In this document: piece after piece, positions 1 to 64,000 of the stretch
How positions within the stretch are numbered: position 1 is the first letter of the stretch
Layout of the letters: each line of letters starts with the position of its first letter
From: a virus
Lineage: Duplodnaviria; Caudoviricetes
Length of the DNA stretch: 64,000 bases
Strand: one strand, 5' to 3'
Virus record (IMG/VR): IMGVR_UViG_3300022752_000013
The notes under the pieces: model-generated
Database searches by the model: none
The model's input: the letters and a program-made list of their open reading frames with translations, nothing else
What the model was told of the DNA's origin: nothing
Translations under genes and position numbers: made by a program

Positions 1-1
1 T

Positions 2-1780
2 GCCAACAACGGCATATTCACCACAATTGTAAACACAGCATCACATACAGGTACTATCGTATCTGTAACAGGCAACGTCACAGCCGGTAACATCTTAACA
101 GGTGGTTTGGTCAGCGCCACTGCTAATATTACTGGTGGCAACATTCTAAGTAATGCACAACTGAGTGTGGTCGGTAACATTGTTCAAAGTGCCGCAAACT
201 CGTTTATTGCTCACAGTTATGCGCAAACACTCACAGGTAACGGTACTGTACAAGCCAACGCTTATGTAATTACAGCAACCAACAACCAGTTTACTACTGT
301 AGCATCAGGAGCCGGTGCTATATTGCCAGCAGGATTGCCGGGTCAAATTGTGTTTGTGGCCAACGACTCTACAGCAAATGCTTTGTTGATATACCCACCA
401 GTTGGCGGATTAATCGACCAGGCTGCAGCCAACGCCGCAATTTCAGTCAGCCCTCTTGGCATGTGGATGGGTACAGCACTTGGTGCAAACGTATGGACCA
501 CAATCAGTCCAGACACTCTTGGTACTACCAACCAAATTACAGCAACACAAGGCAATGGTGTAGTAACCATTGCTCTTGCAACTAGTCCGTCAGTAAGTGG
601 CAACATCACCGGTGGTAACATATTAACAGGTGGTTTGATCAGTGCCACTGCCAACGTGATCGCCAACAACGGAATATTCACCAACATAGTAAACACTGCT
701 AGTTTCACTGGTGGACTTGTATCGGTTACTGGTAACGTAACTGCCAACAATGGCATGTTCACCACGATTGTGAACGTGGCCAGCCACACAGGTGCTGTGG
801 TATCAGTTACAGGCAACGTAACAGGTGGCAACTTATTAACTGGTGGCCTGGTCAGTGCTACAGGCAACGTTACAGGTGGAAATATTATTACCAGCGGCAC
901 GGGTGGAAATATTTCAGGCGCCAACATAATTTCTGCCACCACATTCAGTGCTACAGGCAACGTTATAAGTGGCAATATCTTGACAGGTGGCCTGATATCA
1001 GCAACATCAACTATAACTTCAGCAGCCAACATAACAGGTGGAAACATCTTAACTGGTGGCTTGATATCAGCAACAAGTACGGTAACTGGATCATCGTTTA
1101 ATGGTGCTGGAACTGGATTGACTGGAACAGCGGCATCGTTAACTGTGGGCAGTGCAACCACTGCAACCACGGCAGGCACAGTGACCACAGCCGCACAACC
1201 AAACATCACAAGTGTTGGCACACTGACTTCGGTCACTGTTAGTGGCAATGCCACTGGCGGCAATTTGTTAACTGCCGGATTGATTTCAGCAACTGGTAAC
1301 GTGACCGGCGGTAACATATTGACTGCTGGATTAATTTCAGCGGCCAGTACCATAACCGGCACAAGTTTCTTGGGTGCAGTAGTATCTACAACTGGCAACG
1401 TAACCGGTGGCAATATCTTAACTGCTGGTGTAGTATCAGCAACCGGCAACGTCTCTGGTAATTTCTTTATTGGTAATGGTGCGTTTTTAACCGGACTCAG
1501 TGCAGGATCTGCTTCTAACATTGCCAATGGTGCTACGACTATTACTATTCCAGTTGCTTCGGGCAACATAGCAATGAGTGTGGCAGGGCAGTCAAACACT
1601 GTGGTTATTAACCTGGGTAGTTTTACCATGTACGGTACATTTGCCGGGCCAAAAACACTGGCAGCAAACGTGGCTGTGGCAGATGCAGTAAATGCTATGC
1701 TAATAGGGCCAGTTACATTGGGCAACGGGTTTAACATTTCAGTGCCTAATTCGTCAACATTATATGTTTACGCACCATAA
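2..1780 (+). CDS. Tail-fibre-like, Gly/Thr/Asn/Ala-rich repeat virion protein (5'-truncated by the window edge)
   Basis: Frame is open from position 2 (ANNGIFTTIVNTASHTG...), upstream of the listed start at 107. Many (V/I)SATGNVTGGN(I/L)LT repeats. Confidence 0.7.
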   Translation, partial: ANNGIFTTIVNTASHTGTIVSVTGNVTAGNILTGGLVSATANITGGNILSNAQLSVVGNIVQSAANSFIAHSYAQTLTGNGTVQANAYVITATNNQFTTVASGAGAILPAGLPGQIVFVANDSTANALLIYPPVGGLIDQAAANAAISVSPLGMWMGTALGANVWTTISPDTLGTTNQITATQGNGVVTIALATSPSVSGNITGGNILTGGLISATANVIANNGIFTNIVNTASFTGGLVSVTGNVTANNGMFTTIVNVASHTGAVVSVTGNVTGGNLLTGGLVSATGNVTGGNIITSGTGGNISGANIISATTFSATGNVISGNILTGGLISATSTITSAANITGGNILTGGLISATSTVTGSSFNGAGTGLTGTAASLTVGSATTATTAGTVTTAAQPNITSVGTLTSVTVSGNATGGNLLTAGLISATGNVTGGNILTAGLISAASTITGTSFLGAVVSTTGNVTGGNILTAGVVSATGNVSGNFFIGNGAFLTGLSAGSASNIANGATTITIPVASGNIAMSVAGQSNTVVINLGSFTMYGTFAGPKTLAANVAVADAVNAMLIGPVTLGNGFNISVPNSSTLYVYAP

Positions 1781-1783
1781 ATA
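1777..1783 (+). promoter_or_regulatory. T4-late-like promoter ATAAATA
   Basis: ATAAATA overlaps the ORF1 stop and lies ahead of GAGGA and the ATG at 1802. Confidence 0.5.
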
Positions 1784-1801
1784 CAAGCGAGGATAATTTT
1801 C

Positions 1802-2479
1802 ATGGCATTAACACTAGACGGCACAACAGGTATTTCGGCTTCGGGCAACATTACAGGCGGTAATGTTATTGCCAGTGGCTCTTTGATTGTGGGTTCTTTT
1901 CTACCAACATCTGTTTCTGCTACAGGCAACATCACAGGCGCTAATTTAATTATCAACGGCACAGCCGCCGCTGGTAGTGGTGTACTAATTGTGTCTGGCA
2001 ACATTCAGACCAGTACCTCAAACGCCACATCCAATATTGGCAATGCCAGCAACTATTTCAACAGACTGTTTGCTCAAGCAACCACAGCACTGTATGCTGA
2101 CTTGGCCGAGATTTATAAGGCCGATGCTCAATATCCCCCAGGTACTGTGGTAGTGTTTGGTGGCACACAAGAAGTTACTATGAGCACTGTGACTCATGAC
2201 AACAAGATTGCTGGGGTAGTATCTACACATCCTGCTCATGTGATGAATTCAGGACTGCAATCTGAATTCACAGTGGAAGTGGGTCTAATAGGCCGTGTGC
2301 CATGCCGTGTGATTGGCCCAATTGAGGCAGGTGATCGTGTGGTGTCCAGCAACCGTGCTGGTGTGGCCGAACGCTTGGATATGTCACAATATCAACCAGG
2401 CGTGATCATTGGCAAAGCATTACAAAGTTACTCCAGCACCGATGTTGGTACAATTGAAGTTGTGGTTGGCAGACTATAA
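1802..2479 (+). CDS. Tail-fibre-associated protein with C-terminal intramolecular-chaperone/peptidase_G2-like domain
   Basis: N-terminal SGNITGGN repeats, then YADLAEIY...PGTVV...VSTHPAHVMN...GRVPCRV...GDRVV, typical of autocleaved fibre chaperone domains. Confidence 0.6.
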   Translation: MALTLDGTTGISASGNITGGNVIASGSLIVGSFLPTSVSATGNITGANLIINGTAAAGSGVLIVSGNIQTSTSNATSNIGNASNYFNRLFAQATTALYADLAEIYKADAQYPPGTVVVFGGTQEVTMSTVTHDNKIAGVVSTHPAHVMNSGLQSEFTVEVGLIGRVPCRVIGPIEAGDRVVSSNRAGVAERLDMSQYQPGVIIGKALQSYSSTDVGTIEVVVGRL

Positions 2480-2902
2480 AGTCTGTTCCACTTGTTGAAT
2501 CTTTTGCTGAACAGCATCCAAATTCACAGTGTTCCAAAGTCCAGGATGCAAGGGCCTTGGCCAACGCCCTGATTCAATCCAGGCATAGCCTGTGTGTTCG
2601 TGATTTAGATCCGGCACAAATTCATAGTCTACTCTACACCAAAAAGTATGATACTCAAACACACCATCTGGTGAAGTGAATTTTTCTATGGGTATTAGAC
2701 GTTCGTAGTCAGGCACACTGCCCAGTTCTTCACTGCACTCGCGTTCCACTGCCACAAGAAGACTTTCTCCAGGCTCAACCTTGCCCCCGGCCAGGCCCCA
2801 GGTGTCAGGATACTTAGCGTCGTTTCTCAACAGATAGAGATATCGTTGTGTTCTTGCACAGTAGAACCAAACGCCCACAGCCTCTACAGTATTAGATTCC
2901 AT
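2474..2902 (-). CDS. NUDIX hydrolase
   Basis: Nudix box GGKVEPGESLLVAVERECSEELG. Confidence 0.9.
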   Translation of the reverse strand: MESNTVEAVGVWFYCARTQRYLYLLRNDAKYPDTWGLAGGKVEPGESLLVAVERECSEELGSVPDYERLIPIEKFTSPDGVFEYHTFWCRVDYEFVPDLNHEHTGYAWIESGRWPRPLHPGLWNTVNLDAVQQKIQQVEQTL

Positions 2903-4314
2903 GCACCTCCAGCATACAAGCCATCAATACTTTTGACCCAGGCGCCACCAGTTGTGCCACCAGTCCATTTGTACTGTATGCTTGTGGTAAGGTTGGTCAC
3001 ATACTGTACTTCTGTGGATGTTTGACTGTTAAATGCTATTTGCCAACGCACACCGTTGAACTCAATGATGTCATTGGCATTTGCCAGCAAAGGTTGCCCT
3101 CCGGCGCCTAGCCAGGCACTGGGATTTTGAGCATTGTCAGTATTGCCGGTGGATTCAGTAATCAAATAGCGTTGACCCAATGCCGGCGCTGGCAATCCAT
3201 TGTTGGGCCCACTCAGTAAGGGATTGATCACTGAAGCAACTGGTAGCAAAGTATTTTGTGGAGCAGTGTCAGGGTCAATGTTGAAGATAAACAATCTATC
3301 ATCAGCAGGATTCAAGGTGACTGTGCCTACAATACTTGAATCAGGATTCCAAGGATTGTCCAGAGTGATATAACTGATACCAGGTCTTAGTACACCATAT
3401 GTCTCAACCACAGCAGGCCAAGTTATCTGTGGATTTTCCACAATAGGAAATGTAAACGGTGACAAACTCAATCTGTTGGGCACAACCACTTCAGCCGGTT
3501 GTAATATTTGTAATTGTCCAGTATTAGGTCCGTCCAACAACAATAGCACTTGATAGTTCCATGGTGTGACCTTGAGCCTTGTGCCCAGCAACAAATCGTT
3601 GTCCAGGATAGCATTGGCAGCATCACCATTGGCATCAAATATACTTGCAATCACACGCTCAACCACGCCCAGTTTCTTGACCTTGGCAGGTGAGGATATC
3701 CAGATAGGAATACCAAATGTCAAAGTCATGATGTCTATGGGATTTTCTGTGTTCACAGGAATTGTTCTTGAACTCCAGTTTACTTTTTCCAAATCTACTA
3801 CGCTCAGACTGGTCCAGTCAATGTAGTTTTCTGAACTTTGAATCTCCAGACTGGGATTAAACAAAGTGGCAATTTGTTCAAACAATTGCATTTTTTGGTT
3901 GGTGTTACTTGTCCATATGTCCAGGTTAATGGTCATGCGATAAGGCACCGGCATCAGTCGTTCGATAGTAAATGCATTGCCTTGTGTGGTTTCGTATGTG
4001 TCGGTGGCCGAATCATAGGTACGTTGACGCACCTGCATCTTGTTCACATGATATGGCTCTTGCATTCTGGGACGATCATAGTCCAGGCCTGTGATATAAA
4101 ACGTCATCAGCGGAGTTGATGGCAACGCATTGGCTGAGTTCTGTTGCATGATAGTAGCGGCCTGACGTGAGGCATCGCCGTAGCGCACAGGCACACGCAC
4201 TAGATCTTTGATGCCTTGCTCGTTGCGCCCATACTCTACCTGGAACAAACTGACCATGCGTGTGAACTGTAGCAGATACCTGCGTATTTGTTCGTCGAAA
4301 AAGAATTGTTGCAT
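2884..4314 (-). CDS. Tail sheath stabiliser/completion protein (T4 gp15-like) with C-terminal extension
   Basis: FFDEQIRRYLLQF, VPVRYG, PVPYRMTINLDIWT...QKMQLFEQIATLFNP resemble the gp15 family. Follows a gp14-like gene. Confidence 0.75.
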   Translation of the reverse strand: MQQFFFDEQIRRYLLQFTRMVSLFQVEYGRNEQGIKDLVRVPVRYGDASRQAATIMQQNSANALPSTPLMTFYITGLDYDRPRMQEPYHVNKMQVRQRTYDSATDTYETTQGNAFTIERLMPVPYRMTINLDIWTSNTNQKMQLFEQIATLFNPSLEIQSSENYIDWTSLSVVDLEKVNWSSRTIPVNTENPIDIMTLTFGIPIWISSPAKVKKLGVVERVIASIFDANGDAANAILDNDLLLGTRLKVTPWNYQVLLLLDGPNTGQLQILQPAEVVVPNRLSLSPFTFPIVENPQITWPAVVETYGVLRPGISYITLDNPWNPDSSIVGTVTLNPADDRLFIFNIDPDTAPQNTLLPVASVINPLLSGPNNGLPAPALGQRYLITESTGNTDNAQNPSAWLGAGGQPLLANANDIIEFNGVRWQIAFNSQTSTEVQYVTNLTTSIQYKWTGGTTGGAWVKSIDGLYAGGAWNLIL

Positions 4315-4317
4315 AGA

Positions 4318-5691
4318 TTAACTGGATGGTTGATACGGTTGTGTTGGCGGATACGGATTGGGATCTTTATTACCCCCGTCATCGCCGTTGCTCAAATTGG
4401 GTTGTAACGCCTGGCTCAAACTTTGACGACTTGGAATGTTGCCCATGTCTGAAGTTGGCGTAGTGTATGTATTGTTAACGAAACTGGACCGTAAAGTATT
4501 GTTGGTGGCACCAGGTGTGAGTTGAGTGCGCACGTCGCTTTCAATCTTGACCCATGATCTGCCATTATATCGGAACAATCGGTTGGGAAAGTAGTCCAAA
4601 CGTAGCGCATACTGTCCGGCAATAGGAGTTGGGGGGAAGTTTACTCCTGCGGTGACAGGCAAACCATTGGGAGTTTTGCCATCGCCTGTGAGATAACCTG
4701 CTGTGTAACCATCGCTCCGCGGTGAGTTGCCATCGTTGGCCACTGTTCTTGATGCATCGCTTAGAGTGTAGTCTGCTGTGTATGTGGCTGATGTAGGATT
4801 AGCAGGTGTGCCATCTGAGTTGGTGGCCACAATGTAAAATTTCACAACATCAAAACCAGACTTGGGTATTTCGGCTTCGGCCTGGATCAAAATAGCATCG
4901 TTGATTTCCAAGTCCTTGGGTCTAGTACTCATCTTGTCTGCTAGTGTAGCAGGGTTTGATTTTTCTTGCCAGTATTGTGTATTGGTGATATCCGTGCCGG
5001 GCGGCACATTTTTAGTGCTGATATAATATTTGTCGCCGTAGAGCACAGTGGTACCACCTGGATAAAAATTACCTGGATCCCAAATGTTAATGGGTTCAAA
5101 CGGTTCCTTGGTAATCTCGTTAAATTCTTGAGCGTTGACCATGGGCGTGCATTTTACTCGCCACAAGTGAGGCAACCAAGTTTGACTGAAACCTTCTGAC
5201 GCAAATGCCGCGTCTTGTATCACATAGAATCTTGGCAATGCTCTGGGAATGGTTTCGTTGAGTGGATTGTAGTCACGCAGATTGGGCAGTTCCAACACAT
5301 CGCCACTCATGAGTTTGCGACCCATAGTGTCGATCATGCGATTGTAGTGGAATGTGATAAACAGGGTATCGTTGTTTAGGAACAGACCAAATTGTGTTAG
5401 GTCAAAGTCAATGTCTTGTGTTTGATACACACCACGCATGACATATATGTCAGGATCGTATTTGCGGTCTCGATTTTCCAACAACAGCAGGTCTTCAATA
5501 AACAGCGGGTTGGATTCTGTGTACTTGGGTAGGGTGGCATCATTGTCACCCTCGTTGTCATTGGTCAACGGGCCCATGTATTTGTGCAAATAACAATCGA
5601 CGCCGCCCACCTGGTACATTTCTGCAATAGTGCGATCGAAAAATTGATAGTCGGCTGTCCGGTTGGGCCTATAAAGTGAAAGTCTTGGCAT
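4318..5691 (-). CDS. Neck protein (T4 gp14-like) with inserted carbohydrate-binding-like module
   Basis: QFGLFLNNDTLFITFH...GDVLELP...WLPHLWRVKC resembles gp14. Adjacent to the gp15-like gene. Confidence 0.65.
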   Translation of the reverse strand: MPRLSLYRPNRTADYQFFDRTIAEMYQVGGVDCYLHKYMGPLTNDNEGDNDATLPKYTESNPLFIEDLLLLENRDRKYDPDIYVMRGVYQTQDIDFDLTQFGLFLNNDTLFITFHYNRMIDTMGRKLMSGDVLELPNLRDYNPLNETIPRALPRFYVIQDAAFASEGFSQTWLPHLWRVKCTPMVNAQEFNEITKEPFEPINIWDPGNFYPGGTTVLYGDKYYISTKNVPPGTDITNTQYWQEKSNPATLADKMSTRPKDLEINDAILIQAEAEIPKSGFDVVKFYIVATNSDGTPANPTSATYTADYTLSDASRTVANDGNSPRSDGYTAGYLTGDGKTPNGLPVTAGVNFPPTPIAGQYALRLDYFPNRLFRYNGRSWVKIESDVRTQLTPGATNNTLRSSFVNNTYTTPTSDMGNIPSRQSLSQALQPNLSNGDDGGNKDPNPYPPTQPYQPSS

Positions 5692-5696
5692 AGTAG

Positions 5697-5704
5697 TATT
5701 TATA
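5697..5704 (-). promoter_or_regulatory. T4 late promoter TATAAATA for the gp14-gp15-NUDIX operon
   Basis: Exact T4 late consensus on the minus strand, 5 nt before the ATG at 5691. Confidence 0.7.
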
Positions 5705-5723
5705 GGTAATACTTTCTGTTTAC

Positions 5724-5752
5724 TTGACCAAAAAACCTGGATCTGCTATAAT
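5724..5752 (+). promoter_or_regulatory. sigma70-type promoter
   Basis: TTGACC-17 nt-TATAAT, with GGAGA RBS before the ATG at 5775. Confidence 0.85.
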
Positions 5753-5774
5753 TACAACATACTTTGGAGAACAC

Positions 5775-6911
5775 ATGAAAGTCACTGCCACACTCAAGCC
5801 ACTTAACCCACGTAGCCCTGACACAAAATATGTGGGACTGGAACCCACTTGGCGTAACCAACCCACAGAGGGTCGTATCAGTGCTTTGAGCAATGCGTTT
5901 GGTTGGTACAATTACTTTTATGGCAAAAAAGAAGCCAAGGACTTTGCAGTGGCTTACTTGGACTATCATGACAAAACTCGGGAAGCACGACAGGTGCGCA
6001 CTTTGCCAGACAGTCAAATGCGTCTTACCACAGGTTGGCTGTGCCGCATGAGTATGATGGGCTTGCAGTTGAGCGATCACGAACAAATACAACTGGACAA
6101 TCTAATCGCAGAACTAGTGGCCATCAAACAAGAAATACAAGCAGATGCACAAGTGTCAGATGACGAGCCTGCCCGACCCAACATTCAAGACCGACTCCGC
6201 GAAAAAGTAAGTGAATGCAGTGCTGAACTTGAAGCCATGTTTGATGAGTTCATGACTGCAGGTGCAAAAATGTCCGCAGACTTCAAACCCATCATGGTGA
6301 TCCGTGGCATGAATGTGGCTCCACAAATGATCAGTGTTATCAGCCATCACTGGAAAGGCCGCTTGGAAGAGTTTGAACAGGCCATTGAGGGCAAGGACTC
6401 ACAACTGGTGGAAGCCTACAATTTCCTGACCCGGATTCAATTGCGCAATTGTGTGAAGTTTTGTGAAGCAGTGATCAACGACTGCGGTGCTTATGTACAG
6501 ATCAAGAAGGTTGAGCGCAAGCCACGCAAGGTCAAGACAGTACCCCCAGAAAAACGTGCCGCAAAATTCAAGATTCAAGCAGAGTTTGTAGAACTCAAAC
6601 TAAAGAGTCTATCGCCCGCAAGCCTGGTGGACAAGGCCGAAGCCTGGTTGTACGATACCAAGAAACGCAAATTGATCCATTTGGTTGCTGACAGCCACAC
6701 ACAGGCATTCACTGTCAAAAACAACAGCATCATTGGATTTAGCACAGTGGACACACAACAAAAGACCCTGCGTAAACCAGCGGACGTTGTGAAGGCCATA
6801 CAAGCCGCAGGCAAGCCAGCCGCACGTAAACTGTTCAAAGAAATCAAAGCCACAGAAACTGCCTGGAACGGGCGTGGCACAGAGAATCTGATCATTCTCA
6901 AGAGTTGGTAA
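5775..6911 (+). CDS. Hypothetical protein (likely early-expressed)
   Basis: Long ORF. Start moved to ATG 5775 because the listed start at 5724 lies inside the promoter. Lys-rich C-terminus (QKTLRKP). No function recognised. Confidence 0.75.
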   Translation: MKVTATLKPLNPRSPDTKYVGLEPTWRNQPTEGRISALSNAFGWYNYFYGKKEAKDFAVAYLDYHDKTREARQVRTLPDSQMRLTTGWLCRMSMMGLQLSDHEQIQLDNLIAELVAIKQEIQADAQVSDDEPARPNIQDRLREKVSECSAELEAMFDEFMTAGAKMSADFKPIMVIRGMNVAPQMISVISHHWKGRLEEFEQAIEGKDSQLVEAYNFLTRIQLRNCVKFCEAVINDCGAYVQIKKVERKPRKVKTVPPEKRAAKFKIQAEFVELKLKSLSPASLVDKAEAWLYDTKKRKLIHLVADSHTQAFTVKNNSIIGFSTVDTQQKTLRKPADVVKAIQAAGKPAARKLFKEIKATETAWNGRGTENLIILKSW

Positions 6912-6916
6912 CGGGC

Positions 6917-6943
6917 TAAATATTGGGGACGGAGTTCCCCAAT
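6917..6943 (+). promoter_or_regulatory. Late-like promoter TAAATA plus hairpin covering the gp13 start codon
   Basis: TAAATA at 6917-6922. ATTGGGGA (6922-6929) pairs with TCCCCAAT (6936-6943), with GGAG in the loop. Confidence 0.6.
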
Positions 6944-7706
6944 GTCTGAAACAGAAAATTCTTTAACCACACTTAAATCTCAATTATACGATTATGTACG
7001 CCTGACACTGGGCGATCAAATTGTGGATCTTGAATTGGATCCTGCACACTATGAAGCCGCTTATCAGCGCACCGTTGGCACCTACAGACAACGAGCCAAC
7101 AATGCATATGAAGAAAGTTACAGTTTCATGCAGTTGGTCAATCAGGTAAACATTTACACACTACCGCAAGAAGTGCAAAGTGTACGTCAAATCTTCAAGC
7201 GATCGTTTGGTATTGCCACAGGACCTGGAAGTAACTTTGATCCTTTCAGTCAAGCACAGATGAACGTGTACCTGATCAACTTCAATGAAGCAGGTGGCCT
7301 GGCCACTTATGACTTCTACACACAGTATGTTGAGTTGGCCGCACGTATGTTTGGTGGTTTTTTAAACTACACTTGGAACCCGGTTACCAAGAAACTGCAA
7401 CTGATCCGTAATCCCTCCGGCGGTGGCGAAATTGTGTTGCTTTGGACTTATAACCTCAAACCTGAAATCCAATTGCTGAGTGATTACCAAATCCAACAGT
7501 GGATTCGTGACTACATGGTTGCGGCCTGCAAGATGATCATTGGCGAAGCACGTGAGAAGTTTGGCACCATTGCTGGACCGCAAGGCGGCAGCGTCCTAAA
7601 CGGCACAGCCATGAAAGCCGAGGCGCAGACTCAGATGGATGCCAAGATTCAAGAACTGGTCATGTATGTGGATGGATCACAACCACTTACCTTTGTAATC
7701 GGTTAA
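6942..7706 (+). CDS. Neck/head-completion protein (T4 gp13-like)
   Basis: LYDYVRLTLG..IVDLEL, WIRDY..A.CK...GEAREKF..I.GPQGG..LNG match the gp13 family pattern. Confidence 0.75.
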   Translation: MSETENSLTTLKSQLYDYVRLTLGDQIVDLELDPAHYEAAYQRTVGTYRQRANNAYEESYSFMQLVNQVNIYTLPQEVQSVRQIFKRSFGIATGPGSNFDPFSQAQMNVYLINFNEAGGLATYDFYTQYVELAARMFGGFLNYTWNPVTKKLQLIRNPSGGGEIVLLWTYNLKPEIQLLSDYQIQQWIRDYMVAACKMIIGEAREKFGTIAGPQGGSVLNGTAMKAEAQTQMDAKIQELVMYVDGSQPLTFVIG

Positions 7707-7713
7707 AACGCAA

Positions 7714-7742
7714 TAGACAATCTATTGCAGTTGTGTTACAAT
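7714..7742 (+). promoter_or_regulatory. sigma70-type promoter, probably leaderless
   Basis: TAGACA-17-TACAAT, with ATG 6 nt downstream. Confidence 0.6.
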
Positions 7743-7748
7743 TAACAC

Positions 7749-8270
7749 ATGCACCTAATGATTGATCTTGAGGGTTTGGCAACAGGCCCTGACACTACTA
7801 TTCTTACCATAGCCGCCCAGGCATTTGATCCGTTCGGGTCGGGTCACTACGACAAGCATTACTATGCCAGGGTTACACTAGAAAGCCAGGAAAATCGTGC
7901 CATTGACGATGGCACAATTGCATGGTGGGCAACTCAACCAGAACATGCCAGAGAAGAAGCGTTTGGGGAACAAGATCGTATTCCTCTGGATCAAGCATTG
8001 GATGAACTGGGCCGGTTGATTTGGCACTCCCGACTGATCTGGAGTCAAGGACCCACGTACGACATGAACATTCTTGAACACGCCTACAAGAGTTATGGTA
8101 AATCTTTACCGTGGAAGTACTACATGGTACGGGACTCAAGAACTGTGTTCAGCCTGTGGCCAGAACAGCCTATTCCTGTCACCAGCCATCATGCGCTGGA
8201 AGACTGCCGTAGGCAAATTGGCATGCTTCAAGATACGCTTAAATATCTCAACGTAAAGGAACTCAAATGA
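7749..8270 (+). CDS. DEDDh 3'-5' exonuclease/exoribonuclease (DexA/Rv2179c-like)
   Basis: MIDLEGL (ExoI), WSQGPTYD (ExoII), HHALEDC (ExoIII). Confidence 0.85.
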   Translation: MHLMIDLEGLATGPDTTILTIAAQAFDPFGSGHYDKHYYARVTLESQENRAIDDGTIAWWATQPEHAREEAFGEQDRIPLDQALDELGRLIWHSRLIWSQGPTYDMNILEHAYKSYGKSLPWKYYMVRDSRTVFSLWPEQPIPVTSHHALEDCRRQIGMLQDTLKYLNVKELK

Positions 8271-8932
8271 TCATTGGAGTATGCGGATTCATTGGCTCGG
8301 GCAAGGATACTATTGCTGATTATCTCACTAACTTTCATGGATTCCGCAGAGAATCATTTGCATCAACATTAAAGGATGCTGTGGCACAGGTGTTTGGCTG
8401 GGATCGTACCATGCTAGAAGGGCGCACTAAACAAGCCCGTGAATGGCGAGAACAAGTGGATCCCTGGTGGGCAGAGCGACTGCACATGCCCACACTAACA
8501 CCACGTTGGATCTTGCAGTACTGGGGCACAGAAGTATGTAGAGCAGGGTTTCACGATGATATCTGGATTGCCAGTTTAGAAAACAAACTGCGCCACAGTC
8601 AAGATGATGTTGTGATTTCCGACTGCCGTTTCCCTAATGAAATACGGGCTATCAAAAACGCAGGGGGTCGAGTTATTAGAGTAACTCGCGGTCCTGAACC
8701 TGAGTGGTACAAGGCCGCACTGAGTGTGAATCGTGGGGCCAATGGCAACTCAACCTGGTCGATTAGTCATCGCAAACTGGAAAAACTAGGAATCCATGCC
8801 AGTGAAACGGCCTGGGTGGGCACACAGTTTGATGCTGTGCTGGACAACAATGCCACTGTGGATGACTTGTTTTCTCAAGTCAATGATCTGCTTGCAGGTC
8901 TCCAGGTCGCCAAGGAACGTCCAGGCGCCTGA
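8267..8932 (+). CDS. Deoxynucleoside monophosphate kinase (T4 gp1-like)
   Basis: IIGVCGFIGSGKDT P-loop, FASTLKD, R.ILQYWGTE..R, VVISDCRFPNE. Confidence 0.9.
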   Translation: MIIGVCGFIGSGKDTIADYLTNFHGFRRESFASTLKDAVAQVFGWDRTMLEGRTKQAREWREQVDPWWAERLHMPTLTPRWILQYWGTEVCRAGFHDDIWIASLENKLRHSQDDVVISDCRFPNEIRAIKNAGGRVIRVTRGPEPEWYKAALSVNRGANGNSTWSISHRKLEKLGIHASETAWVGTQFDAVLDNNATVDDLFSQVNDLLAGLQVAKERPGA

Positions 8933-9224
8933 CTTCCTCCGTGCAATTTAAACAAACTGTGCGTAGGTTACTCAGTTCTGTGTTGGTCAATCGTCCATCC
9001 ATGTGACATACCAATAATTGGCCGGCATACCTTGATCTAAACCCACAACGGTCACACACAGTTTTTTTCTTGTATCCCGCTGATTGCCAACGTGCCACAG
9101 GCGCTTTTTCCTGTCGCCCTCGGCGTATACAGTTGTCACACATCTTGCGATAGTACACTGTGTCTTCACGACGATAGTTCACAGCCACTGGGCGTTGATT
9201 GCAGGCTCGACAAATGGGTCTCAT
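8880..9224 (-). CDS. Zinc-binding HNH-like protein
   Basis: CxxC pairs plus CHMDG..TN....NLRTVCLNC. Start moved to ATG 9224, which has ATAAATA 4 nt upstream. Confidence 0.6.
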   Translation of the reverse strand: MRPICRACNQRPVAVNYRREDTVYYRKMCDNCIRRGRQEKAPVARWQSAGYKKKTVCDRCGFRSRYAGQLLVCHMDGRLTNTELSNLRTVCLNCTEEVRRLDVPWRPGDLQADH

Positions 9225-9289
9225 GGGGTATTTATGGCCACGAACCTTTATAAAGGGCATCGCAACTGGCATGGTTTTGATGCGTTGCG

Positions 9290-9296
9290 ATAAATA
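9290..9296 (+). promoter_or_regulatory. Late-like promoter of the tail sheath gene
   Basis: ATAAATA, then AAGGAG RBS before the ATG at 9322. Confidence 0.65.
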
Positions 9297-9321
9297 TCTT
9301 TAAGTTTTATAAGGAGCCAAA

Positions 9322-12300
9322 ATGGCACTAATTTCCCCAGGTGTACAAGTCACCATCATCGACGAAAGCAACTATCTTTCAGCCGCTACAAATTCGGTAC
9401 CTTACTTTTTGATTGCCACAGCGCAAGACAAGGTATCTGGATCCGGAGTGGGGGTAGCCGCTGGCACATTGGCAGCAAATGCCAATCGAGCCTATTTAAT
9501 TACCAGTCAGAGAGATTTAACTGCGACATTTGGCAATCCTTTCTTTTATAAGACCACCATTGGTACTCCGATCAATGGTTACGAACTCAACGAATACGGT
9601 TTGCTTGCGGCATACTCTGCACTGGGTGTATCAAACCGTGCTTATGTACAACGTTGTGACATTGATTTGACCCAACTCACTGCCAGTTTGGTTCGTCCTA
9701 CTGGCGAACCCGACAACGGTTCTTATTGGTTAGACACAGCCAACACATTATGGGGTATTTTTGAGTGGAATTATACAACCAACACATTTAGTAACCAAGT
9801 GCCAAGCGTGATCACAGATACTGCTAATCTTACCAGTGGTGTTCCTTCTACCAGTTATGGCAGCATTGGTGACTATGCTGTGGTAGCAACCAACACAGCC
9901 AATCCGATCTATTATAAAAATGGTGCTACCACTACCGCTCAAACTAGTTCAACCACACTGAGCAATTTGTACAACACCTGGGTATTGGTGGGTAGTAACG
10001 ACTGGAAATTGAGTTGGCCTACTATCATTGGTGACAATGCAGTGACTACCAATTTGACTGTTGGCAACACATTGGTAATCAATGGTACTTCAGTTGCTGT
10101 TCCTACTCCTACCAACACTGTGGCTGGCCTCAGTGCCGCAATCAACACAGCCGCCATTAGCGGTGTATACAGTGCAGTGATTGATAACAAGTTGTGTTTG
10201 TTTGCTGATGCTGATGCAACTGCTGATGGATCTACCGCTGATGATGGTATTATTGTAATCAACAGTGTTGGTAGTACACCTGCGTTGATTACAACACTGG
10301 GGTTGACTACCAATGATGTTTATTATGCCCCAACATTACAGCAAAGTCCTAGTTATCAAAACCCACGTTGGAATTCAACTGGATCAACACCACGTCCTAC
10401 TGGATCAGTCTGGAACAAAACAAATAGTACCAATCTCGGAACTACCATGGTTGTCAAACAATATTCTACTGCACTGGCAGCGTTTGTTCAACAGTCGGCC
10501 ACGGTATATGCCAATGACCAGACAGCCAATGCAACTCTTGACACCACTGGTGGCAAACTTATTCCTGCAGGAACAACATATACTCAATACAATGTGGACC
10601 CAGAGGTCAATAACGGGCCTACCAGCAATAATCCTTTCAATAATACATACACACTACAAGTTTTTGAAAGATCAGTAGTGGGCGCTACAGTGATCACTGG
10701 GGACAATGATGCAGCCACGTTCACTAATCTGAATACGTTCTACATAATGACTTCCACTGCCAACAGCACTACATTGACAACACCAGTGTTGGCCACTGTG
10801 AATGGAACAACGCCTGCCGCTTTTGTAACAGCAGTGAGTGCGGCGGGTGTGCCCAATGTCAGTGCATCTGTTGACAGCAATGGATACATTGTGCTGACAC
10901 AAACACAAGGTGGAGTAATTCTACTGCAAAATGCTACTGGTACCCCGGTAACGGCCGCAGGATTCAATACCACAGTCACAGGATGCCGTACAGTGTATCT
11001 TGACACAGACACTGTGGCACCGATCACTGCGGCAAATGACACTTGGTTGAATTTAAGCAACTGGGTGGCAGCCACATACACCGCCAGTGACACTGCACCT
11101 GATCAAGACCCAGCAGATGGACGTTACTGGTATTATTCAGCAACCAACCAAGTTGACATCATGATTCAAAGTGGTACAGGTTGGGTTGGCTATCAAAACG
11201 AAACCAATGATGTACGTGGTGATAACCTGAGCCTGACAAATGCAACTGGACCGCTGATTTCTGCCACAGCACCTACTACACAAAGCGATGGAACTCCATT
11301 GGAATATGGTGACATTTGGATTGACACTTCAAATCTTGAACTGTATCCAGTGATCAATCGTTGGGCAAGTGACAACGGCGTGGATCAGTGGAACACAATG
11401 GACAACACAGATCAAACCACACAAAACGGTGTGTTGTTTGCAGATGCTCGCTGGAGTTCTACAGGCACAGTGGATCCTATCACAGGCGCACTACCAACCA
11501 TTACAAGTTTGCTGACCAGCAACTACTTGGACGTGGACGCACCTGACTACACCCTATATCCAACTGGTATGTTGTTGTTTAACACACGCCGTTCAGGATT
11601 TAATGTGAAGTCATTCCAGGTGAATTATTTTAATGCTGCCGATTTCTCATACTCAACCTGGAGTGGCGCAACTGCTTATGCAGTGGGAGATCAAGTGTTG
11701 TACAACACCACCTTGTATGTGGCTATTCAAGCAGGAACCAATCAAAATCCTGCCTCACAAGTTGCATATTGGCAACCATTAGAAACCAACAGTTGGGTCA
11801 CAGCCAGTGGCAATCGTGCTGACGGTGCTCCTAACATGGGACGTTTTGCTCAACGTGCATTGATTGTGGCAGCACTCAAGTCAGGAATTGATACCAGTGT
11901 TACCATAAGAGAAGAACAAGTGCAATTCAATTTGAGTGCATGTACGTCTTATCCAGAGTTGATCCCCAACATGGTAGCACTCAGCAATGAGCGCAACAAC
12001 ACTGTGTTTGTGGTAGGTGATACACCAATGCGTTTGCCAGCATCGGCTGCGGACATTGTGAGTTGGGCAACCAACAACGCAGGAGCAGGATACCCAACAG
12101 GCGATGGCTTGACCACAAGTTCACCTTATCTAGGTGTGTTCTGGCCCAGTTGCCAAACAGTTGATCTTTCAGGATCAGCAGTGGTCACAGCACCAAGCCA
12201 TATGATGGTTCGCACTATTATTCGCAATGACGAAGTTGCTTATCCATGGCTGGCACCAGCAGGCACACGTCGTGGTGTGATTGATAATGCTGATCAAATT

Positions 12301-12804
12301 GGATATATCAATGGTCAAACTGGTGAGTTTGTTACGCTAGGGGTGAACCAAGGCCTTCGTGATGTACTGTATCAAAACAGCATTAACCCAATCACGTTTG
12401 TACCTGGCGTGGGAATCACAAACTTTGGTAACAAAACTACCTATACCACTGCCAGCGCACTGGATCGTATCAATGTGGCCCGCCTGGTTGTGTTTATTCG
12501 CAATAGACTTGAGTCAATTGGTAAACAGTTCTTGTTTGAGCCAAACGATCAAATCACACGTGATGAAATCAAGAACGCTGTAAACAGTCTGATGATTGAT
12601 CTAGTTGCCAAGCGTGGTATCTATGACTACTTGGTTGTGTGCGATGATACCAACAACACACCAGCCAGAATTGATGCCAACGAACTATGGGTTGACATTG
12701 CAATTGAACCGGTCAAGGCAGTGGAATTCATCTACATACCAATTCGTCTCAAGAACACAGGCGAAATTGCAGCCGGCTCAGTGGCAGTTGCACAAGCAGT
12801 CTAA
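9322..12804 (+). CDS. Contractile tail sheath protein (T4 gp18-like) with large insertions
   Basis: N-terminal LISPGVQVTIIDES. C-terminal YPWLAPAGTRRG, INPI, GNKT, ALDRINVARL, FLFEPND..TR, IDANELWVDIAIEPVKAVEFIYIP. Confidence 0.95.
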   Translation: MALISPGVQVTIIDESNYLSAATNSVPYFLIATAQDKVSGSGVGVAAGTLAANANRAYLITSQRDLTATFGNPFFYKTTIGTPINGYELNEYGLLAAYSALGVSNRAYVQRCDIDLTQLTASLVRPTGEPDNGSYWLDTANTLWGIFEWNYTTNTFSNQVPSVITDTANLTSGVPSTSYGSIGDYAVVATNTANPIYYKNGATTTAQTSSTTLSNLYNTWVLVGSNDWKLSWPTIIGDNAVTTNLTVGNTLVINGTSVAVPTPTNTVAGLSAAINTAAISGVYSAVIDNKLCLFADADATADGSTADDGIIVINSVGSTPALITTLGLTTNDVYYAPTLQQSPSYQNPRWNSTGSTPRPTGSVWNKTNSTNLGTTMVVKQYSTALAAFVQQSATVYANDQTANATLDTTGGKLIPAGTTYTQYNVDPEVNNGPTSNNPFNNTYTLQVFERSVVGATVITGDNDAATFTNLNTFYIMTSTANSTTLTTPVLATVNGTTPAAFVTAVSAAGVPNVSASVDSNGYIVLTQTQGGVILLQNATGTPVTAAGFNTTVTGCRTVYLDTDTVAPITAANDTWLNLSNWVAATYTASDTAPDQDPADGRYWYYSATNQVDIMIQSGTGWVGYQNETNDVRGDNLSLTNATGPLISATAPTTQSDGTPLEYGDIWIDTSNLELYPVINRWASDNGVDQWNTMDNTDQTTQNGVLFADARWSSTGTVDPITGALPTITSLLTSNYLDVDAPDYTLYPTGMLLFNTRRSGFNVKSFQVNYFNAADFSYSTWSGATAYAVGDQVLYNTTLYVAIQAGTNQNPASQVAYWQPLETNSWVTASGNRADGAPNMGRFAQRALIVAALKSGIDTSVTIREEQVQFNLSACTSYPELIPNMVALSNERNNTVFVVGDTPMRLPASAADIVSWATNNAGAGYPTGDGLTTSSPYLGVFWPSCQTVDLSGSAVVTAPSHMMVRTIIRNDEVAYPWLAPAGTRRGVIDNADQIGYINGQTGEFVTLGVNQGLRDVLYQNSINPITFVPGVGITNFGNKTTYTTASALDRINVARLVVFIRNRLESIGKQFLFEPNDQITRDEIKNAVNSLMIDLVAKRGIYDYLVVCDDTNNTPARIDANELWVDIAIEPVKAVEFIYIPIRLKNTGEIAAGSVAVAQAV

Positions 12805-12821
12805 CGACATCGCTAGATACG

Positions 12822-12851
12822 AAAATGGGGTGGCAACACCCCATTTTTTTT
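12822..12851 (+). terminator. Rho-independent terminator
   Basis: AAAATGGGGTG-GCAA-CACCCCATTTT followed by a T-run. Confidence 0.85.
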
Positions 12852-12863
12852 GGCCTCAAACGA

Positions 12864-12871
12864 TATAAATA
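12864..12871 (+). promoter_or_regulatory. T4 late promoter TATAAATA
   Basis: Exact consensus, with AGGAGA RBS and ATG at 12892. Confidence 0.8.
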
Positions 12872-12891
12872 ACACTATAGGAGATACTAAT

Positions 12892-13533
12892 ATGGCCGTT
12901 GCATCATTATCAAGAATGACAGTGCCCCTGGCAAGCGATCAAAGCGCGAGCAATCAGGGCATGCTCATGCCCAAACTTAAATATCGCTTTCGAGTGGTAT
13001 TTGAAAACCTTGGTGTGAGCACACCTAGAACAGAATTAACCAAACAAGTTGTGGACTTCAAACGCCCCACAGTAAACTTTGATCCCATTGTGCTTCCAAT
13101 CTACAATAGTGAATTAAAACTATCTGGCAAGCCACACTGGACAGATGTCACATGTACCTTGCGCGACGACGCATCAGGTGCTGTTACTCGACTGGTTGGT
13201 GAACAAGTTCAGAAACAAATGGACTTTTTAGAAATGGCTTCGGCTGCTTCTGGAATTGACTATAAATTTACCACACGTTTTGAAGTGTTGGATGGTGGCA
13301 ACGGTGCTGCCACACCCAATGTACTCGAAACCTGGGAACTGTATGGTTGCTATTTGTCGGCAGTTGACTACGGCGATGCCAACTACGGCAGCAATGACCC
13401 AATGACTATTGCAATGACCATTGTGTACGATAATGCTAATCAGACTCCTAATGGAACTGGTATCGGTACTGCAATTGCTAGAACAGTGAACGATGTTGTG
13501 ACTGGCGCTGGCACTGCGCAGGCAGCCCAGTAA
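12892..13533 (+). CDS. Tail tube protein (T4 gp19-like)
   Basis: Follows the sheath gene. MPKLKYRFRV, GKPHWTDVTCTLRDD, ETWELYGCY, MTIAMTIVYDNA. Start placed at the RBS-supported ATG 12892. Confidence 0.85.
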   Translation: MAVASLSRMTVPLASDQSASNQGMLMPKLKYRFRVVFENLGVSTPRTELTKQVVDFKRPTVNFDPIVLPIYNSELKLSGKPHWTDVTCTLRDDASGAVTRLVGEQVQKQMDFLEMASAASGIDYKFTTRFEVLDGGNGAATPNVLETWELYGCYLSAVDYGDANYGSNDPMTIAMTIVYDNANQTPNGTGIGTAIARTVNDVVTGAGTAQAAQ

Positions 13534-13545
13534 GGATAGACCAAT

Positions 13546-14697
13546 ATGCAATGGGGTCAGGATTTCCTGACAGGTTTTTTTGGTGCGCAAGGTCTCAAAG
13601 ACTATGCCCATGCCAGTAAAACCTTCAGAACCAATGGATACGAACTTGCTCCTCGGAACAAGTTCTTATTTCACGTTTACTTCAATCTCAACACGGCTGA
13701 AATCCCTACACTGAAAAATATTTTTAGTTCTAGTGAGCAAGCAGAACTAGGACTACTGATCAAGACCATACAACTTCCAACTTATAGCCTTGATACTGAA
13801 ACATTAAATCAGTACAATCGTAAAAGAATAATACAAAAGCGAATCAACTACCTGCCAGTGTCAATGACATTTCACGACGATGGCGGCGATTTGAGTCGTA
13901 ACCTCTGGTACAACTATTACAGTTACTACTATAAAGATCCTAACCAACAGTATGGATCGGCCAGTAATCAAAACGGCAGTATAGGTCAAGTGGCCAATCA
14001 GCCAGGATTTTCCTACAACTCCAGAGACATCTACGCCAACAATCGTCCTGTAAATGATTGGGGATACATAGGCGAAGGATACAGTCAAAGCAATGCCGGT
14101 GGACCAGGCGTAGGATCAGGTGGTGATCAATCGTCAGGTAAACCACCTTTCTTTAGAGACATCACTATCTATGGTATGGACCAACACAAATGGGCCAGTT
14201 ATGTGTTGATCAATCCGTTAATTAAAGAATGGAAGCATGATCAATATAACTACAGCGAAGGTGGTGGCATCATGGAAAACAGCATGACTGTGGAATATGA
14301 AACTGTAAAATATTATGCTGGAGCCATTGGAGGTTCTAGAGCAGATACCAATGTTAAAGGTTTTGCTGATCCTGCACACTATGACAACATTAGATCAAGC
14401 CTGGCCAGACCTGGCAGCACAAGGACTGTGCTGGGTCAAGGCGGATTATTAGATGCTGGCATTGGTATCGTACGAGATCTACAAAGCGGCAATTTAACAG
14501 GTGTAATTGGTGCCATACAAAAGGCCGGCACAACCTATAACACATTCAAAGGTGTCAACATCAGAAGCGTGGTCAACGAAGAAGCCAATGCATCAGTCAA
14601 GGCTGTGATACGCAACAGCATTCCGGGTGCTGTGAGACAGCAACAGGGCGGAACAGGCGGCTTTGTGTTTCCTAGGTCGCCAGGATACGGACAATAA
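13546..14697 (+). CDS. Tail-tube-fold baseplate protein (gp48/gp54-like)
   Basis: IQLPTYSLDTETLNQYNRKR, VSMTFHDD, LINPLIKEWKHDQ, SMTVEYE. Adjacent to the tube gene. Confidence 0.6.
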   Translation: MQWGQDFLTGFFGAQGLKDYAHASKTFRTNGYELAPRNKFLFHVYFNLNTAEIPTLKNIFSSSEQAELGLLIKTIQLPTYSLDTETLNQYNRKRIIQKRINYLPVSMTFHDDGGDLSRNLWYNYYSYYYKDPNQQYGSASNQNGSIGQVANQPGFSYNSRDIYANNRPVNDWGYIGEGYSQSNAGGPGVGSGGDQSSGKPPFFRDITIYGMDQHKWASYVLINPLIKEWKHDQYNYSEGGGIMENSMTVEYETVKYYAGAIGGSRADTNVKGFADPAHYDNIRSSLARPGSTRTVLGQGGLLDAGIGIVRDLQSGNLTGVIGAIQKAGTTYNTFKGVNIRSVVNEEANASVKAVIRNSIPGAVRQQQGGTGGFVFPRSPGYGQ

Positions 14698-14699
14698 TC

Positions 14700-15062
14700 A
14701 TGGGCGGCTCAGTCAACTCACCAAACGAAAATGTTGATTTAACTGTTAGAATCTTTGACGGGTTCTACAGTTACGAACAATTTGTAAGTGCCGAAGAGTA
14801 TGATGTGGTGTACAGTTATCTCAAGAGTGTGTTTACTACAGATGCGGCAGCCGGAAATTTTGCTGTGGCCCTGTTTAGAATTGCCGACGAAACTCGCACT
14901 CCGGTGCTGACAATTTTGCAAACTCTCGAAGGCCAAGACTCACTCACCCTCACACAAACCTTGTGTTACTATCTCAACAGCATGCGAAGCGGTAGTACAC
15001 TATTGGGTTACGGTGCCACAGTCACACCCAACTACTACACCGCAAGGAATGTGCTGGCATGA
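14700..15062 (+). CDS. Hypothetical virion-associated protein
   Basis: Clean ORF in the structural operon, translationally coupled to the next gene. Confidence 0.6.
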   Translation: MGGSVNSPNENVDLTVRIFDGFYSYEQFVSAEEYDVVYSYLKSVFTTDAAAGNFAVALFRIADETRTPVLTILQTLEGQDSLTLTQTLCYYLNSMRSGSTLLGYGATVTPNYYTARNVLA

Positions 15063-15490
15063 GCAGATTTGCCAATGGCACTTACACGCTAACTAATCCT
15101 GCCAAGTATGTGGGCAAAGGCACACCCAGATACAGATCAGGTTGGGAGCATGCTTTTTTTAAATTCTGCGACTCAAACGATGCTGTGCTACAGTGGGCCA
15201 GTGAAAGCATAGCCATACCTTATCGCAATCCCATTACAGGCAAGCAGAGTCAATATATACCCGATATTCTAATGACTTATCGCACTAGAGGAAATCAAGT
15301 GCGAGCAGAGTTGGTAGAAATCAAACCCAAAAAGCAAAGCGTAATCGAAGGCAAAATGTCGCCGCGAGATCGTGCTGTAGTTGCAATCAATCATGCCAAA
15401 TGGCATGCGGCAACATTATGGGCTAGGAAAAACGGTTTGATTTTTAGAGTAATTACAGAAGATCAAATGTTCAAGAACGGTAGCAAATAG
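15059..15490 (+). CDS. Head completion nuclease (T4 gp4-like, TnsA-type fold)
   Basis: YRSGWE..F..FCD.N..VLQWASE...IPY.NP...YIPD...VEIKP.KQ. Confidence 0.85.
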   Translation: MSRFANGTYTLTNPAKYVGKGTPRYRSGWEHAFFKFCDSNDAVLQWASESIAIPYRNPITGKQSQYIPDILMTYRTRGNQVRAELVEIKPKKQSVIEGKMSPRDRAVVAINHAKWHAATLWARKNGLIFRVITEDQMFKNGSK

Positions 15491-15521
15491 CCTACACCCA
15501 TGAGTTTGCGGTAAATATGGC

Positions 15522-16007
15522 ATGACCCGTAAACTAGAAGAACTTTTTGATTTACCCCCAAACGATAGTCCTGAAATTGAGGATGCTCCTTCTATTGAAG
15601 AAACACGCACCTACATTGCTGAGATAGATGATACCATTGACAAGATAGATGCGGCCTTACCGGGTGTGCGTGATCTCAGTGCCAGCGACGTTGAGATGGA
15701 TGATTTGGCAGCCAAAGCAACCAAGAGTTTTGATGACTTGATGGATTTGGGGATGAATATTGATTCAAGATTTGCCGCAGAAATCTTTGGCGTAGCCGGC
15801 ACAATGTTGGGTCATGCACTCACAGCCAAGACAGCCAAACTAAACAAAAAACTAAAAGTGATTGATCTACAGTTGAAAAAAGCCCGACTGGATCAACAAA
15901 ACCCTGACGACGCACCCACACAGCCGGGCCAAGGCCATGTGCTGGACCGCAACGAAATTCTAGAACGCTTGATTGGCGATAGAAGAACAATCGGCAAAAA
16001 AGAATAA
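15522..16007 (+). CDS. Possible terminase small subunit (gp16-like)
   Basis: Helical region (DDLMDLGMNIDSRFAAEIFGVAGTML...LKVIDLQLKK) is reminiscent of T4-like TerS. TAAATA 4 nt upstream. Confidence 0.45.
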   Translation: MTRKLEELFDLPPNDSPEIEDAPSIEETRTYIAEIDDTIDKIDAALPGVRDLSASDVEMDDLAAKATKSFDDLMDLGMNIDSRFAAEIFGVAGTMLGHALTAKTAKLNKKLKVIDLQLKKARLDQQNPDDAPTQPGQGHVLDRNEILERLIGDRRTIGKKE

Positions 16008-16027
16008 ATATCATATAGGACCTTACC

Positions 16028-16636
16028 ATGAAGACATTTCATCAATATCTCGCAGAATCTGAGCGCACATACGACTACAGGATCAAAATACTGGGCGACG
16101 TGCCGCAGGAATTCATCAAAAATCTCGAAGAAAAAATGGCGCAGTTTGACATTGTCAAACTTAGTCGCCCTAAAACTACACCTGTGCAAAAGTTGCAAAA
16201 AGACTTTCCAGGCGCAGAAAATCAAAGCGTGACTTTCATGGACGTGAGTTTTAGATACCCTGCTATCGAGCCACAGATCAAACAGTTGGCACAGTTGTTG
16301 GGTCTCAATCCCAACTCGATAACTTTGCAAACACAGGCCTATGATGACAGTATCACAAAAGAGATTGCAGACATCACAGCACAGAACACGGACCTGATCG
16401 CTGACACAGATTATCCTGCACCCGATGCAGAACAGCGAGCCCTGAGCCAAGACTACTCGGCCAACCCATATCAACATGCAGTATTGCGGAACGAATATCG
16501 TTCAGACTTTACTGTGGCTGGCGGCAAAACACCTCCTGCAAAAACCACAAATGATATTCCCACACAGAACAAGAGCCCGTTCAACAATATCAAGCGTCAA
16601 CCCCGCCCAGCAACTGGTGCCAACCCAAGAGGATAA
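16028..16636 (+). CDS. Putative head internal protein
   Basis: N-terminus MKTFHQYLAE resembles the T4 internal-protein capsid-targeting sequence MKTYQEFIAE. Confidence 0.55.
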   Translation: MKTFHQYLAESERTYDYRIKILGDVPQEFIKNLEEKMAQFDIVKLSRPKTTPVQKLQKDFPGAENQSVTFMDVSFRYPAIEPQIKQLAQLLGLNPNSITLQTQAYDDSITKEIADITAQNTDLIADTDYPAPDAEQRALSQDYSANPYQHAVLRNEYRSDFTVAGGKTPPAKTTNDIPTQNKSPFNNIKRQPRPATGANPRG

Positions 16637-16640
16637 TATA

Positions 16641-18830
16641 ATGAATAATTTTTTCTACGACTTAAACAAACGCATGGCCGACCTAGGCCAACAACAAACT
16701 CTTACAGAAGGTGCAGTTGCTGAAGCCAGTTACTCAGCCAAGGCTGCCAGAGCCGGCAAAGACATTGGCAAGCCAGGCAAGAACTTTTCAAAGATTGCTG
16801 CCGATGCAGGCCAGCGTTATGGTTCCAAGGCCGCCGGTGAGCGTGTGGCAGGTGCTGTGCTAAACAAACTGCGTAATCCCAAAGAAAGCATGGAAGAAGG
16901 TCAACTCAATGAACTAAGTCCTGAACTGCTAAAGAGAGCAAGAGATGCGGCGGGTATGAAATATGCTGATGCTGACGATCGCCGAGATCAAAAAGCATCT
17001 GACAAATACAATAGACTAGATGACAAGTTCAATAGTGCCTTGCGTAAAAAACAAAAAGGCATGGCAGAAGCCGAACTTGATGAAGTCAGTCGTGGTGAGT
17101 ATATTAAACAACAAGATACTGCCGCAGAAAAGTCTGGCAAACAAAAATTCAATGCTTTTGGTCAGACATTTGATACAGATGAAATTGATGAAGGTGGCCT
17201 GCCAATGACCACAGTCAACGGAAAACGAGTTCCAAAATTTGCGGCTGATGGTCAAGGTGCTAATGACCTTGCCAAGAAAAAATCATTCAATGACAAGATT
17301 GCCGGCGCCAAACAAGAAGTTGAAGAAATGTTGGGCGACGTAGCAGCCGAAGCCATGCGTAGTGCATTAGGTGGCAAGAAGCAAGTGGCCGATGAAGGCT
17401 TTGATGACATGGAACGTGATGTCAAGCGTCGACTGAGCACTCCCAAAGTTGGTGATGTCAAGCGTGGCGCACGTCACGACATTGAGACTACAGCCACTGG
17501 CGTCCGTGCCACACGTCGTCACGATGACGAAGAAGATACTCAACCCACAGGCGAAAAGCGCCGGGCCGGACGTCCAAAAGGCGCTGACAAAGGTCCAGAG
17601 CGTGTGACAGGCAAAGCCTACAAACACAAAGGTGGTCGCAAAACCAACGAAAATGATCTTGACATTACAGATCGTGGCGAGTATGATCAAGAAGGTGACA
17701 TGGCCAAAGACAGCATCAAGACTGTGGTGCGTCATGCACAGGCCTTGGAAAAGATCCTGGGCGACAATGACAACCTGCCAGAATGGGTACAATCCAAGTT
17801 GGCCAAGATCGAAAGCATGATAACTGCTGTGGACGACTACATGCAGAATCAAGAGGACGATGATCAGCCACTTGATGAAAAAGCAGTCAGCAAAAATCAA
17901 GCCGTTGCGGCTCGTATTGCTCGTGGCGTTCAGAAAGGTGAAGCAAAAGCCAAGCCAGGTTCTGCCAGTGCTGAAATGGCCAAGATGGAACCCAAAGAAC
18001 TCAAGAAATTTGCAAAGACTGACACCAAGGGATTGCCAAAGAAAAAGAAAGAAGTTGAAGAAACAACTACCTCTGGATCAGTTGCCACAGGTAGTGACGC
18101 TCCCAAAGCCAGCAAAGGTGGCATGCAAGTTGGCAAGGGCATTTACGACAGTTTGAATCGCAAGGTCGAAGGCATGATTGCTGAGTCAATGAGTATAAAC
18201 GTGAGTATGACCAAAGATGACAACGGTTCACACAAGAATATCACTGTCACAGCATCCGACGAGGATGCTGAGGCTCTGGCACAGTTGTTGCGCAGTGCAG
18301 GTTTAGGCGGTGATATGTCCAATGGTCATGCTGAGCCTTGCCCTGCCTGCGGATCAACTGATTGTGGTTGCGATCAAGGCATGGCAGAAGCATATGGTGA
18401 TACTGATGCTTCACAAAATGAACCCAATTGGCCCACCGACACTGAATACAGTGACGACGCCATGCAATACTCCGGAGGCTTGAACGGCCCCAAGAGCACT
18501 GGACAAACCACTGTGCCTGTTATTGCTCACCAAGGCGAACGCACTGGTGTAGATGACGAAGAACTGCGCCGCATGATGGAAATGGCCGGCATACAACAGA
18601 ATCTCAAGCCATGGGAACGTACCATGAAGGAAGCGGCTGTTGAAGAAGGCGTTGTTGACAAAGTCAAAGACGTTGTGAAAAAAGGCCTTGAGAAACTGGG
18701 GCACGGTTCCGACGAAGACATGCGCAAAGACTTGCAAAAGAAAATGGGTGTGCCACCAACAGGCGAAAAACCAGCGGACAAGAAGATGGAAGAAAGCCTG
18801 ATGCAAGAGTTTGCCAACTTCCGGATCTGA
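16641..18830 (+). CDS. Large charged, modular putative prohead-core/internal protein
   Basis: Start at ATG 16641 after GAGGA. Lys/Glu-rich with many (L/V/M/I)xE motifs. Confidence 0.6.
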   Translation: MNNFFYDLNKRMADLGQQQTLTEGAVAEASYSAKAARAGKDIGKPGKNFSKIAADAGQRYGSKAAGERVAGAVLNKLRNPKESMEEGQLNELSPELLKRARDAAGMKYADADDRRDQKASDKYNRLDDKFNSALRKKQKGMAEAELDEVSRGEYIKQQDTAAEKSGKQKFNAFGQTFDTDEIDEGGLPMTTVNGKRVPKFAADGQGANDLAKKKSFNDKIAGAKQEVEEMLGDVAAEAMRSALGGKKQVADEGFDDMERDVKRRLSTPKVGDVKRGARHDIETTATGVRATRRHDDEEDTQPTGEKRRAGRPKGADKGPERVTGKAYKHKGGRKTNENDLDITDRGEYDQEGDMAKDSIKTVVRHAQALEKILGDNDNLPEWVQSKLAKIESMITAVDDYMQNQEDDDQPLDEKAVSKNQAVAARIARGVQKGEAKAKPGSASAEMAKMEPKELKKFAKTDTKGLPKKKKEVEETTTSGSVATGSDAPKASKGGMQVGKGIYDSLNRKVEGMIAESMSINVSMTKDDNGSHKNITVTASDEDAEALAQLLRSAGLGGDMSNGHAEPCPACGSTDCGCDQGMAEAYGDTDASQNEPNWPTDTEYSDDAMQYSGGLNGPKSTGQTTVPVIAHQGERTGVDDEELRRMMEMAGIQQNLKPWERTMKEAAVEEGVVDKVKDVVKKGLEKLGHGSDEDMRKDLQKKMGVPPTGEKPADKKMEESLMQEFANFRI

Positions 18831-18831
18831 T

Positions 18832-19704
18832 ATGAAAACACTACGTGATTATTTGGCAGAAGCAGAAACAGAACAACATCACCCACGAACCGGTGATGTG
18901 TTTGCCTTTGAACTGGAAGATGGCACCTTGCTTGAAACCTATGTAATGGATCAAGACGATCGTGGTGATATCTTGTTGGATTCCACAGATCAAATCTATT
19001 CATTGCTGGAAGAGTGGGGCCTGTTGGGCGCAAGTGATGCTGTGATGGAATCATTGACCCTTAAAGAGTTTGCACCCAGCAATGGTGGCGACAGTGGCAA
19101 CTATCTCAAAGCCTTGGCTTCGGCCTGGTACAATCATGACATTGAAATGTTGCAAGACATTGTGAAACAAGGCGGCAGCCCAATGAGTCGGATCATTGAT
19201 GCACAAGTGGCAGTGGAAAAAATCCTGGGTCGCGGCATTGTGTGCGGTGATGGTAAAGTGCGCAAATATCACATTGATTATAATAGTGACTTTGATGGTG
19301 TGGAAATCTACAGCGATGACTACTACGAACACGGTGATCATGATGCCACATTAGACAGTCGTACAGGTCAACCCTGGGGACCATACGAGCACGTGGAGTT
19401 CAAGGATGATGATCTAGACGAAAGTATCGACGAAGCCAAGTATCAAGGTCGCGAAGTTCCACTGGGCAAGAAAATGAAGGGCGACGTCAAAAAATTCAAG
19501 GTTTATGTGCGTAATCCCAAAACTGGCAACATCAAAAAAGTCAACTTTGGTCACGGAGGCACCAGTGCCAAACGTGCCGGACAAAAGACCATGAGTATCA
19601 AACGATCCAACCCTGCACGGCGCAAGAGTTTTAGAGCAAGACACAACTGTGACAATCCTGGACCAAGAACAGGGGCCAGATACTGGTCGTGCAGAAACTG
19701 GTAA
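18832..19704 (+). CDS. Putative head internal protein with basic C-terminal domain
   Basis: MKTLRDYLAE N-terminus. Acidic middle region, then a very basic C-terminus (RRKSFRARHNCD...ARYWSC). Confidence 0.6.
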   Translation: MKTLRDYLAEAETEQHHPRTGDVFAFELEDGTLLETYVMDQDDRGDILLDSTDQIYSLLEEWGLLGASDAVMESLTLKEFAPSNGGDSGNYLKALASAWYNHDIEMLQDIVKQGGSPMSRIIDAQVAVEKILGRGIVCGDGKVRKYHIDYNSDFDGVEIYSDDYYEHGDHDATLDSRTGQPWGPYEHVEFKDDDLDESIDEAKYQGREVPLGKKMKGDVKKFKVYVRNPKTGNIKKVNFGHGGTSAKRAGQKTMSIKRSNPARRKSFRARHNCDNPGPRTGARYWSCRNW

Positions 19705-19709
19705 AAATT

Positions 19710-19892
19710 ATGACAACTCCACAATATCAAACCTATGCAGAAACAATGTCACGCCTGGCAGAACGTCATCCGCCAGCACCTACACCTGCAGAGGTACGTA
19801 ATCAGCCTGTGATGATACCGGGAGTAATTACACAAACTACAAATCTGTTTCAACCAGTGGCTGTGGCAGATCTCAATAAGGAATCAAAATAA
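19710..19892 (+). CDS. Small hypothetical protein
   Basis: ATG at 19710; the stop overlaps the next start. Confidence 0.5.
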   Translation: MTTPQYQTYAETMSRLAERHPPAPTPAEVRNQPVMIPGVITQTTNLFQPVAVADLNKESK

Positions 19893-20215
19893 TGGCTATT
19901 CAAGTTGTCAACGCAGTATCGAACGTGGCCTGGACCACAGACAAGGTAGAAATTGCTACCACCACCGCCAACGTGACTTTTCAAGTTTTAGTTGTACAGT
20001 TGACCTATGTACAGGCCAACGGTGTTCCGGCCAATGCCACAATGACCACACCCACCGGCAATCTATATGCCAACGCCATAGTTGTTCCTGGCAACACAGT
20101 GCAACAGTACTATGTTGGTGCAGGCAACTACCTGAACATAGTTACAGGCTCAGGCTTTTCAGCCACAGCACTAGGCACAGCCACATCAGCCACAGCAGGT
20201 TCAGAAGGCATCTAA
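19892..20215 (+). CDS. Hypothetical beta-rich virion protein
   Basis: AAGGAA RBS. Ala/Thr/Val/Asn-rich composition. Confidence 0.6.
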   Translation: MAIQVVNAVSNVAWTTDKVEIATTTANVTFQVLVVQLTYVQANGVPANATMTTPTGNLYANAIVVPGNTVQQYYVGAGNYLNIVTGSGFSATALGTATSATAGSEGI

Positions 20216-20216
20216 C

Positions 20217-20591
20217 GTGCGAGCCAGCGAATTCTTAACGGAGCAACACAACGGGGAAATCAGCAAGCGGCACCGTTATGCCACAGTGGGTCTAAACACG
20301 TTTGGCGACGCTGAGCGTATGGATGGCGGCTATACTGCATACAGAGTCATGATGGCCAGTGCCATGGCCGATGGCACCAACAAACCCATTGACATTGACG
20401 CCAAGAGTTGGCATGGCAAAAGAAAAACAGCACATCCTTACACTCAAGCGGAACAAAACATGCTGAAGCAGGCCTTTAAGGCAGTGGGCGCAGACTGGCA
20501 AGACCTAAACCACGGTGACTTGGCGAGCGATGAACCGCCAGGTGGCAACACCAAAAGTCCTATAGAAGGATTTAAAGGATATCCCAGATGA
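20217..20591 (+). CDS. Hypothetical head-associated protein (paralogue A)
   Basis: GTG start. MRASEFLTE...SPIEGFKGYPR. Confidence 0.65.
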   Translation: MRASEFLTEQHNGEISKRHRYATVGLNTFGDAERMDGGYTAYRVMMASAMADGTNKPIDIDAKSWHGKRKTAHPYTQAEQNMLKQAFKAVGADWQDLNHGDLASDEPPGGNTKSPIEGFKGYPR

Positions 20592-20974
20592 GAGCCCGAG
20601 AGTTTATCACTGAAGAAAAAACTTTGCCACCAGAGCAAGCAGACCCCATGAATCATGTGTTTGTATTGCCCGGTGTGCAATCTAGTGATCCTTATCAAAT
20701 ATATCGACTGGGTGTGGCCATGGCCCGAGCCCGTAGTGATGCTGGCACACAAGATCCCATACCCTACATGCCTGCTTGGAGTGCCAAGGCCGTATTTGGT
20801 GAAGAAGCAGTGATTGCCGGATTCAATGCTTCAGTAGAACCAATTATTGATCAAGCATTAAAAATGGCAGGACTATCGGGTGGCAAAGTACAAGTCAGTA
20901 CACCAAACAGCCTTGAGCCTGCTTCTGTGGACACGCAAAGTCCTGTTCGAGGATTCCGAGGCTATCCACGTTAA
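20588..20974 (+). CDS. Hypothetical head-associated protein (paralogue B)
   Basis: MRAREFITE...SPVRGFRGYPR. ATGA-coupled to paralogue A. Confidence 0.65.
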   Translation: MRAREFITEEKTLPPEQADPMNHVFVLPGVQSSDPYQIYRLGVAMARARSDAGTQDPIPYMPAWSAKAVFGEEAVIAGFNASVEPIIDQALKMAGLSGGKVQVSTPNSLEPASVDTQSPVRGFRGYPR

Positions 20975-21005
20975 CATAAATATTAGCCTATTTAAAGGTT
21001 CCTTT

Positions 21006-21824
21006 ATGAACAAAATTCTCGCCTTGTTGATTTTGGCTGTGAGTCTTTCGGCTCAAGCCTGGGAACAACGTGCGCCAAACCCAGTGCAGGCATGCGCTGT
21101 ACATAGCCCATACGGATTTGCCACAGTCAAGCGGCCTGTACAGGCCATATGCCGTGAAGCATATCTTGTGGCATATGATGCTCCTGTAAAGATTCCTGCT
21201 TATGTGGCCTACACATTACTACCACAGAACGCACTAGGTTGCTTTCCTAGAACAAATGCGTTTGTTGCTGATCAAAGTTTAAATGGTACAGGTGCTAGAC
21301 CAGATGACTATGCTGGTACAGGCTACGACAAAGGACATGCCGCACCAGACGGTGACTTGTCATGGTCGGCACAAGTAGAATACGAATCATTCTTGATGAC
21401 CAACATGTATCCACAACACGGATCACTTAACCGTGGCATTTGGAAACTGTTAGAAACAGCAGTACGTGGATGGACTGTACAACTAAATCAACCTTTTACA
21501 ATTTATGTAGGTGCATTGTATGGGGCAGGTGACGAGTCGATCGGCAATGGAGTCGTTGTGCCACATGGCTACTACAAGATTGTGATCAACAACGCAACCA
21601 AGCAGGCCGCAGGTTGGGTATTCCCACACACCAAACCCTATGTTAACTTGGGTAACGACCTAACTGTGTTCCGTCGGTCCATTGCAGAGATAGAAAAAGT
21701 GGCCGGCGTAGACTACAAGTTCCCCGCAGGTGTTACGGAAGTACAACCCGGTCAAGAATGGCCTGTGGACTTTGGTGCATTGACAAATGCCAAAAGAGCC
21801 AAGTGTGGTCGTAATGCAGAATAA
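21006..21824 (+). CDS. DNA/RNA non-specific endonuclease (NucA/EndA family) with signal peptide
   Basis: DYAGTGYDKGH..P, ESFLMTNMYPQH..LNRG.W..LE, VPHGYYKIV. N-terminus MNKILALLILAVSLSAQA. Confidence 0.9.
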   Translation: MNKILALLILAVSLSAQAWEQRAPNPVQACAVHSPYGFATVKRPVQAICREAYLVAYDAPVKIPAYVAYTLLPQNALGCFPRTNAFVADQSLNGTGARPDDYAGTGYDKGHAAPDGDLSWSAQVEYESFLMTNMYPQHGSLNRGIWKLLETAVRGWTVQLNQPFTIYVGALYGAGDESIGNGVVVPHGYYKIVINNATKQAAGWVFPHTKPYVNLGNDLTVFRRSIAEIEKVAGVDYKFPAGVTEVQPGQEWPVDFGALTNAKRAKCGRNAE

Positions 21825-21891
21825 CCCATATCCTGTATACCCTGAGGACGATGGTCGCGACCGCTTTCGTAATCCCTACAGTCCAGTGTGA
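21814..21891 (+). CDS. Putative 25-aa micro-protein MQNNPYPVYPEDDGRDRFRNPYSPV
   Basis: Read manually; not in the ORF track. Fills the gap between the nuclease and terminase genes. Confidence 0.35.
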   Translation: MQNNPYPVYPEDDGRDRFRNPYSPV

Positions 21892-21931
21892 TTTTGCTTT
21901 TGGGTCACCAATTTAGCATAACTAATAGACC

Positions 21932-23503
21932 ATGACCAAAACACTAGAAGGCGTACTGGTCAAAGCACCATACCGACGCCAATCTTTTTCTGATGAACAA
22001 CTGCAGGAATTTCTTGCATGTGCAGATCCACAAGACGGGCCGCACTACTTCATGGACAACTTCTTTCACATACAGCATCCTACACAGGGCAAGATGCTGT
22101 ATCATCCGTTCTCTTATCAAAAGCGACTGATCGAAACTTATCACAACAACCGTTATAGCATAAGCATGATGCCGCGACAGACCGGCAAGTCTACCTCGGC
22201 CGCTGGTTACATTCTTTGGTATGCCATGTTCATTCCAGATAGTACAATTCTTATTGCGGCACACAAGTACACAGGTGCCCAGGAGATCATGCAACGTATT
22301 CGCTTTGCTTATGAATTGTGTCCAGATCATATCCGAGCAGGTGCCACCAGTTACAACAAAGGCTCCATAGACTTTGAAAACGGATCAAGAATTGTGTCAG
22401 CCACCACAACCGAAACAACTGGTCGTGGTATGAGTATTACCTTGCTATACGCTGACGAGTTTGCGTTTGTGCGACCCACTATTGCTACAGAGTTTTGGAC
22501 CTCCATATCACCTACCTTGGCCACAGGTGGTAAGGCTATTATCACAAGTACTCCCAACTCGGACGAAGATCAATTTGCGCTGATCTGGAAAGGTGCCAAC
22601 AAGTGTATAGACGAGTTTGGCAATCCAACTGAACTGGGCATGAATGGATTCCGCGCATTTAGAAGTTACTGGCAAGAGCACCCGGACCGTGATGAAAAGT
22701 GGGGCGAGAACATGCGGGCACAACTGGGCGACGATCGTTTCCGCAGAGAGATCGGTTGTGAGTTCATTATCAATGATGAAACACTTATTGCTCCAGCCAA
22801 GTTGTTGGACTTAGAAAGTCGTGATCCTTGGAAACGCACAGGACATGTGCGTTGGTACGAAGCCATCAAGCCCGACTCAATCTATGTAGTGGCACTAGAC
22901 CCCAGTCTGGGCACCGGAGGCGACCCTGCGGCCATACAAATCTTTGAAGCCAATACCACACGTCAAGTGGGCGAGTGGACACACAATCGCACACCTATTC
23001 CAGAACAGATACGCATCCTGTCAGACATCTGCCGGCACATCAATGAAACTGTGCAAAATGACAAGAACATCTACTACAGTATTGAAAACAACACCATTGG
23101 TGAAGCAGGCCTGATCTCTATTGCAGAGTTTGGCGAAGAAAACATACAGGGTTACTTTTTGTCAGACCCGCACATGAGCAACAGCAACAGACGTATGCGC
23201 AAGGGCTTTAATACCACACACAAGAACAAACTGTCAGCCTGTGCCAAAGTTAAAAATCTAATAGAAACCAACAGAATGACTGTGTACAGTTCAGCACTGA
23301 TAAGTGAACTCAAAACCTTTGTGGCTTCGGGCTTGAGTTTTGCCGCTAAAATAGGCGAAACAGATGACTTGGTCATGAGCATGTTGTTAGCGGTGCGCAT
23401 GATGCAGGTTTTGCAGAGTTTTTACACAGAACTAGACAGCCAAATGAAGGATCATTCAGACAACGTGATCGAACCCTTCCCGTTTATATCAACTATGTAT
23501 TGA
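21932..23503 (+). CDS. Terminase large subunit (T4 gp17-like)
   Basis: PRQTGKS Walker A, LLYADEFAF Walker B, IITSTPN, VALDPSLG nuclease motif, TDDLVMS. Confidence 0.95.
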   Translation: MTKTLEGVLVKAPYRRQSFSDEQLQEFLACADPQDGPHYFMDNFFHIQHPTQGKMLYHPFSYQKRLIETYHNNRYSISMMPRQTGKSTSAAGYILWYAMFIPDSTILIAAHKYTGAQEIMQRIRFAYELCPDHIRAGATSYNKGSIDFENGSRIVSATTTETTGRGMSITLLYADEFAFVRPTIATEFWTSISPTLATGGKAIITSTPNSDEDQFALIWKGANKCIDEFGNPTELGMNGFRAFRSYWQEHPDRDEKWGENMRAQLGDDRFRREIGCEFIINDETLIAPAKLLDLESRDPWKRTGHVRWYEAIKPDSIYVVALDPSLGTGGDPAAIQIFEANTTRQVGEWTHNRTPIPEQIRILSDICRHINETVQNDKNIYYSIENNTIGEAGLISIAEFGEENIQGYFLSDPHMSNSNRRMRKGFNTTHKNKLSACAKVKNLIETNRMTVYSSALISELKTFVASGLSFAAKIGETDDLVMSMLLAVRMMQVLQSFYTELDSQMKDHSDNVIEPFPFISTMY

Positions 23504-23516
23504 TAAATATAACACT

Positions 23517-25490
23517 ATGGCAGCAAACTCACCCGGACAACAACTAAACGATTTATTGGTCACTAGAAATTTTGACCCTGAAGCACTAGATGCACGAACT
23601 GGCAAGCCGCCCCTGGACGACCAGGGTGCTCCTGATCCTGAAAATGCGGACATGTTTACATTTGACTGGGTAGCAGACTCCGGCAAGAACTACGGCACAG
23701 TGGTTTGCTTGCTGGGCGCTGACAACAACTTTGAAGTTTATTTTGGCGACAATCTTGGCCGCGGTATGGAGTTTGACGACAAGGCTGACTGGTACGAATT
23801 CCTGGACCAGTTGCGTAACTTTGCCAAACGCAATCTCTTGCGTTACGACCTGCAGAACCTACGTAGACTCAAGTATACTATGGCCGGAATGGCTGCCATC
23901 AAAGAAGGCCTGTTTGAAGGCTACTATGGCAACAAAAAGGTGAGTTATGCTGGTGAGCCCACACAGGCACGACTCATGATCAAACACAATCGCACCCTGG
24001 GTGAAAACGATGCACGTTTCCGCTATGTGGAAAGCCTGTTCATTGAAACAGTGGCAGGCGAAGTGTTCAAAATGCCGTTCAAGAAACTGGCCGGCGGACG
24101 AGCCATGCTGGAACATGTGCGTCACGGTGGCACACCTTATGATGCTCGTGGACAACACATTGTAGAAATTGTTGAACAGATCAATGTGCTGAGTCAGTTC
24201 CGTAGAGCACATCAAGGTCGAGTATTTGAAGGTGCTGCCGGCGAACTGGTAGCAGAAACAACAGAATACTTGAATCGACTGCGTCACAATCTCAAGGCAG
24301 TGAGCAACGATCGCGGTTACACCCAATACTTTGAATCATGGAGCCCGGCTGATGTGTCGGAATCAGATCTCATAGTGGAAGATTTAAAAAGCCTCTTTGT
24401 GGAAACACGTATCGATCCACGCATAGAGCAAGCGTTGCCCATGTTGGCACGAATACAAAAGGAAGCACTAGCCATGAAAGAAGCAGAAATATTTGAATCC
24501 TGGGCCAATCGTATTGTAGAAGGTACCTGGACATTACCGGAAACTCCTGAGCAACAAGATGAACTCAAGATGTTGATGAGTCGACCCTTGACAGTGGGCG
24601 CGGATGGCATGAATGCCACAGAACAACTGTATGGCTTGATTGGTGACGATGAGTTGTTTGACATCATTGGCAACATTGCTGAAGAAAATCCAGATGCTAA
24701 TTGCTGGGATGATCCGCGTGTACAGGACCGACTGGAAGAACTAGGCGTGTACATGGTCACACCAGCAGAACCTGCTCAGGCAGCCGAAACACCTCCCGTG
24801 GCTGAAGGCAGACCAGAAGACTTACCAGGTATTGATTACGACCGTCCTGGTGATGTAAAACGTAAACAACCCGGCGGTGATGATGATCAAAATCCTTATC
24901 CCTACAGTCCAGAAGAAGATGATGACTACTTCCGTGAAATCTTCCGCAAGAAGCGTGAAGCCGCCAAACAGCAAGGCATGGCGGAAGGCAATATGGATGG
25001 TAAAGCAGCCGACATCAAAGGACAGATAGCAGAACTGGAAGCCGAGCAAGAAGAATATGAATTTGGCTCTTATGCCTATGACACGGTCGATGGCGAACTG
25101 CAATATCTTTACGCAAAACTTGATAAAGCGGAAAAGGGTGTGGCGGAAGGGTTGGGTTATAGTCAAGACCCGGCTCAAGCAAAATGGTATCATGAAGGTC
25201 GCAAGGCATTCAAAGGTGGTACTACTGGTAATCTAATACAAGACATCGCCAAGAAACACGGAGTTCCATCTGAGTGGATTGATGCATTCCATGCCGGATA
25301 TAAAGATCAAGAAGGCTTTGGCAAAGATCCTGTAGACGAAGGTGACAACATGAGCACATTCGAACAAGCCCAGTGCAACCAGACCATGGAAGGCGAATAC
25401 TGCCCAGAACACGGCATGTCCGAGTGCGGCAACTACGGCATGTATGAATCACAATTGGCAAGAATCAAAAGCCTAGCACTACTGCGCTAA
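23517..25490 (+). CDS. Hypothetical virion protein with modular acidic C-terminal half
   Basis: ATAAATA 7 nt upstream. Repeated (G)(V/M)AEG motifs. Confidence 0.65.
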   Translation: MAANSPGQQLNDLLVTRNFDPEALDARTGKPPLDDQGAPDPENADMFTFDWVADSGKNYGTVVCLLGADNNFEVYFGDNLGRGMEFDDKADWYEFLDQLRNFAKRNLLRYDLQNLRRLKYTMAGMAAIKEGLFEGYYGNKKVSYAGEPTQARLMIKHNRTLGENDARFRYVESLFIETVAGEVFKMPFKKLAGGRAMLEHVRHGGTPYDARGQHIVEIVEQINVLSQFRRAHQGRVFEGAAGELVAETTEYLNRLRHNLKAVSNDRGYTQYFESWSPADVSESDLIVEDLKSLFVETRIDPRIEQALPMLARIQKEALAMKEAEIFESWANRIVEGTWTLPETPEQQDELKMLMSRPLTVGADGMNATEQLYGLIGDDELFDIIGNIAEENPDANCWDDPRVQDRLEELGVYMVTPAEPAQAAETPPVAEGRPEDLPGIDYDRPGDVKRKQPGGDDDQNPYPYSPEEDDDYFREIFRKKREAAKQQGMAEGNMDGKAADIKGQIAELEAEQEEYEFGSYAYDTVDGELQYLYAKLDKAEKGVAEGLGYSQDPAQAKWYHEGRKAFKGGTTGNLIQDIAKKHGVPSEWIDAFHAGYKDQEGFGKDPVDEGDNMSTFEQAQCNQTMEGEYCPEHGMSECGNYGMYESQLARIKSLALLR

Positions 25491-25500
25491 TAAGTACAGG

Positions 25501-26409
25501 ATGAATTTTGATTGCTATGCAATAACCACCTGGCCTGGTTATTGCTTTCAGACTGCCCTGTGCATTCGATCCATCCTTGAACATTTTCCACTGCGTCCCA
25601 TACACATCATTGTGGACACCGAGCATCACACAGGGTATCCGATCGCTACACCCTGGCCTGACTTTGAATCGGATCTCAAACAATACATTGCTGATCAACA
25701 CTTCAAAGCCGACATAGTATGGCACACAGTGGGTCAAGTACCTGCAATCAATCAATGTCCTGTGGGTTGGTGGCGTCAACAGTTAGTTAAACTGTGTTTG
25801 GATCAATACTTGCCCGGCAACTCTTGGTTGATCATAGACGCTGATATCATATTTGATCAGCCACTGACATTTGATCAAGTGCCGGTCAAAATAGATTGGT
25901 ACCGTGCTTTAGAAACTGATTCTATAACCCTGGGCAACAGACTATATGTCAAACACCTGCTTGGTACAGATGTCGACAGCATTACCTGCAATAATCTTCC
26001 AGCCTGTGCCAGTGCTGTACCGTTTAGACAACTTGATTGTAAGTTATTGACAGGCATACGAGCCCATGTGGAACAAATCCATCAACAAGACTTTGTTGAG
26101 ATGCATATAAAAATGTTTGAATCACAACAGATAGTAGGGTATGATCCCAAATGTCAGAGCATGGTCATGAGTGAATTTGAACTGATAGAAGTTTATAGGC
26201 ATATGACCCATCCTCTACCATTTCAAGCAGTACACTGGGATCACACCTTTGCTCTTGAATGCACTGGAGACTATCGTTTTAGACATAGCAGTCTGTCAGA
26301 CTGGGCCATTGGTCGTGAATGGTTACAAGCACAACGTCTCCAAATTTCAGATGCTCTATGGCAAAAGAGCAAACAGTTCCAGGAAAATATGCCACATTTG
26401 CGCAAATGA
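25501..26409 (+). CDS. Putative GT-A glycosyltransferase (DUF6492-like)
   Basis: GWWRQQLVKL, then WLIIDADIIF (DxD) and MSEFELI. Confidence 0.55.
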   Translation: MNFDCYAITTWPGYCFQTALCIRSILEHFPLRPIHIIVDTEHHTGYPIATPWPDFESDLKQYIADQHFKADIVWHTVGQVPAINQCPVGWWRQQLVKLCLDQYLPGNSWLIIDADIIFDQPLTFDQVPVKIDWYRALETDSITLGNRLYVKHLLGTDVDSITCNNLPACASAVPFRQLDCKLLTGIRAHVEQIHQQDFVEMHIKMFESQQIVGYDPKCQSMVMSEFELIEVYRHMTHPLPFQAVHWDHTFALECTGDYRFRHSSLSDWAIGREWLQAQRLQISDALWQKSKQFQENMPHLRK

Positions 26410-26410
26410 C

Positions 26411-26545
26411 ATAAATACTATTGACACAGCAGACAAAAGCGCATATACTACTACTGTGTTTGCGCTTTTTCTTTTGTGGCACAGGCAACAATTGATCTAA
26501 GTAATTAGATAGGCAACATACATAGGCAACTTAACAAGGAGAAAA
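26411..26545 (+). promoter_or_regulatory. ssb leader: late ATAAATA, sigma70 TTGACA-17-TATACT, paired stems and three AGGCAAC repeats
   Basis: Elements at 26411-17, 26421-26 and 26444-49; repeats at 26483, 26511 and 26524; AAGGAG RBS. Confidence 0.7.
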
Positions 26546-26548
26546 ACT

Positions 26549-27544
26549 ATGGCATCATTATCAGAAATCAGAGCAAGACTACAGGCAGCAGAGAACAAAG
26601 GTGGGCAATCCACCGAGCGCGGTGATAATTCAATTTACCCGCACTGGAACATGGAAGAAGGCCAATCGGCTACACTACGCTTCCTACCTGATGGTAACTC
26701 TAAAAACACTTTCTTTTGGCAAGAACGGGCAATGATTCGTTTGCCATTCAACGGCATCAAAGGAGAGATGGACTCCAAGCAAGTTATGGTACAAGTACCT
26801 TGCGTGGAAATGTGGAACGAAGCCTGCCCAATCCTGGCAGAAGTTCGCACATGGTTCAAGGACAAAAGCCTTGAAGACATGGGTCGTAAGTACTGGAAGA
26901 AACGCAGTTACATTTTCCAAGGCTTTGTGCGTGAGAATCCCTTGAGCGATGACAAGTCACCTGAGAATCCAATTCGCCGATTCATCATTGGTCCACAAAT
27001 CTTCACAACTATCAAAGGAGCCTTGATGGATCCTGAGTTGGAAGAATTGCCAACAGACTATGTACGTGGTCTAGACTTCCGTGTTAGCAAAGGTGCCAAG
27101 GGAGGATTTGCTGACTACAATGGATCAAAGTGGGCACGTAAAGAGTCAGCACTCACAGAAGTGGAACAAGCGGCTGTGGATCAATACGGTTTATTTGACT
27201 TGAGCACATTCTTGCCCAAGAAGCCCTCTGATGTTGAGTTGAAAGTGATCAAAGAGATGTTTGAAGCATCAGTTGATGGTCAGCCATACGACACAGAGCG
27301 TTGGGGTCAATATTTCCGTCCTGCAGGTGTGCAAGCACCTGCTGGTGGATCCGCTCCGGCACCTGCGGCAGATGAGGACACACCTGCCCCGGCGGCGAAG
27401 CCAGCACTCAAAGTGGCGGCCCCGGTCAGCGACTTTGATGAAGATGACGCACCAGCACCAACTGCACCTGTGGCAAAACCTGCAGGCGGTGGACAAAAGG
27501 CCGAAGACATTTTGGCCATGATTCGTGCTAGACAACAAAAGTAA
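26549..27544 (+). CDS. Single-stranded DNA-binding protein (T4 gp32-like)
   Basis: LRFLPDG, CPI, YWKKRSY..QG.V, G.DFR.SK..KGG.ADY..S.W. Ala/Pro/acidic tail. Confidence 0.9.
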   Translation: MASLSEIRARLQAAENKGGQSTERGDNSIYPHWNMEEGQSATLRFLPDGNSKNTFFWQERAMIRLPFNGIKGEMDSKQVMVQVPCVEMWNEACPILAEVRTWFKDKSLEDMGRKYWKKRSYIFQGFVRENPLSDDKSPENPIRRFIIGPQIFTTIKGALMDPELEELPTDYVRGLDFRVSKGAKGGFADYNGSKWARKESALTEVEQAAVDQYGLFDLSTFLPKKPSDVELKVIKEMFEASVDGQPYDTERWGQYFRPAGVQAPAGGSAPAPAADEDTPAPAAKPALKVAAPVSDFDEDDAPAPTAPVAKPAGGGQKAEDILAMIRARQQK

Positions 27545-27552
27545 TCTAGCAT

Positions 27553-27583
27553 CACACACAGGGCTTGTCTCTGTGTGTTTTTC
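27553..27583 (+). terminator. Rho-independent terminator
   Basis: ACACACAG...CTGTGTGT followed by a T-run after the ssb gene. Confidence 0.7.
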
Positions 27584-27603
27584 TTTCTATACATAGGTAA
27601 ATC

Positions 27604-28662
27604 ATGGGAAAACCATTTGACGTAAGTAAGTTCCGTAAGGAAATTACAAAAAGTATTGACGGCCTTTCGATTGGCTTCAACGATCCAACAGACTGGATCT
27701 CAACAGGCAATTATGCCTTAAACTATTTGATCAGCGGAGACTTCAATCGTGGTATTCCACTGGGCAAGGTCACTGTGTTTGCTGGTGATTCTGGTGCAGG
27801 CAAAAGTTACATCTGTTCGGGTAACATTGTGAAAAACGCACAAGAGCAAGGCATCTTTGTGGTACTGATTGACAGTGAAAATGCTCTTGATGAAGATTGG
27901 CTTAAAGCACTAGGAGTCGATACCAGTGAAAGCAAATTGCTCAAGTTGAGCATGGCCATGATCGACGATGTGGCCAAAACAATTAGCACATTCATGAGCG
28001 ACTACAAAGCACTAGCCGAAGGCGAGCGTCCTAAAGTTATGTTTGTAATTGACTCACTGGGCATGTTGTTGACGCCTACAGACGTTAACCAGTTTGACGC
28101 AGGTGAAATGAAAGGTGACTTGGGTCGCAAACCCAAAGCACTCACAGCATTGGTTCGTAACTGTGTGAACATGTTTGGTAGTTACAACGTGGGTCTGGTT
28201 TGTACCAACCACACCTACGCAAGTCAAGACATGTTTGACCCAGATGACAAGATCTCCGGCGGTCAAGGCTTTATCTATGCATCAAGTATTGTGGTTGCCA
28301 TGAAAAAGATGAAACTCAAAGAAGATGAAGATGGCAACAAAGTATCTGAAGTAAACGGTATCCGTGCCGGGTGTAAAGTTATGAAAACACGCTATGCCAA
28401 ACCCTTTGAAGGTGTGCAGGTCAAGATTCCTTATACAACAGGTATGAGTCCGTATTCTGGTTTAGTTGACTTGATTGAAAAGAAAGAAATGCTCAAGCGT
28501 GAAGGTAACAGTCTGGTGTTTACCACAAGTGATGGAGAGATTATCAAGAAGTTTCGTAAGGCATGGGAAAAGAACGATGATTCATGCCTGGACAAGGTCA
28601 TGGCAGACTTTGGAAATCAGAAGGCAGAGGTAAGTACTCCGGAGGAAACAGCGGATGAGTGA
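27604..28662 (+). CDS. uvsX: RecA-like recombinase (UvsX)
   Basis: WISTG...LNYLISG, AGDSGAGKS Walker A, LIDSENA, VIDSLG, TNHTY, SGG.G..YASS. Confidence 0.92.
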   Translation: MGKPFDVSKFRKEITKSIDGLSIGFNDPTDWISTGNYALNYLISGDFNRGIPLGKVTVFAGDSGAGKSYICSGNIVKNAQEQGIFVVLIDSENALDEDWLKALGVDTSESKLLKLSMAMIDDVAKTISTFMSDYKALAEGERPKVMFVIDSLGMLLTPTDVNQFDAGEMKGDLGRKPKALTALVRNCVNMFGSYNVGLVCTNHTYASQDMFDPDDKISGGQGFIYASSIVVAMKKMKLKEDEDGNKVSEVNGIRAGCKVMKTRYAKPFEGVQVKIPYTTGMSPYSGLVDLIEKKEMLKREGNSLVFTTSDGEIIKKFRKAWEKNDDSCLDKVMADFGNQKAEVSTPEETADE

Positions 28663-28924
28663 AACAATAGCAAGTGAAATTTGGGGAGAACTCAAGCGTT
28701 TTGTAAACACAGTGGACCGTGCTGAAGCCGCTGAAACTGTGATACAGATCTTGATGGACAATGATAGTGACGTGGAAGACATTCGTGCGGCCTTCAAAGG
28801 TGATTCAGACATCAAACGTGCGCTGACCGCATATCTTGACAATGACAAAGACTATGTTGAAGACGAGGAAGAAGAAGATGTCGAAGACGAGGATTACAAC
28901 GAGGACGAAGACTGGGAAAATTAA
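28655..28924 (+). CDS. Small protein with highly acidic C-terminus
   Basis: Ends EDEEEEDVEDEDYNEDEDWEN. Overlaps both neighbours. Confidence 0.65.
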   Translation: MSETIASEIWGELKRFVNTVDRAEAAETVIQILMDNDSDVEDIRAAFKGDSDIKRALTAYLDNDKDYVEDEEEEDVEDEDYNEDEDWEN

Positions 28925-30180
28925 TGCCCAACAAGTTCTTTCCTATCACTACTGCTACCAGTTGTAGAAGCAAATGGTCCTGGAGTTCTTTGTATCTAAA
29001 TCAAGGTACCACTGCTTCCTGCCATCGATCAAGCGTATCAGACATACCCGACAATTTTGCTGACTTTCATAATACTCCTATCAAAATTCAAGATAGAAGT
29101 AGTATGCTACAAAATTTGTGGCCTGGCAACGGATGCGAATACTGTCGCGACATTGAAGATTCTGGGAGTACCAGTGATCGCCAATTTCAAAATCAAATTC
29201 CGGATGTGTATCCTCCTGAACTAGATTCTGATAGCACACTAACCAAAGTAGCACCAGTGGTATTAGAAGTATTTTTTTCTAATACTTGTAATCTAGCCTG
29301 TGTCTATTGTAGTCCAAAGTTTAGTTCTTCTATACAAACAGAAAATAAAAAGTTTGGTGGTGCAATACTACCAGAACTAAACTTTGAATACAGCGATAAT
29401 CTTTATAAAGATCTGGCTCCTAAATTTTGGAACTGGTTCAATCAACACAGTAAATCACTGAAGAGATTGCAAATTCTTGGGGGCGAGCCGTTTGTGCAAA
29501 AGGATCTGCACAGATTGATTGAATACTTTGATGACAATCCTTGCCCGGATCTTGAGTTCAACTTGGTTACCAATCTTAGTTTACCAACTGCACTGATTGA
29601 ACCCATATTAAAGAAATTGTGTACGCTAAAAAATCAAAATAAACTAAAACGCATTGACATCCAGGTCAGCGTTGACTGCTGGGGAGAGTCTCAGGAATAT
29701 ATCAGACACGGACTTGATTTGGACACTTTTGATCGTAATATGGATCTTATGATTTCTTTGGGCGCTTTTCGAATTGGACTGTTGTCAACAATTACATCTT
29801 TGTCTATTCCCACAATGCCAGAATTGGCAATAAAGTATAATCAATGGTGTACGCAACAAAAAATATTTTGGTACATGCATCTAGTGTTACCAAATAATAA
29901 AAGCGTTTTTGATCCTGCTATATTTGAGTATTCTCAATTTGAGTCATACTTGAATACAGTGTACGATTTATTGCCCAGAGACACATGGGATGACAAAACA
30001 ACACTAGAAAGTTTCAATGGCATTGTGGCCAAACTTAAACAATTTTGTAAAAAAGATACAGATAGACAAAACATTTTGATCAATTATCTAAATACAAATG
30101 ACACTAGAAGAACATCCAATTGGGGAGATATTTTTCCTTGGTTGGAAAAAATAACAGTAGATAAAAATCATGTGGTATAG
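28924..30180 (+). CDS. Radical SAM protein
   Basis: CNLACVYC (CX3CX2C), ILGGEPF, VSVDCWG. Cys-rich N-terminal SPASM/twitch-like segment. Confidence 0.88.
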   Translation: MPNKFFPITTATSCRSKWSWSSLYLNQGTTASCHRSSVSDIPDNFADFHNTPIKIQDRSSMLQNLWPGNGCEYCRDIEDSGSTSDRQFQNQIPDVYPPELDSDSTLTKVAPVVLEVFFSNTCNLACVYCSPKFSSSIQTENKKFGGAILPELNFEYSDNLYKDLAPKFWNWFNQHSKSLKRLQILGGEPFVQKDLHRLIEYFDDNPCPDLEFNLVTNLSLPTALIEPILKKLCTLKNQNKLKRIDIQVSVDCWGESQEYIRHGLDLDTFDRNMDLMISLGAFRIGLLSTITSLSIPTMPELAIKYNQWCTQQKIFWYMHLVLPNNKSVFDPAIFEYSQFESYLNTVYDLLPRDTWDDKTTLESFNGIVAKLKQFCKKDTDRQNILINYLNTNDTRRTSNWGDIFPWLEKITVDKNHVV

Positions 30181-30622
30181 TCGTGTAGTAGCCAGTCTTG
30201 GTGCCGTGCCTGATTTTATCAGCCACTACGAGCGTGAACTTGACGATGCCAAAAAGGACTGCAAAATCTCGGGCATAGTAGAAAAGAATATCACTGCCCT
30301 GCCCGGCATCACTGAGCACCGTTTTAATCAACTGCAAGAAATTGAAGCAGTACTAAACTATCTCAACATACAACTGCGAAAGATACGTAGAAAGCATTTC
30401 CAAAAGTACATGGAAAACTATGCTCGTGCCTTGACTTCAAGAGACGCTGAAAAGTACACGGACGGTGAGGACGAGGTAATTGACTATGAAACCTTGATCA
30501 ATGAAGTGGCGTACTTACGTAACCGCTGGTTAGGTATCCTTAAAGGACTAGATACTAAACAATGGCAAATGGGGCATGTTGTTAGATTACGCACTGCTGG
30601 CATGGAAGATATTCAGGTGTGA
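30170..30622 (+). CDS. uvsY: Recombination mediator (UvsY-like)
   Basis: LPGITEHRFNQLQEIEAVL, KYMENY.RALTSRDAEKY.DGE, KGLDTKQWQMG. Confidence 0.75.
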   Translation: MWYSRVVASLGAVPDFISHYERELDDAKKDCKISGIVEKNITALPGITEHRFNQLQEIEAVLNYLNIQLRKIRRKHFQKYMENYARALTSRDAEKYTDGEDEVIDYETLINEVAYLRNRWLGILKGLDTKQWQMGHVVRLRTAGMEDIQV

Positions 30623-30647
30623 CCCGTTGTGAGTGATACATAACAGT

Positions 30648-31625
30648 ATGAAAAAGACCGCATTTGTTACAGGCATGACCGGCCAAGATGGCCCGTATCT
30701 TGCCAAATACCTAGTAGAAAAAGGCTACCATGTTTATGGGCTAGTCAAACGCTATTCAAATCCCAACCTGGAAAATATCAAATGGCTGGGCATTGAAAAC
30801 GACATTGAACTCATCACCGGTGACATCACTGATGAGAACAACATGAATCATCTCATGCAAAGCGTCAAGCCGCAGGAGGTGTATAACTTGGCAGCCCAAA
30901 GTTTTGTGGGCATCAGTTGGGAATTAAATAAACTCACCACAGAAGTTAATTGCATGGGAACATTGAATTTGCTCAACTCGATTCGCCAACACAATCCCAA
31001 TGCTCGATTCTACCAAGCATCCACATCAGAGATGTTTGGCAATGCCACGGAACCAGGACTGCAAGGTGAAACAACGCCATTCCGTCCTCGATCACCATAT
31101 GGAGTGAGCAAGTTGTACTCACATTGGATGACCATAAACTTCCGTGAGAGTTACAGTTTGTATGCTTGTTCTGGCATCTTGTTCAATCATGAATCTCCCT
31201 TGCGTGGTCGTGAATTTGTCACACGCAAGATCACAGATGCAGTGGCACGTATTAAATTAGGTTTGGCAGATGATGTCACCCTGGGCAATCTAGACAGTGC
31301 TAGAGATTGGGGATTCGCCGGTGACTTTGTGGAAGCCATGTGGTTGATGCTACAACAAGAAAAAGCCAGCGACTATGTGATTGCTACTGGGCAACAGCAC
31401 ACCATTGGTGACTTGTGTCGTGTGGCATTTGAACATGCAGGAATTCATGACTGGAAACATCTAGTAAAAAGTGATCCGCGATTTAAACGTCCAGCAGAAC
31501 TTTACAGTCTGCGTGGTGATAGTGCTCGTGCTAGAGAACAGTTGGGTTGGAAACCACGTACAGACTTTGACACCATGATCCGTAACATGGTGGATGCTGA
31601 TCTAGTGAGACTGCAACCTAGGTAG
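30648..31625 (+). CDS. gmd: GDP-mannose 4,6-dehydratase
   Basis: TGMTGQDGPYLA, VYNLAAQSFV, YQASTSEMFG, PRSPYGVSKL, LFNHESPLRG.EFVTRKI, RDWGFAGD. Confidence 0.95.
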   Translation: MKKTAFVTGMTGQDGPYLAKYLVEKGYHVYGLVKRYSNPNLENIKWLGIENDIELITGDITDENNMNHLMQSVKPQEVYNLAAQSFVGISWELNKLTTEVNCMGTLNLLNSIRQHNPNARFYQASTSEMFGNATEPGLQGETTPFRPRSPYGVSKLYSHWMTINFRESYSLYACSGILFNHESPLRGREFVTRKITDAVARIKLGLADDVTLGNLDSARDWGFAGDFVEAMWLMLQQEKASDYVIATGQQHTIGDLCRVAFEHAGIHDWKHLVKSDPRFKRPAELYSLRGDSARAREQLGWKPRTDFDTMIRNMVDADLVRLQPR

Positions 31626-32444
31626 TAATCTTTGTAGAGGATAGCCCAAAGAAATCTCTTCCACAGTCCACTCTGTATGGGCGATATCTTCCAACCAAGC
31701 CGTGCGATCTGGCATCCACGGCTTTTCTATGTCCAACAGATTTAAATTGGCCACTGGTGCGGCTAGGCTATCCGCCCCAACAAATGCCGGCACACCTGCT
31801 ATAATGCTTTGACAACCCGGACCAGAGTTTTCATTGATCACACACCAGGCATTGGCTAGATCGATATCAAAATCAAATGTGTCGTATGTGTTGGCTAGTG
31901 GACGAGGTTGGCGTACAGTAACGCCTTCTATGCCGCTGATACGTTGTCTAGGGTGCGGTCGCACAACAATAGGCCTGTTGGTAATGGATTTAATTTTTTC
32001 AACAGTTTGTTTAATCCAGGCTTTTGGCTCAGGCAGTCCAGACCATTGCTCGCTGTCACCGCGTTGCACAGCAATCACAATGTTTTCGCCAGATCGCCAG
32101 GGTCGTAGACTTATGCCTAACCTTTGTGCTCTGTTATCTTGACTGCCTGAGCCAAACCATGCACGACGATTCACACCGTTGAGACCCATTTTCCATGTAC
32201 AACCCCGCTTTAACATTCCTACTTCTAACACAATCACGTCACGACCAGAGTCTCTAAATGTTTTCCAAACGTCCTGATTGTGTCGCATGCGCCCAGACCA
32301 AAGATGACTCCATATCACCGCTACATCTGCGCCCAGATCGTGACTGTTAGATTGAATGCCCAGGGCATGTAACCCTTGTTCAAAGGCTGCAAATACAGGC
32401 ACAGAGTTTAGTGCACCAAAGTTATTGAATAGACTGATTTTCAT
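31602..32444 (-). CDS. Capsule-polysaccharide-synthesis-like protein (KpsS/KpsC-like, putative GT-B)
   Basis: IVVRPHP, AWCVINENS..G.QSIIAGVPAFV. Confidence 0.55.
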   Translation of the reverse strand: MKISLFNNFGALNSVPVFAAFEQGLHALGIQSNSHDLGADVAVIWSHLWSGRMRHNQDVWKTFRDSGRDVIVLEVGMLKRGCTWKMGLNGVNRRAWFGSGSQDNRAQRLGISLRPWRSGENIVIAVQRGDSEQWSGLPEPKAWIKQTVEKIKSITNRPIVVRPHPRQRISGIEGVTVRQPRPLANTYDTFDFDIDLANAWCVINENSGPGCQSIIAGVPAFVGADSLAAPVANLNLLDIEKPWMPDRTAWLEDIAHTEWTVEEISLGYPLQRLLPRLQSH

Positions 32445-32462
32445 TTGATTAAATAGTTATAT

Positions 32463-33110
32463 ATGTATAAAATAAACTCACTGTGGTATTCTCCAGAGCC
32501 ACCAAATGGATTTTTTAGTGAACGACTGCAGGAGGTGGTAGATGTACATTATCAAAATCGTTATCGTTGGTATGTGTACAACAATATTCCTCGCAAGCGT
32601 GTGATGATTGATATTGGTGCCAACATTGGTATATTTGCTAGACCCAGTGCTGAACAGTTTGAACATGTGATATGTTTCGAACCAGTGCTAAAAAACTTTG
32701 AAGTCTTGCAAAAAAATCTAGAAAATTATTCTAATGTAGAACTCTATAACTTGGGTCTCAGTGACCGAGATCAAACAGCAACATTTGAATTACAAACTCT
32801 CAAGTGTGGACATACCAAACAAGTGGCAGAGTTTGTGCCCAACCCAGAGTTTGAAAAACACACTGGAGAATTAACCACCCTGGATCGATTCAATTTTGAA
32901 TCGGTTGACTGGGTCAAGATTGATGTTGAAGGTTTTGAAAATGCAGTGTTAGACGGCAGTCGCGATACTATACAACGCAATAGACCTTGGTTGTTGATTG
33001 AGGATAACGGTCAACAAGATCAACACAGACAGTGGCTTAATGATTTGTGTGGCCCATATGAGGCAGCACCGGTCAAGAGCAAGAGTAATACGATATGGGT
33101 ACCATTATGA
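32463..33110 (+). CDS. FkbM-family SAM methyltransferase
   Basis: IDIGANIG, CFEP, LGLSD, KIDVEGFE..VL.G. Confidence 0.9.
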   Translation: MYKINSLWYSPEPPNGFFSERLQEVVDVHYQNRYRWYVYNNIPRKRVMIDIGANIGIFARPSAEQFEHVICFEPVLKNFEVLQKNLENYSNVELYNLGLSDRDQTATFELQTLKCGHTKQVAEFVPNPEFEKHTGELTTLDRFNFESVDWVKIDVEGFENAVLDGSRDTIQRNRPWLLIEDNGQQDQHRQWLNDLCGPYEAAPVKSKSNTIWVPL

Positions 33111-33823
33111 AGCATTTACCCTATGAACGACAAGGTTTTAGTCAAAATGATGAGACCGGAATTATTGAATACATGTTGGCAGGGATTGTAGACTCAAAAA
33201 AAACTTTTGTGGAGATTGGGTTTGGAGATGGAACACAGAACATGACTCTGGACTTGCTACATCAAGGCTATTGCGGTGTTGGTATAGACGGATGGGACTG
33301 GGATCCTTCTGTGACTGAGAGATGGCCGGATCAATTGATCAAAGTACAACAAATGATTTCCCCCGGAGATGTGGCACAGTACATTCCAGAACAATATTGG
33401 CAACCGGACTTTTTTAGTCTTGACATCGACAGTTTTGATTATGAAGTAGCATCAACTCTATTGCAATCAGGATTCCGCCCGGCTGTGGTATGTTGCGAAA
33501 TTAACAAGCACTTTGGTAACGATTGGGCTAGTTTTCCTTATGTTGAAAACACAATAAAAAAAGTCACGTACAATAGAAAATTTCATTATGGCTGTTCGTT
33601 ATCGAAGTACAAAGATTTGTGGTCACAATATGGTTATGAATTTTTTACATTTGACACCAGAGCCGTGAATGCGTTTTGGTTCCATCCAGACCAAGTCAAT
33701 CTGGATTTAGATGTTCCTAGAAATCAAACACTTGATGAGATAGATACTGCTATTATGAAACAACAAATTGCCGACCATCAGTATTGGAACAATAAAGAAA
33801 ACGGGATCTATCAAACAATATGA
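33107..33823 (+). CDS. FkbM-like methyltransferase
   Basis: SQNDETGII, FVEIGFGDG, DFFSLDIDSFD, RPAVVCCE. Start taken at the ATGA overlap (33107). Confidence 0.7.
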   Translation: MKHLPYERQGFSQNDETGIIEYMLAGIVDSKKTFVEIGFGDGTQNMTLDLLHQGYCGVGIDGWDWDPSVTERWPDQLIKVQQMISPGDVAQYIPEQYWQPDFFSLDIDSFDYEVASTLLQSGFRPAVVCCEINKHFGNDWASFPYVENTIKKVTYNRKFHYGCSLSKYKDLWSQYGYEFFTFDTRAVNAFWFHPDQVNLDLDVPRNQTLDEIDTAIMKQQIADHQYWNNKENGIYQTI

Positions 33824-34647
33824 AATACGCAGTACTAACAACATTCCATGCCGCAGGATATCAAAAATATGCCAGTCGCATGATTGATACATTTTTACAA
33901 AACTGGCCATCGGAAGTTGACCTGTACGTTTACACAGAAGATTGCTCTATCACACAGAGTGCACCTAATCTACACGTAAGAGATTTACACGCTGTGAGTC
34001 CTGAAATTGTGGCATTCAAACAACGCTGGGGCAGTGATCCCAGAGCACGTGGCCTGGTTGCCACCGGACCAGCAGACCGTAAAGGCAAAGCACCCGGCAT
34101 AGGTTTTCGTTGGGACGCTATACGTTTTAGTCACAAAGCATATTCAGTTGCTCACTGTGCTGCCAACTGTTCAGCAGATGTGCTGTTCTGGATGGATGCT
34201 GACATGGTGTGTCATACACCTGTTACCACAGCATTTATAGATAGTCAAATACCTGCGGGCACAGGACTGGCTTACCTGGGTCGTGAAAAGAAATTCACCG
34301 AATGTGGTTTGTATGGTATGAACTTGCAGGATCCTATAACTCGAACATGGTTAAAAGAATTTCAACTGGCATATGATTCTGGTAGATTAATGACCATGAG
34401 CGAATGGAATGATTGTTGGGTGTTTGACGAAACTAGAAAAGAAGTACAAGCCTCTAATCCTGCATGGCGCCAACTAAACTGGTCAGCCGGACTAATCAAA
34501 GGCGAAGGGCACCCATTGATCAACACTGCCTGGGGTGCTTACTTAGATCATCTCAAAGGCAAGCGCAAAGACACAGGGCGTAGCAATGACAAAGATTTAA
34601 TACGCCCTAGAACAGAAAGTTACTGGTCATCTTCCGCAATCTCTTGA
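33820..34647 (+). CDS. GT-A fold glycosyltransferase
   Basis: RFSHKAY, LFWMDAD (DxD), TECG, EWND.WVFD, LDHLKG.RK. Confidence 0.7.
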   Translation: MKYAVLTTFHAAGYQKYASRMIDTFLQNWPSEVDLYVYTEDCSITQSAPNLHVRDLHAVSPEIVAFKQRWGSDPRARGLVATGPADRKGKAPGIGFRWDAIRFSHKAYSVAHCAANCSADVLFWMDADMVCHTPVTTAFIDSQIPAGTGLAYLGREKKFTECGLYGMNLQDPITRTWLKEFQLAYDSGRLMTMSEWNDCWVFDETRKEVQASNPAWRQLNWSAGLIKGEGHPLINTAWGAYLDHLKGKRKDTGRSNDKDLIRPRTESYWSSSAIS

Positions 34648-35366
34648 CCATATTCTGCTTTGGAATGTTTGGCCTTGTAGTGTATCAAGTGCTCGCCCAT
34701 TACTGTGTGTGGTAGTGGTGTTTTGTAAGATTTAGCGAATCCATGGCAAAGGTCATTCACCCGACATTGTTTGACCACTCCAAGTGCGGCACCAAAAACA
34801 TCATTGTCATAAAATCTACGCAAGTCAGCGTGGTCTCTTTCGTGATACCTTCTAATATATTCTGTTCTGAATGTTTTAAATTGCCAGTGGCGAGTATTTA
34901 CAGCAAAGATGCCAGTTTCGGGTACCAACCAGTTGCCAGCATTTCCTGCTTTGTCAGAAGTATAAGTCACTCCCATGTACATGGACAAACAACCAGATTT
35001 CAATATATTTTCTAACATTTCTATTGGCAAGTCTTTGATGGTAACAACGTCGGCATCCATCCAAAAAATCCAATCTGCTTGCGGTTGGGCAATAGCATGC
35101 ATGAAACTGTAGGCTTTTTTGGCAAACTTCTTTTGACTTTGATTTAGATCAGGTTCCAATTGAAATTTTTCATAGTCAGGATCCAACTTGGAAAAATCTA
35201 TTTGCTCAATGCGGTCGTGCTTGGGCAATCTAAAGCCCTCTACATAGCAGGTTAATGTCAATTCTTCGGGCCAGTATTTGATAAAACTAGACACGCTGTC
35301 CTTGCCAATTAGATCATAATATGTTTGATTAAAACTTGTAATAACTTGTATCATCTCTTTGCCCAT
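34620..35366 (-). CDS. GT-A fold glycosyltransferase (paralogue of 33820..34647)
   Basis: KFAKKAY, IFWMDAD, PETG, YDNDVFG, LIHYKAK. Confidence 0.7.
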   Translation of the reverse strand: MGKEMIQVITSFNQTYYDLIGKDSVSSFIKYWPEELTLTCYVEGFRLPKHDRIEQIDFSKLDPDYEKFQLEPDLNQSQKKFAKKAYSFMHAIAQPQADWIFWMDADVVTIKDLPIEMLENILKSGCLSMYMGVTYTSDKAGNAGNWLVPETGIFAVNTRHWQFKTFRTEYIRRYHERDHADLRRFYDNDVFGAALGVVKQCRVNDLCHGFAKSYKTPLPHTVMGEHLIHYKAKHSKAEYGQEIAEDDQ

Positions 35367-36316
35367 TTTTTCATGTGTGCCCAGGCGGCACCAGATCGTA
35401 ACTCATCATGACTCCAGTGAAACTGTGAGATGCGTTGTATCCATGCCAGTCGATCAGGAGTATGTGGTTTTTCAATCCTATTAAGACCAGAGCCTGCTAT
35501 ATCCCTTGCCTGACTACGCTCAGGATCTGTTACAAACACCGGTATGCCTTCTATGGCAGCAGCCACAGCAGGACTAGAGTTGTGATTGACCACCGCCCAA
35601 CAATTTTTAAAATCGTGCATAAGTGTACTGCCTGCTGGGCTAAGATGTACATTTAGCAATCTACGTCCAATACACAGTTTAAGCAAACGCTCGCAATATT
35701 TCACAGCCCTTTTATCTCCAGGGTGTGGACGTATTCTAATAGGACGATCAGTATATTTTCTTATCTCTGCAATGGTTTTTATTGCCCAATCAATCACGTC
35801 CCATCCGGCCATGCTCCACCCGCCATCACGCTGGAGGCATAACAATATGTGATCGCCTTGTGTGCGCCAAGGTTCCAACTGTACTCCTGTCTGTGCCTGT
35901 ATAGTCTGCCAGCGTTCAGGATCAGGTGACTTATCACAGTATTCTCCAGTGTTGGGAAACACACCATCATAACTATATCGCAACCAGTAACCAGGATTGT
36001 CAGTGTTTCTGTACAAGAATAAATTTGAATCAGCAATCACAGTTCTGCCGCCATTGGCCTGTTGTCCATCCACAATGTTTTGTCTCAATTGTAAATGAGC
36101 GGCAGTCTTTCCATGTTCGTGTACCCATCCCAGTATGACAGCCACATCACTGGGCTCGTACACTGGATCATCAGATATGATTCCATCATCATCACAGGCG
36201 TTTGCTCCTTGTATAAAATATCTCAAGGTGTTGCTCTTGTCTTGTGCCTTTTGCAAAGACTCTGCGGTGTATTGATCCTTTTTGGGCAAGGTAGCCAGGT
36301 AACTTACAATTTTCAT
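35351..36316 (-). CDS. Capsule-polysaccharide-synthesis-like protein
   Basis: IRIRPHPGD, WAVVNHNSSPAVAAAIEGIPVFV. Confidence 0.55.
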   Translation of the reverse strand: MKIVSYLATLPKKDQYTAESLQKAQDKSNTLRYFIQGANACDDDGIISDDPVYEPSDVAVILGWVHEHGKTAAHLQLRQNIVDGQQANGGRTVIADSNLFLYRNTDNPGYWLRYSYDGVFPNTGEYCDKSPDPERWQTIQAQTGVQLEPWRTQGDHILLCLQRDGGWSMAGWDVIDWAIKTIAEIRKYTDRPIRIRPHPGDKRAVKYCERLLKLCIGRRLLNVHLSPAGSTLMHDFKNCWAVVNHNSSPAVAAAIEGIPVFVTDPERSQARDIAGSGLNRIEKPHTPDRLAWIQRISQFHWSHDELRSGAAWAHMKKWAKR

Positions 36317-37128
36317 TCTTGCATCATCCTAAATGCTGTGCCATTTCTCAGTTCTTTCACATGATACTGTCCGTAGGCCATACTGTGACACCAAGCATCT
36401 ATTAGATCTTGATCGGCCCAAACAGGATCTTCAATACTATCCAATGTAGTGTTGGCCACTGGTGCTGCCACATGTGTTGGTGCTAGTACAAATGCAGGCA
36501 CCCCTGCAAATATACTTTCCACTGCGGCCACACTGTTGAATGTGACCAAGGCATGTACGTCATTGGCCAGTGCCTGACTCAATGGTGCAGTAGCGACTCT
36601 ATCTATACGTTTGTGCGCACGTTGTCGAACTTCCACTGGGCGGTCTGTGAGTTGTTTTATTTTTGCCACAGTATCTTTGACCCATTGTTGTTGATCAATT
36701 CCGTAAAATCTACAAGGTTTTTCGTCAGGTGCCGCTACTATGATTTTTCGTCCATGACGTCTTGGTTGCAATGTGATTCCTAACTTAGACCATCGATCTG
36801 CAGGACGTGGTTGAATCTCTTTGTGCTGTAAATCATTTTTTACTATTCTGTGATAGACTTTGATACCACGAGGATTGGTAGCAGTTGCATTGTTGCCTGC
36901 ATAGCCCGAATCTACATACCAAAAGTCATGATTGCCTTCCCAGCACCGGTGCATGATTTTGTGTTTGAGAATACCGCGTAGCACTAATTTTTTCTGATCC
37001 ACTTCAACATCATAATGAAAGTCAAAATAGTCACTGTCAGTGGGGTCGGCGCCAGCACTTTGAGCCAACATGTTGATGTATTCATCTTGATTGTTTTTGC
37101 TCAGAAATAACCAATTTTGATTTGTCAT
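36313..37128 (-). CDS. Capsule-polysaccharide-synthesis-like protein
   Basis: YVDSGY, VHALVTFNSVAAVESIFAGVPAFV, AYGQY...E...G.A. Confidence 0.55.
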   Translation of the reverse strand: MTNQNWLFLSKNNQDEYINMLAQSAGADPTDSDYFDFHYDVEVDQKKLVLRGILKHKIMHRCWEGNHDFWYVDSGYAGNNATATNPRGIKVYHRIVKNDLQHKEIQPRPADRWSKLGITLQPRRHGRKIIVAAPDEKPCRFYGIDQQQWVKDTVAKIKQLTDRPVEVRQRAHKRIDRVATAPLSQALANDVHALVTFNSVAAVESIFAGVPAFVLAPTHVAAPVANTTLDSIEDPVWADQDLIDAWCHSMAYGQYHVKELRNGTAFRMMQE

Positions 37129-37138
37129 AATGTATTTG

Positions 37139-37693
37139 TCATTTTTTGGCCATTATGATATATTTTTTAACTATCATAGGTGCTGTCATTGTTGGCTTGT
37201 TTTTAATAACATCAAAATATTCGTCTTTAAGAATAGTATAGCCATGATCTATAAACTTTTGTTTCCACCACTCAGGGGTTTCTTGTATCAAATGTGCGTT
37301 TCTTCCATCGGCCAAAATCAACTTAGCAGGACTCAATGCAATCAAATGATAGATGTATTTGCTTTTAGTTGATAGATATGCCAAAGTTTGATCAATAAAT
37401 TCTGGCTCTACATGTTCCAATGCATCTGACGAATAAATTAAATCGTAAACTTTATCATCAATAGAGTAATCAAACTCAGCGTTTGCAGGATCATATCCAG
37501 TTATAGTTTTGTCTGGAAACTGCACTTTTAATGTTTGTATTAGATTGCCTTTGCCGCAACCAAAATCTAAAATGGTTTGTGGATTTTGATCTATGATAAA
37601 ATCAAACAAGTATCGTGGCATCTTGGCACGTTTTCCAAACGATGCTCGACGGTGTTCTCGTTGTAGCATTTTTTTATATCCGTTTGATATCAT
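37139..37693 (-). CDS. Class I SAM-dependent methyltransferase
   Basis: ILDFGCGKG, GYDP, SSDALEHVEP. Start moved to the ATGA overlap at 37693. Confidence 0.85.
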   Translation of the reverse strand: MISNGYKKMLQREHRRASFGKRAKMPRYLFDFIIDQNPQTILDFGCGKGNLIQTLKVQFPDKTITGYDPANAEFDYSIDDKVYDLIYSSDALEHVEPEFIDQTLAYLSTKSKYIYHLIALSPAKLILADGRNAHLIQETPEWWKQKFIDHGYTILKDEYFDVIKNKPTMTAPMIVKKYIIMAKK

Positions 37694-38370
37694 GTTCGTT
37701 GTAAACAGTAGTCGGCCAACATGTGCTCGCGATGCCATTCTTCGCTCTGTGGCGTTGTAGCAAACTCATGAAAGCAGGGAGTTCCTAGAGTATAATGCAA
37801 TAACTTAGCGTTGGAATTTGGTCCATACTCGTCTGGTAACCAGTTCCATTCTTTTGGCAACTCGCCAATGCGGTCATCTTCTAACCATGTAAATCGATGT
37901 AGTTCTGCACCTGTTGCTTTTTGTACATACTGTGGCACTAGTTTGCGATTGGGAAAACTATTACAATTCCATAAAATAACACTGGACCAATTTTTTCGAG
38001 GATAATTTTCATTTGGTGATCCTAAATATTTTTCTGTCATTCGAGTTTGATAATCATGTTTAACAACCATTACATCTTTGTCTAGTTCTCTTAATTCCCA
38101 AAGTTTTGCAACATCGTCACGCACAATCATGTCACCGTCTATAAAGATGGCCCAACCTGTAAATTGCATCAAGTGCGGCACAAGAAATCTACTGTAGATA
38201 AACTGATTTGACCCGTCGGTGTGTGTCTCTGTGTAGTCTTCAAACAAGTTCAAGGCCAATGGAATGATAGCAACAGGTTTTGAAGCATGCCGTATGATTG
38301 AGTTGGCACAGGTATGATATGCCACTGCTTCTCTTGGATCATACCCAACAAAGATCGGAATTGGTGTCAT
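37690..38370 (-). CDS. Glycosyltransferase (GT8-like)
   Basis: IFVGYDPRE, SRFLVP, AIFIDGDM, KNWSSVILWN, EWNWL, LLHYT.G.P. Confidence 0.8.
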   Translation of the reverse strand: MTPIPIFVGYDPREAVAYHTCANSIIRHASKPVAIIPLALNLFEDYTETHTDGSNQFIYSRFLVPHLMQFTGWAIFIDGDMIVRDDVAKLWELRELDKDVMVVKHDYQTRMTEKYLGSPNENYPRKNWSSVILWNCNSFPNRKLVPQYVQKATGAELHRFTWLEDDRIGELPKEWNWLPDEYGPNSNAKLLHYTLGTPCFHEFATTPQSEEWHREHMLADYCLQRT

Positions 38371-39125
38371 CGACGTTCTATGTCCTCTTCCACACAGTCC
38401 TCGCCGTACTGTATCTCAATCAGTCTGAGTGGATGATCGGTTTCGTTGCACAGTTGATGCCACTCGTTGAGTTTTATCCAGGTACTTTGATGTTGTGCTG
38501 GACTGGCCAATAGATCTCGATCAGTCGAATGTGGGTCTACAGTGTATACAGTGGCTTCTCCTTCGGCCACAAACCAGAATTCAGCACGTTTTTCGTGACG
38601 TTGCATGCTTAGGCATGTTTTGGGTGCAACCGTTAGTTCTTTGAGTTTGGTATGATTGCCTACTTCGTGTAGCACACGATAGTAGCCCCAGGCACGGTCA
38701 GTTCGAGGTTTCTTCCAGTTTTCAAGAATCCAACTACTGGAGTTGGCTTTGTTGTTGCCACCAACACCAAACACAAATTCCACATCATTAAACACCATTT
38801 CGGGAATGTTGTCCGATGTGCGATCGCCGCCATTGGCAAACACAATCTCATCATCGGGGTACTTGGCTCGTGTCTGACGAATAGCATCACAAGCAGTATC
38901 GTCGCCGTCATCAAATGCAATCACTTCGTCAACCATGTGTAGATTGTCCAGTATGGTCATTCTTTCACGCCATGACATAAACGGTCGGCCTTTTTTGCGT
39001 GTGAGCCACTCATCTGAGTTTAGACCCACAACCACGTGATCACCTAGGTGATCGGCATGATTGAGCAAAGAGATGTGTCCAGAATGTAGTGGATCAAATC
39101 CACCGGTTAATATAACAATTTTCAT
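38367..39125 (-). CDS. Cytidylyltransferase-family domain fused to a type II mannose-6-phosphate-isomerase-like cupin
   Basis: TGGFDPLHSGH (HxGH), VVGLNSD..L.RKKG, FANGGDR; then RAWGYYRVL, LSMQRH..RAEFW, IEIQYG.DC.E.DIER. Confidence 0.85.
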   Translation of the reverse strand: MKIVILTGGFDPLHSGHISLLNHADHLGDHVVVGLNSDEWLTRKKGRPFMSWRERMTILDNLHMVDEVIAFDDGDDTACDAIRQTRAKYPDDEIVFANGGDRTSDNIPEMVFNDVEFVFGVGGNNKANSSSWILENWKKPRTDRAWGYYRVLHEVGNHTKLKELTVAPKTCLSMQRHEKRAEFWFVAEGEATVYTVDPHSTDRDLLASPAQHQSTWIKLNEWHQLCNETDHPLRLIEIQYGEDCVEEDIERR

Positions 39126-39130
39126 ATGAA

Positions 39131-39158
39131 TATTTATATGCGCATATTACGATAAATA
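39131..39158. promoter_or_regulatory. Back-to-back late promoters
   Basis: TATAAATA on the minus strand (39131-38) lies 5 nt before ATG 39125. ATAAATA on the plus strand (39152-58) lies 4 nt before ATG 39163. Confidence 0.7.
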
Positions 39159-39162
39159 CAAA

Positions 39163-39756
39163 ATGGAACACTTCTATCAAGACGTTGCCGGCTTTATGAG
39201 CCACAAAAACACAGTGATGCTTGACATAGTATTAGATCAGTTTCCTGAATCAGGCACCTGGGTTGAACTGGGATCCTGGACCGGGCGCAGTGCGGCCTAT
39301 TGTGTGGTTGAATTGCTTAATCGACAAAAACTAGGTAAATTTTATTGTGTGGACAGTTGGAAAGGTGAGGCCGATATAGCATATGACCCTGATACTGTGC
39401 AGGATCTTAAAAAAATATTTAGACAAAATGTAAAGCCAGTGATCAAACACATTACCATGCTGAATATGATGAGTTGGAATGCGGCCAAAAAGTTTGATGA
39501 TGATTCTGTGGACTTTTGTTATGTAGACGCAGGACACAGTTATGAAGCAGTGACCAAGGATCTTCGAGCATGGTGGCCAAAAATGCGACCAGGTGCCATG
39601 TTTGGCGGTGATGATTATACCAAAGGTTACCCGGGAGTACAACAGGCAGTTTGGGACTTCTTTGGCCCACTGGGTATAAAGGTACGTAGAGCAGGACGTT
39701 GTTGGCTGATAACAAAACCAAATGACCCTGAGCAAACTGATTTAAATACCATATGA
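39163..39756 (+). CDS. Class I SAM methyltransferase (Methyltransf_24-like)
   Basis: VELGSWTGRS, CVDSW.G, FCYVDAGHSYE.V..D...WWPK.RPG...GGDDY. Confidence 0.85.
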   Translation: MEHFYQDVAGFMSHKNTVMLDIVLDQFPESGTWVELGSWTGRSAAYCVVELLNRQKLGKFYCVDSWKGEADIAYDPDTVQDLKKIFRQNVKPVIKHITMLNMMSWNAAKKFDDDSVDFCYVDAGHSYEAVTKDLRAWWPKMRPGAMFGGDDYTKGYPGVQQAVWDFFGPLGIKVRRAGRCWLITKPNDPEQTDLNTI

Positions 39757-40391
39757 ACAAATCCTGGTTAGAACATTATCGTAGCACATACTACGAATTA
39801 TTAAGCCCCGAAGTCAGTGGAGCGAAACGACTGTTAGTCGAAGGCATTTACAAACGTGCCATTGGTTTCGACATCATGTTTCGTTTGTTGCTGAATCAAC
39901 GCAGAGAAAACTTTTCTATCATTGAAACTGGCACCTTGCGCACACCTGGCAACTGGAAAGACGGGCAAAGTGCCGCGCTGTTTACAGAGTTTGTGGACTG
40001 GCATGAGGGACAGATGCGTAGTGTAGACATTGATCCAGAAGCAGTGGCGGCTGCACGTGGACACATTGTTAGTGATCGATTTAGTGTGGCTTGCAGTGAC
40101 AGTGTGACCTGGCTTGAATCGTTGACTGACTTGAATCAAGTTGACTTGTACTATCTAGATTCCTGGGATGTCAAATGGGATGACGACACAGATAGTGCCA
40201 ATCATCACCTGAAAGAGTTTCTGGTAATCGAGCCGCACCTGAAGCCAGGTTGCGTAGTGGCTATAGATGACAACAGTCGTTGGTATGCTAACAATCGCCG
40301 CACAGGCAAAGGTCGCGCTGTTGTGGAATATCTTGAAGCAAAGAATCATCTGCCCATTTACGACGAATATCAAATTATATTTCAATTTTAA
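39753..40391 (+). CDS. Class I SAM methyltransferase
   Basis: IIETGT.R, SVDID, CSDSV..L, DLYYLDS.D, L.PG..VAIDD. Confidence 0.75.
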   Translation: MNKSWLEHYRSTYYELLSPEVSGAKRLLVEGIYKRAIGFDIMFRLLLNQRRENFSIIETGTLRTPGNWKDGQSAALFTEFVDWHEGQMRSVDIDPEAVAAARGHIVSDRFSVACSDSVTWLESLTDLNQVDLYYLDSWDVKWDDDTDSANHHLKEFLVIEPHLKPGCVVAIDDNSRWYANNRRTGKGRAVVEYLEAKNHLPIYDEYQIIFQF

Positions 40392-41182
40392 TGGTCATAG
40401 ATACTTTTTTATTCAATGACGAATTCGACATGCTGGACATACACCTAGCAATCACCGATCACTATGTTGACCGCTGGATAGTGCTGGAAGCCAGTAGAAC
40501 ATTCAGTGGCATACCCAAGCCCTATAACTTGACCAACAATTTGCAACAGTACCAAGAAAAATATCCAGATCGTATCCAAGTGGTCACATTAGAACTAAAT
40601 GAAGATCAAACCAATTTAATTTGCGAAACCATGATGCGCCAGGGTCTACAACCGGCCATTGATCAATACAGCGCCGACGACATTGTGATACATGGTGACC
40701 TTGATGAGATCATAGATCCTACCAAATGGTCAGCCATTGTCGACTTGATGAATGCTAACGATTGTGCAGTCACTTGTGGATTTGAAATGTACATGTACCG
40801 GTTTGACCAAAAGGCCGAACGTAACTGGAAAGGCAGTGTGGCGGCTCGTAAACACATGTTTGTGACCCCACACGAATTATACAAAGGCAACAGCACCAAA
40901 CGAAAAGATCGTAGTCATTGTGTAGGATTTAAAGAAGCAGTGGGTTGGCATTGGACCTGGATTGGTACAGACGAACTGGTAAAAAACAAAGCACGAAGTT
41001 GTATCGAAAGCCAACACAGAGACCCTGAACAAATACTTGAAGCATTCAAACGCCTGGACACTATTTCTGCAATCAATCACAAATGTACCACACACACCAT
41101 TGATACTGCATACCCTGAATCTGTACAAAACGTACTGAAGAATTACCCACAATATTGGACCCATGCTCCGGTGGTTGAATGA
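40391..41182 (+). CDS. Glycosyltransferase family 17-like (N-acetylglucosaminyltransferase)
   Basis: IDTFLFNDEFDML, VDRWIVLEA..TFSG.PKP, IHGDLDEI, GWHWTW. Confidence 0.75.
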   Translation: MVIDTFLFNDEFDMLDIHLAITDHYVDRWIVLEASRTFSGIPKPYNLTNNLQQYQEKYPDRIQVVTLELNEDQTNLICETMMRQGLQPAIDQYSADDIVIHGDLDEIIDPTKWSAIVDLMNANDCAVTCGFEMYMYRFDQKAERNWKGSVAARKHMFVTPHELYKGNSTKRKDRSHCVGFKEAVGWHWTWIGTDELVKNKARSCIESQHRDPEQILEAFKRLDTISAINHKCTTHTIDTAYPESVQNVLKNYPQYWTHAPVVE

Positions 41183-41991
41183 AAACTCGCGAGCAACTGA
41201 AACAAGAGCACCGTGAGGCTAGAGAAGCACATCGTGCGGCCAAGTACCAAGAGCCTGTTGTGACCGAAGCAGACCCTAATGCACCTGTGGATTGTGCCTG
41301 CGTAATACACGGCGATGTCTATAGTTGGCAATATGTAGACACTCTTTACAGTATGTTGAGTCGCAATTTGTCTAGAAAAATTCGCATGCATGTATACACT
41401 GAACATGATCGCGATGTGCCTGCGCACATGATCAAACATGTGTTGACAGAATGGCCAGGCATACGTGGAAGTAAAAAATCTTGGTGGTACAAAATGCAGT
41501 TGTTTAATCCTGCACACTATTCGGGGCAGTTGTTATATCTAGATCTTGACACAGTTGTAGTAAACAGTTTAGATTGGATAACCAAACTCAGTTCAGATCG
41601 CCTTTGGACCATTAGAGATTTCAAGACACTTTGGAGACCCAGATTCCAGGGTATCAATAGCAGTGTGATGTATTGGCACACTGAAAAGTTTGCAGATATC
41701 TGGACAGAGTTTAGCAAACAAAATATACCTAAAATGTGTAGCAAATATCACGGTGATCAGGATTACTTGAGTGCGGTGTTAACACCCACCCAAAGACGTT
41801 TTTTTCCAGAAAAGTCGGCGCTAAGTTGGCGCTGGCAAACACTAGATGGGGGTATGGACCCGTACACACGCAAGTATCTAATCCCTGGAGCAGGCACACA
41901 ATTTGGCTCGGAAACTAGCCTGCTAATTTTTCATGGGCAACCCAAACCTGATCAAGTGCAAGATTCTGTAATAAAAAATCATTGGCATTAG
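41179..41991 (+). CDS. Glycosyltransferase (GT8-like)
   Basis: WWYKMQLF, LYLDLDTVV, INSSVMYW, GDQDYL, IFHGQPKP. Confidence 0.8.
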   Translation: MKTREQLKQEHREAREAHRAAKYQEPVVTEADPNAPVDCACVIHGDVYSWQYVDTLYSMLSRNLSRKIRMHVYTEHDRDVPAHMIKHVLTEWPGIRGSKKSWWYKMQLFNPAHYSGQLLYLDLDTVVVNSLDWITKLSSDRLWTIRDFKTLWRPRFQGINSSVMYWHTEKFADIWTEFSKQNIPKMCSKYHGDQDYLSAVLTPTQRRFFPEKSALSWRWQTLDGGMDPYTRKYLIPGAGTQFGSETSLLIFHGQPKPDQVQDSVIKNHWH

Positions 41992-42019
41992 GCTAAATAC
42001 ATCAAAAGGAGATACTAAT

Positions 42020-42553
42020 ATGGGTACAAAACAAGTTAAAGTTGGATTTTTAATAGTTGCTGATGATCAAGTGTCAGCAAACGTAACTATTGCTTTCAAT
42101 GGCGTACAAAAATGGTCAGGACCATTGGCAAACACTAACGATTCTATTCCTGATTACGACACACCAGATGTTCCATATTCTTACGCTACATTTGATTTGG
42201 ACATACAAGACACTCCTGTACCATTGATAAGTGGGATGACAACTGCTAAAGATGTTACATTCACTGTGACAGGTGGTGATGCTATTTTTAAGACTATGTC
42301 ATCAAACTATGGTATCAGCAGGCAAGAAATAACTCCTCCAACTGACCCGGTGACCTATCAACTCATGCCCGGGACCTCAACTGAGTTTAATCAGATACTA
42401 CCAACCGCACAACCCACTTGGAATGATGTACCTCTCCTGGATAGATTTAATTTTGCTGATGACCCATGGGGACCCATGTTGGTTGAACCGGACGAACTAT
42501 TGGAATTTCCAGTCCAGATACAATGGTACAACGATTCTCTACCTACACCTTGA
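42020..42553 (+). CDS. Hypothetical (likely late/virion) protein
   Basis: TAAATA and AAGGAGA RBS upstream; terminator downstream. Confidence 0.65.
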   Translation: MGTKQVKVGFLIVADDQVSANVTIAFNGVQKWSGPLANTNDSIPDYDTPDVPYSYATFDLDIQDTPVPLISGMTTAKDVTFTVTGGDAIFKTMSSNYGISRQEITPPTDPVTYQLMPGTSTEFNQILPTAQPTWNDVPLLDRFNFADDPWGPMLVEPDELLEFPVQIQWYNDSLPTP

Positions 42554-42578
42554 TTTTAAATCCAGAGTATTACTAGCG

Positions 42579-42593
42579 AAAAGTACTACTTTT
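42579..42593. promoter_or_regulatory. Palindrome AAAAGTA-C-TACTTTT (operator-like)
   Basis: Perfect 7-1-7 palindrome, repeated at 42905-42919. Confidence 0.5.
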
Positions 42594-42597
42594 GTAA

Positions 42598-42626
42598 CAA
42601 CCCTGCCCTGTGCAGGGTTTTTCTTT
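42598..42626 (+). terminator. Rho-independent terminator
   Basis: AACCCTGC-CCTGT-GCAGGGTT followed by a T-run. Confidence 0.8.
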
Positions 42627-42631
42627 GGCAG

Positions 42632-42660
42632 TTGACCAGGAATTTACAATTTGCTATAAT
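42632..42660 (+). promoter_or_regulatory. sigma70-type promoter
   Basis: TTGACC-17-TATAAT. Confidence 0.85.
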
Positions 42661-42690
42661 CGTTGCATACAAACAAAAAAGGAACCTAAA

Positions 42691-42912
42691 ATGAATATCA
42701 AACTCCGAGCCGCATTTCAAACAGCAGGAATTCTTGCTGTGATTTGTACCGTATCAGTTGGTGTACAACTTTTGTTAACAGGTTTAACTGCTGATGAAAT
42801 CTCTAAAATTCTGTCAGTAGGAAGTATTACACTTTTGGTATATTGCATGTACCAATTGGTGCTGAGCCGCTTGGAATACACCCAAAAAGTCAATGAAATC
42901 GTTAAAAAGTAA
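42691..42912 (+). CDS. Small membrane protein
   Basis: AAGGAA RBS and ATG at 42691. Two hydrophobic segments. Confidence 0.65.
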   Translation: MNIKLRAAFQTAGILAVICTVSVGVQLLLTGLTADEISKILSVGSITLLVYCMYQLVLSRLEYTQKVNEIVKK

Positions 42913-42955
42913 TACTTTTAGCGTAGTTGACCAATAATTCAAAATCGGCTATAAT
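42905..42955 (+). promoter_or_regulatory. Palindrome AAAAGTA-A-TACTTTT plus sigma70 promoter
   Basis: Palindrome at 42905-19; TTGACC (42927)-17-TATAAT (42950). Confidence 0.8.
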
Positions 42956-42989
42956 ATAGACTTAGTAACACACAAAAGGGCTAGTAACC

Positions 42990-44012
42990 ATGAGTGCAAT
43001 TCGAGTAGTAAACGGTACATACCGTAACAAACCCGTCCGTAATCAAGAATTTGTTCTTGTCAGCGGTTTCCAAACTGGCGCCAAAGGTAACTATGTTACT
43101 GTGAAAAATAATGGCACCTTCCCAAACTGCCCTGAAACGATTCGTATCAGCGTTGACAACATATCAGAAATAGAGTATACTAACGGCATGACACAATCCA
43201 ATACTGTACACTTTGAAAAGCCCGCTCCTGTTGTTGAATCTGATGAGGATGCAATGACTCGTATCCGCGAGCGTTTTGACATTCTTACAGAGATGACCAA
43301 GGCCGCCACAGCCGGCGACATCCGTGCTATGATTGTGAGCGGCCCCCCTGGGGTTGGCAAGAGTTTTGGTGTTGAGCAAGAAATCGAAAAGGCCTGCTTG
43401 TTTGACAAGATCTCAGGCAAGAAACTTCGTGCAGAAGTTGTCAAAGGTAGTGCCACACCCATTGGTCTGTTCCAAACACTTTACAAATACTCCGACGCCA
43501 ATTGCGTGTTGGTGTTTGACGACTGTGACAGCATTTTGCTAGATGACGTGGCTCTTAACTTGTTAAAGGGTGCCTTGGACTCCGGCAAGAAACGTACTAT
43601 TTCATGGTTGAGTGAGAGCAGTGCCTTGCGCCGTGAAGGGATCCCAGATCGGTTCGAGTTCAAAGGTAGTGTTATTTTCATTACTAACTTGAAGTTTGAT
43701 CAAATGAAATCGCAAAAATTGCGTGATCACTTGGATGCTTTGCAAAGCCGTTGTCATTATCTGGATCTGACCTTGGACTCACAGCGTGACAAATTGTTGC
43801 GCATCAAACAGATTGCCAAAGATGGTGTGCTGTTTTCAGACTATGACTTTGATGACGCCACACAAGACGACATCATCGATTTTATGCATGCCAACAAAGA
43901 TCGTTTACGCGAGTTGAGTTTGCGCATGGCACTGAAGATTGCAGACCTGCGCAAGATGTCGATGCTGAATTGGAAACGTCTAGCAGAGACAACTTGTATG
44001 AAGAGTGCCTAA
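42990..44012 (+). CDS. AAA-family P-loop ATPase
   Basis: GPPGVGKS Walker A, LVFDDCD Walker B, IFITN sensor, ALQSR arginine finger. Confidence 0.85.
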   Translation: MSAIRVVNGTYRNKPVRNQEFVLVSGFQTGAKGNYVTVKNNGTFPNCPETIRISVDNISEIEYTNGMTQSNTVHFEKPAPVVESDEDAMTRIRERFDILTEMTKAATAGDIRAMIVSGPPGVGKSFGVEQEIEKACLFDKISGKKLRAEVVKGSATPIGLFQTLYKYSDANCVLVFDDCDSILLDDVALNLLKGALDSGKKRTISWLSESSALRREGIPDRFEFKGSVIFITNLKFDQMKSQKLRDHLDALQSRCHYLDLTLDSQRDKLLRIKQIAKDGVLFSDYDFDDATQDDIIDFMHANKDRLRELSLRMALKIADLRKMSMLNWKRLAETTCMKSA

Positions 44013-44113
44013 AAGAGTTTGAGGGTCACACCGCCTGGACACTTCTCTTAGTAATAAGACACTAGATCCTGCAACCGTGACCCTCCCCAATTAATAATTT
44101 TTTAAGGATTGAT

Positions 44114-44287
44114 ATGGCAGGCAAAGCAAAATCGGTTTACCTAACAGTGACTCCCAAAGGTCAATTCCAGACTGTTTTTCGCAAGACATTTTTTGATGCC
44201 AAAGGATACAACGACTATGTCAAGAGTGAAGAGTTCAAGACCAAATGGCCCAGTGATCAATTTGATGTTATAAAGGAAACCTACTGA
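44114..44287 (+). CDS. Small hypothetical protein (57 aa, MAGKAKSVYL...)
   Basis: Read manually. AAGGA RBS; TGATG overlap with the next ORF. Confidence 0.6.
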   Translation: MAGKAKSVYLTVTPKGQFQTVFRKTFFDAKGYNDYVKSEEFKTKWPSDQFDVIKETY

Positions 44288-44388
44288 TGTACGAAATTTA
44301 TGATGGTGACTTTTTGTTGTTCACAACAAACGACACAGAAGAAGCAGACTATTACAAGATTGAAGGATACATTGTACGAAAGGTTTAG
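44287..44388 (+). CDS. Small hypothetical protein (33 aa, MYEIYDGDFLLF...)
   Basis: Read manually. Coupled start, followed by terminators. Confidence 0.5.
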   Translation: MYEIYDGDFLLFTTNDTEEADYYKIEGYIVRKV

Positions 44389-44406
44389 TGCGTGATACTC
44401 CAGATC

Positions 44407-44478
44407 AGGATCGCTAACTCTTACTAGCCCGGCGATCCTTTTACAACAGGTACCCTTTAAAAAGGTACCTGTTTTTTT
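44407..44478 (+). terminator. Tandem terminators
   Basis: AGGATCGC/GCGATCCT plus T-run, then ACAGGTACC/GGTACCTGT plus T-run. Confidence 0.7.
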
Positions 44479-44505
44479 GACTTTTGTTTGCAATAAGTAT
44501 ATACT
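44477..44505 (+). promoter_or_regulatory. sigma70-type promoter, probably leaderless
   Basis: TTGACT-17-TATACT, with ATG 6 nt downstream. Confidence 0.75.
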
Positions 44506-44511
44506 GTATCT

Positions 44512-45411
44512 ATGTCACAACAATATCTACATATTGAGTTAAACAAGGACTATACACTTGATTTCAAAATACACAACACGCCAATGGCCGATCTTTGGCT
44601 TGAGCGTATGGACTTGCGACACCCATATCCTATAGATCACCCTGACAGATTTTACGGCTTCGATTCTCAAGAACAGGAAATTTCTCGTGCAGAAAAAATG
44701 ATTCAAGATTGTATTGCCACAATCAATGGTTACCAACCAATTATCGAGCGTGAGTTTACCAATGTATATGATCAAGACTGTTTAAACTATCTGCACAATA
44801 TTTTTGAACGATATCATGGGTTATTAAATCAACAAAAAACTATTTGGTGGCTAAGAGCCCCAAACCCTGTAAAAAAGGCACTGGCAGAATTGAATTTGGC
44901 AGTTCACCGTTGTGAAACTTGCTCAAAATCAATTCTCAACAGATTTGTATGCACCTGGTATGGTGTACCCAAAGATGTTGTGTTACCCGAACATCTCATG
45001 ATGCAATATGGAGAGTTGTCTCCGCCTTTTGGCAGTGTGTGTATAAATTACACAGAGGTTGGCAAGACATTATTGGATCTTTCAATGGATAACGACGAAT
45101 ACATTGGCGATGATGCATTTCAACCATTCCATCATTATAGTCCAGATTTTGTAGTGAGGATGTACGAATTATCACCCGAACGAATAGACAAAATATTAAA
45201 AAACATGCAAACTTACTATCAAGAACATTATGATTTTTTTAGCAGTCGCGGATTGACAGATTTTAACCATGTTAAATTACAGCCGCTAGTCTTTCCTGTT
45301 GCTCAGTTAATAGAAACTACCACAAGAGAACAACTGCTTAAAGACATACAACAAAGACAATATATTACCAGAGTTTATATAGATGAAACGATGCACCATA
45401 CAAATCCGTGA
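44512..45411 (+). CDS. Hypothetical protein
   Basis: AT-rich 299-aa ORF. No family recognised. Confidence 0.7.
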   Translation: MSQQYLHIELNKDYTLDFKIHNTPMADLWLERMDLRHPYPIDHPDRFYGFDSQEQEISRAEKMIQDCIATINGYQPIIEREFTNVYDQDCLNYLHNIFERYHGLLNQQKTIWWLRAPNPVKKALAELNLAVHRCETCSKSILNRFVCTWYGVPKDVVLPEHLMMQYGELSPPFGSVCINYTEVGKTLLDLSMDNDEYIGDDAFQPFHHYSPDFVVRMYELSPERIDKILKNMQTYYQEHYDFFSSRGLTDFNHVKLQPLVFPVAQLIETTTREQLLKDIQQRQYITRVYIDETMHHTNP

Positions 45412-46852
45412 TGAAGTAAACATCCGACTAGAAGGACTAGATCTAGATGTTCGCAAGGCCTTGGTCACGGCTTTCAAATACGAAAACCCGGCCGCACGTT
45501 ACATGCCAGCAGTGCGACTGGGACGCTGGGATGGTAAGGTTGCATACTTCCAACTTGGCGGCAGTACATACACAAACTTGCTGCCTGAGATTGTTCCCAT
45601 CCTTGAAAAGTTTGATTACGACATTGAGATAGATGATCAAAGAGAGTACTCTACCTCATTTGAGTTTCAACAGGTGCGTGAGGATTCGTTTGCACACATC
45701 ATGTGGCCTAAAGGTCACCCTGCTGTGGGTGAACCCATCATCATGAGAGACTATCAAGTTGAGATTGTGAACAACTTTCTGGCCAATCCGCAATGCCTGC
45801 AAGAAGTGGCCACAGGAGCAGGCAAAACAATCATGACAGCGGCCTTGTCCAATGCTGTCACACCATATGGCCGCAGTATCGTTATTGTGCCCAACAAGAG
45901 TCTAGTGACGCAAACAGAAAAAGACTACATCAACATGGAGCAAGATGTGGGTGTGTTCTTTGGCGATAGAAAAGAATACGGACGCACACATACCATTTGT
46001 ACCTGGCAAAGTTTGAATGTGCTGTTAAAGAACACCAAGGCAGGCACAGGCAAAGTGACCATTGGCGAGTTTTTGGAAGGTGTGGTATGTGTTATTGTAG
46101 ACGAAGTACACATGGCCAAAGCAGATGCACTCAAAACTTTGCTAACTGGTGTGATGGCTAGAGTGCCAATTCGGTGGGGGTTGACCGGAACTATTCCCAA
46201 AGAGAAGTTTGAAAGCCAATCGTTGTTGGTTAGTCTTGGACCTGTTATTGGACGCTTGAGTGCTAATGAGTTACAGCAACAAGGTGTACTGGCTCAATGC
46301 CACGTGAACATTGTGCAACTGGTTGATCACGTGGAGTATAAAGAGTATCAAAGTGAACTTAAATACCTGCTGGAAGAGTCGGGGCGATTGGACACCATGG
46401 CCGACCTTATACGTCGGGTAAACGAAACAGGCAACACCTTGGTGCTTGTGGACAGGGTAGCCGCAGGGCATGCCTTAGTAGAGCGCCTGGGTGATCGTGC
46501 TGTGTTTGTATCCGGAGCGACCAAAGCAAAGGACCGTCAAGATGAATACGACGAAGTTGCAGAGTCAACAGACAAAATTATCGTGGCCACGTATGGTGTG
46601 GCCGCTGTTGGAATTAACATTCCGCGAATTTTTAATTTGGTTCTCATTGAACCTGGCAAAAGTTTTGTTAGAGTTATCCAAAGCATCGGGCGCGGAATTC
46701 GAAAAGCAGAAGACAAAGATCACGTGCAAATTTGGGACATTACTTCCACCTGCAAGTTTGCCAAGCGACACCTGACCAAACGCAAAACTTTTTATCGCGA
46801 GGCCAACTACCCTTTCACTCAAGAAAAACTAGAGTGGATGAAGATAGCATGA
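45383..46852 (+). CDS. uvsW: Superfamily 2 DNA helicase (UvsW-like)
   Basis: MRDYQ, ATGAGKT, IVDEVH, GLTGT, ATYGVAAVGINIPRI, QSIGRG.R. Confidence 0.9.
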   Translation: MKRCTIQIRDEVNIRLEGLDLDVRKALVTAFKYENPAARYMPAVRLGRWDGKVAYFQLGGSTYTNLLPEIVPILEKFDYDIEIDDQREYSTSFEFQQVREDSFAHIMWPKGHPAVGEPIIMRDYQVEIVNNFLANPQCLQEVATGAGKTIMTAALSNAVTPYGRSIVIVPNKSLVTQTEKDYINMEQDVGVFFGDRKEYGRTHTICTWQSLNVLLKNTKAGTGKVTIGEFLEGVVCVIVDEVHMAKADALKTLLTGVMARVPIRWGLTGTIPKEKFESQSLLVSLGPVIGRLSANELQQQGVLAQCHVNIVQLVDHVEYKEYQSELKYLLEESGRLDTMADLIRRVNETGNTLVLVDRVAAGHALVERLGDRAVFVSGATKAKDRQDEYDEVAESTDKIIVATYGVAAVGINIPRIFNLVLIEPGKSFVRVIQSIGRGIRKAEDKDHVQIWDITSTCKFAKRHLTKRKTFYREANYPFTQEKLEWMKIA

Positions 46853-47499
46853 AGAAGTTGCTAGTAGTAGGTGACAGTTTCATGCACCCTGACACAAATT
46901 TTCCTGGTCAACATTGGAGTGAAATGTTGCCTGAATATGAAATAATCATGCTTTCTCAACCAGGTTCAACCAATGGCATGATAGCCTGGCAGTTTTTTGA
47001 AGGATTAAAACTCAACCCTGATGCAGTGGTGTTAGGATTCACTGAACCCAATAGAATTGAGTTTGAAGCAACTGTTGAGCAACAAAAAAACTTTAAAAGA
47101 AAATGGTTAAGCAACGGGCACACAAGTTTAACATCTGATCAAAAACTAGCGGTAGATTATTATGTTGCACTGTCTGATGATCAAATGAATCGATTTAAAT
47201 CATGTGTAATAGCAAGAGGGTTATTTCTCACTTGCGAGAGTCAAGGTATACCCTATGCATATACGCTAAACGGACTTTTTAATAACCTTCATCATTTGCC
47301 GTACCCATCAGATCCTGATGTTAACAATATATTGAAAGAATTCTTTCATAGAATGTGTGCAACCAATTTGGCCACCTACCCTAAGTTTAAACAGTCACCA
47401 GGATTTCATACAGATGACCTGAGTTGGCAACAAAGATTTGCCCAGGAGGCCAGAGAAATATTGCAACAACCCATTGACAATACTATACAAATAGTATAA
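46849..47499 (+). CDS. SGNH/GDSL-like hypothetical protein
   Basis: LLVVGDSF, G.TN, FHT near the C-terminus. Start at the ATGA overlap (46849). Confidence 0.45.
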   Translation: MKKLLVVGDSFMHPDTNFPGQHWSEMLPEYEIIMLSQPGSTNGMIAWQFFEGLKLNPDAVVLGFTEPNRIEFEATVEQQKNFKRKWLSNGHTSLTSDQKLAVDYYVALSDDQMNRFKSCVIARGLFLTCESQGIPYAYTLNGLFNNLHHLPYPSDPDVNNILKEFFHRMCATNLATYPKFKQSPGFHTDDLSWQQRFAQEAREILQQPIDNTIQIV

Positions 47500-47502
47500 A
47501 AT
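47474..47502 (+). promoter_or_regulatory. sigma70-type promoter, probably leaderless
   Basis: TTGACA-17-TAAAAT, with ATG 6 nt downstream. Confidence 0.75.
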
Positions 47503-47508
47503 AAAACC

Positions 47509-48009
47509 ATGCGCATACTAACACTCGACAACGCTCCTTATGATCTTGATCATTTGCCTGAACAGGTAGAAGACATGAGATTTGCAATCTTGGACAATTC
47601 AGATCCTGCTAACCCAGACTATCATTATATTCCATTAATCTTTTTGGAAAGTTTTAATGCACCTGCCTTGGTGCTACAGATAGGCACCAACAGAATACGA
47701 ATGCCGGTAGACTGGCAAATACTCATTGGAGAACCCGATGTGGGTGATCTAGAAGTGCTACCATTGACCAGTATCAATGATAGAGGATTCCGTGCATTCC
47801 AATTCAATCCATTAAGCAGTTTCCGTCCCTCCTTTCCTAACATAGAGATAGTAGATGTGTATCAAGAAGTGGCCTGGTATGCACCCAAACTCAAAAACGG
47901 TCAAATGTTGTGTGTGCCTATAGACGATAGTGCCACTCCGGACTGTGTGTATTTTGTGAAAGACGTTAGTCGCAACTGCGAGATAGTGGACTACAACAAG
48001 GCCTGGTAA
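47509..48009 (+). CDS. Hypothetical beta-rich protein
   Basis: First gene of a tightly coupled operon. Confidence 0.7.
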   Translation: MRILTLDNAPYDLDHLPEQVEDMRFAILDNSDPANPDYHYIPLIFLESFNAPALVLQIGTNRIRMPVDWQILIGEPDVGDLEVLPLTSINDRGFRAFQFNPLSSFRPSFPNIEIVDVYQEVAWYAPKLKNGQMLCVPIDDSATPDCVYFVKDVSRNCEIVDYNKAW

Positions 48010-48308
48010 TGGGAACACTCAAGCCCAATACCACTTACATTTACGAACGTGCCGACGGTGTTGTATATGCTCGAGAGTCAGGCGCTGACCCAAGTACCCG
48101 AATTGAAGTGGGCTATGAGTATGATCCTGTCTCGGGGCACCGGATAGATTACGATTCAAGAACAGGTAACGGCAGACCCTTGCATGACCATATTATGGAA
48201 GACAAGATGTGGGGTGAAATACGTCGTACTGCAAAAATCAATCCCACTTTACAAGATGCACTAGAACGTGCTATAATGATCTATCAATTGAGCAAAGAAC
48301 ATGAGTGA
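48009..48308 (+). CDS. Hypothetical protein
   Basis: TAATG-coupled ORF. Confidence 0.65.
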   Translation: MGTLKPNTTYIYERADGVVYARESGADPSTRIEVGYEYDPVSGHRIDYDSRTGNGRPLHDHIMEDKMWGEIRRTAKINPTLQDALERAIMIYQLSKEHE

Positions 48309-48747
48309 CAAACTAAACATTGCCAACGAGATGCGTATGTTTGACCGCAAGGTTAGATCATTCTATGACGATCTCACACCCGAGGAAAAGAAAAAGTTTT
48401 CAACCTATCTCATGATACGTTGGGGTTCGGCAGTGGAGGGCTCAAGAGAACTGCAAGAATTCTATGTAATTGCCACCAACGAGCGCCTGAACAAACACTT
48501 TTTTGATGTAGCCAAACATCCTAAATTGCAGTGGCTCATGGCTACCAGTGTAAGTCCAGGATTGGGCACACCAAGACATCCGTGGATTGCGCCCCGTAAA
48601 AAAGAAGCAGGACTCAGTGCCAAACGTCGAGCATTAATGTCCATGTACCCTGACTATAAAGATGATGAAATTGATGTCATGGCACAGATAACAACACAAA
48701 AAGAAATTGACGCTTACAACAAGCAAGCAGGTAATGAAAAGAAATGA
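48301..48747 (+). CDS. Possible clamp-loader small subunit (T4 gp62-like)
   Basis: KKFSTYLMIRWGS...TNE.LNKH...KLQW....S.G....HPWI echoes the gp62 pattern. Confidence 0.45.
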   Translation: MSDKLNIANEMRMFDRKVRSFYDDLTPEEKKKFSTYLMIRWGSAVEGSRELQEFYVIATNERLNKHFFDVAKHPKLQWLMATSVSPGLGTPRHPWIAPRKKEAGLSAKRRALMSMYPDYKDDEIDVMAQITTQKEIDAYNKQAGNEKK

Positions 48748-49418
48748 CATTCACGTGCGAGTATTGCAAGAAAACATTTGCTAGAGAAACATCAATAGCC
48801 GTTCACATGTGTGAACCCAAACGCAGACGACTTTCACGAGACGAAGCGGGTGTACGCATGGGCTTCCAGGCCTACATCCGATTCTATGAAACCATGCAAG
48901 GTTCGGCCCGGAACAAAACACATGATGATTTTTGTGAATCACCTTACTACCGAGCATTTGTAAAATTTGGCAACTATTGTGTAAACACTCGCGTGGTAGC
49001 ACCGGATCGTTTTATGGCCTGGTTGCTGAAAGCACAAAAGAAGATTGACAACTGGTGTAGCGACAAGGTGTACACCGAATACTTGATTGAATACCTGCGT
49101 GTGGAAGCAGTGGATGATGCTCTAGCACGAGCAGTAGAATACAGTATGCGTTGGGCAGAAGAAACAGACAATCCCCCACATGACTGTATGCGTTATGGCA
49201 ACACCAATGCATTGTGCTATGCTGTCACAGCAGGACGCATTAGTCCTTGGGTGATTTATAATTCAGAATCAGGGCAAAAGTTTTTGAGTGAACTCACAAC
49301 AGAACAAGTGGCCATGGTATGGCCTTACATTGATTCAGACGCCTGGCAAAAGAAGTTCTCAAACTATCCAGCAGATCAAGAGTATGCCAAAGAAATATTG
49401 AAACAGGCAGGATGGTAA
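48744..49418 (+). CDS. Hypothetical protein with N-terminal C2H2/C2HC-type zinc finger
   Basis: FTCEYCKKTFARETSIAVHMC. Confidence 0.65.
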   Translation: MTFTCEYCKKTFARETSIAVHMCEPKRRRLSRDEAGVRMGFQAYIRFYETMQGSARNKTHDDFCESPYYRAFVKFGNYCVNTRVVAPDRFMAWLLKAQKKIDNWCSDKVYTEYLIEYLRVEAVDDALARAVEYSMRWAEETDNPPHDCMRYGNTNALCYAVTAGRISPWVIYNSESGQKFLSELTTEQVAMVWPYIDSDAWQKKFSNYPADQEYAKEILKQAGW

Positions 49419-49419
49419 C

Positions 49420-49776
49420 ATGATCAAAGCAATTCACACCATTGGAAAGTATATACAAGTAATAGGCGGCAGTGCCAGCACCTATGTGACTGCCCAGGCC
49501 GGTTCACAAGGAGTTGGTAACTTGCGTTTCAACACCAGCCAGCAACGACTAGAAGTATATGATGGCATGACCTGGTTGGAATTAAACTCACCACATGCCA
49601 GTGTAGGACTCAACGGAGTGGCTGAAGAGGCAATTGATTGGGCACGACGACAGATGGAAGAAGAAAAAAGGCTTGAGGTCCTGGCCAAAGAACATCCTGC
49701 TGTGTCAGATGCACTCGAAGCAGTTCAACAAGCCCAGGAACGAGTTAGAATTGTGGCAGCATTGGTGCAAGAATGA
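49420..49776 (+). CDS. Hypothetical protein with C-terminal coiled coil
   Basis: Clean ORF coupled to the next gene. Confidence 0.65.
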   Translation: MIKAIHTIGKYIQVIGGSASTYVTAQAGSQGVGNLRFNTSQQRLEVYDGMTWLELNSPHASVGLNGVAEEAIDWARRQMEEEKRLEVLAKEHPAVSDALEAVQQAQERVRIVAALVQE

Positions 49777-50333
49777 GCGCAGACATTGATTTAGATTTTG
49801 CTAATCGTGAAGATATACTGAAGTTAATTCAGCATACCCCGGCACGACAAAGCAATGGGCGAAAGCACAACTCAGGAGTGTATGTTACTAACATACCGCG
49901 TGATCCTTTTGCAGGCTGTGCATCTCTGGATTATGAAATTGCCGAACAGCGTGGATACTTTAAACTGGACTTCTTGAACATGAGTGTGTACAGTTTAATA
50001 AAGGATCCTGCACACTATGAATCGATGTTGGCAGCCGCACCGCCTTGGGAACGACTGTGGACTGATCGAGAGTGGGCACGACAACTGGTACACGTGGGCA
50101 ACTATACTGATCTGCTGGCACACATGCGACCAGATTCAATACCCAGGATGGCTGCTTTTATATCTATTATTCGTCCAGGCAAGGCACATTTACAAACACG
50201 CCCCTGGACAGAGGTGTTTGCATCAGTATGGGACGGGGATGATTCGCAAGGTTATACTTTTAAGAAGAGTCACAGTATTTCTTATGCGGCTCTTGTTTCT
50301 TTACACATGAATTTAATCAACACGTCTAACTAG
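49773..50333 (+). CDS. Miniature family C DNA polymerase (DnaE-alpha-like) core
   Basis: ADIDLDF, RKHNSGVYV, GYFKLDFL, IIRPGK and GYTFKKSHSISYA occur in DnaE order. Confidence 0.8.
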   Translation: MSADIDLDFANREDILKLIQHTPARQSNGRKHNSGVYVTNIPRDPFAGCASLDYEIAEQRGYFKLDFLNMSVYSLIKDPAHYESMLAAAPPWERLWTDREWARQLVHVGNYTDLLAHMRPDSIPRMAAFISIIRPGKAHLQTRPWTEVFASVWDGDDSQGYTFKKSHSISYAALVSLHMNLINTSN

Positions 50334-50699
50334 GGTAATTGATTTACGCTTGCTCTTTTTGCGAGCAATGTCGTTCAAACTGCATATTGGGCCATGCAGA
50401 ATTTCCAAATCTTTGTTGGCAAACGTTCTCAAGGTGGGGCGAAACGGATCCCACTCCCCGCGCAGGAATATGTTAATAGGAATGCTTCTATTGCTTTCCC
50501 ACCACCAAGTGTTGGCCAAATCTATAAATTGACGCTTGGAATCCTGGTCTGTAACAGCCCCAAAGTCGTAGATGGTGGTAATTGCATCATCACGATTTTG
50601 CACTATGCCCACATATTCGTTACTGGCGTATATGCACAGGGTTATAAACGGATATTTGTCTGCCATTTTTTGAAATAAGTCACTGCCCATAAGTTTCAT
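50313..50699 (-). CDS. Hypothetical protein
   Basis: TATAAATA on the minus strand (50706-13), 6 nt before the ATG. Confidence 0.7.
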   Translation of the reverse strand: MKLMGSDLFQKMADKYPFITLCIYASNEYVGIVQNRDDAITTIYDFGAVTDQDSKRQFIDLANTWWWESNRSIPINIFLRGEWDPFRPTLRTFANKDLEILHGPICSLNDIARKKSKRKSITLVRRVD

Positions 50700-50743
50700 T
50701 CGGTTTATTTATACAGTAAACTTTTAGGTAAATATTTGGAACT

Positions 50744-51835
50744 ATGTACTCAACCACAGCCTACATTTATCAACAGATCCAGAGAATTTTATTAATAGAC
50801 ACCACAGGCGTGGGTGAGGTATTTGTTCGGAGGTGGGAACCAGTGTACGCAAAAAAACTAACAATCAACAAGGGCGTGGATAACGTGATCTTGTTTGAAT
50901 TCATTAATCAAGATCAAAAGCCTGTAAACATTACCGGCAGCAATTTGATATTCAGACTAATCAACTTACAAGGCGATGTACAATTGCTGGAAAAAGAGAT
51001 GGTCATATTGAACGCACCGTTTGGACGTGCCAAAGTCACACTGAGTGCCGCAGACACAACAGAACTACCTACTGAACCTGCCAGTTACAGCATAGACAGA
51101 ACCAGTGGCAACCTAACAGAAGCAGTATTTGTGGATGCACAGGCCCAAGCCCGTGCAGATGTGGACATACAAGATAGTGTACTACCAGAGTTTGTGCCCA
51201 GTCACACAGTGACAGTACCTACCATATACGGCCCTGAAATCTACATCAATCCTGTGTTTGCTGGCAACTATCCTGACTGGGCGTTAAATCCTCCTCCGGT
51301 TGGCAATGTCCAGCCCAATCCCGAACGCTATTCAAGTTTTATCCCCACCATTGGTGCCAGTCTGACCACGTTTCAACTAAACATGAATCATTACACTGGC
51401 AATATCAAAGCACAAGCCGCTGAAACCTATCAAAGCACCTGGTATGATGTCAGCAACATATCTTCATATTACAATCGAACAGGTACAGAATACATCAATG
51501 TGCTGGGTTATCATCCACTACTGCGCCTTGCACTTAACAGTTATTCAGGAGCAGAAATTGTAGGGCCGGCCACTGCCAATGCTCAGGCTGCCAATGGAGT
51601 AATCACCGGAATTACAGTGACCAATTCGGGCAACGGTTATCTAGCACCGCCCTTGGTTACCATCATTGGGCTAGGTGCCGGAGCAACCGCAGAAGCAGAA
51701 ATTACTGGCGGTCAAGTTAGTGCCATAAATGTTACTAACGGAGGCTCAGGCTACACACCCTCGCCGGCACAACCTACTGTACCGGCTGCAGTTGTTATCA
51801 CAACAGGGGCAGTGGTAGACATAATTTGTAGATGA
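50744..51835 (+). CDS. Virion structural protein (baseplate/tail-associated)
   Basis: BppU-like N-terminus. C-terminal G.ITGITVTNSGNGY / VSAINVTNGGSGY repeats. TAAATA upstream. Confidence 0.6.
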   Translation: MYSTTAYIYQQIQRILLIDTTGVGEVFVRRWEPVYAKKLTINKGVDNVILFEFINQDQKPVNITGSNLIFRLINLQGDVQLLEKEMVILNAPFGRAKVTLSAADTTELPTEPASYSIDRTSGNLTEAVFVDAQAQARADVDIQDSVLPEFVPSHTVTVPTIYGPEIYINPVFAGNYPDWALNPPPVGNVQPNPERYSSFIPTIGASLTTFQLNMNHYTGNIKAQAAETYQSTWYDVSNISSYYNRTGTEYINVLGYHPLLRLALNSYSGAEIVGPATANAQAANGVITGITVTNSGNGYLAPPLVTIIGLGAGATAEAEITGGQVSAINVTNGGSGYTPSPAQPTVPAAVVITTGAVVDIICR

Positions 51836-52563
51836 CATTTAAAAAAATTGTTGGGTTTGGTGACTCCTGGATGTACGGAGACGAGTTGCTGGATCCTGCA
51901 CTAGTTCAACAGCATGCTGACGCACACAGTTGCTGGCACCAAAACGATCAATATCGAAACAGTCACAACTTTTTAGGGTTGTTAGGCAAACACTACAACG
52001 TTCCTATAGAAAATTTTGGAATTGCCGGCGGGTCAATGCAGAGTTCAATCTGGACATTCCTTTGGTGGCTGGAACACGAACCCTGTCCTGAAGATTGCAT
52101 GGTCTTGATTGGGCATACTGATTCAGACCGACTGAGTTTTTACAATCCTGACCATCGCAGTTACGCCAACGATCCTCCTTGGAACAAGTTCATACACTCA
52201 ACCTGGGTGCAATATGGGTCTAGTGTTGTGCCAGAGGAATTCAGAACCATGGTCAAACAGCAACTGGTATTGACCAACTGTTCAGAACTGGCCAGACTCA
52301 ATCACATGCAAACTCTACTGTTCTTTGACGGAGTGGCTGCTAGAAAACACATACCAATGATGCAGTTTCACATTATGCCGGCTGATAATCAATTGGATCT
52401 TCCAACAGAGATTTGGCCGGAATTTTCAACCACCATGTGGTTTCGAGATCATCCTAACAACCAAAAACGAGAATTAATTTTCCCAGGCGGCCATCCCAAC
52501 GAAATTGGGCATGAAATGATTGCTGACAAGTTGATTTCTACCATAGATTCTGCTACAATGTAG
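51832..52563 (+). CDS. SGNH/GDSL-like hypothetical protein
   Basis: IVGFGDSW, NFGIAGGS, GGHPNEIGH..IA. Confidence 0.55.
   Translation: MTFKKIVGFGDSWMYGDELLDPALVQQHADAHSCWHQNDQYRNSHNFLGLLGKHYNVPIENFGIAGGSMQSSIWTFLWWLEHEPCPEDCMVLIGHTDSDRLSFYNPDHRSYANDPPWNKFIHSTWVQYGSSVVPEEFRTMVKQQLVLTNCSELARLNHMQTLLFFDGVAARKHIPMMQFHIMPADNQLDLPTEIWPEFSTTMWFRDHPNNQKRELIFPGGHPNEIGHEMIADKLISTIDSATM
52531..52559 (+). promoter_or_regulatory. sigma70-type promoter for primase, probably leaderless
   Basis: TTGATT-17-TACAAT inside the upstream gene end, with ATG 6 nt downstream. Confidence 0.55.
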
Positions 52564-52565
52564 CA

Positions 52566-53561
52566 ATGCTTGATATACTGCAATATTTGCCTGCAAAACG
52601 AAAACCCAGTCCACAAGGCTGGCTGAGTTTCAATGCAGTATGTTGCACCCATAATGGCAACAGCACAGACCGACGTGGACGTGGCGGTATCAAGGCAACT
52701 GAATCGGGTTGGAGTTATCACTGCTTTAATTGCTCATACACAGCCAGTTTTATTCTGGGCCGTACTGTGAGTTTCAAAGCCAAGAGATTGTTAGGGTGGA
52801 TGGGTGTGCCCGACAACGAGATTGAAATGCTCAATCTTGAAAGTCTGCGACATCGTAGCATTCACGGCATACTAGAAGATCGACAAAAGACATTCAATAC
52901 ACTCAGTGCTATTGAATTTGAAGATTCAGATGACTTTCCTCCGTTCAGTGAAGTGGTCACACCTGAGCATGTGTTATACTGGGATTACATACGCCGCCGC
53001 GGTGTTCCTGAAGACTTCCCCATAATGACATCGATCAAAACTGATGGGGTTCATTGGACAAGGCCATTTGTGTTGGTTCCGTTTACATATGATAACAAAG
53101 TGATAGGCTGGACTGCTAGATTCTTGGATGACAAACAGCCCCGGTACATCAATCACTCACAACCGGGCTATGTGTTTGGTACAGATCTACAACATGCAGA
53201 TTGGCAACATGTACTGGTGACCGAAGGCATCTTTGATGCACTCTCAATTGGCGGACTTGCGGTCATGCACAATACTATTAGTGATAGCCAAGCAAGATTA
53301 ATTCGCAGTCTTGGTCGTGAAGTAACTGTGGTACCAGATCAAGATGTCGCAGGTGTAGAACTGATCGATCGTGCTGTGGAACTGGGCTGGGCAGTGAGTA
53401 TACCTGAGTGGCCAGAAGGGTGCAAAGACGTTAACGACGCTGTGATAAAGTTGGGCCGACTAGGAGCCTTGCTAACTATTATGGCCGCAAGAGAAACTAG
53501 CCGAATCAAAATAGAGATAAAGAAGAAACACCTTGTTAAAAAACTACAGAGTCGACATTGA
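52566..53561 (+). CDS. DNA primase (T4 gp61-like)
   Basis: Zn-finger (C.HN...HCFNC), IGWTAR, TOPRIM VTEGIFDAL and VPDQD.AG, CKDVND. Confidence 0.9.
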   Translation: MLDILQYLPAKRKPSPQGWLSFNAVCCTHNGNSTDRRGRGGIKATESGWSYHCFNCSYTASFILGRTVSFKAKRLLGWMGVPDNEIEMLNLESLRHRSIHGILEDRQKTFNTLSAIEFEDSDDFPPFSEVVTPEHVLYWDYIRRRGVPEDFPIMTSIKTDGVHWTRPFVLVPFTYDNKVIGWTARFLDDKQPRYINHSQPGYVFGTDLQHADWQHVLVTEGIFDALSIGGLAVMHNTISDSQARLIRSLGREVTVVPDQDVAGVELIDRAVELGWAVSIPEWPEGCKDVNDAVIKLGRLGALLTIMAARETSRIKIEIKKKHLVKKLQSRH

Positions 53562-54036
53562 TCGTTGGCGCGATCAACAACTCAGCGGATTTAAGTCAGC
53601 AAGCAAAGATGCTATTCTTGAACAAGAAAAAGTTATGTTAGATTTTGTTACGCAATTTTCAAATACTAAATGGTTATGGCAAGGCAATCAAACAAACTTC
53701 CGCAAAATTTGCGACCAACATATTACTATAGACAATATTGATTATCAAGGAGTAATTTTGTTTGGCAGCAGAACGTCTGGATTATCAACTAATCAGTTGG
53801 TAGAAAGAATACAGGAGTTAACTCACAATGTGGACTTTGCCTATGTTGGAATTAATCGATACTCCATAACCAAGCATGATATTGATATAGCACTGCCAGA
53901 CAGCATTGCTGATTCCCTGGATGTAATAATGAACTACTGCAACCCTAAATTTACACGATTGCATTCTTTTGAACATGTTGACGGAAACCACATGGTTGCC
54001 GCACATCCTAGAGATTGTTACGGATTATGCAGATAA
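53533..54036 (+). CDS. Hypothetical protein
   Basis: AT-rich ORF overlapping both neighbours. Confidence 0.6.
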   Translation: MLKNYRVDIDRWRDQQLSGFKSASKDAILEQEKVMLDFVTQFSNTKWLWQGNQTNFRKICDQHITIDNIDYQGVILFGSRTSGLSTNQLVERIQELTHNVDFAYVGINRYSITKHDIDIALPDSIADSLDVIMNYCNPKFTRLHSFEHVDGNHMVAAHPRDCYGLCR

Positions 54037-54590
54037 TAGATTCGTATTCTCGGGCTGGGAGAATAACAACAGGCCAACGTCTGCGATTGTTTCATGTTGG
54101 TAGACCAAAAGTTCATGCCTGGCGCCAAACACGCCATGGCCATGAATATCCATTGGATCCGGTTGATCATTGGATCCTTGATAACATTGATTCCGTTGAT
54201 ATCACTGCTGTAGATTTTGCAGGTTGGTATTTAGAACAGTTTGGATTAAAGACAGTGTGCTTAGAATCAGACTGTATCGCCAAATTGTATTGGCCTCAAT
54301 GCCATGTAGAACCTGATGTAATGACCTGGCGCCCAACATACGTGTCTAAAGTCAATCCTGTAATATTTAAGAATCCGTGGTTTCTTCGTTACGCTACCGT
54401 GGATCAGTTTGTTGCATTTTTAGAAACATGGGTACAGTCAACAACAATAATAAGTTTTGAACCCAAGATGATACAACACAATTATCTCAAGTTCAAACTA
54501 CTTGATCTAGTGCGTCCACTGACAACATTTGAGATTGAAGAAATCGATAATAACTTTTGGAAAATATTGCCATGTACAAACACCAAGTAA
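54015..54590 (+). CDS. Hypothetical protein
   Basis: AT-rich ORF; exact start uncertain. Confidence 0.6.
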   Translation: MLRIMQIIDSYSRAGRITTGQRLRLFHVGRPKVHAWRQTRHGHEYPLDPVDHWILDNIDSVDITAVDFAGWYLEQFGLKTVCLESDCIAKLYWPQCHVEPDVMTWRPTYVSKVNPVIFKNPWFLRYATVDQFVAFLETWVQSTTIISFEPKMIQHNYLKFKLLDLVRPLTTFEIEEIDNNFWKILPCTNTK

Positions 54591-55405
54591 TTTTATTTCA
54601 TGCTGGGGCAAGTGGTAACTTTTTGGCAAACTTTTTGATTGTAAATAAGAACTTGCTTGAACCACAATTTCGTATAGATTGGCAACAACATAATACTAAC
54701 ATCTATTTTGCTGGCAACAGTTCCAGTGTTGATCGTCGAATTGTGTTTTTTGATGATGTTGTTGTATTGGATAAAATTTGCAACATATTAGAACAAGGTA
54801 CTCACCAAATAGTCCTGAGTCATTATCTGTCAGTGAGCCGACTACGCAATGTAAAAGAGGAAGTATGGGTGCGAAAGATATATCCTAAGACTAATATTTT
54901 TGGATTGATTAAGAATATACATTTTAAAAAACAAAGTTTAGAGTTTACAGATTATTCAGGTGCTGATTTTAGAACACAGATAGATCAAGCATTTATGATT
55001 ATTGCCGATCACTATCAGATAATAAAACAAGATCAAGATTGCCCAGATGATCTTACTATTGATTTTGGTTTGTTGTATAATGTACAATACCTTGTTGACC
55101 TGTTTGAATCAGTGCATGGGTTCGCTCCAGACAAGTTAAAAATAGATTGGGCACAAACTTATATCGACCAACAATTTGCTACCTGCAATGATTGTGACTA
55201 CAAAGATATGCAACAAATAATTGATCATGTGCAACCTAAAGATTTTTTTGATGTTGCTCTGGTATTGTTTATATACGAAAAAAATCACAACACCGTTGAT
55301 CGAAACAGACTATGGACAATAGATCATCTGCCCGACAATATAAATGATTCGTTGAAGTTTTTTATAACTAACTCTACAAAATACACAATTTTCAATAAGG
55401 ATTAA
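54575..55405 (+). CDS. Hypothetical protein (P-loop/sulfotransferase-like N-terminus, tentative)
   Basis: ILFHAGASGNFL near the N-terminus. AT-rich; start uncertain. Confidence 0.5.
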   Translation, partial: YKHQVILFHAGASGNFLANFLIVNKNLLEPQFRIDWQQHNTNIYFAGNSSSVDRRIVFFDDVVVLDKICNILEQGTHQIVLSHYLSVSRLRNVKEEVWVRKIYPKTNIFGLIKNIHFKKQSLEFTDYSGADFRTQIDQAFMIIADHYQIIKQDQDCPDDLTIDFGLLYNVQYLVDLFESVHGFAPDKLKIDWAQTYIDQQFATCNDCDYKDMQQIIDHVQPKDFFDVALVLFIYEKNHNTVDRNRLWTIDHLPDNINDSLKFFITNSTKYTIFNKD

Positions 55406-55408
55406 ACT

Positions 55409-56854
55409 TTGTTAAAAGAATACGGACTTGATGTCCAACGACTATTTCTAGAAATGATGCTGGAAGACGCCACAAGTTATGTGCGTGTTCAAAACATTTA
55501 CAATCCGCAGAACTTTGACCGAAGTTTGAGACCAGCGGCTGAGTTCATCAAAGAACACACAGACAAACACAAGACCATGCCCGACAGGTCACAGATCTCT
55601 GCGACCACAGGCATTAAACTTGCGACAGTGCCGGACTTGAACGAAGGCCACTTTGACTGGTTCATGGGTGAGTTTGAAGCATTTACCCGACGTCAAGAAC
55701 TTGAACGTGCTATTTTGAAGTCAGCAGACTTGCTGGAGAAAGGCGAATTTGAACCCGTTGAAAAACTCATCAAAGATGCAGTACAGATATCACTTACTAA
55801 AGACATGGGCACGGATTACTTTGCTGATCCTAAGGCTCGCATTGAGAAATACTTTAACTCGGGCGGACAAGTAAGCACAGGATGGCCACAACTGGACAGA
55901 TTGTTGTACGGTGGGTTCAGTCGAGGCGAACTAAATATCTTTGCAGGCGGATCTGGTTCGGGTAAGTCACTTGTGATGATGAACATTGCCCTGAACTGGT
56001 TGCAACAAGGACTTAGTGGAGTTTACATTACACTTGAATTGAGTGAAGAACTCACAAGTTTACGAACTGATGCTATGTTGACCAACATGAGCACCAAGGA
56101 CATTAGACGTGACATGGACACAACTGAACTCAAGGTAAAACTTGTGGCCAAAAAGTCCGGCAACTATCAAGTGAAAGGCTTGCCGGCACAGAGCAACATC
56201 AATGATATTCGTGCTTATTTGAAAGAGTATCAGATTCAAACAGGCAAGAAGGTAGACTTTGTGATGATTGACTACTTGGACCTGCTGATGCCTGTGAGTG
56301 CCAAAGTCTCACCCAACGACTTGTTTGTGAAAGACAAGTATGTGAGTGAAGAACTCCGCAACTTGGCCAAAGAGTTGGCAGTACTAATGGTTACTGCATC
56401 GCAGTTGAATCGTTCAGCAGTTGAAGAAGTAGAGTTTGATCACTCGCACATTTCAGGTGGCATTTCCAAGATCAACACAGCAGATAATGTATTTGGCATC
56501 TTTACTAGCAGAGCAATGAAAGAGCGTGGCAAGTATCAAATTCAATGTATGAAGTCACGGAGTTCAACTGGTGTTGGTCAAAAGATTGATTTGGAGTACA
56601 ACATTGAAACCATGCGTATAACAGACGAAGGCGGCGACGAAAAAGACAACTTCCGTGGCGGTGCCAAACCCAGCATCATGGATTCAATCAAGGCCAAGAG
56701 TCAAGTTAAAATCACTGAAGAAGGCGAGTCTAGTACACCACCTTGGGAACGAGCCAAGCCCAAGGAAGACTTTGATCTAGAAGCACCTAAGGTCACTGCA
56801 GATGTACAAAGTGCTAAATTAAAACAACTGCTGGGGCAGATTAAACAATCGTAA
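55409..56854 (+). CDS. Replicative DnaB-like helicase (T4 gp41-like)
   Basis: GGSGSGKS Walker A, YITLELSE, VMIDYLDL, TASQLNR, SKINTAD, MKSR. TTG start. Confidence 0.93.
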   Translation: MLKEYGLDVQRLFLEMMLEDATSYVRVQNIYNPQNFDRSLRPAAEFIKEHTDKHKTMPDRSQISATTGIKLATVPDLNEGHFDWFMGEFEAFTRRQELERAILKSADLLEKGEFEPVEKLIKDAVQISLTKDMGTDYFADPKARIEKYFNSGGQVSTGWPQLDRLLYGGFSRGELNIFAGGSGSGKSLVMMNIALNWLQQGLSGVYITLELSEELTSLRTDAMLTNMSTKDIRRDMDTTELKVKLVAKKSGNYQVKGLPAQSNINDIRAYLKEYQIQTGKKVDFVMIDYLDLLMPVSAKVSPNDLFVKDKYVSEELRNLAKELAVLMVTASQLNRSAVEEVEFDHSHISGGISKINTADNVFGIFTSRAMKERGKYQIQCMKSRSSTGVGQKIDLEYNIETMRITDEGGDEKDNFRGGAKPSIMDSIKAKSQVKITEEGESSTPPWERAKPKEDFDLEAPKVTADVQSAKLKQLLGQIKQS

Positions 56855-56928
56855 TATACATTGTTAATTGTATCAATGGTTTATCTAACGCCAATAACCG
56901 ATAAATAAATCAAAGGTCACTGCCTCAA

Positions 56929-57177
56929 ATGCAAAAACGCACCAGAAGTTTGTTAGAAGAATTAGACTCAATGTATGTTGAGCGTGAGCGCCATCTAGTG
57001 ATAGAAAGCCGTGCCAGCAACGTAATAGCCAGTGCTATTAATCTGCTGGAGCAAATTGACGCCGCTTTTCCGCCAGAGCAAGCAGAAAATCTAACCCGTA
57101 AACTGCTCAACGCTATTCGCACTAGAGATGCTGGCCGTTTCGAAAGAACAGTGAGACGTACCCATGCAGATTCATGA
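56929..57177 (+). CDS. Hypothetical protein
   Basis: ATAAATA at 56901. Confidence 0.65.
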   Translation: MQKRTRSLLEELDSMYVERERHLVIESRASNVIASAINLLEQIDAAFPPEQAENLTRKLLNAIRTRDAGRFERTVRRTHADS

Positions 57178-57943
57178 ATTGACTCGAAAACAACTGAATG
57201 AAGTTGATCTGGCTGGACCGAGCGGGCTTTGGTCTGGAATCAAGTCTGCGGCCAAAGCCATGGTACAGCCTGGCGGCGCGAAAGATGCCCTTAGAACAGT
57301 GGCTCCTGGTGCCAATCAAGGACTCGGAGGAACAGCGGCATTGGCAACTAGTGATTTTGCCAAACGTATGCAAGCCCAAAGTACAAACAAAGCATTTGAT
57401 CAAGTGGCAAAAAATTTGCAAGGCAACTGGGAACAACGCAGAGCGGCACAAGTAGGTGTAGCCGCTAAATCTGGTCAACCAATGACACAACAGACTATTG
57501 ATGCATTAATTGATGATTGGTATGCAACCACAGTGATTCCTGTAAATCTAAGGTCCGAAAAAAACACATACATGAATCCATCAGGCGGCCCTGCGCCAGC
57601 AAAAATTGTTTCAACCTTGCAGAACATAAAAAATGCAGAAACGTTACCGGATGCACAAAGACAACAAACACAAGCCACTGAAATTAAAAATTTAGCCGTG
57701 GCAACATCTGCAATGTCACAACTTCTTGCGCAACAAAATCCTCAATTGGCTGCCGCTGCCGCTAAAAGCGCACCCAAAACTGGTAGTGCCCAAGTAGCAC
57801 AAGCAAATATATCAAAAGCGGCTGGAATAAGTTCAACACAATTGTCTGCAATAGAAAAAATTACAGGAGCATTGCCTCCGGTGACCAGTCGTGATCCTAA
57901 CACAATAGCATATCTCCGAGCATTAGGATTTGACGTACAATGA
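57164..57943 (+). CDS. Putative head internal/virion protein
   Basis: MQIHEL...QLNE N-terminus. Ala/Gln-rich. Confidence 0.6.
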   Translation: MQIHELTRKQLNEVDLAGPSGLWSGIKSAAKAMVQPGGAKDALRTVAPGANQGLGGTAALATSDFAKRMQAQSTNKAFDQVAKNLQGNWEQRRAAQVGVAAKSGQPMTQQTIDALIDDWYATTVIPVNLRSEKNTYMNPSGGPAPAKIVSTLQNIKNAETLPDAQRQQTQATEIKNLAVATSAMSQLLAQQNPQLAAAAAKSAPKTGSAQVAQANISKAAGISSTQLSAIEKITGALPPVTSRDPNTIAYLRALGFDVQ

Positions 57944-59865
57944 ACTTATTCGAAGGTGGTAACGTATTTAAAGATGCTGACGGAAACCCACTCACACAAC
58001 GCATCAATCAAACAGATGTACCCAGCACTGTAACATGGCTGGAACAATTAACTGGTCTAGAATTTCCACGTGAGCGTTGGTTGGGTTCAACAGGCAAAGC
58101 ACCCACATCAGGTGACATGGATCTAGCAGTTGATGCCAACGAAATTTCCAAAGAACAATTGGCTGCCAAACTAGAAGCCTGGGCCCGTAGTCATGGCCAA
58201 GATCCTAGAACCTGGGTCAAGAAATCAGGCGAAGTTCACTTGCGTACTCCTATCACAGGCCGTCCCGAACTTGGATATGTACAAACAGACTTTATGTTCT
58301 TCCCTAATCTAGATTGGGGCACATTCTACTACAATCAAACATTTCCATCAGCCTACAAAGGCATGCACCGTGCGGTGCTAATGAGTTCAATTGCCAAGCA
58401 ACTGGGACTTAAAATAGGTGCCAATGGCATGTTCAGTCGTGCCACAAATGAACTTGTGAGTCAAGATCCAGACTATGTGGCCAAGGCCATCTTAGGATCA
58501 AAAGCCACTAGAGAAGACCTGGGTAATGTAGAAAGCATTTACGCATTCTTGGCCCGTGACAAAGATCGCGATGCCAAACTCAAAGACTTCCGTGAGTATC
58601 TAGCCAAAGAAGGACTCAAGGAGCCCACACAACTGGAAGAAAGCGGTGACGTTTATTTCCTGGCACGCCTGCGTGACCGTATTGTAAATCAAGGCATGTA
58701 TGCTTTGGTAGAGGCAGCCGCGCCTACCCCTGCTGCCGCACCTGTGGGTGGCAAAGCCAAGGGCATCGAGCATCTAGAAGATTACGTATTTAGAAATGGC
58801 ACAGCCGGTGTCAAAACAGCACTGGCCATTGTGGATGCCTTCAAAGAAAATTCCAAGACTGCAAGCGTCAAATGGGATGGCAAACCTGCTGTGGTATTTG
58901 GCCGCAAGCCCGACACCGGAGAGTTTGTGTTAACAGATGATGCAGGCTTTACTGCCACCGGCTACAATGGTTTGTTTACCAGTCCTAGAGCCATTGCTGG
59001 CAATATGGCACAGCGTGATGCCAATGCCGAAGCCAAAGGCAACAAAGCAGACCGTGTACAAACACTCTTACCAGTGTATGAAAAAATCTGGCCCTACTTG
59101 GAGGCAGCAACTCCCTCCAACTTCCGTGGTTATGTCAAGGGCGACTTGTTGTATACCACGACACCTCCTGTGGTAGCAGGCAATGTAGAATTCAAACCTA
59201 ACACAGTGGAATATCGTATTCCGTTAAAGAGTGCCCTGGGTACAAGAATTGCCGATAGTGAAGTTGGCGTGGCAGTACACACCATGTATGAGGACGCTGG
59301 CGCTGCCAAACAACCACTCAACAGAGTCAAGTTCAATCCTGTGCCAGGCCTGTTGTTAATCGAACCCATATATGCCAAGTCCGTGGAAATTGAAAATCCC
59401 TACGTAAAAAAGATCAAGAGTCTATTGCGAACAATGGGCCCTGCAATTGACACCTTGTTTAATCCTGCTGAATTACGTGCCGCTAAAATCACTGACTTGG
59501 CCAAATTGGCAGTAGATTATATCAACCGGCGCATCAATCCTGAATACCCTGCTTACACCGGAGACTTTAAAGATCTGGTACCGGGCTTTATGGACTACTT
59601 GAAATCCACGCAAACTCCGCAAAAGTTCCGCAACATCACAGAATACCTGCGTAGTCCTACTTCCAACGAAGGCGCCCTGGCCGCTGCCTTTGTGTTGTTT
59701 GAACTGCTACATGATTTGAAACTGGACCTGCTGGGCAAACTGGATGCACAAGTACCGGGCAACGAAGGCTGGGTGTTTGCCACCCCTGCAGGCTATGGTA
59801 AGGCTGTGAATCGCTTTGATTTCACCGCCAGAAACCGCCAAAGAAACAACCCCACAACCACCTAA
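57940..59865 (+). CDS. Two-domain protein: Pol-beta-superfamily nucleotidyltransferase plus KxDG ligase-like domain (DUF6267-like)
   Basis: LGSTGKAPTSGDMDLAVD...VQTDFM in the N-terminal half. SVKWDGKPAVVFG, GDLLY and EGWV in the C-terminal half. Confidence 0.65.
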   Translation: MNLFEGGNVFKDADGNPLTQRINQTDVPSTVTWLEQLTGLEFPRERWLGSTGKAPTSGDMDLAVDANEISKEQLAAKLEAWARSHGQDPRTWVKKSGEVHLRTPITGRPELGYVQTDFMFFPNLDWGTFYYNQTFPSAYKGMHRAVLMSSIAKQLGLKIGANGMFSRATNELVSQDPDYVAKAILGSKATREDLGNVESIYAFLARDKDRDAKLKDFREYLAKEGLKEPTQLEESGDVYFLARLRDRIVNQGMYALVEAAAPTPAAAPVGGKAKGIEHLEDYVFRNGTAGVKTALAIVDAFKENSKTASVKWDGKPAVVFGRKPDTGEFVLTDDAGFTATGYNGLFTSPRAIAGNMAQRDANAEAKGNKADRVQTLLPVYEKIWPYLEAATPSNFRGYVKGDLLYTTTPPVVAGNVEFKPNTVEYRIPLKSALGTRIADSEVGVAVHTMYEDAGAAKQPLNRVKFNPVPGLLLIEPIYAKSVEIENPYVKKIKSLLRTMGPAIDTLFNPAELRAAKITDLAKLAVDYINRRINPEYPAYTGDFKDLVPGFMDYLKSTQTPQKFRNITEYLRSPTSNEGALAAAFVLFELLHDLKLDLLGKLDAQVPGNEGWVFATPAGYGKAVNRFDFTARNRQRNNPTTT

Positions 59866-59925
59866 GATTTTGCCAATTTCATAAATAAGAGTAGGGCGAG
59901 AGCCTACTTATTAGGAGATTTTAAA

Positions 59926-60357
59926 ATGGCAGTATTTACAAAAACAAACGGTACCACCCAACCAGTATTCCACATGGACACTGGCAATGCGCAAATTGTT
60001 GGAACATCCAACATTGCGGCAACGGGTTCGGTCAACTTTCAAGGACCAAAACTAGACTTTTTCTCAGTGGTGGCTAACGCTTCATTGGTCACAAGTGCTA
60101 ACGTTAACGGTTACATCAACAACATTTTGCAAGCGATTCAAACCAAAGCAACAGTTGCCATGTATCAAGTTAGCCCAGCAGCCCCGACTATCTTGAACTT
60201 GGCTATCTACCCAACTGATGCTTACACAGCCGCAACGCTGTTGACCACGGCTAATACCAGTGCAACAGTTGCTTCCGGTGGTCAAAACATCCAGTTGAAC
60301 AGTGCCGCAGGTAACGCCGCATTCACCACAAGCGCAAGTAACTTCGCTCCAGTCTAA
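59926..60357 (+). CDS. Hypothetical virion protein (decoration-like)
   Basis: ATAAATA at 59881, AGGAGA RBS and own terminator. Ala/Thr/Asn-rich. Confidence 0.65.
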   Translation: MAVFTKTNGTTQPVFHMDTGNAQIVGTSNIAATGSVNFQGPKLDFFSVVANASLVTSANVNGYINNILQAIQTKATVAMYQVSPAAPTILNLAIYPTDAYTAATLLTTANTSATVASGGQNIQLNSAAGNAAFTTSASNFAPV

Positions 60358-60377
60358 TTTTAGATTGCGTGTGATCG

Positions 60378-60407
60378 ACCCTGGACGTAAAAAATCCAGG
60401 GTTTTTT
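60378..60407 (+). terminator. Rho-independent terminator
   Basis: ACCCTGGA...TCCAGGGT followed by a T-run. Confidence 0.8.
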
Positions 60408-60426
60408 GTTGGCCGTAAATACAGCC

Positions 60427-60840
60427 ATGACTACCAGGATTCGTGTGACTACTCAATTTGACTGCACAGCCACAGGGGTCACGGGACACTTTAGAACCAA
60501 TGTGTTGCCATTTGATGATCGTGAAGGTCAATCTGTAACAGATCAAATGACTTGGACTAGATCAAGAAACCAACAACGCAATTGGGAAACCATACTACAG
60601 ATCATTGGCCTGTATACACAGGCACAAGATATTTCGCCTACAGAGCACATCAATGAAAAATGGCAATTTGAATTCTCCACTGATTTTGATGATGTGTTTA
60701 GTGCTCATGGCGATCCATTGGGCTTGCTAAAAACCGCCTGTCGCGGAGTACCAATGTTTTACGACCTAGACACTCAGCCCAAAACTGATCAATTGGATCC
60801 AGACCAGAACATTGAATTTGCCATAGTGGACCATAAATAA
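60427..60840 (+). CDS. Hypothetical protein
   Basis: TAAATA 5 nt before the ATG at 60427. Confidence 0.65.
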   Translation: MTTRIRVTTQFDCTATGVTGHFRTNVLPFDDREGQSVTDQMTWTRSRNQQRNWETILQIIGLYTQAQDISPTEHINEKWQFEFSTDFDDVFSAHGDPLGLLKTACRGVPMFYDLDTQPKTDQLDPDQNIEFAIVDHK

Positions 60841-60843
60841 CGT

Positions 60844-61119
60844 ATGGGAGCACACATGGTTGATACAACTGATATTGAAAAGAAAAGTCTCGAAGCCCAC
60901 GTTGAATTGTGTGCAGAACGCTATCGTGCTCTGGAACTGCAAATAGACAGCGTCAAAGCAGAAATATCCTCTGTAAAAATAGTGGTACAAGAAATGCATG
61001 GCATGATGCACGACATAGTCAACAAACGCAACAATCAAATCATAGGTTGGGGCATAGGAATTATTGGATTTTTAACAGCAACCTTGGGCTATGTGATCTC
61101 AAATTTTGTGCTGAAATGA
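60844..61119 (+). CDS. Coiled-coil plus C-terminal TM protein (XhlA/holin-like)
   Basis: Heptad region, then IIGWGIGIIGFLTATLGYVI. Confidence 0.5.
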   Translation: MGAHMVDTTDIEKKSLEAHVELCAERYRALELQIDSVKAEISSVKIVVQEMHGMMHDIVNKRNNQIIGWGIGIIGFLTATLGYVISNFVLK

Positions 61120-61607
61120 ACGCCAGCCAAAAACTTGCGGCATTGGCCGAGCGAGAGTTGCCTAAATTGCTAGATCATGTGATTGTGGCAGATGGTGAAA
61201 AATACCGTGTGTTTGGCTCATATGTCATGCGTCAAACCACCCAGGGATATTCACTAACTTATCAAGACACGCCGGTGGGAACATTTACCAGCACTAGAAG
61301 CGCAGTGGCCTGGTGTATAGCCGATAAAAACCGTCAATACCGCCTGGCTAATGAAATACAGCACCTGGATTTTACCCTGTTAAGATTGCGCAACGACATT
61401 GAAGTACGTAGCAGTCAAGCCCAAAAAAGTTATGGAATATTTTGGGAAACAGTCAGTGCCAAAGCCGCACACAGGCGAGAACAAAGTCAGCAGATAGAAA
61501 ATGAATTAACAAAATGTATAAATTCGGCTAAATACTGGCAACTTCGAGGAAGCAACAATGAAACTGCAAGAACTGGCCGTAACACGCCCTACAAAACAAA
61601 TCGCTAA
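61116..61607 (+). CDS. Hypothetical protein
   Basis: Start moved to the ATGA overlap at 61116. Confidence 0.6.
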   Translation: MNASQKLAALAERELPKLLDHVIVADGEKYRVFGSYVMRQTTQGYSLTYQDTPVGTFTSTRSAVAWCIADKNRQYRLANEIQHLDFTLLRLRNDIEVRSSQAQKSYGIFWETVSAKAAHRREQSQQIENELTKCINSAKYWQLRGSNNETARTGRNTPYKTNR

Positions 61608-62445
61608 AGTGTTCGAGAGTCACTTTGACCAACGTCTATCTTTTGACTCAATGAACCGTGGCCAAGTGCGCGGCATGCTACAACGTGTGCGTGGCCTGGT
61701 CAGCGAACATCGCGCCAGCCCAGCATTTCATTACAGCGAAAAGAATCCTGCCTATCTAAAACTCATGATGATGGAACAGGCTCTGACACAACAACTTCGC
61801 GAGTATGGTGCTTCCACATCAGGCTCTACTCCTGGTGCACCCGGTGCTACTGCCGCATTGTCGACTGTGCAACAGCAACAGAAAAAGAAACAGATGCAGG
61901 ATGAGATCAAGCAAAAGCAAAAAGAAATTGCCGACTTGCAAAAAGCCATGATGAATCCAACAATGGCAGCAGAAAACAACACAGGCAACTTCTTGCGTGA
62001 ATCAGAAATTCAACAAGCACAAGTGGTATTGGCCGCACAAGACATGGTTGACCGTGTGCAGAAAATGTTGGAAGACACAACAGAAATGCAATTTAAAGAA
62101 TTGCCCGCATTGGTTGATTCAATCAAGAATGAAGTTGGCATGGATCAAGCCGCACAATTCAATGCAGATGCAGCCGCCGCACTGTCAGGACTGGTACAAA
62201 ATTTACAGGCCAGCAAAGGCCAACTGGAAGCCGCACTGGGTGTGGTAACAGGCCAAGGTGCTGGTGCTGTGGTGCCTGGTGCTGAAATGGGCGCAGACAT
62301 GGGTGCCGAGTTAGGTGCAGACATGGGTGCTGAACTAGGCGCAGAGGCCGGGCTTGATGCCGCTGCCGCTGATGCAGGCGCTGAACTTGAACCAGAACCC
62401 GAAGCCACTACACCAGCCGCCAGTTTGGGCCGCGGACGTAGATAA
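61558..62445 (+). CDS. Putative prohead core/scaffold-like protein
   Basis: MKLQE start, Gln/Lys coiled coil, FLRESE motif, GA(D/E)(M/L) tetrapeptide repeats. Confidence 0.55.
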   Translation: MKLQELAVTRPTKQIAKVFESHFDQRLSFDSMNRGQVRGMLQRVRGLVSEHRASPAFHYSEKNPAYLKLMMMEQALTQQLREYGASTSGSTPGAPGATAALSTVQQQQKKKQMQDEIKQKQKEIADLQKAMMNPTMAAENNTGNFLRESEIQQAQVVLAAQDMVDRVQKMLEDTTEMQFKELPALVDSIKNEVGMDQAAQFNADAAAALSGLVQNLQASKGQLEAALGVVTGQGAGAVVPGAEMGADMGAELGADMGAELGAEAGLDAAAADAGAELEPEPEATTPAASLGRGRR

Positions 62446-62783
62446 TGCGTATCGACGAAGTTGGCAACGGCCGGTCAGATGACACAGCCGCTCGACTTTT
62501 AGGCTTGGCCGAATTCTTATTGGGCCGAGCACGAGACACAGGTGGCCAAAAACAAATCAGCATGCAGACTTTTTTGAATCTGGCTCATAACATGCAGATT
62601 GATCTTACCCCAGAAACTCTTCAGAACATGGCCAGCCAGGCACCTCTCAATGGCGTGTTCATGCCCATTGAACCCAATTCGGGTGTGATCAAATTCAAAG
62701 GCAATGATTCTGGTACTGTGCCCATGCCGGTGAACCAAGCCCAAGACATTGTGGCTGCGGCAGCCAAACGAGCATTAAAATAA
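62445..62783 (+). CDS. Hypothetical head-associated protein
   Basis: MRIDE start; TAATG-coupled. Confidence 0.6.
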   Translation: MRIDEVGNGRSDDTAARLLGLAEFLLGRARDTGGQKQISMQTFLNLAHNMQIDLTPETLQNMASQAPLNGVFMPIEPNSGVIKFKGNDSGTVPMPVNQAQDIVAAAAKRALK

Positions 62784-62805
62784 ATCAAATATAGTCAACT
62801 AACGA

Positions 62806-62834
62806 TTGACCTAACATGTTAAATAGTGTATACT
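62806..62834 (+). promoter_or_regulatory. sigma70-type promoter of the isc mini-operon
   Basis: TTGACC-17-TATACT, with GGAGG RBS downstream. Confidence 0.8.
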
Positions 62835-62853
62835 CAACTATGGGGAGGCGTAT

Positions 62854-62985
62854 ATGAAACTGCGTAAATTAAGAGACAAATTATATCATGCCATCTTCAA
62901 ACATGATAGTGCTAAAGAAAAAAAAGTTTGGTTCAAGATCCTTAAAAAATCTACCAAACACAAACACACTGAGGACATACGATAA
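62854..62985 (+). CDS. Small basic protein (43 aa, MKLRKLRDKLYHAIFKH...)
   Basis: Read manually. GGAGG RBS; TAATG overlap with iscU. Confidence 0.6.
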   Translation: MKLRKLRDKLYHAIFKHDSAKEKKVWFKILKKSTKHKHTEDIR

Positions 62986-63368
62986 TGGCATATTCAGATC
63001 GAGTGATTGATCACTACGAAAATCCACGTAACGTGGGTAAATTTGAAATTGACGATACCGTTGGTACCGGCATGGTTGGTGCGCCTGCTTGCGGTGACGT
63101 AATGAAGTTGCAGATAAAAGTAACAGATGGGATTATCACAGATGCAAGATTCAAAACATATGGATGTGGAAGCGCAATCGCGAGTTCTAGCCTCGTTACG
63201 GAATGGGTCAAAGGTCGTACACTTGAAGAAGCAGGATCCATTCGAAATAGCCAAATTGCTGAAGAACTTGCTCTTCCACCAGTCAAAATCCACTGTTCCA
63301 TCTTGGCCGAAGACGCCATCAAAGCCGCAGTAGCAGACTATCGCAAAAAGCATGATCTCGTTCACTGA
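62985..63368 (+). CDS. iscU: Fe-S cluster scaffold IscU
   Basis: VIDHYENPRNVG, GAPACGDVM, FKTYGCGSAIASSS, LPPVKIHCSILAEDA. Confidence 0.95.
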   Translation: MAYSDRVIDHYENPRNVGKFEIDDTVGTGMVGAPACGDVMKLQIKVTDGIITDARFKTYGCGSAIASSSLVTEWVKGRTLEEAGSIRNSQIAEELALPPVKIHCSILAEDAIKAAVADYRKKHDLVH

Positions 63369-63675
63369 TACAGCACGGAACAAAATACAAAAGTTAGTTA
63401 CAACCAAAAACTATGCTGGTATTCGTCTTGGGGTTAAAACCACAGGTTGCTCCGGGCTTGCTTATGTGTTAGAGTATGTTCGAGAATACACATCGGAACA
63501 GTATGTTATCAATTATGCACAGCCAGAATTTGTTGTGCTAGTAAATCAAAAAGACAACGTGTATCTTCAAAACATGACAGTAGACTATGTGCGCCAGGGT
63601 CTTAACGAAGGCTTTGAATTCTCAAACCCCAATGAGCGTGACCGTTGCGGTTGCGGAGAAAGTTTTCGAATATAG
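63352..63675 (+). CDS. iscA: Fe-S assembly A-type carrier IscA/HesB
   Basis: IRLGVKTTGCSGLAY, F.NPN....CGCGESF. Confidence 0.92.
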   Translation: MISFTDTARNKIQKLVTTKNYAGIRLGVKTTGCSGLAYVLEYVREYTSEQYVINYAQPEFVVLVNQKDNVYLQNMTVDYVRQGLNEGFEFSNPNERDRCGCGESFRI

Positions 63676-63714
63676 TTGACAGTTGGACTATAATAGTCTA
63701 TAATTGACTATAAT
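63676..63714 (+). promoter_or_regulatory. sigma70 promoter with three tandem G(A/T)CTATAAT units
   Basis: TTGACA (63676)-17-TATAAT (63699); repeats at 63687, 63696 and 63706. Confidence 0.7.
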
Positions 63715-63715
63715 T

Positions 63716-64000
63716 ATGTATAATCCAAAATTCGACTATCAGCCTATTCCCCGAGTCACAATAGAGGGTCGGCGTTACTATGCCACCCCTGACGGCAACA
63801 ACTTGCCGTCAGTGACCACAATCCTAGACAAAACAAAACCCCCAGAAAAAGTCGAAGCACTAAACCAATGGCGACGTCGTGTGGGCGCAGAAAAAGCACA
63901 GCAAATCACAACTGAAGCAGCCAATCGTGGCACACGTATGCACACGTATCTTGAGCAGTATGTCAAGGAGGGTGCTATCAAAGAGCGCGGATCAAATCCT
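63716..64000 (+). CDS. PD-(D/E)XK Cas4/MGME1-like exonuclease (3'-truncated by the window edge)
   Basis: Read manually; not in the ORF track. GRRYYATPDG..LPSVTTIL...L.QWR.RVG...A...A.RGT.MH..LE. Confidence 0.75.
   Translation, partial: MYNPKFDYQPIPRVTIEGRRYYATPDGNNLPSVTTILDKTKPPEKVEALNQWRRRVGAEKAQQITTEAANRGTRMHTYLEQYVKEGAIKERGSNP

Follow-up and report, generated by a model that had tools for sequence, protein, structure and literature searches.

A 186-residue DnaE-like protein of a freshwater phage as the probable C-terminal unit of a split minimal DNA polymerase III alpha

How a phage protein of only 186 residues can carry the catalytic motifs of DnaE while lacking most of that enzyme is the question raised by the locus described here. 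The gene, referred to as mini-DnaE, lies in a window of 64,000 nucleotides, i.e., the whole stretch of DNA that was analysed, which corresponds to positions 64329-128328, read on the reverse strand, of a 129,997-bp viral contig from IMG/VR (G000). The completeness of this contig is ~37% according to CheckV, so the genome size would be roughly 350 kb. The ORF runs from 49773 to 50333 on the plus strand, with an ATG start and a TAG stop, and its product starts with MSADIDLDF, followed in this order by KHNSG, GYFKLDFL, IRPG and GYTFKKSH..SYA. An earlier note on this DNA had described a reading frame with a clean start and stop and five motifs arranged as in DnaE, and both the frame and the order of the motifs are confirmed. 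The reading that is favored here, with a probability of about 85%, is that the ORF encodes the C-terminal, catalytic-aspartate unit of a split minimal Pol III alpha-like nucleotidyltransferase of T4-like group 2.2 jumbo phages.

The window stretch is found again in metagenomes of lake water and freshwater that come from several studies. A 1124-nt contig from a separate lake-water study spans positions 49406-50529 and a 600-nt contig from another lake-water study spans 49768-50367, each with 0 differences and 0 indels. As two other studies yielded contigs that agree with the ORF at every position, it is not an assembly artefact. In the RNA runs listed for the window, at most 6% of the sampled words are in common, and the pieces from one metatranscriptome are short, 90-99% alike, and scarcely reach the mini-DnaE ORF, so that RNA gives no clear indication that the gene is expressed.

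In a comparison with Pfam, the 186-aa ORF matches no family at E<=10, and hence not PF07733 (DNA_pol3_alpha), and a single-sequence phmmer search against the PDB gave nothing meaningful. Among the PHROGs, phrog_11778 ('DNA polymerase') matches the ORF over its full length (E 2.2e-48), residues 3-183 corresponding to positions 7-192 of the 197 in the profile. Moreover, the C-terminal motif briefly matches a DnaE-like family of 1190 positions. When 1.84 billion representatives were searched exhaustively with phmmer, 359 clusters were obtained at E<=0.001, and the complete ones are nearly all 180-215 aa long. The query and 75 of these clusters form the alignment A1 (76 diverse members), in which the relatives share only 27-64% identity with the 186-aa protein. 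With the A1 profile, nine distinct PDB sequences were found at E<=10, all nine being DNA Pol III alpha, with E. coli 5fku_A as the top match (E 1.6e-5). The aligned blocks are residues 54-139 of the query with E. coli 539-641, and residues 152-179 with E. coli 741-769.

The fold of the protein gives the same result. An AlphaFold2 model with A1 as input has a pLDDT of 96 and a pTM of 0.88, and the top 15 matches of this model in the PDB, as determined by Foldseek, are all Pol III alpha or PolC (best probability 1.0). In VIA-align, the top 14 matches are C-family polymerases (Z 6.3-10.0, with 179-185 of the 186 residues aligned), and the first unrelated fold after them only has a Z of 3.5. The matches include PolC 3f2b (residues 970-1294; Z 10.0, rmsd 3.5 A, 184 residues aligned), Taq Pol III alpha 3e0d (residues 460-836; Z 9.7) and E. 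coli DnaE 2hnh (residues 399-779; Z 8.2). From the profile, Foldseek and VIA-align results, it follows that the homology to DnaE is real and extends over the whole chain. The 186-aa protein is homologous to the palm and the inner fingers of C-family polymerases. The kinship with DnaE proposed in the earlier note is thus borne out by the A1 profile, the fold model and phrog_11778, and the Foldseek comparison that it suggested returned C-family polymerases for all of its best matches. The residues that correspond to those of E. coli DnaE are the following:

49782..49796, plus strand: D4-I-D6-L-D8, equivalent to E. coli D401-F-D403-V-D405
49866..49877, plus strand: H32-N-S-G35, directly after the point of the thumb deletion
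49962..49970, plus strand: K64-L-D66, equivalent to E. coli K553-F-D555, D66 being the third catalytic Asp
50172..50183, plus strand: R134-P135-G136-K137, of which R134-P135-G136 is equivalent to E. coli R639-P640-G641 in the fingers
50259..50288, plus strand: F163-K-K-S-H167...Y171-A172, equivalent to E. coli F756-N-K-S-H760...Y764-A765 in a fingers helix

According to this map, the catalytic Asp pair consists of D4 and D6, the first two aspartates of D-I-D-L-D, and with D66 the equivalents of the catalytic triad D401/D403/D555 are present. H32-N-S-G35 is the putative counterpart of DnaE KHAGG, on the basis of the motif match in the earlier note and the DnaE sequence.

These residues are strongly conserved. 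D4, D6, D8, K64, D66, R134 and P135 are invariant in the 76 members of A1, at least 90% of which also keep H32, G35, K137, K164, H167 and A172. A close set of 81 sequences, composed of the window gene and 80 homologues on IMG/VR contigs that are 78-92% identical to it, retains twelve key residues, save P135 in one sequence, and the catalytic residues are kept in 81/81. All 80 close homologues have the ATG at the same point and no internal stops, and they encode 183-189 aa. The dN/dS among homologues, a check suggested in the earlier note, has a pairwise median of 0.10 (IQR 0.08-0.12) in the 81 close sequences, at a median dS of 1.3. The mini-DnaE gene is under strong purifying selection. Together with the common ATG, the absence of stops and the uniform length, this upholds the view of a streamlined rather than a broken gene, and neither decay of the aspartates nor variable truncation points, the two findings that would have counted against that view, were seen in the close or the diverse homologues. 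In a word-indexed search, the C-unit family amounts to at least 5780 clusters at 90% identity, and DxDxD lies within the first ~30 residues in 76 of the 78 full-length representatives, the chains of the family starting within ~20 residues of this motif.

The 186 residues extend over a stretch of 381 in E. coli DnaE (~399-779), since parts of the enzyme are lacking. At the position of the thumb, from the first palm strand to the HxxG strand, ~88 residues are absent. Another ~84 residues of the fingers are absent between RPG and FNKSH, in the middle of the retained fingers. The counterpart of E. coli DnaE 780-1160 is absent as well, and with it the outer fingers and the clamp-binding, HhH, OB and tau-binding regions; the domain limits of E. 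coli DnaE are reportedly those given by Lamers et al. in 2006. Besides these regions, the upstream half of the palm, including the GRGS loop, is absent from the chain. As the chain begins three residues before DxD, the 186-aa protein is without the GRGS half of the Pol-beta-type palm, and a palm with GRGS loop, DxD and third Asp is not complete within this single chain. The PHP domain (PF02811) has no match in the 130-kb contig, in the contig of a related phage (G001) or in five cultured relatives. An RNase_T or DnaQ-type domain was not found in G000 or G001, both of which are fragments of ~40%, and the ORF at 44512-45408, which has the position of the DnaQ-like exonuclease in GAP32, has no match in Pfam or the PHROGs. 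The profile and fold alignments and the PF02811 search are in line with the earlier note, according to which nearly all of the thumb, most of the fingers, the C-terminal domains and PHP are missing. Its description of the protein as a miniature family C polymerase holds in part: all three Asp motifs are present in a genuine relative of the DnaE core, but the other half of the palm, with the GRGS loop, comes from a second, distant gene.

That this other half exists became apparent from natural fusions. The fusion P0156 is 375 aa long and matches the C-unit family at residues 190-373. Its N half matches phrog_11127 ('DNA polymerase', E 5e-34) and its C half is phrog_11778, while a match of the entire fusion to Pfam PF07733 (DNA_pol3_alpha NTPase domain, E 4.8e-16) covers residues 97-207 and thus crosses the junction. 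Moreover, in the PDB, P0156 has an unbroken alignment with residues 319-417 of E. coli DnaE (E 3.5e-6), which leads from the GRGS loop through the next helices to D401/D403/D405. Fusions of this kind are rare, as there are three clusters compared to thousands of split forms. P0156, P0271 and P0272, all metagenomic and 375-376 aa long, have the N and C units in the order of DnaE, with a linker of ~10 residues; fusions of the P0156 type could be used as a single-chain construct for biochemistry. A predicted model of P0156 (pLDDT 60, palm core <50) was discarded as unusable; its input was an alignment of 18 rows, which is too shallow, and with many C units MAFFT misplaced the N units onto the C half. 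The match P0258 (4276 aa, 10 matching stretches) was rejected as a false positive, since it is a cadherin/Big_9 repeat adhesin for which weak repeat matches had been summed.

Stand-alone N units make up at least 7996 clusters of 172-184 aa, which are listed with PF07733 in the database and are often named 'DNA polymerase III alpha subunit' by JGI. In five lineages, the N units have a common end point, ...Y-x-L-D-x-x-E-F-(L/F)-x, which corresponds to ...FDLLFERFL in E. coli, just before NPERVSMPDFDVDF. As the N units end alike and the C units start at the DxD strand, the split point is fixed across the family. The sizes needed for intein halves are well established, and there is no room for them here: three residues precede DxD in the C unit, and the N units stop right after EF(L/F)x. 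The partner gene, the fusions and the fixed split thus single out the split replicase subunit among the three possibilities that the earlier note had offered.

Among GenBank phages, 96 records contain the C unit and 92 the N unit according to tblastn, and the counts per host are nearly the same for both. Both units occur in Rak2-like phages of enterobacteria, PA5oct-like phages of Pseudomonas, phages of Erwinia, Xanthomonas and Yersinia, and others. Profile searches in five cultured relatives found exactly one N unit per genome, at 34 to more than 200 kb from the C unit, and no further match to PF07733 over the cut-off. The positions are as follows:

GAP32: N unit (GAP32_323) at 247.2 kb, C unit at 213.3 kb
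PA5oct: N unit at 187.5 kb, C unit at 144.0 kb
Phosso: N unit at 97.2 kb, C unit at 321.3 kb
Atu_ph07: N unit at 240.9 kb, C unit at 58.3 kb
Vibrio phage 2.275.O: N unit at 41.5 kb

In the 130-kb contig that holds the window (~37% complete), neither tblastn with the N half of the fusion nor the phrog_11127 profile found a credible N unit. The related contig G001 (142.9 kb) has a C unit at 28.8 kb that is 83% identical to that of the window, and its N unit (E 2.7e-41; PF07733 E 9e-9) is located at 124.9-125.4 kb. Both contigs are colinear, with 22.6-123.9 kb of G000 (in the orientation of the window) corresponding to 3.7-102.9 kb of G001. On the scale of G001, G000 ends at ~109 kb, ~16 kb short of the N unit. 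The colinearity map thus explains why no N unit is found in G000, as the contig ends too early. By extrapolation from G001, the window phage most likely has an N unit ~16 kb past the end of its contig. A search for missing DnaE parts elsewhere in the genome, as recommended in the earlier note, therefore had a mixed outcome: none were found in the contig itself, while the N unit is present in colinear G001 and in the five cultured relatives.

The C unit is located among replication genes. The features of this neighbourhood are:

45383-46852: UvsW-type helicase, upstream of the C unit
48744-49418, plus strand: conserved 224-aa protein, two genes upstream of mini-DnaE (phrog_11058, E 2.6e-56)
49773-50333, plus strand: mini-DnaE
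50313-50699, minus strand: 127-aa ORF (phrog_11637, E 3.4e-32; no match in Pfam), convergent with mini-DnaE and overlapping its 3' end by 21 nt
52566-53561: DnaG/Toprim primase, downstream of the C unit
55409-56854: DnaB-type helicase, after the primase and three ORFs

Upstream of the C unit, conserved ORFs match phrog_11279, phrog_11758 and phrog_11058, which have no assigned function. The 127-aa ORF is followed by a virion-structural-like protein and then by a 243-aa ORF without a family match. A minus-strand ORF of 120-135 aa is found in the same place in Phosso, PA5oct, GAP32 and Atu_ph07, and this conserved tight pairing might reflect a functional link with mini-DnaE. In these four phages, the order of mini-DnaE, convergent small ORF, structural protein, primase and DnaB is kept, as is the succession of UvsW-type helicase, primase and DnaB, and small conserved ORFs precede mini-DnaE. 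In GAP32, the N unit is flanked by topoisomerase II and a gp44-type clamp loader.

Several other genes around both units deserve mention. The 224-aa protein has a sub-threshold match to an N-terminal C2H2-type zinc finger (Pfam E 0.0034), and GAP32_280 is an ORF of similar size at the same position. Two plus-strand ORFs, at 51832-52563 and 46732-47499, start with (V)GDSxM(Y/H), which is typical of SGNH/GDSL hydrolases, and have no match in Pfam or the PHROGs. They flank the conserved block that holds mini-DnaE. Between the structural protein and the primase, PA5oct and GAP32 have no ORF of this GDSxM type, and Phosso has a larger hypothetical ORF. Three overlapping plus-strand ORFs without a family match (53533-55405; 167, 191 and 282 aa), the TTG starts of which come from a mechanical ORF call, lie between the primase and DnaB; because these two genes are adjacent in PA5oct and GAP32, the three ORFs look like a lineage-specific insertion. 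One or two genes after the N unit, a gene for a GroES/gp31-like co-chaperonin is found in GAP32 (GAP32_325) and in the Vibrio phage (NVP2275O_057), and a 133-aa ORF in the corresponding place in G001 (L085, 2253-2654, plus strand) appears GroES-like by eye.

A family B polymerase with an open frame of ~1000 aa is present in all three cultured relatives examined (Phosso, PA5oct and GAP32). In the window, the whole 130-kb contig and G001, PF00136 has no match, both contigs being fragments. This is in line with the earlier note, in which no gp43-type polymerase was seen in the window.

The family to which this gene belongs is not new. A "split minimal Pol III alpha" of group 2.2 jumbo phages was described by Iyer, Anantharaman, Krishnan, Burroughs and Aravind (2021, Viruses 13:63, PMC7824862, section 3.4.1). 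The window gene is a divergent freshwater member of this computationally described family. The present results independently reproduce the published description (PMC7824862) and place the ORF as the C-terminal unit. In full-text literature searches, no biochemical or experimental follow-up on the split minimal Pol III alpha was found, and the omics paper on PA5oct does not mention the C-unit gene.

The nearest known relatives are the C units of PHROG 11778, i.e., GAP32_282, PA5oct gp264, Atu_ph07 gp074 and Phosso gene 437, which the window protein matches over its full length (E 2.2e-48). They resemble it in length, in the start at the DxD strand, in the invariant residues and in the gene neighbourhood, and the N unit is far off in the cultured members. 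However, the window protein is only 35-40% identical to these cultured members, and the N unit is absent from its contig. It belongs to a large uncultured freshwater clade, with relatives that are 78-92% identical in lake metagenomes. Annotation of the C unit is inconsistent among GenBank records, the labels being 'putative membrane protein' (GAP32 and CBB), 'hypothetical protein', 'DNA polymerase' and 'DNA polymerase III alpha', while Phosso gene 437 is labelled 'DnaE-like DNA polymerase III alpha'.

The window protein has in common with DnaE and PolC the Pol-beta-type palm strands that bear the triad, the Lys that precedes the third Asp, and two finger motifs, RPG and FNKSH..AYA. It differs from them in being without PHP, thumb, ~84 residues of the fingers, anything past ~779 or a match to PF07733. 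Moreover, its first palm half is on another polypeptide, and a family B polymerase coexists with it in the relatives tested. In cyanobacteria, DnaE is split between two distant genes, and intein fragments splice the halves into full-length DnaE. The phage system likewise derives a dnaE-type catalytic subunit from two distant genes, but its halves have no intein, are cut inside the palm core and sum to only ~360 aa. A functional analogy only is offered by DnaE of B. subtilis, a full-length, clamp-binding protein that acts as the primer-extending partner of PolC. The parallel is that of a second C-family polymerase beside the main replicase and next to a DnaG primase; however, the B. subtilis protein is full-length and binds the clamp, while the polymerase role of the phage enzyme is a prediction by analogy.

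Other explanations of the locus have been considered. The ORF could be a fragment of a full-length dnaE, with the rest encoded next to it and separated by a frameshift, a misassembly or an intein-type split. This has a negligible probability and was rejected: the contigs from the two other studies are identical, the ORFs on either side are unrelated, with the one downstream encoded on the other strand, no missing part is adjacent (an adjacent one would have counted against the reading in the earlier note), the short ends leave no room for intein halves, and 80 close and 76 distant homologues begin and end alike. The 186-aa protein could also act alone as a miniature family C polymerase that binds metal, dNTP and primer-template and extends DNA. 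One chain indeed contains the three catalytic aspartates, K64 and the finger motifs, all invariant, and is confidently predicted as a compact unit. Such an autonomous enzyme is nevertheless very unlikely, because it has no helix-GRGS-helix half; all complete relatives tested encode this half as a gene of its own, and the rare natural fusions join it to the C unit.

Two further possibilities concern the activity of the pair. Extreme domain loss, and the fact that activity has never been demonstrated, would suit a catalytically dead remnant that serves as a structural or regulatory component of the replisome. The catalytic aspartates and K64 are, however, invariant both in the 76 representatives at 27-64% identity and in the 81 close sequences, and residues of this kind are usually lost in pseudoenzymes, which makes a dead remnant highly improbable. 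Alternatively, an active two-subunit enzyme could perform template-independent tailing or produce a nucleotide signal or second messenger in phage-host conflict. Many minimal enzymes of the Pol-beta fold are not polymerases. The loss of the thumb, of the DNA-binding HhH and OB domains and of the clamp-binding motif points in this direction, as does the full family B replicase that is already present in the relatives tested. Against it stand the strong constraint on finger motifs that are specific for DnaE (RPG and FxKSH..YA) and the replication neighbourhoods of both genes, with primase and helicases here and clamp loader and topoisomerase II next to the N unit of GAP32. A role other than templated synthesis is therefore considered unlikely, though less so than a dead remnant.

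For the split minimal Pol III alpha, the following arrangement is proposed. The C unit would contribute the beta-strands on which the three aspartates for metal binding lie, the Lys that precedes the third of them and the reduced finger helices (RPG, FKKSH..YA), while a second protein of ~172 aa would contribute the preceding palm helices and the GRGS loop. By analogy with DnaE, this loop would hold the triphosphate of the incoming nucleotide. As the cut lies inside the Pol-beta-type core and the ends are too short for an intein, the two proteins would have to pair non-covalently, as a heterodimer with one active site. The assembled enzyme would most likely be a template-directed DNA polymerase that is non-processive, does not proofread and is auxiliary to the family B replicase. 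If it copies DNA, it would do so in a distributive and error-prone way, given the lack of a thumb, of clamp-binding, HhH and OB regions and of an exonuclease. It is unlikely to be the main replicase, since three cultured relatives also encode the ~1000-aa family B polymerase. A plausible role would be the extension of primers made by the primase or the filling of gaps; primer extension is suggested by the location of the gene near primase and DnaB and by the analogy with B. subtilis DnaE beside PolC. Counter-evidence comes from the same deletions, as thumb, clamp-binding and HhH/OB regions and ~84 finger residues are gone, which puts in question whether DNA can be held for templated synthesis. 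The idea that the two genes of mini Pol III alpha yield an active polymerase that works without a clamp and hands primase-made primers over to the family B replicase is tentative, and we assign a rather low probability to it.

The value of the present result lies in correct annotation rather than in discovery. It concerns a family that is very common in freshwater and other metagenomes, with at least 5780 C-unit and at least 7996 N-unit clusters. If the pair is active, the minimal core of a bacterial-type replicative polymerase would be reduced to ~360 residues in two chains, compared to ~1160 in one, and giant T4-like phages would combine polymerases of bacterial and archaeo-eukaryotic type in one replication system. 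Should the handover of primers to the family B replicase also hold true, T4-like jumbo phages would run a two-polymerase replisome in which family C and family B are mixed, and the ~360-aa heterodimer would be the smallest working C-family polymerase and a model of the ancestral form, as proposed by Iyer et al.

Follow-up and report, generated by a model that had tools for sequence, protein, structure and literature searches.

Gene Organization of the Locus

The window analyzed here is a stretch of 64,000 nucleotides from an uncultured giant Caudoviricetes phage (IMG/VR record IMGVR_UViG_3300022752_000013), and its own record is a 130-kb fragment, 37% complete, which carries 173 ORFs and lacks head genes. 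The gene under study, P0001, has its ATG start in a 4-nt overlap with the stop of the preceding gene, and it lies in a three-gene unit. The unit and its surroundings have the following features.

57940..59865, + strand: two-domain gene P0001, an intact ORF of 641 aa
56901..56907, + strand: ATAAATA late-promoter-like box, 22 nt 5' of the first gene of the three-gene unit
56929..57177, + strand: small protein of 82 aa, first gene of the unit, matching phrog_11854 ("virion structural protein", E 1.8e-15)
57164..57943, + strand: protein of 259 aa starting MQIHE, an M-x-[L/I]-x-E start
59890..59908, + strand: hairpin 3' of the P0001 stop, just past the next ATAAATA box (59881)
61558..62445, + strand: protein of 295 aa starting MKLQE, matching phrog_14154 ("virion structural protein", E 8e-14)
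62445..62783, + strand: protein of 112 aa starting MRIDE, an M-x-I-x-E start kept in relatives

The ATAAATA sequence is also found in the window 5' of the tail sheath gene (box at 9290, gene at 9322), of the tail tube gene and of a virion-protein gene at 23517. A preliminary description of this DNA had placed P0001 in a late-promoter operon, which the box at 56901 makes plausible, although the exact T4 late box TATAAATA is absent near the P0001 gene and only the shorter ATAAATA is seen there. The hairpin downstream of P0001 has a weak T-run, and its role as a terminator is uncertain. The 82-aa protein also matches a PA5oct homologue annotated as a virion structural protein. Family searches with the 259-aa protein returned no match; its relatives keep the start motif and range in length from 161 to 488 aa, and the M-x-L-x-E start of the 295-aa protein is likewise kept in relatives. 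Orthology of the 82-aa and 259-aa neighbors with gp68 and gp67 of Atu_ph07 was considered and rejected, and the absence of BLASTP similarity between them reduces the correspondence to a positional analogy. A DnaB-like helicase lies just upstream of the P0001 gene, and a canonical ATP-dependent ligase of 457 aa is encoded elsewhere in the same 130-kb record.

A position check by script located every motif of the preliminary description where it had been reported, within an intact ORF. The putative catalytic motifs fall at residues 48–61 (LGSTGKAPTSGDMD), 116–119 (TDFM), 311–314 (KWDG), 401–405 (GDLLY) and 609–612 (EGWV), and the candidate protease sites at residues 1–5 (MNLFE), 231–234 (QLEE) and 255–258 (ALVE), the last followed by AAAPTPAAAP at residues 259–268.

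The N-Terminal Domain

The N-terminal half of P0001 was delimited by structure prediction and comprises the following features.

57955..58641, + strand: mini family-X polymerase-like domain, residues 6–234, with palm, thumb and two extra helices
58081..58122, + strand: hGS-x8-DxD motif, residues 48–61 (D59, D61), at least 90% conserved in 68 sequences
58288..58290, + strand: third carboxylate, D117, in VQTDFMF, at least 90% conserved

Sequence searches place this half in no named family. Pfam returned no family for it, P0001 had no match to the PolX profiles DNA_pol_B_palm and DNA_pol_B_thumb at E ≤1, its only PHROG match has no function, and neither single-sequence nor profile searches of the N half against PDB sequences gave anything usable. 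Among 68 diverse N-domain sequences, sub-threshold matches to DNA_pol_B_palm were seen in three relatives (best E 0.0019). The RlaP family is not among the 25 families matched by these sequences at E ≤10, and membership in it was rejected.

The AlphaFold2 model of the N domain (pLDDT 91.6) is more informative. When compared with 48,161 PDB chains using VIA, its top 10 matches are all PolX enzymes. The alignment with Pol beta (Z 11.4, rmsd 3.0, 163 residues aligned) spans residues 4–198 of the model and 102–335 of Pol beta, that is, palm and thumb, and the ASFV Pol X is matched over 155 of its 176 residues (Z 9.7) at an identity of about 12%. Other nucleotidyltransferases reach at most Z 6.9 in the same search, over some 87 residues of the palm only. 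This holds for CCA-adding, poly(A) and TUTase enzymes, which have no match to the model beyond the palm (Z ≤6.9), and for CD-NTases, which align at Z 5–6 through the palm alone. Foldseek searches of the PDB and of AFDB clusters concur with a PolX fold. The 8-kDa dRP-lyase domain and the helix-hairpin-helix fingers are absent from the N domain; with the domain starting at residue 6 and the catalytic motif at 48–61, there is no room for either of them.

Across the 68 sequences, conservation reaches at least 90% at eight positions (G49, G52, S57, D59, D61, Q115, D117, and M119), and G49, S50, D59, D61, and D117 are all present in the palm of P0001. The Pol-beta nucleotidyltransferase fold first proposed for this half is hence borne out by the predicted structure and fold search, and can be sharpened to a PolX palm and thumb: residues 6–234 are confidently modeled as a minimal family-X polymerase-like fold consisting of these two subdomains only.

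The C-Terminal Domain

The C-terminal half belongs to the Pfam family DUF6267 (PF19782), with a match of 97.1 bits against a gathering cut-off of 27. Its residue numbers in P0001 are those of the domain alignment plus 265.

58765..59862, + strand: DUF6267 domain, residues 276–641 (Pfam PF19782, E 1.8e-27)
58870..58881, + strand: motif I, KWDG, with K311 as predicted AMP acceptor; K, D and G invariant in 45 sequences
59140..59154, + strand: motif III-like GDLLY; G401 and D402 at least 90% conserved, on a strand
59764..59775, + strand: motif IV, EGWV; E609, G610 and V612 invariant
59800..59814, + strand: motif V-like K-x-V-x-R (K621, R625), invariant

No mention of DUF6267 was found in any paper of the library searched. 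When 45 DUF6267 sequences were compared with the DNA_ligase_A_M, DNA_ligase_aden, RNA_ligase, and RNA_lig_T4_1 profiles, no match was obtained at E ≤10, and single-sequence and profile searches of the C half against PDB sequences gave nothing usable. The nearest named Atlas cluster outside DUF6267 has RNA_ligase in 48% of its members, which is a weak lead (score 0.77).

The predicted structure (pLDDT 92.3) points to the lysine-AMP ligases. Of the 48,161 chains in the VIA search, the 38 that score best are nearly all RNA ligases, DNA ligases, or capping enzymes (Z 8.1–4.7, 143–195 residues aligned), headed by the Naegleria Rnl (Z 8.1), the T. brucei REL1 (Z 7.4), and the T4 Rnl2 (Z 7.0). DNA ligases lie within one Z unit of the RNA ligases, and the Foldseek E-values for the model are weak (0.007 or higher). 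The motifs are ordered on the strands of a nucleotidyltransferase fold, with GDLLY at 132–140, an F/Y motif IIIa at 150–163, EGWV at 345–350, and K-x-V-x-R at 353–358 (C-domain numbering). The latter departs from the K-x-K form of motif V, and the domain ends 16 residues past it, leaving no OB domain or motif VI. Beyond the fold, the model adds just one element, a helical insert of about 120 aa (C-domain residues 221–339).

Across the 45 diverse C-domain sequences, K311, D313, G314, E609, G610, V612, K621, V623, and R625 are invariant. The putative catalytic residues of both halves are conserved across diverse relatives (68 N-domain and 45 C-domain sequences). The ligase- and capping-type nucleotidyltransferase fold that it had read from KWDG, GDLLY, and EGWV is recovered by structure prediction and fold search. 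The best explanation of the modeled fold and its motifs is that DUF6267 constitutes a new, OB-less branch of the lysine-AMP ligase and capping enzyme superfamily.

Distribution and Domain Architecture

Full-length relatives of P0001, with identities of 67–95%, were found at 453 IMG/VR loci and among thousands of metagenome proteins. P0001 itself has two domains only; in its multidomain relatives (600–1,308 aa), the N domain is joined by DUF6267, CTP_transf_like, NT5C, DUF5661, Amidoligase_2, ART-PolyVal, or Tad3, and DUF6267 is present, in either order, in 39 of 59 multidomain proteins with the N domain. DUF6267 is encoded by at least 466 sequenced phage genomes, mostly of T4-like cyanophages, and in many phages a cytidylyltransferase-like enzyme adjoins it or is fused to it. 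Stand-alone DUF6267 in the Kyanoviridae is found in cyanophages and in the pelagiphage HTVC008M, and the gene of this family lies within the gp43-uvsX-gp41-mazG module. Two candidate split forms of the fusion were discarded: the gene upstream of the DUF6267 gene in HTVC008M is not PolX-like, and gp063 of Atu_ph07 is not DUF6267.

Searches for a canonical ATP- or NAD-dependent DNA ligase in HTVC008M, S-RIM8, S-PM2, and Syn1 were negative, and DUF6267 could hence be the replicative ligase of these phages. This role is rejected for the present phage, because its record encodes the 457-aa canonical ligase.

Candidate Processing Sites and Possible Virion Association

Two stretches of P0001 outside the folded domains carry the candidate sites for a T4-type prohead protease.

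57940..57954, + strand: MNLFE, residues 1–5, predicted propeptide with an L-x-E site, a conserved border site
58642..58764, + strand: linker, residues 235–275, with a conserved helix (FLARLRDRIVNQGM), LEE/S and LVE/A sites, and an Ala/Pro stretch

Both are predicted with low confidence in the models (pLDDT 57–71 for the linker and below 50 for residues 1–3), and the disordered N-terminus and linker hold four of the seven [L/I]-x-E sites of the protein. The propeptide ranges from 5 to 9 aa in relatives. In 111 of the 122 instances of the N domain, among them every one of the 34 internal junctions, an [L/I]-x-E tripeptide directly precedes the GGN at the domain border, and nine of the 11 exceptions have their own start, M-GGN or M-SGN, at precisely this point. 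Ahead of DUF6267, an h-x-E site is present in 49 of 50 relatives. Furthermore, M-x-[L/I]-x-E starts occur in four of the 173 ORFs of the record, all of them here and no more than 5.6 kb apart (upper-bound P ~3e-4). The gp21-type sites suggested from the P0001 sequence are thus conserved at both domain borders; cleavage at them is deduced from the motifs, and the tripeptide could instead cap the domains structurally.

Homologues of the N domain have been detected in virions of two phages. In Atu_ph07, gp65 (E 9e-18) was identified in virions by 10 unique peptides with 36.8% coverage (PMC6102473, Table S5), and in PA5oct, gp253 (hhalign probability 99.2%) is annotated as "structural protein, ESI-MS/MS" from CsCl-purified virions. 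Both consist of the polymerase-like domain only, without a propeptide, and both occupy a like position, in a cluster of virion proteins right after a DnaB-like helicase. Pfam searches for a prohead protease and a major capsid protein gave no match in the 130-kb record, owing to its being a fragment. An S77 prohead protease (Peptidase_S77, E 1e-24) is encoded by a relative (G003) whose P0001 homologue is 67% identical, and also by Atu_ph07. In the cyanophage S-PM2, some of whose genes are annotated as virion structural, the annotation of the DUF6267 gene is only hypothetical. The capsid packaging put forward in the preliminary description hence finds indirect support in two virion proteomes, in the conserved border sites and in the prohead protease of a relative; the proteomic support extends to the polymerase-like half and not to the ligase-like one. 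Probably, P0001 enters the phage head, is cleaved into its parts and reaches the host together with the DNA, as a fill-and-seal repair kit.

Discussion

The domain assignments, the conserved border sites, and the virion homologues can be brought together in a model that we give about an even chance of being correct, in which P0001 is a late polyprotein that joins a mini-PolX to a ligase-like enzyme, is packaged in the head, cleaved and ejected, and serves in gap filling and nick sealing. According to this model, P0001 would be made late and built into the prohead, and a T4-type prohead protease would cut it after the Glu of [L/I]-x-E at residue 5 and at linker residues 234 and/or 258, to yield, from the full-length protein of 70.7 kDa, a polymerase of ~26 kDa and a ligase-like enzyme of ~42 kDa. 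Both enzymes would exit the capsid along with the genome. Once inside the cell, short gaps would be filled by the polymerase, leaving the nick for the ligase to seal. The most likely substrate would be the incoming phage DNA, before any phage gene expression.

The PolX-type thumb of the predicted structure favors templated nucleic acid synthesis, and hence repair, over the protein AMPylation or interference with nucleotide signals that had also been contemplated, and the role at entry is most likely gap filling and nick sealing of nucleic acid, be it DNA or RNA. A second DNA ligase is not obviously needed, because the phage has a canonical ATP-dependent one, and the absent OB domain and slightly better RNA-ligase matches of the C-domain model fit an RNA substrate equally well.

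The same domains and the same delivery could serve to repair RNA, with lost nucleotides restored and the breaks resealed in tRNAs or other RNAs that host anticodon nucleases have cut; as translation itself is then the target, the enzymes would have to be made beforehand. We regard this as unlikely, even if several observations agree with it. In structure, the C domain comes closest to nick-sealing RNA ligases (Z 8.1, 7.4, and 7.0), which it also resembles in being without an OB domain; the nearest named Atlas cluster (48% RNA_ligase) gives a weak lead (score 0.77) in the same direction; the phage already has a canonical DNA ligase; some of the fusions include HAD phosphatase-like (NT5C) domains that could heal 3' ends; and jumbo phages pair a Pol-beta nucleotidyltransferase, RlaP, with RNA ligases for RNA repair (PMC7824862). 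Against an RNA substrate, however, the N domain matches PolX DNA polymerases, thumb included, and not the CCA-adding, poly(A), or TUTase enzymes, no N-domain member matches the Pfam RlaP family even at E 10, DNA ligases follow the RNA ligases within one Z unit, and no kinase or 2',3'-cyclic phosphodiesterase partner is seen in the gene cluster.

It is likewise rather improbable that P0001 is an unpackaged, cytoplasmic enzyme of late repair or replication, encoded near replisome genes, with its [L/I]-x-E tripeptides acting as structural N-caps. The DnaB-like helicase just upstream and the Kyanoviridae DUF6267 in the gp43-uvsX-gp41-mazG module would suit such an enzyme, as would the negative ligase searches in HTVC008M, S-RIM8, S-PM2, and Syn1 and the S-PM2 DUF6267, which is not annotated as a virion protein. 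The Atu_ph07 virions, too, were purified by PEG only, and a few replication proteins were present among them. Yet the N-domain homologue is found with good coverage in two independent virion proteomes, one of them from CsCl-purified particles, and the homologues so detected sit among neighboring virion proteins. Proteins that start exactly with M-GGN show that the domain can fold without the L-x-E tripeptide; moreover, M-x-[L/I]-x-E starts are restricted to this gene cluster, and a late-type promoter box lies 5' of the unit. Lastly, a counter-defence role as a "polyvalent" injected protein, with the nucleotidyltransferases acting on host proteins (AMPylation) or small molecules (nucleotide signals), would accommodate the variable arrays of the N domain with ART-PolyVal, the Thoeris inhibitor Tad3, CTP_transf_like, NT5C, and Amidoligase_2, which resemble polyvalent phage proteins (PMC5512222), as well as the link of DUF6267 to cytidylyltransferase-like enzymes that a plain nick sealer leaves unexplained, but it is very unlikely, given that the PolX thumb and the full set of ligase motifs point to polynucleotide substrates and that CD-NTases align at only Z 5–6, through the palm alone.

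Several known systems resemble P0001 in part. ASFV Pol X (174 aa) pairs with a viral ligase for short-gap repair and, like the N domain of P0001, has a palm and a thumb only, the lyase and finger domains being absent from both; in ASFV, however, each enzyme has a gene of its own, and the ligase is of the canonical ATP-dependent DNA type, OB domain included. In T4, Alt is an ADP-ribosyltransferase, and no T4 head protein is known to be a polymerase or a ligase. Alt and other T4 internal head proteins share with P0001 short N-terminal propeptides, cut by the prohead protease after Glu, and are ejected into the host, whereas for P0001 the processing is read from motifs only. The Alt propeptide has 7 residues (PMC9026906). 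The PgVPolX protein of Phaeocystis globosa virus 16T is a PolX-ligase fusion whose gap filling and nick sealing have been demonstrated biochemically (PMC5537341), and it likewise has a Pol beta-like core and a ligase domain in one polypeptide. It belongs, however, to a eukaryotic giant virus, has an NAD+-dependent LigA-type ligase and dRP/AP lyase activity, and neither packaging nor protease processing has been proposed for it (PMC5537341), whereas P0001 lacks the 8-kDa lyase domain and its ligase half, DUF6267, is an unrelated branch that has KWDG and no OB domain. The RlaP of jumbo phages, together with Rnl1 or Rnl2, has been proposed to restore nucleotides before ligation (PMC7824862). The likeness is functional only, a Pol beta-superfamily nucleotidyltransferase coupled to a lysine-AMP ligase in large phages, since the N domain of P0001 has a PolX thumb and its ligase is DUF6267, not Rnl1 or Rnl2. 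Polyvalent proteins are variable arrays of enzymatic domains presumed to accompany the DNA into the host (Iyer et al., 2017; PMC5512222), and relatives of P0001 also hold variable domain arrays, including ART-PolyVal; the polyvalent proteins described there are not PolX-like, and DUF6267 is not described among them.

A broader reading, which we offer tentatively and consider doubtful as a whole, is that DUF6267 represents a new family of nick-sealing ligases devoid of an OB domain, that giant lake phages package it with a mini-PolX, to be released by the protease and ejected to mend the incoming genome ahead of any phage gene expression, and that the stand-alone DUF6267 of the Kyanoviridae is their missing replicative ligase. 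The mending envisaged here covers nicks, gaps, or breaks inflicted by defence systems. The known injected proteins of phages include RNA polymerases, ADP-ribosyltransferases, and anti-restriction proteins, but a DNA-repair polymerase with a ligase is not known among them. If the reading is correct, these phages would carry a pre-loaded repair kit that works ahead of phage gene expression. The survival of very large genomes, despite damage accumulated in sunlit water or an initial attack by host nucleases, could be explained in part by such a kit. DUF6267 would also gain a function, and the family may be the ligase seemingly absent from marine T4-like phages. Lastly, the conserved [L/I]-x-E borders would provide a simple rule to predict head-packaged cargo in these uncultured phages.

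Gene Context of P0001

The 641-aa open reading frame of P0001 is intact, and a position check located every motif string listed in the preliminary description where it had been placed. It closes a tightly packed three-gene unit that directly follows a DnaB-like replicative helicase gene (phrog_19, E 7e-71):

56929-57177, gene 1 of the unit
57164-57943, gene 2, between gene 1 and P0001
57940-59865 (+), gene 3, P0001

The window belongs to an IMG/VR virus record of 130 kb with an estimated completeness of 37%, which puts the phage at roughly 350 kb and among the jumbo phages; no head genes are present in this incomplete record. An ATAAATA box precedes the unit, and like boxes precede the genes for the tail sheath, the tail tube and a virion protein. 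On the + strand the boxes occur at window positions 9290, 12865, 23503, 39152, 56901, 59881 and 60833, each 10-45 nt ahead of a start codon; the genes concerned are those for the tail sheath, the tail tube and a virion protein, plus several unknown ones. ATAAATA is likely the late-promoter core of the phage; 15 matches occur, against 8.6 expected. Just past the next late-type box, a 6-bp GC-containing hairpin (59890-59908) lies between the P0001 stop codon and the following gene; its weak T-run makes a terminator role doubtful.

Structural Assignment of the Two Domains

At the sequence level, the N-terminal half (residues 6-234) matches no Pfam family, a PHROG without assigned function and no PDB sequence. 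Its relatives, recovered as 583 representative clusters in an exhaustive HMMER search, carry the domain alone (about 225-290 aa) or at either end of longer proteins, which reach 1,308 aa. Across 68 aligned, diverse members, G49, G52, S57, D59, D61, Q115, D117 and M119 are conserved in at least 90% of sequences and correspond to the hGS...DxD plus third-carboxylate signature. The AlphaFold2 model built on this alignment (pLDDT 91.6) was compared in an all-against-representatives structural search, and family-X DNA polymerases take all ten top places: Pol beta (Z 11.4, rmsd 3.0, 163 residues aligned, spanning Pol beta 102-335), African swine fever virus (ASFV) Pol X (Z 9.7, 155/176 residues aligned), Leishmania Pol beta, Pol lambda, TdT, Pol mu and the Thermus and Deinococcus PolX enzymes among them. 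All other Pol-beta-superfamily enzymes, comprising TUTases, poly(A) polymerases, CD-NTases, MenT and CCA-adding enzymes, reach Z ≤6.9 over about 87 palm-only residues, and Foldseek agrees on the PolX family in both PDB and AFDB clusters. DNA_pol_B_palm is the commonest weak Pfam match (3 of 68 relatives, best E 0.0019), and NTP_transf_2, DNA_pol_B_palm or DNA_pol_B_thumb appear in a minority of members of the domain's Atlas neighbours. The Pol-beta signature and fold proposed in the preliminary description are borne out by the model and by the conserved catalytic positions. The N-terminal half is predicted to be a minimal PolX-like palm and thumb, too diverged for curated sequence models and, like ASFV Pol X, devoid of 8-kDa and fingers domains.

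The C-terminal half matches Pfam DUF6267 (E 1.8e-27). Across 45 diverse DUF6267 sequences, E280, D281, K311, D313, G314, G321, Y425, G434, K594, E609, G610, V612, K621, V623, R625 and F628 are invariant and G401 and D402 nearly so (alignment numbers plus 265). Nearly all of the best 38 structural matches to the model of this half (pLDDT 92.3) are lysine-AMP nucleotidyltransferases: the Naegleria nick-sealing RNA ligase (Z 8.1), T. brucei REL1 (Z 7.4), Sulfolobus DNA ligase (Z 7.2), T4 Rnl2 (Z 7.0), T4 Rnl1 and fungal Trl1 (Z 6.8), T4 DNA ligase (Z 6.6) and capping enzymes (about Z 5.2). Although the Z scores are modest and the Foldseek E-values weak, hardly any other family appears among these matches. 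The model places the conserved residues on strands in the canonical order, KWDG (motif I), GDLLY (III), aromatics (IIIa), EGWV (IV) and K-x-V-x-R (V), which upholds the ligase-like character suggested beforehand; a helical insert, about 120 residues long, lies ahead of motif IV. Since the chain ends 16 residues past motif V, there is no OB domain, unlike in DNA ligases and capping enzymes, and RNA ligases are closer in this respect. On the basis of the model, this half is filed under the lysine-AMP nucleotidyltransferase superfamily and assigned to no known ligase family.

Domain Linkage and Partners

DUF6267 is also found in 39 of the 59 multidomain proteins identified through the N domain, in either order, and the fused form occurs in 453 confirmed IMG/VR loci and thousands of metagenome proteins; judged from these architectures, the two domains belong together. 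Neither DUF6267 nor the P0001-type fusion is described in the literature searched; repair fusions of PolX with a ligase are known as a kind, and so is processed cargo packaged in the head. The N domain is also combined with CTP_transf_like (12/59), NT5C-type HAD phosphatase, DUF5661, Amidoligase_2, ART-PolyVal and Tad3, an inhibitor of Thoeris. In the relatives' proteins P0203, P0147, P0170 and P0174, the PolX-like domain stands in long arrays with Tad3, ART-PolyVal, NT5C, DUF5661 and Amidoligase_2, resembling polyvalent proteins (Iyer et al., PMC5512222), and one array member weakly matches crAss-like phage cargo protein 2 (E 0.0012). A cytidylyltransferase-like (CTP_transf_like) enzyme is recurrently fused to or adjoins DUF6267 (S-PM2, L089:4989-6768; Syn1, L090:3980-5736; relatives' proteins P0202, P0216, P0188 and P0222), and a 'cytitidyltransferase' neighbours DUF6267 in S-PM2, Syn1, ACG-2014i and S-CAM1. 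This link is not accounted for by a plain nick sealer.

Proposed Head Packaging and Processing

Four indirect lines of evidence agree in pointing to P0001 as a head-packaged protein. The homologues detected in virions are those of the N domain. Atu_ph07 gp65 (29% identity, E 9e-18) was recovered from virions (10 unique peptides, 36.8% coverage) and is encoded inside the virion-protein block gp55-gp69, beside helicase gp70 (PMC6102473 Table S5). PA5oct gp253 (hhalign probability 99.2%, E 1e-19), annotated as 'structural protein, ESI-MS/MS' from CsCl-purified virions, occupies the same position, in the order helicase, small virion protein, virion cluster. P0001 may instead not be virion cargo: the S-PM2 DUF6267 gene carries no virion-protein annotation, and the Atu_ph07 preparation was PEG-purified only and also contained some replication proteins (PMC6102473). 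Against this stands the detection of both homologues in virion proteomes. Genes for a Peptidase_S77 occur in a relative with a 67%-identical homologue (E 1e-24) and in Atu_ph07, and the late-type ATAAATA box ahead of the P0001 unit adds indirect evidence on timing.

Prohead proteases of the T4 type cleave behind the Glu of an L/I-x-E context and take off short N-terminal propeptides. The motif [L/I/V]-x-E directly precedes the N domain in 111 of 122 instances, including all 34 internal junctions (P3 Leu in 83, P3 Ile in 25, P1 Glu in 111), and nine of the 11 exceptions start M-GGN or M-SGN exactly at the domain border, as do the virion-detected homologues. Conserved yet outside the fold, the tripeptide fits a processing site. 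Leaders in relatives span 5-9 residues and always end in L-x-E; the T4 Alt propeptide removed by the prohead protease has 7 (PMC9026906). An h-x-E site also precedes DUF6267 in 49 of 50 cases, most commonly as h-x-E-[GSA]-[AGP]-R just ahead of an I-x-H-x-E-D motif. P0001 contains seven [L/I]-x-E strings, four of them in its disordered N-terminus or linker, and the predicted products are residues 6-234 (25.6 kDa) and 259-641 (41.7 kDa).

Starts of the form M-x-[L/I]-x-E occur in four of the 173 ORFs of the 130-kb record, all in one 5.6-kb cluster (window 57164-62783; upper-bound P about 3e-4), and are kept in relatives:

57164-57943, 259-aa ORF (161-488 aa across relatives)
57940-59865 (+), P0001
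61558-62445, ORF
62445-62783, ORF

All four are candidates for head-packaged cargo, each carrying a propeptide of 5 residues. The helicase surroundings vary among close relatives, with differing 160-373-aa ORFs before or after the helicase (window 54557-55405; equivalent position in relatives' loci L011, L023, L043, L055 and L085), and look like a gene-exchange hot spot beside the conserved cargo cluster.

Proposed Function

The reading favored here is that P0001 would supply a fill-and-seal pair of enzymes that travels with the genome. At the level of the model, the PolX thumb points to synthesis along a primer-template and the ligase partner to sealing. In ASFV, a mini Pol X is likewise paired with a ligase. 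The PolX-ligase fusion of Phaeocystis globosa virus, moreover, has been shown biochemically to fill gaps and seal nicks (PMC5537341).

The substrate of the pair may be DNA or RNA, and several observations speak for RNA. The phage's own record encodes, outside the window, a canonical ATP-dependent DNA ligase of 457 aa (G000:C1:49326-50699, locus L004; DNA_ligase_A_M, E 1.6e-21), the C domain has no OB fold, its scores are marginally highest for RNA ligases, and in jumbo phages RlaP NTases work alongside RNA ligases (PMC7824862). The N domain, however, resembles DNA polymerases and not RNA-end NTases.

A DNA-ligase role for the DUF6267 family fits its distribution in the Kyanoviridae. The four genomes tested (HTVC008M, S-RIM8, S-PM2 and Syn1) all carry a stand-alone DUF6267 within the gp43-uvsX-gp41-mazG replication module and lack a canonical DNA ligase of either the ATP- or the NAD-dependent type; the replicative ligase missing from these phages may be DUF6267. 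In the fill-and-seal reading of P0001, the pair would arrive in the cell with the genome, the PolX-like half filling and the ligase-like half sealing.
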